Part shown: piece after piece, positions 1 to 418 of the stretch | Layout: the number at the start of each line of letters is the position of its first letter | How positions within the stretch are numbered: the first letter of the stretch is position 1 | Origin: Escherichia coli | Lineage (GTDB): Bacteria; Pseudomonadota; Gammaproteobacteria; Enterobacterales; Enterobacteriaceae | Length of the DNA: 418 nt | Strand: one strand, 5' to 3' | Assembly: GCF_003334405.1 (NCBI RefSeq) | Contig: NZ_QOWM01000066.1 | Made by a program: the position numbers and the translations under genes | Notes under the pieces: model-generated | Seen by the model: the letters and a program-made list of their open reading frames with translations, nothing else | The model's database searches: none | What the model was told of the DNA's origin: nothing

Positions 1-30
1 ATACATGATCAAATACTCCTTACATAAATA

Positions 31-36
31 AGGTGA
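31..36 (+). promoter_or_regulatory. Shine-Dalgarno ribosome-binding site (AGGTGA) for the transposase start codon
   Basis: AGGTGA at 31-36 is followed by a 4-nt spacer (ACAA) and the ATG at 41-43, which is the start of the conserved MELKKL... N-terminus. Confidence 0.55.
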
Positions 37-40
37 ACAA

Positions 41-418
41 ATGGAACTTAAAAAATTGATGGAACATATTTCTATTATTCCCGATTACAGATAAGCCTGG
101 AAAGTAGAGCATAAATTGTCAGGCATCCTACTATTGACTATTTTTGCCGTTATTTCTGGTGCAGAAAGTTGGGAAGATATAGAGGATTTCGGGGAAACAC
201 ATCTCGATTTCTTGAAGCAATATGGTGATTTTGAAAATGGTATTCCTGTTCACGATACTATTGCCAGAGTTGTATCCTGTATCAGTCCTGCAAAATTTCA
301 CGAGTGCTTTATTAACTGGATGCGTGATTGCCATTCATCAAATGATAAAGACGTCATTGCAATTGATGGAAAAACGCTCCGGCACTCTTATGACAAGAGT
401 CGCCGCAGGGGAGCGATT
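41..418 (+). pseudogene. ISAs1-family transposase (H repeat-associated protein), N-terminal 125 codons, interrupted by an in-frame TAA at 92-94; 3' end lies beyond the window
   Basis: ATG at 41 with upstream SD. Frame 2 translates to MELKKLMEHISIIPDYR then TAA (92-94), then continues with no further stop through 418: [108 protein letters not shown]. Similarity to the family continues on both sides of the stop in the same frame, so this is a nonsense interruption and not a frameshift. After the stop the first in-frame ATG is at 320, which probably explains why the ORF track did not report this frame. If the TAA is a sequencing error this would be an intact CDS. Confidence 0.7.

Follow-up and report, generated by a model that had tools for sequence, protein, structure and literature searches.

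A 418-nt AT-rich stretch of Escherichia coli DNA as the probable 5' quarter of the ybfL (H-rptC2) H-repeat pseudogene of the RhsC element

The insertion sequences of the ISAs1 family are elements of about 1.2-1.5 kb with short terminal inverted repeats that end in CAGGG, according to their description in ISfinder. The intact reference for the H-repeats of this family is yhhI (b3484), the H-rptB of the RhsB element, which we take to be the element listed in ISfinder as ISEc1. A 1,291-bp H-repeat with three copies in RhsC was reportedly described by the Hill laboratory in the 1990s, in agreement with our own measurement. H-repeats have been associated with the C-terminal tips of Rhs proteins and are listed as insertion sequences, and their transposition has not been observed (PMC3032704). 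In Salmonella, H-repeat remnants in the O-antigen clusters of groups D2 and D3 have been compared with yhhI of E. coli (PMC3715488).

The stretch of DNA analyzed here (418 nucleotides, in the following called the window) is identical at 418/418 bases to ybfL (b0705), the H-rptC2 of E. coli K-12. Indeed, a comparison with strain MG1655 revealed no difference in sequence, nonsense codon or neighbours. The window corresponds to positions 104-521 of H-rptC2, i.e. a leader of 40 nt followed by codons 1-126. On our K-12 locus sequence (L001) it occupies 20001-20418, which by coordinate offset is about 736785-737202 of NC_000913.3. Judged by this sequence comparison, the window is very probably (we estimate about 95%) the 5' quarter of the H-rptC2/ybfL pseudogene, an ISAs1-family H-repeat at the distal end of the E. 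coli RhsC element. The locus is already known and annotated. Database matches were found in 5,214 of 5,426 complete E. coli genomes (median number of copies per genome, 5); identity to the window was 99% or more in 2,149 records. Among these more than 2,000 records, the inspection covered four loci with 100% identity, namely that of K-12 and those of three unrelated strains. The features of the window are the following.

1..40, + strand: 5' leader of H-rptC2 (element positions 104-143), conserved in the yhhI, ybfQ and ybfD copies
30-35, + strand: Shine-Dalgarno-like AAGGTG, 5 nt before the ATG
41..418, + strand: ybfL (b0705) ISAs1-family transposase pseudogene, codons 1-126 of a 378-codon ORF that continues beyond the window
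62..322, + strand: DDE_Tnp_1_assoc N-terminal domain, residues 8-94 (Pfam PF13808, E = 7.7e-33, model positions 2-88 of 88)
92..94, + strand: in-frame TAA nonsense codon at codon 18, C to T at window position 92
116..118, + strand: TTG, Leu26 of the full frame, where the ybfL pseudogene feature of NC_000913.3 starts (by the coordinate offset between L001 and L010)
344..418, + strand: start of the catalytic DDE_Tnp_1 domain, from residue 102 (Pfam PF01609 in YhhI)

The assignment to the family was also supported at the protein level. The 126 window residues, with Gln in place of the stop, scored 126.9 bits against the NCBIfam equivalog model for ISAs1 family transposases (NF033564, cut-off 70 bits), and the window carries a single transposase ORF of the ISAs1 type (H-repeat/ISEc1 group). 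In full-length YhhI the DDE_Tnp_1 domain (PF01609) spans residues 102-343 (E = 1.7e-29), so that the catalytic domain begins within the window and takes up its last 25 codons. This part contains the motif VIAIDGKT, whose Asp109 (GAT at 365-367) would provide the first residue of the DDE triad, considering its position in the domain. The model score, together with the DDE_Tnp_1_assoc domain, bears out the sequence-only reading, which had recognized an ISAs1/H-repeat element and had stated that the window itself holds no cargo; the latter statement was correct as well. A sequence search of the PDB with intact YhhI (E <= 1) returned no relative of solved structure, and an Rfam scan of both strands (E <= 1) returned no RNA family in the window. 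The number of promoter-like sites in the window (3) did not exceed that in shuffled sequences (1.7 ± 1.3). Terminator motifs were likewise not above the shuffled expectation, with one weak terminator-like hairpin inside the ORF at 189-207. Antisense ORFs of 30 and 67 aa lie within the transposase frame and were regarded as fortuitous. The longer one starts with ATG and runs over 131-334 on the minus strand, probably by chance in AT-rich DNA.

The window copy was compared with yhhI. The two copies represent the same 1.29-kb element with a 378-codon ORF and the same domains, and both are located just 3' of an Rhs tip and a small downstream gene. Over the window they share 94.5% nucleotide identity, the difference amounting to 22 nt, one indel in the leader and 5 amino acids. 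They differ, too, at codon 18, which is CAA (Gln) in the open frame of yhhI and TAA in the window, a stop that the sequence-only reading had not mentioned. The window frame translates as MELKKLMEHISIIPDYR, the stop (window 92-94) and then AWKVEHKL…. The codon is CAA in all three other K-12 copies that were aligned (yhhI, ybfQ and ybfD), with Gln18 in intact YhhI. In K-12 the TAA is the sole defect of the 378-codon ybfL frame, which otherwise differs from YhhI by 8 residues, and it removes more than 95% of the transposase. The window copy thus lacks the open transposase frame of a functional ISAs1 element. The C-to-T change of Gln18 from CAA to TAA therefore makes the copy a pseudogene from which the transposase is not made, and which is not an active mobile element; we infer that any YbfL product is absent. 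PGAP labels the K-12 CDS as 'ISAs1 family transposase, internal stop', starting at the ATG at window position 41, whereas NC_000913.3 has a ybfL pseudogene at 736900-737961 that starts at the TTG 3' of the nonsense codon (window 116), so that the two annotations of the locus disagree.

The nonsense allele is widespread. The exact 71-mer with the TAA was found in 2,669 independent complete-genome records, which makes a sequencing artefact implausible, and the allele is present in about half of the complete E. coli genomes. The CAA form of the 71-mer occurred in only 5 records. These were considered as possible intact versions of the window allele, and the two that were inspected were 3'-truncated and interrupted by a stop at codon 60, respectively. 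In strain ARL09/232 (L009 8980-10116), the copy linked to yafV has CAA at codon 18 amid ybfL-type sites and a new stop at codon 60; this CAA arose either by reversion or through a short tract of conversion.

The element of which the window is a part belongs to an array of three tandem ISAs1-family H-repeats (C1, C2 and C3) at the 3' end of RhsC, between kdpFABC/ybfA and ybgA/phr. The copies are arranged as follows.

L001 19518-19897: H-rptC1 (ybfQ), a 380-nt 5' fragment that ends exactly at the left repeat of C2
L001 19898-21188: H-rptC2 (ybfL), full length, 1,291 bp, with 18-nt inverted repeats CAGGGAAAGATCACGTAA and …CTTTCCCTG
L001 21189-22143: H-rptC3 (ybfD), without left repeat and with an internal deletion, immediately after the right repeat of C2

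H-rptC2 is the only full-length copy of the array. The junctions between the three copies were read directly. The inverted repeats of H-rptC2, CAGGGAAAGATCACGTAA / TTTCGTAATCTTTCCCTG, are 18 nt long, 89% complementary and begin with CAGGG. The two arms (L001 19898-19915 and 21170-21187) lie outside the window, the left one 104 nt upstream and beyond its edge, and the 1,291 bp between arms agrees with the size and the terminal repeats of the ISAs1 family. On the left the element is flanked by the truncated H-rptC1 and on the right by H-rptC3, which is without its left repeat. Because the ends of C2 abut C1 and C3, a flanking direct repeat (target-site duplication) is not definable in the array. 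The C1/C2/C3 junctions resemble nested or abutting insertions that were followed by deletions.

The gene order in K-12 is kdpFABC, ybfA, rhsC, ybfB, ybfO, ybfC, ybfQ, ybfL, ybfD, ybgA, phr (phrB). The end of rhsC lies some 3 kb upstream of the window; the gene encodes a product of 1,397 aa that scored 2,683 bits against the NCBIfam RHS_core model (NF041261, cut-off 2,000), so that the H-repeat array is indeed adjacent to an Rhs element. The gene ybfO is an orphan Rhs fragment (RHS_core model positions 908-1261) with its own tip, which is followed by ybfC. The AT-rich tip, the small downstream gene and the module of orphan core fragment and tip that mark an Rhs element are thus all present. An rhsC or RHS core gene was found upstream of the window in every 100%-identical locus inspected, and the three unrelated strains have the same neighbourhood. 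The GC content of the various parts is listed below.

rhsC core: 61.6%
rhsC C-terminal tip, last 480 nt: 40.4%
ybfB: 31.2%
ybfC: 36.7%
H-repeat block: 38.9%
ybfD, truncated copy: 39.7%
housekeeping flanks: 51-53%

The tip, the presumed immunity genes and the H-repeats form a sharply bounded block of 31-41% GC, as compared to 62% in the core and 51-53% in the flanks. A Pfam search of the C-terminal regions of RhsC and ybfO (L001 16513-19435) yielded the RHS core motif but none of the named toxin domains, and NCBIfam gave no match for either YbfB or YbfC. By analogy with the general literature on Rhs systems (PMC3150448, PMC3967940), the tips of RhsC and ybfO may act as toxins and YbfB and YbfC may provide immunity. 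It had been predicted, without sight of the flanks, that Rhs cargo or a surface-polysaccharide cluster might be found there. The former prediction was correct, with rhsC upstream in all four loci and the tip, ybfB, ybfO and ybfC in the K-12 arrangement. The latter failed: the 36 features in the ±20 kb around the window in K-12 include no glycosyltransferase, wzx/wzy or sugar-nucleotide gene, and the three other strains have no polysaccharide genes within ±12 kb. In this respect the copy differs from the Salmonella remnants, which belong to the same ISAs1/H-repeat family, underlie the polysaccharide prediction and reside in O-antigen clusters, whereas the window copy has no polysaccharide genes within 20 kb. 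Flanks that consist only of housekeeping genes with the GC content of the window, which would have spoken against a mobile origin, were not what we found, considering the adjacent Rhs genes and the 51-53% GC of the flanks.

The composition of the window was evaluated separately. A recount gave 159 G+C out of 418 (133 A, 126 T, 87 G and 72 C over the whole window), or 38.04%, the very number reported before, and per 100 nt the GC content is lowest at the 5' end (30%) and reaches 41% towards the 3' end. All five rare codons that had been listed are used in the frame from the ATG at 41-43, with 7 occurrences: AGA at 89 and 266, AGG at 407, CGG at 380, ATA at 179, and CTA at 128 and 131. The five codons account for 1.47% of the 7,159 codons in the 19 housekeeping genes around the matching K-12 locus, so that 1.8 would be expected in the 125 codons of the window versus the 7 observed (binomial P = 0.0026); when CGG is left out, the numbers are 6 observed versus 1.05 expected (P = 0.0007). 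The GC content at the third codon position is 34.9% in the window frame versus 58.5% in the 19 neighbouring housekeeping genes. The comparison with the background that the sequence-only reading had asked for gave 38.0% for the window versus 51-53% for the flanks; 418-nt windows of the latter had a mean GC content of 51.9% (sd 5.6%) and only 2.5% of them were at 38% or less. The downstream flank includes the ybgOPQD fimbrial operon (L001 31137-36011), which may explain some of the AT-rich windows in this 'housekeeping' baseline. The low GC content and the excess of rare codons in the window are beyond chance.

It might be argued that the low GC content reflects local conditions in the E. coli chromosome, such as an AT-rich region or relaxed selection after pseudogenisation, rather than a foreign origin. 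The 2.5% of flanking windows that are equally AT-rich and the tendency of pseudogenes to drift towards AT are in line with this explanation. Nevertheless, intact yhhI is 94.5% identical with almost the same base content, the truncated ybfD has 39.7% GC, and the 31-41% GC block is sharply delimited beside the 62% core and the 51-53% flanks. Since intact yhhI and truncated ybfD are similarly AT-rich, the composition predates the inactivation, and we consider a purely local cause improbable. The low GC content (38-41%) and the codon usage are in fact common to all H-repeat paralogues and set these apart from the host background of 51-53%. The earlier description of the window as horizontally acquired mobile DNA can thus be upheld for its composition (38.0% GC, rare codons), from which alone we infer the horizontal acquisition, whereas present mobility is contradicted by the TAA at codon 18.

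The H-repeats of the Rhs loci show clear traces of recombination. In some strains the ybfL locus has a ybfL/ybfD chimera instead: strains E2865 and CFSAN064035 have a single truncated copy in place of ybfL and ybfD (L002 12041-12799 and L004 12041-12799), which is a clean C2/C3 chimera with its crossover at element positions 652-656, 3' of the window. Another natural single ybfL/ybfD chimera constitutes a further variant of the RhsC array (L008 8980-9738). A deletion of about 1,300 bp that fused ybfL and ybfD also arose in a laboratory-evolved K-12 line (PMC10044804). In strains E2865 and VCSW8 the ybfB/ybfO module is missing and ybfC directly follows the RHS core gene, an arrangement that would fit displacement or deletion of the Rhs tip.

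Exchange between loci is suggested by a second H-repeat that carries the TAA. In strains E2865 and 503025 (L006 and L007, 11940-12357) this copy adjoins yafV and lies downstream of a T6SS Hcp-VgrG-Rhs-ydcD cluster. It is a pseudogene that shares with the window the TAA at codon 18, the linkage to Rhs genes and 98.6-98.8% identity. It differs in its chromosomal site, in a 3' part that is yhhI-like, and in the additional stops of some alleles, such as that at codon 208 in strain 503025. Over the length of the gene, the yafV-linked copies alternate in blocks between ybfL-type and yhhI-type sites, a mosaic pattern that indicates gene conversion between Rhs-linked H-repeat paralogues. The dN/dS between copies was 0.05-0.13, and it was 0.05-0.07 between the two stop-carrying copies. 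Taken by themselves, such low values could point to continuing selection on the reading frame beyond the stop. They are explained, however, by the block-wise exchange of old alleles, and with the block mosaic recognized, selection on the dead frame was set aside as the main cause, although it may still have played some part. The H-rptC2 copy is not mobile but recombinogenic.

The other readings of the window should be judged against these data. That it would represent an intact and potentially active ISAs1-family insertion sequence with an expressed transposase, as the term 'mobile DNA' implies, has in its favour that the 378-codon frame is open except for codon 18, lies only 8 residues from YhhI, and is accompanied by both terminal inverted repeats and a ribosome-binding site. 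However, the TAA eliminates nearly the whole protein (>95%), the copy is a pseudogene in both the PGAP and the K-12 reference annotation, it resides at the identical chromosomal site in all strains inspected, and H-repeat transposition has not been observed according to the literature (PMC3032704); this makes an active element extremely improbable. That the window would stem from the paralogous H-repeat near yafV and not from the RhsC locus is very unlikely too. The yafV-linked copy has the same TAA and an identical 71-mer and is also Rhs-linked, but in the two strains it differs at 5-6 of the 418 positions (98.6-98.8% identity), whereas the RhsC-linked copy was 100% identical in every strain examined.

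The nonsense allele could also be maintained because a product of restart downstream of the stop (e.g. at TTG 116) or an RNA was domesticated for a host function, possibly the regulation of other H-repeats or the promotion of Rhs tip shuffling. The preponderance of the TAA 71-mer (2,669 records versus only 5 with CAA), the K-12 copy without a second defect and the dN/dS of 0.05-0.07 between the two stop-carrying copies are the arguments in favour. The last of these is explained by conversion, in blocks, between alleles of the ybfL and yhhI types, and a wide distribution is what one expects of an old neutral mutation that is inherited vertically. Moreover, other strains have added stops (codons 60 and 208) or lost the 3' half, there was no Rfam match, and neither promoter nor terminator motifs rose above the shuffles, so that we hold domestication to be most doubtful. 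A related and hardly more probable idea is that the Gln18-stop allele was kept, and spread among Rhs loci by gene conversion, since the host benefits from a full-length H-repeat that is silenced; such a copy might act as a movable patch of homology for the shuffling or deletion of Rhs tips and immunity genes, or yield a restart product without the first ~25 residues.

The reading of the window as part of the H-rptC2/ybfL pseudogene, in contrast, suggests the following course of events. The H-repeat sequence would have entered Escherichia from an AT-richer donor, considering its GC content of 38-41% and its codon usage. A single DDE transposase, composed of the N-terminal DDE_Tnp_1_assoc domain and the catalytic domain, would be the product of an intact element and is expected to act on the 18-nt terminal inverted repeats. 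H-rptC2 itself is moreover locked in its array, between a 380-nt fragment and a copy that is without its left end. Its present role would be that of repeated DNA only, which recombines with its tandem neighbour and probably exchanges tracts with the H-repeats at other Rhs loci.

The window is a textbook part of RhsC in K-12, and the significance of its identification beyond a correct annotation is small. The copy should be labelled as a pseudogene and not as a transposase. The flag that was raised for foreign DNA on basis of composition pointed correctly to a polymorphic-toxin locus in the unseen flank. Finally, as substrates of recombination, through tandem deletion and conversion between loci, the H-repeats can confuse both genome assembly and orthology calls in the vicinity of Rhs loci.

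Follow-up and report, generated by a model that had tools for sequence, protein, structure and literature searches.

Identity and genomic setting

The window, by which we mean the whole 418-nucleotide stretch of DNA analysed here, is 100% identical to the 5' part of ybfL in Escherichia coli K-12 MG1655. Of 5426 complete E. coli genomes, 5207 have a match that covers at least 80% of the window, and identity is at least 99% in 2149 E. coli records, the best hits listed being 100% identical. At the RhsC locus of K-12, ybfL is the middle gene of three co-oriented ISAs1-type genes (ybfQ, ybfL and ybfD), which follow in this order downstream of rhsC-ybfB-(rhs tip)-ybfC, and RefSeq annotates it as 'ISAs1 family transposase, internal stop'. 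Positions are given below either for the window or for the K-12 locus (L001), in which the window occupies 6001-6418 and window base n corresponds to base 6000+n. The features discussed, with the evidence for each, are as follows.

1-40, plus strand: last 40 nt of a 143-nt untranslated leader, element positions 104-143 (inverted-repeat arms, homology among copies)
4-14, plus strand: -10-like region that takes in the GATC (Dam) site at 7-10, positional counterpart of the family motif TGATCTnAT (alignment of 13 leaders)
16-22, plus strand: 5' arm of a hairpin, CTCCTTA, an anti-Shine-Dalgarno (anti-SD) sequence (folds)
23-28, plus strand: hairpin loop, CATAAA (folds)
29-35, plus strand: 3' arm of the hairpin, TAAGGTG, with the Shine-Dalgarno (SD) region (alignment of copies, folds)
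30-35, plus strand: weakened SD sequence, AAGGTG, with a 5-nt spacer to the ATG at 41
41-418, plus strand: 5' part of ybfL, an ISAs1-family (ISEc1/H-repeat) transposase pseudogene (translation, NF033564, RefSeq annotation)
92-94, plus strand: in-frame TAA at codon 18, inactivating ybfL (translation, alignment of copies, RefSeq annotation)

The assignment to the ISAs1 family, which had been made from the sequence of the window by an earlier reader, is borne out by the curated model for DDE transposases of this family: NCBIfam NF033564 (transpos_ISAs1) scores 127.4 bits with the translation of window 95-418 and 412.4 bits with the intact paralogue YhhI, against a cutoff of 70. The triplet at 92-94 is TAA in ybfL and CAA (Gln) in ybfQ, ybfD, yhhI and ydcC, and ybfL is therefore a pseudogene. 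Its intact sisters yhhI (at RhsB) and ydcC (at RhsE), the second of which bears the RefSeq name 'ISAs1-like element ISEc1 family transposase', are elements of 1291 bp with CAGGG...CCCTG ends and encode a transposase of 378 amino acids. The element in the window is the ybfL copy of the H-repeat, H-rptC2/ISEc1, a catalogued member of the ISAs1 family that was already known. H-repeats in K-12 are always found downstream of rhs tip genes and are co-oriented with them. The H-rpt genes are transcribed and their transcripts increase in long-term stationary phase (PMC4032248), while transposition of H-rpt has, according to the literature, never been observed (PMC3032704).

Three H-repeat copies, C1, C2 and C3, are arranged in tandem at L001 5518-8143 (window about -482 to 2143). 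C1 (ybfQ, 5518-5897) is cut at element position 380 and directly abuts the left inverted repeat of C2 (ybfL); C3 (ybfD) begins right after the right inverted repeat of C2 at element position ~20-25, and hence has no left inverted repeat, and has lost internal sequence ahead of its own right end (8075-8143). Nested insertion was considered as the origin of this arrangement and rejected, given that C3 resumes at about position 20-25 and not at 381, and that no target duplications were found around the tandem copies. A change in the SD sequence from GGAG to GGTG (L001 6034 in ybfL, 5654 in ybfQ), together with a spacer 1 nt shorter, is common to C1 and C2 and absent from ybfD, yhhI and ydcC. C1 and C2 are therefore more closely related to each other than to any other copy, and a local duplication is suggested.

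Ends of the element and the place of the leader

A repeat search over L001 5400-8300 identified an inverted pair of 18 nt, CAGGGAAAGATCACGTAA at 5898-5915 and TTTCGTAATCTTTCCCTG at 7170-7187, in which 16 of 18 positions are complementary (left CAGGGAAAGATCACGTAA compared with right CAGGGAAAGATTACGAAA). The left arm lies at window -102 to -85, that is, 103 to 86 nt upstream of base 1, and both arms fall outside the window. Between the ends defined in this way the ybfL copy measures 1290 bp and holds one frame of 378 codons, with its right end 10 nt past the stop codon and the transposase ATG (window 41) at element position 144. The same limits are marked by homology among the copies yhhI, ydcC and ybfQ, which have unrelated flanks: it starts exactly at CAGGG, i.e. 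CAGGGAAAGATCA, and stops exactly at CCCTG, and the 103 nt upstream of window base 1 are 91-94% conserved among copies, divergence setting in only beyond CAGGG. The window therefore lies entirely inside the element, and no terminus falls within it.

The sequence-only reading had held that the end could not be delimited within the window, which is correct, and had allowed the left inverted repeat to lie either in bases 1-40 or upstream of them; the second place is the right one and the first is not. It had also named the observation that would speak against a terminus in the window, namely a left repeat, matching the right end, upstream of position 1, and this is what the locus contains. The expectation that had made bases 1-40 a candidate, that the ATG of ISAs1-family elements lies within about 100 bp of the left end, does hold for most relatives, in which the distance is 74-97 nt, but fails for ISEc1 itself, where it is 143-144 nt (143 nt in the ybfL copy); it is 173 nt in an E. 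coli plasmid element and 280 nt in a copy from A. caviae. Against a left terminal repeat in bases 1-40 stand the position of the inverted pair, the homology that continues for 103 nt upstream of base 1, the lack of any inverted copy of bases 1-40 near the right end and the absence of CAGGG from these 40 bases, and no ISEc1 copy was found in which homology to the others sets in within them; we give the idea practically no chance of being correct. The question of an IS end is thus answered clearly in the negative, the segment being leader sequence from the interior of an IS copy that is catalogued and inactive. As a by-product, which could help in annotating IS elements and in studying their regulation, the comparison fixes the ends of a number of ISAs1-family elements exactly, together with the lengths of their leaders.

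Members of the ISAs1 family in ISfinder are elements of about 1.2-1.5 kb with one long ORF, bounded by short terminal inverted repeats and flanked by a direct target duplication of 8-10 bp. The ybfL copy (1290 bp) and the yhhI and ydcC copies (1291 bp), each with one long ORF, fall within this size range. They also have the CAGGG-type inverted repeats, which recur in ISAs1, ISAeme2, ISPa60 and the E. coli plasmid element, and in Aeromonas, Vibrio, Glaesserella and several viral-contig copies; of the 13 elements compared, 10 have CAGGG at both their ends, and in three the right end differs by one base. The inverted-repeat search found no CAGGG pair in ISKpn9, and in ISKpn31 it found CAGGG on the left side (L004 568) with no matching right end. 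No matching 8-10-mers were present in the flanks of yhhI and ydcC, to the left of C1 or to the right of C3. Missing target duplications are expected for old, rearranged copies and are no argument against membership of the ISAs1 family.

Two relatives have peculiarities of their own. The A. caviae copy, with its 280-nt leader (L006 382-662), is 1441 bp long and has good inverted repeats of 29 nt, and its left repeat is separated from the conserved promoter-like element described below by ~190 additional nt. On a plasmid of V. navarrensis (L007 1853-2495), an ltrA gene, encoding a group II intron reverse transcriptase/maturase, begins 25 nt past the transposase stop codon and ~5 nt beyond the right end of the ISAs1-family element (CCCTG at 1848).

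Contents of the leader in ybfL

Window bases 1-40, atacatgatcaaatactccttacataaataaggtgaacaa, are richer in A+T than the window as a whole (72.5% versus 62%) and run directly up to the ATG at 41, and their description as an AT-rich leader preceding the transposase start was accurate. Scanning for consensus sigma-70 promoters returned no promoter-like site in bases 1-40, in agreement with the earlier remark that no convincing -35 is visible there; three sites were called in the window, all of them outside 1-40 and no more than shuffled sequence leads one to expect (1.8 +/- 1.4), and none was called in the full 143-nt leader of ISEc1. The sole promoter-like piece of bases 1-40 that is conserved in the family is TGATCAAAT at 6-14, which includes the GATC at 7-10 and can be read in two -10 registers, as TGA+TCAAAT (6-14, extended -10 type, 4/6) or as CATGAT (4-9, 4/6). 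ISEc1 has no -35 at 17 nt from this region, the hexamer in that place being TGTTTT. CATAAA at 23-28, which had been offered as a weak -10-like hexamer, was located correctly, but it forms the loop of the anti-SD/SD hairpin and is not the conserved promoter element.

In yhhI and ydcC the hairpin is a perfect pairing of CTCCTTA with TAAGGAG, with a folding energy of -8.0 kcal/mol (z -2.3 to -3.1); 2-5 of 200 dinucleotide shuffles fold as well, so that the intact ISEc1 hairpin surpasses 97-99% of them. In the ybfL copy an A-to-T change at position 34 sets T17 opposite T34, which introduces a mismatch into the stem and weakens the SD sequence, and where intact copies have TAAGGAG followed by a 6-nt spacer, ybfL has TAAGGTG and 5 nt. 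Its hairpin has an energy of -3.5 kcal/mol and a z of about 0, with 114 of 200 shuffles folding at least as well, and a second shuffle test gave P 0.17. Neither the leader nor the beginning of the gene has a match in Rfam. The putative control elements of the ybfL copy are vestigial: there is no -35, the stem is mismatched, the SD sequence is weakened and the frame is closed by TAA at codon 18. Bases 1-40 are the last part of the internal ybfL leader and carry the translation-initiation region, and they probably also hold decayed remnants of a promoter and hairpin.

Further downstream, within the transposase frame, window 189-207 contains a terminator-like stem-loop followed by a T-run (TCGGGGAAACACATCTCGA TTTCTTGAAG). 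One such structure was found against 0.1 expected in shuffles; its stem is short, with three G-C pairs, and it is probably coincidental.

A conserved promoter-like element in relatives

The comparison was extended to family members at 31-51% protein identity, from plasmids and viral contigs. About nine distinct lineages (ISKpn31, A. caviae, V. navarrensis, ISAs1, ISAeme2, L015, L016, L018/L049 and L019) share one architecture in the 60 nt before the ATG, which consists of TTGAnn, a spacer of exactly 17 nt that ends in TGA, TCTnAT, 0-3 nt, a hairpin in which an anti-SD sequence of the CUCC type pairs with the SD sequence of the 3' arm, 3-7 nt and the start codon. The -35 in eight tabulated lineages is TTGACC (four), TTGAAC (two), TTGATT or TTGACT (one each); the A. 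caviae copy, which has TTGACC, stands outside these eight and was added through the covariance model described below. When 13 leaders are aligned, T25, T28, C29, A32 and T33 are invariant and G26 and A27 are kept in at least 90%, while TGATC is retained, equally far from the hairpin each time, in 12 of the 13, among them ISEc1. The motif is absent from distant family members (Firmicutes/Bacteroidetes-like loci, L022-L061).

Because the invariant GATC lies across the -10, the second position of the latter has to be C, which departs from the consensus. Consensus sigma-70 scans of two relatives called no promoter in their leaders, just as none was called in that of ISEc1; the generic scan calls nothing because a C occupies a position at which a sigma-70 -10 nearly always has A. 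With the scans blank throughout the leaders, the reading of this motif as a promoter draws on its conservation only.

ISEc1 departs from the common spacing. At L001 5955-5965 (window -45 to -35) its leader reads AAAAATTGAGA, which resembles the -35 context of the relatives, AAATTTGACC, and the TTGAGA within it (L001 5960-5965) is 43 nt from the -10-like element, compared with 17 nt in the relatives. The ISEc1 leader as a whole is ~50 nt longer than those of most relatives. These distances weakly suggest that extra sequence, perhaps an insertion, split the ISEc1 promoter.

A second GATC is present in the left inverted repeat, at repeat positions 9-12, in 10 of 13 ISAs1-family elements (L001, L002, L003, L006, L007, L010, L011, L012, L016 and L018), the ISEc1 site being at L001 5906-5909 (window -94 to -91). 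None of the right repeats has GATC, their sequence at this place being GAGC, GATT or CCGC, and the ten elements with the left-repeat site are the same ten that have TGATC in the -10-like motif. To judge from this distribution, the two ends may differ in a Dam-dependent manner. The E. coli plasmid element with the 173-nt leader, also found on a viral contig (L005 611-650, L014 511-550), has a -10-like TCTAAT without TGATC and two GATC sites 20-35 nt upstream of it (ATGATCGATTTGTAGATCA); its anti-SD hairpin, ACCTCCA/TGGAGGT, is the best of the set.

The anti-SD hairpin and its covariation

A minimum-energy fold with the SD sequence in the 3' arm was obtained for ISEc1, ISKpn31, V. navarrensis, ISAs1, ISAeme2, ISPa60 and the E. 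coli plasmid element. MAFFT was unable to bring the arms of the hairpin into register, and a covariance model was seeded on four lineages. In 146 kb of sequence this model finds the remaining lineages only at the promoter-hairpin position, with E values from 1e-14 to 0.03. On the model alignment, 93.1% of cells in the helix pair, against 72.4% in shuffles (0 of 500 as high), six of the seven helix pairs change on both sides (2 of 500 shuffles), and the covariation score is 0.565 against 0.218 in shuffles (0 of 500); these counts come from an alignment fitted to the structure, and from lineages that share ancestry. When the partners of the helix are slid by 1-3 columns, pairing drops to 42-59% of cells. 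In a shuffle test in which the last 17 nt were held fixed and the upstream sequence was shuffled, P ranged from 0.017 to 0.07 per lineage, and the Fisher combination of these values, taken over lineages that are not independent, is 1e-4. Rfam has no family that covers the hairpin module, and no description of it was found in the literature searched.

A conserved helix with the SD sequence in one arm is therefore found in the relatives and in intact ISEc1. The ybfL copy has the T-T mismatch and does no better than chance, and the covariance model gave no match on the plus strand of the window; yhhI, which it matched on the homologous bases, scored no more than 1.7 bits (E 0.75 in 401 nt). Because the model has no significant match in ISEc1 or in the window, we do not claim bases 1-40 as a member of the promoter-hairpin module, and on the comparison of sequences the ybfL leader would be a positional remnant only.

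The complementary arms, CTCCTTA-N6-TAAGGAG, could also be understood as an operator in DNA, bound by the transposase or by a host protein, and not as an RNA structure. IS elements are commonly autoregulated at sites close to their promoters, and the palindrome directly follows the -10-like motif, a place from which a repressor could prevent transcription. The variation among relatives is of the wrong kind, however: G-U pairs, found at five of the seven helix positions, preserve an RNA helix and break a DNA palindrome, and so fit a structure in the sense-strand RNA. Moreover, what is conserved is the complementarity of the stem and the SD sequence, not the letters of the stem itself, and the 3' arm always coincides with the SD sequence. 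We consider an operator very unlikely.

A more serious alternative is that bases 1-40 are a mere SD leader, that the likeness of TGATCAAAT to a -10 and the palindrome have no regulatory role in ISEc1, and that transcription originates at a point farther upstream, with a promoter within the leader's first 100 nt and read-through out of rhs, ybfC or adjacent H-repeats as the possible sources. The absence of a sigma-70 consensus site from the 143-nt leader and of a -35 at 17 nt agrees with this, as do the non-significant covariance scores for ISEc1 and the constant position and orientation of K-12 H-repeats behind rhs tip genes. Binding of sigma-S RNA polymerase, weak and of low resolution, has been reported upstream of yhhI and ydcC, and the weak SELEX peak ~470 bp upstream of the yhhI start lies outside the element (PMC5493296). 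Yet TGATC is kept in ISEc1 as in nearly all the other aligned leaders, equally distant from the hairpin, and the intact ISEc1 hairpin, superior to nearly all of its shuffles, sits where the covarying hairpin of the relatives sits. On balance we regard this alternative as less likely than not, though with a better claim than the operator, and prefer to see in bases 1-40 the decayed promoter and hairpin described above.

A possible mode of transposase control

If the conserved architecture is functional, TTGACC-17-TGATCTnAT would be a weak sigma-70 promoter of the extended -10 type, situated within the leaders of the relatives. A transcript starting ~7 nt past the -10 is predicted to begin at the end of the 5' arm of the hairpin, near window 21. 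An mRNA made from this promoter would consequently be free of the anti-SD sequence and translatable, while read-through transcripts from flanking genes would carry both arms, fold and hide the SD sequence. Start of transcription at the element's own promoter, and within the hairpin, is what we infer from comparison among the leaders. The alternative -10 register in ISEc1, CATGAT at 4-9, counts against this mechanism, since the transcript would include the anti-SD sequence.

The GATC over the -10 would render the promoter sensitive to Dam methylation, as in IS10 and IS50, an idea favoured by the second GATC in the left repeat. In the window the GATC at 7-10 does lie inside the -10-like motif; no promoter is called there by the scan and ISEc1 has no -35. 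Taken together, the leaders point tentatively to a module, not previously described, in gammaproteobacterial ISAs1 elements, which would comprise a weak promoter with a Dam site, a Dam site confined to the left repeat and an anti-SD hairpin, and which in ISEc1 would be split by ~26 nt; we rate this as a real possibility, somewhat short of an even chance. Were it true, the ~26 extra nt between TTGAGA and the -10 could explain why transposition of H-repeats has not been seen.

Comparison with known systems

From H-rpt/ISEc1 (H-rptC2 = ybfL) the window does not differ, being that element, and from the intact copies yhhI and ydcC it is set apart by the TAA at codon 18, the weakened SD sequence and the spacer shorter by 1 nt. 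ISAs1 of Aeromonas salmonicida, ISAeme2, ISKpn31 and ISPa60 are alike in having a single DDE transposase gene, CAGGG-type inverted repeats, a length of 1.2-1.3 kb and, ahead of the ATG, a short leader in which anti-SD and SD sequences form a hairpin. The leader measures 86-87 nt in ISAs1, ISAeme2 and ISPa60, and 94 nt in ISKpn31 if the CAGGG at L004 568 is its left end, whereas ISEc1 has 143-144 nt. TTGAnn stands exactly 17 nt from TGATCTnAT in ISAs1, ISAeme2 and ISKpn31; ISPa60 is without the motif, and ISEc1 is without a -35 in that place.

The closest parallels to the proposed control come from IS10 and IS50. Sequestration of the ribosome-binding site in read-through transcripts of these elements was reportedly described by Davis, Simons and Kleckner in 1985 and by Schulz and Reznikoff in 1991. 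Their transposase promoters are weak and sensitive to Dam methylation (PMC4265352). There are also differences: IS10 and IS50 belong to the IS4 family and not to the ISAs1 family, no antisense RNA or inhibitor protein is evident in ISAs1-family elements, and the hairpin of the latter is local, 7 bp long and not formed with terminal sequences. The ISEc1 promoter, moreover, looks incomplete, and the control proposed for the ISAs1 family is a reading of sequence. By analogy, the likeness would lie in a GATC over the -10 of a weak promoter and in a hairpin that occludes the SD sequence only in transcripts started upstream. Our comparison therefore leads to a prediction, that the ISAs1 family is protected in the two ways in which IS10 and IS50 are, with transcription gated by Dam and with read-through transcripts kept from being translated, and that ISEc1 would be a decayed example of this.

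Follow-up and report, generated by a model that had tools for sequence, protein, structure and literature searches.

An in-frame TAA near the start of an ISAs1-family transposase frame in Escherichia coli raises the question of whether the gene was inactivated by a genuine nonsense mutation, and of what became of the copy that carries it. The window, that is, the whole 418-nt stretch of DNA that was analysed, is the 5′ end of ybfL (b0705), an H-repeat pseudogene of E. coli K-12. It was found to be 100% identical over 418 nt to E. coli K-12 MG1655 and to many other E. coli chromosomes, and ybfL b0705 has the same sequence and locus context as the window, the annotations differing in coordinates only. 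Some match to the window was present in 5,214 of 5,426 complete genomes, the median genome having 5 such places, as one expects of a repeated element. The gene order in K-12 is rhsC, ybfB, ybfO, ybfC, ybfQ, ybfL, ybfD, ybgA and phrB, and ybfL is the middle one of three head-to-tail tandem H-repeat copies downstream of rhsC, flanked in the array by the 5′ fragment ybfQ and the internally deleted ybfD. The premature stop is already known from the RefSeq annotations: PGAP describes the copy as "ISAs1 family transposase; internal stop", and NC_000913.3 lists ybfL b0705 as a pseudogene (feature 736900-737961). The two annotations give the pseudogene a different extent, PGAP from the ATG at position 41 and NC_000913.3 from a TTG at position 116. 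A literature search, which did not extend to the original Rhs/H-rpt literature of the 1990s, returned no paper on the ybfL TAA specifically. The present analysis confirms the existing annotation of ybfL as a nonsense pseudogene of an ISAs1-family H-repeat, a point of very small importance, and its added value is descriptive, namely the frequency of the allele, the surviving CAA alleles, the otherwise intact element and a second Rhs-linked locus. We consider it very likely that ybfL is an H-repeat transposase copy that was inactivated by one CAA to TAA change and was later recombined to other copies; what was directly observed comprises the stop itself, its location within a conserved domain, the CAA of the relatives, the frequency in the population, the absence of any other lesion and the mosaic structure.

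The TAA (ochre) occupies positions 92-94 of the plus strand, on which all features described here are located unless noted, and is in frame with the ATG at 41-43, as had been predicted originally; it is codon 18 and the sole interruption of a 378-codon frame. Positions 1-40 form the untranslated 5′ leader of the H-repeat (ISEc1/ISAs1-family) copy, a leader that also precedes ybfQ and ybfD. Translated, positions 41-91 (MELKKLMEHISIIPDYR) give the first 17 codons of the transposase frame, ATG included; of these 17 residues, 16-17 match ydcC, yhhI, ybfD and ybfQ, and columns 1-17 are conserved across the 60 listed full-length homologues. The codons around the stop read CCC GAT TAC AGA TAA GCC TGG AAA GTA GAG CAT AAA TTG, and codons 19-126 (positions 95-418) continue the frame with no further stop. 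Beyond the window, where the original prediction had proposed that the frame be checked, it remained open at the K-12 locus for 360 more codons up to the normal stop at codon 379. Such a long open frame after the TAA indicates one interruption of a conserved frame rather than a stop that occurs by chance in non-coding sequence.

The family assignment, first made from the letters alone, was then borne out by model matches. After Q had been put back at codon 18 of the translation, the resulting 378-aa product matched NCBIfam NF033564 (transpos_ISAs1) with 414.6 bits against a cutoff of 70 (E 2.5e-124), and both Pfam domains were present in the order of ISAs1 transposases, with DDE_Tnp_1_assoc (PF13808; residues 8-94, positions 62-322, i-Evalue 9.9e-32, model 2-88 of 88) at the N-terminus, followed by the catalytic domain DDE_Tnp_1 (PF01609; residues 102-343, i-Evalue 7.1e-31), whose start at positions 344-418 is cut by the window end. 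The alignment to NF033564 begins only at residue 29 and alone cannot place codon 18 in the family core; the extent of DDE_Tnp_1_assoc, residues 8-94, places it inside a conserved domain. The TAA is thus located within a Pfam domain that is conserved and translated in the intact relatives, which is the position expected in a nonsense pseudogene. The motif that the original prediction gave for intact homologues matched ybfD, ybfQ (with one V-for-E change) and the ydcC-type paralogues. The anatomy of ybfL is that of an ordinary nonsense pseudogene, with no departure from it. A scan of the window against Rfam gave no match at E≤1, a scan of the window for promoter and terminator consensus sequences gave chance-level matches only, and two minus-strand ORFs in the window (30 and 67 aa) have no supporting evidence.

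A stop so close to the ATG could also be read as part of a leader, in which case the true protein start would lie downstream, for example at one of two in-frame TTG codons, and the gene would be intact. The TTG at 116-118 (codon 26) is where the ybfL feature of NC_000913.3 begins according to coordinate mapping, and it opens the longest ORF remaining after the TAA; the TTG at 134-136 (codon 32) is taken by some automatic gene callers as the start of a truncated product (MTIFAVISG...), as in proteins P0002 and P0005, whose N-termini are at this codon. These annotations, together with the NCBIfam alignment from residue 29, are what speaks for a downstream start. Against it, the Pfam DDE_Tnp_1_assoc match is aligned from residue 8, and the 60 listed homologues, which all begin at the equivalent Met, align in register and with strong conservation over residues 1-27, so that the refuting case named in the original prediction, a TAA in the leader, does not apply. 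The intact ydcC and yhhI are likewise annotated from the equivalent ATG as 378-aa proteins, and NC_000913.3 itself flags its ybfL feature as a pseudogene. Moreover, a Shine-Dalgarno-like AAGGTGA (positions 30-36) precedes the ATG at 41 by 4 nt, and no comparable motif was seen before either TTG; the sole promoter-like consensus match near TTG 116 is at chance level, and there is no evidence that this codon is used. We therefore hold an intact gene with a downstream start to be extremely unlikely.

The ancestral codon was determined from the relatives of ybfL. As the original prediction had stated, intact relatives carry Gln at codon 18: the codon is CAA in ydcC and yhhI of K-12, and also in the tandem neighbours ybfD and ybfQ, which read GATTACAGACAAGCCTGG in the K-12 array where ybfL reads GATTACAGATAAGCCTGG. 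Among the 60 listed matches of 370-390 aa (65-97% identity) that made up the homologue alignment, out of thousands given by the database search, column 18 is Q in 59 and H in 1. A one-step ancestral sense codon, CAA, can thus be identified for the TAA, and the proposed single C-to-T transition found direct support in rare alleles of the same locus that keep the ybfL-specific flanking SNPs but have CAA. The exact 61-mer with the TAA (window 62-122) was present in 2,678 complete-genome records, several K-12 assemblies included, and its counterpart that has C at position 92 was exact in 5 records, which shows the one-base C-to-T relation directly. Three of these 5 records were inspected (VCSW8, 357900 and MB50; H71, H73 and H74; L006, L007 and L008: 2980-3738). 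All three copies are at the ybf locus and retain all the ybfL-specific flanking SNPs (CDS positions 39, 66, 69, 78, 81, 83, 84, 87, 93, 104 and more), and all carry the ybfD-type 3′ truncation, no intact ybfL-type gene being found among them. These rare CAA alleles of the ybfL type may be either surviving ancestral alleles or revertants.

The same counts bear on the reading that T at position 92 came from faulty sequencing or base calling and that the true codon is CAA, in an intact gene. Apart from being a possibility from the outset, this reading could appeal to the 5 records that have CAA in an otherwise identical 61-mer; however, the TAA version occurs exactly in 2,678 records that were independently sequenced and assembled, and the internal stop stands in the reference annotation. 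An error of this kind, which the original prediction had named as its alternative, can be dismissed for practical purposes.

Comparison with the intact copies of K-12 indicated how little separates them from ybfL. ydcC (b1460) and yhhI (b3484), both of 378 aa, share length, frame, domain pair and Rhs linkage with ybfL and differ from it by 41-48 nt over 1,137 nt; their N-terminus reads MELKKLM(E/G)HISIIPDYRQ. Both have CAA at codon 18, are open throughout and carry Asp28 and Cys35, whereas ybfL has TAA, Gly and Phe at these three codons. According to the column counts and the SNP table against ybfD and ybfQ, the two missense changes, Gly28 (GGC, 122-124) and Phe35 (TTT, 143-145), which span positions 122-145, are specific to ybfL; residue 28 is Asp in 57 and residue 35 is Cys in 58 of the 60 listed homologues. 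Located just downstream of the stop, they are compatible with relaxed constraint. With the ISAs1 family at large, in which ISEc1 is the E. coli H-repeat, ybfL shares the family models, a length of about 1.29 kb, 18-nt repeats and a single ORF; unlike ISAs1 elements generally, the ybfL copy would be unable to make its own transposase, and it is part of a tandem array with the 5′-only fragment ybfQ and the internally deleted ybfD rather than a solitary insertion.

The integrity of the rest of the element was then assessed. In K-12 the ybfL frame has stops at codons 18 and 379 only. No second lesion was found in a sample of 10 full-length TAA copies from various strains, of which five belong to the ybf locus and five to another locus next to yafV, and this could be taken for lasting constraint. 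At the ybf locus, however, only 0-1 nt separates each of the five alleles from K-12, so that the absence of a second lesion has almost no statistical power either way. At the K-12 locus, 18-nt terminal inverted repeats (CAGGGAAAGATCACGTAA / TTTCGTAATCTTTCCCTG, 89% complementary) at L001:3898-3915 and 5170-5187 bracket a 1,290-bp element, the left one beginning about 103 nt upstream of window base 1. A length of about 1.29 kb with short terminal inverted repeats is what characterizes an ISAs1-family insertion sequence. The right inverted repeat overlaps the transposase stop codon, and the flanks of ybfL are other H-repeat sequence, that of the tandem array. The original prediction of an inactivated and decaying IS copy stands in its first part, in agreement with the pseudogene and internal-stop annotation of RefSeq, but hardly in its second, because the TAA is the sole disabling lesion and both ends are intact. 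On these sequence features, the copy is best described as a putative non-autonomous element and not as a heavily eroded relic. Even intact H-repeat copies have reportedly never been seen to transpose (PMC3032704), so that the functional loss may be small.

The TAA allele was not confined to the ybf locus. In STEC and further strains (E2865, O121:H19 16-9255, EC5502, XH2172 and 1070/13; L004:3980-5116, L005:3980-5116 and L012/L013/L018:1580-2716), the exact TAA 61-mer was also found in an H-repeat copy of another Rhs remnant, which adjoins yafV-ivy-fadE. CDS nt 1-260 (window 41-300) are the same as in ybfL in three of these five copies (O121, XH2172 and 1070/13), and there is one private difference each in E2865 (nt 200) and EC5502 (nt 135). 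Beyond nt 260, the five copies differ from ybfL at 18-27 sites, giving totals of 19-28. If differences were uniformly spread, the probability that 0 of 27 would fall in the first 260 of 1,137 nt is about 0.001. From codon 96 on (to codon 378), the O121 copy has 4 differences from yhhI and 26 from ybfL. The clustering of the differences and the likeness to yhhI indicate that the yafV-locus copy of O121 is a mosaic, its 5′ part being of the ybfL type, TAA included, and its 3′ part yhhI-like. The ybf locus itself holds a single copy with the TAA in E2865 and F2_407_2_2 (L002:4041-4799 and L015:1580-2338), which is of the ybfL type to about nt 467 and of the ybfD type thereafter; recombination between adjacent tandem copies has deleted ~1.27 kb here. 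E2865 also lacks the ybfQ fragment. From these patterns we infer that recombination, and not transposition, probably spread the TAA allele, and the presence of the TAA-bearing 5′ segment at two Rhs-linked loci illustrates the exchange of sequence among H-repeat copies.

Such exchange also allows the reverse order, in which gene conversion brought the TAA into ybfL from another H-repeat copy where it had arisen, for instance the yafV-adjacent one, a reading that concerns only the origin of the mutation and not its nature. The identical 260-nt 5′ segment with the TAA at two loci, joined to differing 3′ parts, would fit an import of this kind, as would the retention of ybfL-type 5′ SNPs in the rare ybf-locus CAA alleles. 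However, the 18 loci examined give no direction of transfer, and the inspected CAA alleles are all at the ybf locus, mildly favouring an origin there. An import is thus possible, but we think it rather less probable than not.

Under the preferred reading, nonsense inactivation of ybfL followed by recombination, one C-to-T transition would have turned codon 18 from CAA (Gln) into TAA. Translation from the ATG at 41 would then end after a 17-residue peptide, and the ybfL copy would give no full-length transposase, while the intact ends and the 360 other open codons would make it in principle a non-autonomous element. The TAA allele is fixed in about one half of the E. coli sequenced so far, and the mutation would be old enough for homologous recombination or gene conversion to have carried it into the yafV locus and to have produced the ybfL/ybfD deletion recombinants.

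The open frame after the stop could also suggest that the sequence downstream is still in use. Between ybfL and the yafV-locus copies, dN/dS downstream of the stop was 0.04-0.08, low enough to fit ongoing selection. Low dN/dS as a sign of current function was considered and rejected, since the O121 copy is near-identical to yhhI in its 3′ part and the same as ybfL in its first 260 nt; the low values are better explained as a probable inheritance from functional ancestors that diverged before recombination brought in the 5′ segment with the TAA. A programmed recoding site was likewise rejected: the stop is absent in 60 of 60 listed homologues, and the window gave no sign of an RNA family or of a recoding signal.

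A more specific proposal of this kind is that the TAA is bypassed, by readthrough or by reinitiation at TTG 116, TTG 134 or the ATG at 320-322 (codon 94), and that the allele has been selected. Reinitiation at TTG 116 or 134 would yield a transposase without its first 25-31 residues, which might act as a trans-dominant inhibitor and keep the TAA allele in place, a suggestion drawn by analogy that we find hard to credit. The Tn5 Inh protein is a truncated trans-dominant transposase inhibitor to which such a product could be compared, and its targets would be transposases of the YdcC or YhhI type or the H-repeat-mediated rearrangement of Rhs. If true, the inhibitor would explain why the TAA is the lone lesion in all sampled copies at two loci. 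The sole-lesion count of 10/10 full-length copies, the occurrence of the allele in about every second complete E. coli genome and the in-frame TTG codons 7 and 13 codons past the stop are in keeping with a bypass. Nevertheless, the ybf-locus alleles are only 0-1 nt apart, so no further lesions are expected under neutrality either, and the synonymous differences downstream follow recombination with sequence of the yhhI type rather than evolution that postdates the stop. Readthrough is made less likely by the G after the TAA, a context in which E. coli terminates efficiently. The missense changes G28 and F35 at near-invariant positions fit a relaxed constraint, and in many genomes the 3′ third was additionally lost through ybfL/ybfD recombination. 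A bypassed and selected stop is accordingly very unlikely, and ybfL probably yields no functional protein.

One yafV-locus copy in a draft assembly has lost the stop (L019:1501-2541; GCA_003255705.1, QFRY01000375.1). In this copy a 30-bp in-frame deletion removes codons 9-18 including the TAA, and a second in-frame deletion of 66 bp takes part of the DDE domain, leaving a 346-aa product called a "transposase" (P0023). P0023 was considered as a "repaired" protein of the ybfL type and rejected, because it has two deletions and is not an intact allele; the deletions could be real or could be an assembly artefact.

A more divergent subfamily of ISAs1-family copies (VSIQSLLDYISV...) includes yncI (b1459) of K-12, which like ybfL is an Rhs-linked ISAs1-family pseudogene. 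Where ybfL has a single lesion, the yncI-equivalent copy of E2865 has frameshifts and several stops and is in an advanced state of decay. A copy of this VSIQSLLDYISV... subfamily is located directly upstream of the yafV-locus copy and also of ydcC in K-12, and the divergent copies at L004:2751-3877 and L009:4587-5640 (yncI) have Q at the equivalent codon too.

Follow-up and report, generated by a model that had tools for sequence, protein, structure and literature searches.

A group of amino acid replacements lies close to a nonsense codon at the beginning of the Escherichia coli transposase pseudogene ybfL, and this raises the question whether the replacements reflect the decay of an inactivated gene or belong to the allele in which the stop codon occurs. 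The DNA analyzed here, a stretch of 418 nt that we call the window, comprises the 5' end of ybfL (b0705), an ISEc1/H-repeat transposase pseudogene linked to RhsC in E. coli K-12. It is 100% identical over all 418 nt to positions 736,785-737,202 of K-12 MG1655 (NC_000913.3), and many other E. coli chromosomes contain it at 100% identity too. In K-12, ybfL is the central one of three tandem ISAs1-family (ISEc1, "H-repeat") copies, ybfQ-ybfL-ybfD, that are located downstream of RhsC, between the RhsC element (rhsC-ybfB-ybfO-ybfC) and ybgA-phr. RefSeq labels the gene of K-12 as a pseudogene, and PGAP gives it the annotation "ISAs1 family transposase, internal stop". The two annotations place the start of the feature differently: RefSeq K-12 at 736,900 (window position 116, TTG Leu26, past the stop) and PGAP at the ATG in position 41 of the window. 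Gene callers elsewhere choose the TTG of Leu32, which leads to proteins beginning with MTIFAVISG (P0002, P0005). The window therewith represents already known and annotated biology, and the finding of such a pseudogene is ordinary. H-repeats have been described as Rhs-associated IS-like sequences for which no transposition has been observed (PMC3032704), and a search of the literature on ybfL, H-rpt and ISEc1 revealed nothing specific beyond this general statement. The coordinates of all features are summarized in Table 1.

Table 1. Features of the ybfL window, differences from the other K-12 copies, and loci at which the diverged block was found together with the stop codon. Positions refer to the window unless a locus is named.
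Feature	Position	Strand	Basis or remark
Leader, untranslated, in the left part of the IS	1-40	+	Upstream sequences of copies compared
Codons 1-17, ISEc1 (ISAs1-family) transposase frame of ybfL	41-91	+	Translation; PGAP CDS start at the ATG
TAA nonsense, codon 18	92-94	+	Other copies and three outgroups have CAA (Gln)
Codons 19-126, open, in frame	95-418	+	Translation; the K-12 frame runs on to codon 378
DDE_Tnp_1_assoc (PF13808), residues 8-94, N-terminal	62-322	+	Profile match, repaired YbfL
First part of the catalytic domain DDE_Tnp_1 (PF01609; residues 102-343 in the full-length protein)	344-418	+	Extends beyond the window end
Diverged "ybfL-type" 5' block	79-259	+	Variable-site and haplotype tables
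Q18*	92-94	+	CAA>TAA versus YhhI, YdcC, YbfD, YbfQ
D28G	122-124	+	GAT>GGC versus YhhI, YdcC, YbfD, YbfQ
C35F	143-145	+	TGT>TTT versus YhhI, YdcC, YbfD, YbfQ
G43S	167-169	+	GGT/GGC>AGT versus YhhI, YdcC, YbfD, YbfQ
D101N	341-343	+	GAT>AAT; fourth replacement in the window, absent from the earlier note
Block with stop, locus 1	RhsC/ybgA		ybfL position
Block with stop, locus 2	Rhs element adjoining yafV-ivy-fadE; L006, L007, L010, 4041-5177		Locus reading
Block with stop, locus 3	ydcC/pptA; L091, 3042-4178		Locus reading
Block with stop, locus 4	adjoins nrfB; L092, 3042-4178		Locus reading

The limits of the element were determined by aligning four copies from separate loci, which places the left inverted repeat ~105 nt upstream of the window start; homology of the four copies begins with CAGGGAAAGATCA, ~146 nt upstream of the ATG, and this is the left end of the IS. 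The right end, TAATCTTGCCCTG, is the reverse complement of CAGGGCAAGATTA and is located directly past the stop codon of the transposase frame. The terminal inverted repeats bound an element of ~1.29 kb, and both ends lie beyond the window. The leader of ybfL and ybfQ is of a particular type, with AAGGTG at 30-35 versus the AAGGAG Shine-Dalgarno sequence of canonical copies, A at position 28 versus T, and a distance to the ATG that is reduced by 1 nt. This variant leader (window 28-40; 6028-6040 in locus L001) is common to the ybfL, ybfQ and yafV-locus copies.

In full-length ybfL of K-12, the TAA at codon 18 is the sole lesion disrupting the ORF; the frame is not intact, and the copy is a defective member of the family. 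After repair of the stop, YbfL exhibits the domain architecture of ISAs1-family transposases, PF13808 followed by PF01609, of which the window holds residues 1-126 only. The stop, G28, F35 and S43 are all situated inside the PF13808 region. Repaired YbfL scored 414.6 bits against the curated NCBIfam family model NF033564 (cut-off 70) versus 412.4 bits for the intact YhhI, 108.0 versus 103.5 bits against PF01609, and 109.3 versus 114.9 bits against PF13808, the last value being 5.6 bits lower. As judged by these profile scores, repaired YbfL matches intact YhhI, and there is no general degeneration of the protein.

An Rfam search of the window gave no match, a PDB sequence search found no solved structure of any relative, and the count of promoter-like sites in the window was at the level of the shuffled background. 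A terminator-like hairpin is present within the coding frame at 189-207 on the plus strand (TCGGGGAAACACATCTCGA followed by a T-rich tail; shuffled sequences average 0.1 such structures); its stem is weak, and it is probably a chance occurrence. Opposite the transposase frame, an antisense ORF of 67 codons spans 131-334 on the minus strand, for which we found no supporting evidence of a gene.

The earlier note, which had been made from the window sequence, compared a stretch of 26 residues of ybfL (window 113-190) with a canonical H-repeat N-terminus. This canonical sequence is identical to that of K-12 YhhI, YdcC, YbfD and YbfQ. The three substitutions within about 20 residues and the additional nonsense codon that it had reported (D28G, C35F, G43S and Q18*) were confirmed by translation and by comparison with the K-12 paralogues. 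Of the four replacements found in ybfL alone, three are contained in a stretch of 16 codons, and the silent differences cluster there too. In the block 79-259, 16 positions differ from the canonical K-12 copies (11 silent, 4 in replacement codons and 1 nonsense), and divergence reaches ~8% versus ~2% elsewhere. Since the silent changes are also clustered in this block, the cluster of replacements represents a diverged block of sequence rather than a locally accelerated change of the protein.

The residues of ybfL were also surveyed in an alignment of 125 diverse family representatives with 37-54% identity. At position 28, where ybfL has glycine, 70 members contain D, 29 contain E and a single one G. 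At position 35 the phenylalanine of ybfL was found in none of the 125 members, versus cysteine in 74. Serine, the residue of ybfL at position 43, is the commonest one in the family (36 members, followed by G in 33), and position 101, where ybfL has N, is highly variable. Moreover, S43 is present in full-length stop-free E. coli copies together with D28 and C35, for example in the upstream copy of L091 (WP_104457411.1). By this alignment, the residues G28 and F35 are exceptional at two conserved sites, and G43S and D101N would be ordinary polymorphisms of the family.

The intact paralogues yhhI (RhsB-linked) and ydcC (RhsE-linked) have, like ybfL, 378 codons in the same frame without indels, and they share with it the architecture of PF13808 and PF01609 at ~97-98% amino acid identity. 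In contrast to ybfL, they carry Gln18, Asp28, Cys35, Gly43 and Asp101 as well as the canonical AAGGAG leader. The ~40-47 nucleotide differences between ybfL and these copies, which PGAP assigns to the ISEc1 family, are mostly silent, and identity amounts to ~94-95% at the nucleotide level in the window and to 97-98% at the amino acid level. The tandem paralogues ybfQ and ybfD, which lie in the same region downstream of RhsC, are both truncated (84 and 253 codons, respectively), unlike ybfL, and keep Gln18, Asp28, Cys35 and Gly43. However, ybfQ resembles ybfL in its leader and in the silent markers at window positions 109, 118, 121 and 190.

The earlier note had proposed a comparison of dN/dS with the closest intact copies as a check of its claim of decay. 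Using the method of Nei-Gojobori for ybfL versus intact K-12 yhhI and ydcC, we obtained values of 0.060 and 0.077 for the whole gene and of 0.088 and 0.093 in the window, which, like the polarization described below, are approximate due to recombination among the copies. This outcome speaks against the claim, as the values are lower than the dN/dS of 0.19 between the intact yhhI and ydcC. Synonymous divergence (dS) of ybfL from the intact K-12 copies was 0.15-0.17 for the gene, 0.19-0.27 in the window and 0.30-0.39 in codons 1-75; since it is highest in codons 1-75, the segment 79-259 represents a more deeply diverged block. Over 1,137 nt, ~28 changes are private to ybfL among the K-12 copies, namely 4 replacements, 1 nonsense and ~23 silent changes.

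The 18 fixed differences in the window were polarized with homologous DNA of E. albertii, Entomohabitans and Salmonella. The branch leading to ybfL received 4 replacements and 1 nonsense versus 7 silent changes, 4 silent changes were assigned to the canonical branch, and 2 of the 18 differences were ambiguous. With 5 of 12 changes being replacement or nonsense, versus a neutral expectation of 80%, the ybfL branch departs from neutrality (p=0.004, approximate for the reason given above). Four of the silent changes on this branch are common to ybfQ, and past the ybfQ-type split the terminal branch contains 4 replacement or nonsense versus 3-4 silent changes (p=0.06-0.15). Constraint could thus have been relaxed for a short time on the terminal branch, where D28G and C35F could have arisen by drift after inactivation. 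No second disabling lesion was seen in K-12 ybfL, in which 360 codons past the stop are open, and these 360 codons are likewise uninterrupted in most of the full-length metagenome copies that carry the stop. Neither several disabling lesions nor a dN/dS near 1, the marks of pseudogene decay, were found in ybfL. Private polymorphisms of the stop-bearing copies (22 replacement, 1 nonsense and 28 silent) were rejected as a selection test, because the intact pool comprised only 8 unique sequences, so that recombination imports such as ybfD markers were counted as private.

The age and spread of the stop-bearing haplotype were assessed in 5,426 complete genomes. A stop-repaired query of 418 nt could not tell copies differing in the stop only from copies with one other mismatch, so queries of 127 nt and 94 nt were used, the haplotype being defined by the exact 94 nt of window 79-172 that include TAA, G28, F35 and S43. 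In 2,567 records (~47% of the 5,426 genomes) the TAA haplotype was the top match, with a median of 2 and a maximum of 5 places per genome. The CAA version of the same 94 nt had full-length matches in 3 records, 7 being the upper limit. In metagenome contigs, which were searched with a pattern covering C, G or T as the first base of codon 18 (CAA, GAA and TAA), 66 of 66 matching copies carry TAA and none CAA or GAA.

The ybfL-type block with the stop occurs at at least four chromosomal loci (Table 1). The copy at the ydcC/pptA locus combines it with a canonical leader and with a 3' part carrying ydcC-specific markers. The haplotype tables of ISEc1 reveal breakpoints throughout the gene and the block joined to variable 3' parts. 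Haplotype frequencies beyond the exact-match counts are biased, since loci entered the sample through their resemblance to the window. The nonsense-bearing segment seems to have spread among the ISEc1 paralogues by gene conversion. The 3' parts of the stop-bearing copies at the yafV, ydcC/pptA and nrfB loci resemble the respective local copy. A donor species of the block was not found in the species-representative genomes, where the only match was an E. coli-like contig, JARKOR010000224.1 (L093; 2,399 bp), of a MAG bin named "Candidatus Nanosynbacter". It contains a ybfL-type block with TAA, followed directly by a 1-nt deletion; this E. coli ISEc1 sequence is almost certainly a contamination of the bin.

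Copies with the residues of ybfL and no stop do exist. The exact repaired YbfL (Q18, G28, F35, S43, N101) is found among called proteins as P0121, on 63 contigs, and includes UniProt YBFL_ECOLI; P0123 and P0124 (WP_001573811.1) are stop-free versions of the yafV type, and P0122 is a hybrid of 253 aa. Intact ORFs of 378 codons were read in ten loci at the chromosomal position of ybfL. Those of type 1 (L079-L082) differ from K-12 ybfL by T92C only, with three further silent differences in L082, and keep the flanking markers 79T and 106A; the surrounding 8-9 kb of L079-L081 show 2-9 differences from K-12. TAA extends far beyond strains so closely related to K-12, and these alleles therefore look like back-mutations. 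The type 2 alleles (L083-L088), whose leader is canonical, and the complete genome GF66.2 have the ybfD-type leader and canonical markers through window position 106, and the intact copy of GF66.2 (WP_338389237.1) contains G28 and F35 but G43. By their marker pattern, both type 2 and GF66.2 look like products of conversion repair. In complete genomes, the three stop-free copies with G28, F35 and S43 are ybfL/ybfD hybrids truncated at 253 codons. Stop-free copies with the exact residues are rare and look secondary, and nothing points to an established intact subfamily.

Rearranged relatives were observed as well. Many strains have ybfL and ybfD merged into a gene of 253 codons consisting of the 5' part of ybfL and the 3' part of ybfD (L002, 6041-6799; L008, 4042-4800; L011-L013, 3983-4741), which is the outcome expected of a deletion by recombination between tandem copies. 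The E. coli protein P0023 (346 aa) begins with MELKKLME, after which codons 9-18 including the stop are absent in frame, the frame being reopened in a different way; an internal segment further on is absent too, and the protein may be real or an assembly artefact. The proteins P0001, P0002, P0004 and P0005 (404-511 aa) contain internal duplications of transposase segments, which probably resulted from recombination of tandem copies or from misassembly across copies.

We consider it probable that K-12 ybfL is an old single-lesion pseudogene of a diverged ISEc1 allele within a mosaic family of recombining paralogues. The replacements D28G, C35F and G43S, together with D101N, belong to a distinct and older ISEc1 allele lineage, most diverged in 79-259, whose divergence is mostly silent and would have taken place mainly while the gene was under constraint at the protein level. 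A single change of CAA to TAA at codon 18 disables ybfL, with D28G and C35F probably arising shortly before or shortly after it. The block with the stop, a common E. coli haplotype with different 3' parts, would have been transferred to other ISEc1 copies through gene conversion or homologous recombination, which would also make the whole ISEc1 family mosaic. Constrained divergence and the transfer of the block by recombination would make ybfL an old single-lesion pseudogene and not a multiply decayed copy. With regard to the old, diverged copy that the earlier note had suggested in place of a recent single lesion, old age agrees with the dS in the window and with the occurrence of TAA in thousands of records and at several loci, but the picture of decay does not agree with one disabling lesion only.

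The same note had found the pattern to fit relaxed selection, with D28G, C35F and G43S being drift damage accrued once the copy had been inactivated. We regard this as unlikely, although it accounts for some observations: G28 and F35 are odd at conserved sites (of the 125 members, 99 have D or E at position 28 and 74 have C at position 35) and almost always linked to the stop, the terminal branch is compatible with neutrality, and the PF13808 score is reduced. As the main cause, however, relaxed selection is at variance with the overall dN/dS of 0.06-0.09, with the rejection of neutrality on the polarized ybfL branch (p=0.004) and with 360 codons that contain no second disabling lesion, and the NF033564 and PF01609 scores are no lower than those of YhhI. 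Moreover, S43 is the commonest residue of the family and occurs in intact E. coli copies, and N101 is at a free position, so that drift is needed for at most two of the four changes, D28G and C35F, which could fit it. A different possibility is that the residues define a living, functional sub-variant of ISEc1, the stop having arisen recently and in part of the strains only. The called proteins identical to repaired YbfL (P0121, P0123, P0124), the ten intact ORFs at the same chromosomal site and the G28/F35 copy of GF66.2 would be in line with this; in being intact, those with exactly these residues also correspond formally to the intact, expressed homologue that the earlier note had named as evidence against decay. 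Yet stop-free copies are confined to 3 (at most 7) versus 2,567 records and to 0 of 66 metagenome copies, the three from complete genomes are truncated hybrids, type 1 alleles with their near-K-12 flanks look like back-mutations, type 2 and GF66.2 look like conversion repair, and the stop is common to at least four loci. We therefore hold such a sub-variant to be quite improbable, and the distinct subfamily considered by the earlier note remains in a weak form only, as an allele lineage within ISEc1 at ~94-95% nucleotide identity.

There is a very slight chance that the stop-bearing 5' block, present in ~47% of complete genomes and usually twice in each, is no neutral passenger but is itself favoured and has been spread by gene conversion as a silencer of the ISEc1 transposase, or that re-initiation at TTG (Leu26 or Leu32) might yield a truncated inhibitor of intact copies. 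The analogy for the latter is the Tn5 inhibitor protein, an N-terminally truncated product that inhibits the intact transposase.

The preferred reading, a diverged allele with one old lesion, constitutes mainly a methodological correction. Amino acid differences clustered beside a stop codon had been read as decay. When paralogues, outgroups and thousands of genomes were compared, these differences proved to belong to an old allelic block, mostly silent in its changes, which recombination shuffles among the copies. The ybfL pseudogene belongs to a well-known and apparently immobile IS-like element, and the importance of the finding is therefore small. For the ISEc1 family it means that elements at several loci have apparently received a nonsense-bearing segment and that, in this haplotype, the stop codon is the majority state.

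Follow-up and report, generated by a model that had tools for sequence, protein, structure and literature searches.

The premature ochre stop of ybfL, an ISEc1-type transposase pseudogene of Escherichia coli, and the truncated products predicted downstream of it

The ybfL element and its surroundings

The stretch of DNA analysed here (418 nt in full, referred to as the window; all window features given below lie on the plus strand) matched E. coli K-12 MG1655 and many further complete E. coli genomes with 100% identity. It corresponds to the 5' end of ybfL (b0705), a transposase gene, and maps to positions 6001-6418 of the MG1655 locus (L001, whose coordinates are used for features beyond the window). 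The element carrying ybfL is the middle one (H-rptC2) of three tandem ISEc1/H-repeat copies of the ISAs1 family, located downstream of rhsC-ybfB-ybfC; the fragment ybfQ lies upstream of ybfL and the truncated ybfD downstream, followed by ybgA and phr. When the locus was compared with ybfL of K-12, the sequence and the neighbours (rhsC, ybfB, ybfC, ybfQ, ybfD, ybgA and phr) were the same and nothing differed.

The ybfL element is 1290 bp long and is bounded by two intact 18-nt inverted repeats at L001 5898-5915 and 7170-7187, which are 89% complementary. The left repeat, CAGGGAAAGATCACGTAA, lies outside the window, 103 to 86 nt ahead of its first position, and window positions 1-40 form, according to the mapping on L001, a leader within the left end of this ISEc1/H-repeat copy. 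The same inverted-repeat ends are carried by an intact ISEc1 copy (L012). The left end of the ybfQ copy is preserved at L001 5518, and this copy is cut off at 5897, immediately before the ybfL element begins at 5898, while the ybfD copy begins at L001 7189 and lacks the first ~25 nt of its left end. Consequently, the ybfL element is the sole structurally complete one of the three. Both of its flanks are other H-repeat copies, leaving no ordinary target sequence in which a target-site duplication could be compared. The curated protein model, the order of the domains and the size of ~1.3 kb with terminal inverted repeats all place the element in the ISAs1 family; the single uninterrupted transposase ORF of that family is, on the other hand, broken in ybfL by the TAA at codon 18, which makes it a defective rather than an active member. 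A search of Rfam across the three H-repeat copies returned no match at E <= 1.

Existing annotation of the locus is consistent with this description. In RefSeq, MG1655 L001 6041-7177 is a CDS named 'ISAs1 family transposase' and flagged 'internal stop', and near-identical intact copies in other records are named 'ISAs1-like element ISEc1 family transposase'. In NC_000913.3, ybfL (b0705) is recorded as a pseudogene spanning 736900-737961, the left end of which (736900) coincides exactly with the TTG at window position 116 (TTG116). This boundary is mechanical, being the first start-type codon past the stop. ybfL is a catalogued K-12 pseudogene, and the finding is in this respect already known and ordinary. 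In a STEC transcriptome, ybfL(partial) is listed together with ybfC and rhsC (PMC6033998), which indicates that the ybfL region is transcribed in some strains and speaks to transcription, not translation.

The reading frame and the stop at codon 18

The native start of ybfL is the ATG at 41-43, preceded at a distance of 5 nt by the Shine-Dalgarno (SD)-like motif AAGGTG (30-35), with a duplex energy of -4.9 kcal/mol versus -9.2 kcal/mol for the AAGGAG motif of intact ISEc1. Upon translation the frame reads MELKKLMEHISIIPDYR and then meets the ochre stop TAA at 92-94 (codon 18), the residual ORF of 17 codons from native start to premature stop occupying 41-94 and its N-terminus being the same as in intact paralogues. 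Codon 18 is CAA (Gln) in intact ISEc1, ybfD, ybfQ and yhhI, and all 24 homologues aligned (66-97% identity) have glutamine at this position; R17, K21, H24, K25 and L26 are equally invariant among them. The stop is thus found where functional homologues have a sense codon, as in a pseudogene, and the CAA of the paralogues together with the invariant glutamine indicates that it arose by a one-step CAA>TAA change (a single C-to-T) inside the N-terminal domain.

Past the stop, transposase codons 19-126 are open to the end of the window (95-418), and the frame stays open on to codon 378 (L001 7177) with a normal stop at codon 379, TAA18 being the only lesion in K-12. That the frame is open after the TAA, and that the locus is a transposase gene with a premature TAA, had both been proposed in the original prediction from the nucleotide sequence; the first was found again in the same frame and the second agrees with the family model, the domains and the CAA18 of the paralogues. 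Additional disabling lesions further along the frame, which according to that prediction would have spoken against a restart, are absent in K-12. The frame remains open past the stop because ybfL is a recently inactivated gene.

Searches with the ybfL protein in which codon 18 was read as Gln gave a score of 414.6 bits against a cut-off of 70 for the NCBIfam model NF033564 (transpos_ISAs1). Two domains are encoded: DDE_Tnp_1_assoc (PF13808, residues 8-94, E 9.9e-32), whose coding region at 62-322 is broken by the stop, and the DDE catalytic domain (PF01609, residues 102-343, E 7.1e-31), which starts at 344 and runs past the end of the window at 418. The same two domains are found in the intact ISEc1 transposase (WP_000420935.1, L012; paralogues yhhI, ydcC and ybfD), which also shares with ybfL a size of ~1.29 kb, CAGGG... 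inverted repeats and an ORF of 378 codons. The two coding sequences are 97.8% identical, with 25 differences in 1137 nt. Intact ISEc1 differs from ybfL in having CAA18, GTG22, TTA26, D28, C35 and the stronger AAGGAG motif.

The differences are dense in a divergent patch at 92-144, where 11 of the 53 nt depart from intact ISEc1 and which holds the stop as well as the substitutions D28G and C35F. TAA-bearing copies at three chromosomal loci have this patch in identical form. Over the 378 residues of the protein, only three, G28, F35 and S43, differ from a residue shared by at least 90% of homologues, and all of them are located just past the stop. None of the intact copies compared has G28 or F35, whereas S43 is also present in one intact ISEc1 copy. 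This pattern would fit a patch that is under relaxed constraint or one that had a divergent origin. An AlphaFold2 model of the reconstructed protein, computed from 25 sequences, gave pLDDT values of 37-58 for residues 1-100, making it unusable for the helices that a truncation would remove, and a sequence search of solved structures recovered no relative of ybfL (best E-value 0.46).

Start-type codons downstream of the stop

Three in-frame codons, TTG at 116-118, TTG at 134-136 and ATG at 320-322, had been put forward in the original prediction as possible restart sites. Their coordinates hold and correspond to Leu26, Leu32 and Met94; the list was incomplete, having overlooked the in-frame TTG at 212-214 (Leu58). 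TTG116 is the first canonical start-type codon past the stop in any frame and is separated from it by a spacer of 21 nt. TTG134, TTG212 and ATG320 are all sense codons kept in every ISEc1-type copy compared, and TTG134 is the start most commonly chosen by gene callers. The methionine encoded by ATG320 is invariant in homologues and closes the N-terminal domain, and the codon is the start of a predicted protein of 285 aa. Several in-frame near-cognate ATT, ATC and ATA codons are present beyond the stop as well.

To what extent these codons are peculiar to the interrupted gene can be judged from its relatives. Codon 26 is TTG in ybfL and ybfQ and TTA in intact ISEc1, ybfD and yhhI, a synonymous variant. 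Because ybfQ combines TTG26 with CAA18, the TTG is not tied to the stop, and its gain as a compensatory restart codon was ruled out. Intact copies and ybfQ carry at codon 22 a GTG that lies only 9 nt after codon 18, whereas the TAA allele of ybfL has GTA (Val22, 104-106); the best-placed restart codon, and the closest one, is therefore missing. In codons 19-126, ybfL has 4 ATG, GTG or TTG codons, no more than chance predicts, since the codon composition of seven intact genes nearby leads one to expect 5.8; the intact ISEc1 copy has 5. If anything, as judged from these codons, the TAA allele would offer fewer restart opportunities than its relatives. TTG116, TTG134, TTG212 and ATG320 are ordinary leucine and methionine codons of the transposase and not evolved restart sites.

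Pairing with the anti-SD sequence gave duplex energies of -3.3 kcal/mol for TTG116, -2.5 for TTG134, -3.8 for TTG212 and -2.5 for ATG320, the background median being -2.3 kcal/mol and 31% of random positions reaching -3.3 kcal/mol or better. The native ATG41 reached -4.9 and the start of intact ISEc1 -9.2 kcal/mol, and eight annotated starts nearby ranged from -4.9 to -10.7 kcal/mol, or from -5.2 to -10.7 kcal/mol when ybfQ was left out, its start region being the same as that of ybfL. The mean unpaired probability was 0.29-0.53 at the candidate restart codons as against 0.66 at the native start. The earlier remark that none of the candidates has a convincing SD is confirmed by these values, their energies of -2.5 to -3.8 kcal/mol lying at background.

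Other signals were sought in the same way. Promoter-like matches numbered 8 compared with 7.1 in shuffled sequences, an absence of excess, and the counts of a terminator scan likewise matched the shuffles. A TTGTCA-17-TATTTT promoter match beginning at TTG116 and a hairpin at 189-207 considered as a terminator were both at chance level against the shuffles and were rejected. Folding of the RNA from 70 to 165 (z = -0.74) revealed nothing special around the stop or TTG116.

The consequences of a downstream start for the protein depend on the codon used. With a start at codon 26 or 32, PF13808 (87 residues) would be shortened by 18-24 residues and the invariant block R17-L26 would go with them. 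Conserved positions 14-25 in the N-terminal domain would be missing from a product begun at codon 26, and the invariant R17, Q18, K21, H24 and K25 from any product begun there or later. At codon 94, PF13808 would be removed entirely and the DDE core left. All starts from codon 26 to codon 94 keep PF01609 intact, PF13808 being the assumed DNA-binding part. In public protein collections, exact look-up recovered predictions of 353 aa (start TTG116) on 579 contigs, 347 aa (TTG134) on at least 1000 contigs, 321 aa (TTG212) on 1 contig and 285 aa (ATG320) on 121 contigs, the last under the name 'H repeat-associated protein in rhsC-phrB intergenic region'. Four conflicting starts for a single locus imply that gene callers find no clear signal. 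These entries are mechanical start-after-stop predictions and provide no evidence of a truncated protein.

Distribution of the TAA allele and the explanations considered

An exact match to the 80 nt surrounding the stop (window 62-141) was found in 2667 records, about half of 5426 complete E. coli genomes, and the same 80 nt with CAA instead of TAA were matched exactly in 5 records only. Four of these five CAA copies are truncated 759-nt ybfL/ybfD fusions and one has a stop at codon 60, hence there is no intact gene among them. Copies with TAA were located at three loci, namely RhsC (ybfL), yafV/min-5 (L011, L016) and ydcC/pptA (L017), the last of which has a strong ISEc1-type SD. Across these loci, the first 120 coding nt were identical or showed one difference, and the remainder differed by 2-3%. 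No further lesion was found in 12 of the 13 full-length TAA copies sampled, despite up to 30 nt differences. The TAA copy of NCTC86 has an extra frameshift, and in many genomes, E2865 among them, the TAA copy has in addition been shortened to 759 nt.

Comparison of the TAA copies with one another gave a synonymous excess (19:8 and 15:4), which could look like purifying selection. Most variants in their divergent parts are also those of intact paralogues, an indication that the TAA copies are mosaics, presumably formed by recombination or gene conversion. Since the variants are shared with intact paralogues, gene conversion explains the synonymous excess without any need for selection, and selection on the downstream frame was not accepted as its cause. 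Among GTDB species representatives, an exact 42-mer of the patch had no match, and one 27-mer match in another species was traced to a mis-binned E. coli contig.

Taking the locus as a whole, ybfL is very probably a pseudogene inactivated by the change of Gln18 from CAA to TAA, the truncated transposase being an artefact of annotation and not a gene product. Ribosomes would load at the native ATG (41-43) with its moderate SD, synthesize the 17-residue peptide, terminate at the TAA (92-94) and leave the mRNA, and the ~1.1 kb past the stop would remain essentially untranslated. Untranslated mRNA is open to Rho-dependent termination and decay, a phenomenon known as nonsense polarity, to which this ~1.1 kb would be exposed. 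The finding matters little in itself; the useful point is one of annotation, in that the b0705 boundary and the four truncated entries are not evidence of a protein.

Among the alternatives, the one surviving best, and still unlikely, is termination-reinitiation, in which ribosomes terminating at the TAA would restart at UUG116 and produce a 353-aa transposase without residues 1-25, maybe acting as a dominant-negative regulator of ISEc1. It is favoured by the position of UUG116 as the nearest canonical start-type codon in any frame with its 21-nt spacer and by the frame beyond it, intact in K-12 and most sampled copies with the whole DDE domain retained. A precedent is offered by lacI, for which a passage of PMC3694819 cites restarts at codons 23, 24, 38 or 42 after early nonsense or frameshift lesions, giving dominant-negative fragments; a small amount of the 353-aa ybfL product is accordingly conceivable. 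Like lacI, ybfL has an early stop followed by in-frame start-type codons, and the hypothetical product would miss part of its N-terminus while keeping its core, just as the lacI fragments lack the DNA-binding headpiece. However, the lacI restarts have been shown experimentally, whereas the ybfL product is hypothetical and would depend on a UUG at +21 nt without SD.

The distance from the stop is a further argument against reinitiation. In coupled gene pairs (Huber et al. 2019, 2023), as in ybfL, a stop is followed by a downstream start on one mRNA; natural pairs, on the other hand, share 4 or 1 nt or are no more than ~10 nt apart, while the ybfL spacer is at least 21 nt and has no SD. In three E. 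coli gene pairs, whose downstream genes have AUG and SD motifs, reinitiation was cut by 80-90% or abolished at +38 nt and showed variable losses at +2 and +14 nt (Huber et al. 2023, PMC10666635), and coupling may already drop substantially with spacing increases of less than 20 nt (PMC12548453). In ybfL, no start codon overlaps the stop or lies a few nt from it, the nearest canonical one being at +21 nt, and neither an SD-like element nor an efficient start codon is available, UUG116 standing at the background value of -3.3 kcal/mol. This steep loss with distance adds to the independence of TTG26 from the stop, as observed in ybfQ with its CAA18, and to the absence of the better-placed GTG22. 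The product itself would lack R17, Q18, K21, H24 and K25 and would carry D28G and C35F at nearly invariant positions.

Thus, the reinitiation proposed in the original prediction is disfavoured by the background SD, the 21-nt spacing of the UUG, the missing GTG22 and the ordinary sense codons at which it would occur. The caution with which it was worded, 'possible but unsupported', was appropriate, and the idea itself gained no support. Reinitiation at TTG116 is possible at trace level only and is somewhat disfavoured; its product would be without the conserved N-terminal residues and would have no demonstrable role. The TRAINSPOTTER and Stringer 2021 supplements have no entries under ybfL, b0705 or its coordinates, which is uninformative and does not constitute negative evidence.

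Conceptually, a hypothetical restart product of ybfL without its N-terminal, presumably DNA-binding residues, keeping the catalytic/multimerisation part, would resemble Inh of Tn5. Inh is an N-terminally truncated transposase that inhibits transposition; it is an evolved and conserved product, expressed from a promoter of its own and translated from an AUG with a separate ribosome-binding site. In ybfL, by contrast, there is no dedicated internal start signal, the SD being at background at all four codons and the promoter matches numbering 8 versus 7.1, and the truncation follows from an inactivating mutation. If it were true that a restart product inhibits ISEc1, this would represent a modest addition to known transposase self-regulation.

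Still less can be said for the TAA 5' patch (~92-144) being a favoured null allele spread by gene conversion, through either silencing of ISEc1 or a trans-dominant inhibitor started at TTG116. The patch is exact in about half of the genomes, occurs at three or more loci with the same first 120 coding nt and 2-3% divergence beyond them, and lies in one case behind the strong ISEc1 SD; we nevertheless regard the explanation as very unlikely.

Independent internal initiation at TTG134, TTG212 or ATG320, which would give proteins of 347, 321 and 285 aa, the last consisting of the DDE part only, appears highly improbable. All three starts are called by automatic annotation (TTG134 on at least 1000 contigs, TTG212 on 1 and ATG320 on 121), and ATG320 is the only AUG among the candidates; against this, the SD energies (-2.5, -3.8 and -2.5 kcal/mol) coincide with the background median or lie close to it, the unpaired probability is 0.29-0.53, the three codons are sense codons in intact ISEc1-type copies, and the gene callers disagree with one another.

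Readthrough or suppression of the UAA, with low-level full-length transposase and a marginally active element as its outcome, appears equally improbable. The stop is the sole lesion in K-12, both 18-nt inverted repeats are present, a single T-to-C change would restore the gene and 5 genomes carry the patch with CAA. However, of the stop codons UAA is generally regarded as the least leaky in E. coli, the surroundings of this one revealed no context that promotes readthrough, not one of the five CAA copies is intact and full-length, the native SD is weaker than that of intact ISEc1, and D28G and C35F affect nearly invariant positions.

That the 17-residue peptide MELKKLMEHISIIPDYR is a functional small protein has a negligible likelihood. 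It possesses an AUG and an SD of moderate strength (-4.9 kcal/mol), the region is accessible (unpaired probability 0.66), and the TAA allele is common (the exact 80-nt patch in 2667 records); on the other side, it is simply what a point mutation has left of the transposase N-terminus, a search of one small-ORF supplement did not recover it, and no conservation of it as a unit by itself was seen outside E. coli. Programmed frameshifting past the stop was rejected, as a single shift at the A6 run (50-55) upstream of the stop cannot bypass it and return to frame and, to our knowledge, ISAs1 elements have a single ORF.

The only mildly interesting by-product of this analysis concerns the spread of null patches, TAA18 and, separately, Q60* being each common to ISEc1 copies at different loci. 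The second of these patches, Q60*, is common to two loci.

Null patches common to ISEc1 copies at different loci

The patch carrying the TAA stop (window 92-144) was identical at three chromosomal loci, namely RhsC, yafV/min-5 (copies at L011 1552-2688 and L016 1380-2516) and ydcC/pptA (copy at L017 1380-2516), whereas outside this patch the copies at the same loci diverge by 2-3%. This pattern suggests that gene conversion has spread the TAA null patch among ISEc1 copies. The exact TAA patch was found in 2667 records and its CAA version in 5. In L017, the patch is located behind a strong ISEc1 SD.

A second nonsense lesion, Q60* (CAA>TGA), was also observed in ISEc1 copies at two separate loci, together with identical surrounding variants: the yhhI copy of strain PI12 (L013, 1553-2689) and the min-5 site copy of strain ARL09/232 (L019, 1380-2516). 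The Q60* region is a second null patch common to ISEc1 copies at two loci.

Start codons and signal-like features within the ybfL frame

At codon 22 (window 104-106), the TAA allele reads GTA while intact ISEc1, ybfD, ybfQ and yhhI all read GTG, so that the nearest potential restart codon, GTG22, 9 nt past codon 18, is absent specifically from the TAA allele. The TTG at window 116-118 corresponds to position 736900 of NC_000913.3 (L014 8901) and is exactly where the ybfL (b0705) pseudogene feature begins in the curated K-12 reference, 75 nt 3' of the real ATG; in RefSeq PGAP records, ybfL starts at the ATG at window 41.

A promoter-like match, TTGTCA-17-TATTTT, begins at this same TTG (window 116-144), and at window 189-207 the hairpin TCGGGGAAACACATCTCGA, with a T-rich tail after it, resembles a terminator; each of these features is about as frequent as chance predicts. 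The hairpin is also found in ybfQ. On the minus strand, an antisense ORF of 67 codons (window 131-334) within the transposase coding region is probably spurious.

Arrangement of the H-repeat copies and further lesions

In L001, the MG1655 locus, the ybfQ copy (5518-5897) is truncated precisely at the first base of the left inverted repeat of the ybfL element (5898-7187), and the ybfD copy (7189-8140), itself without the first ~25 nt of its left end, adjoins the right inverted repeat. In some genomes (E2865, L018, L020-L022) ybfL and ybfD are fused into a single truncated copy of 759 nt, and in others (L008-L010) ybfD is missing.

The ybfL copy of NCTC86 (L004, 1552-2687) carries, on top of the TAA, an extra 1-nt deletion causing a frameshift, which may be a true second lesion or an assembly error. 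The TAA and, immediately after it, a 1-nt deletion were present in ybfL of JARKOR010000224.1 (2399 nt), a contig of the GTDB representative MAG named 'Candidatus Nanosynbacter sp.'. This contig consists of E. coli rhsC-ybfC-ybfQ-ybfL DNA (98.8% identity across its full length) and is almost certainly a mis-binned contaminant.
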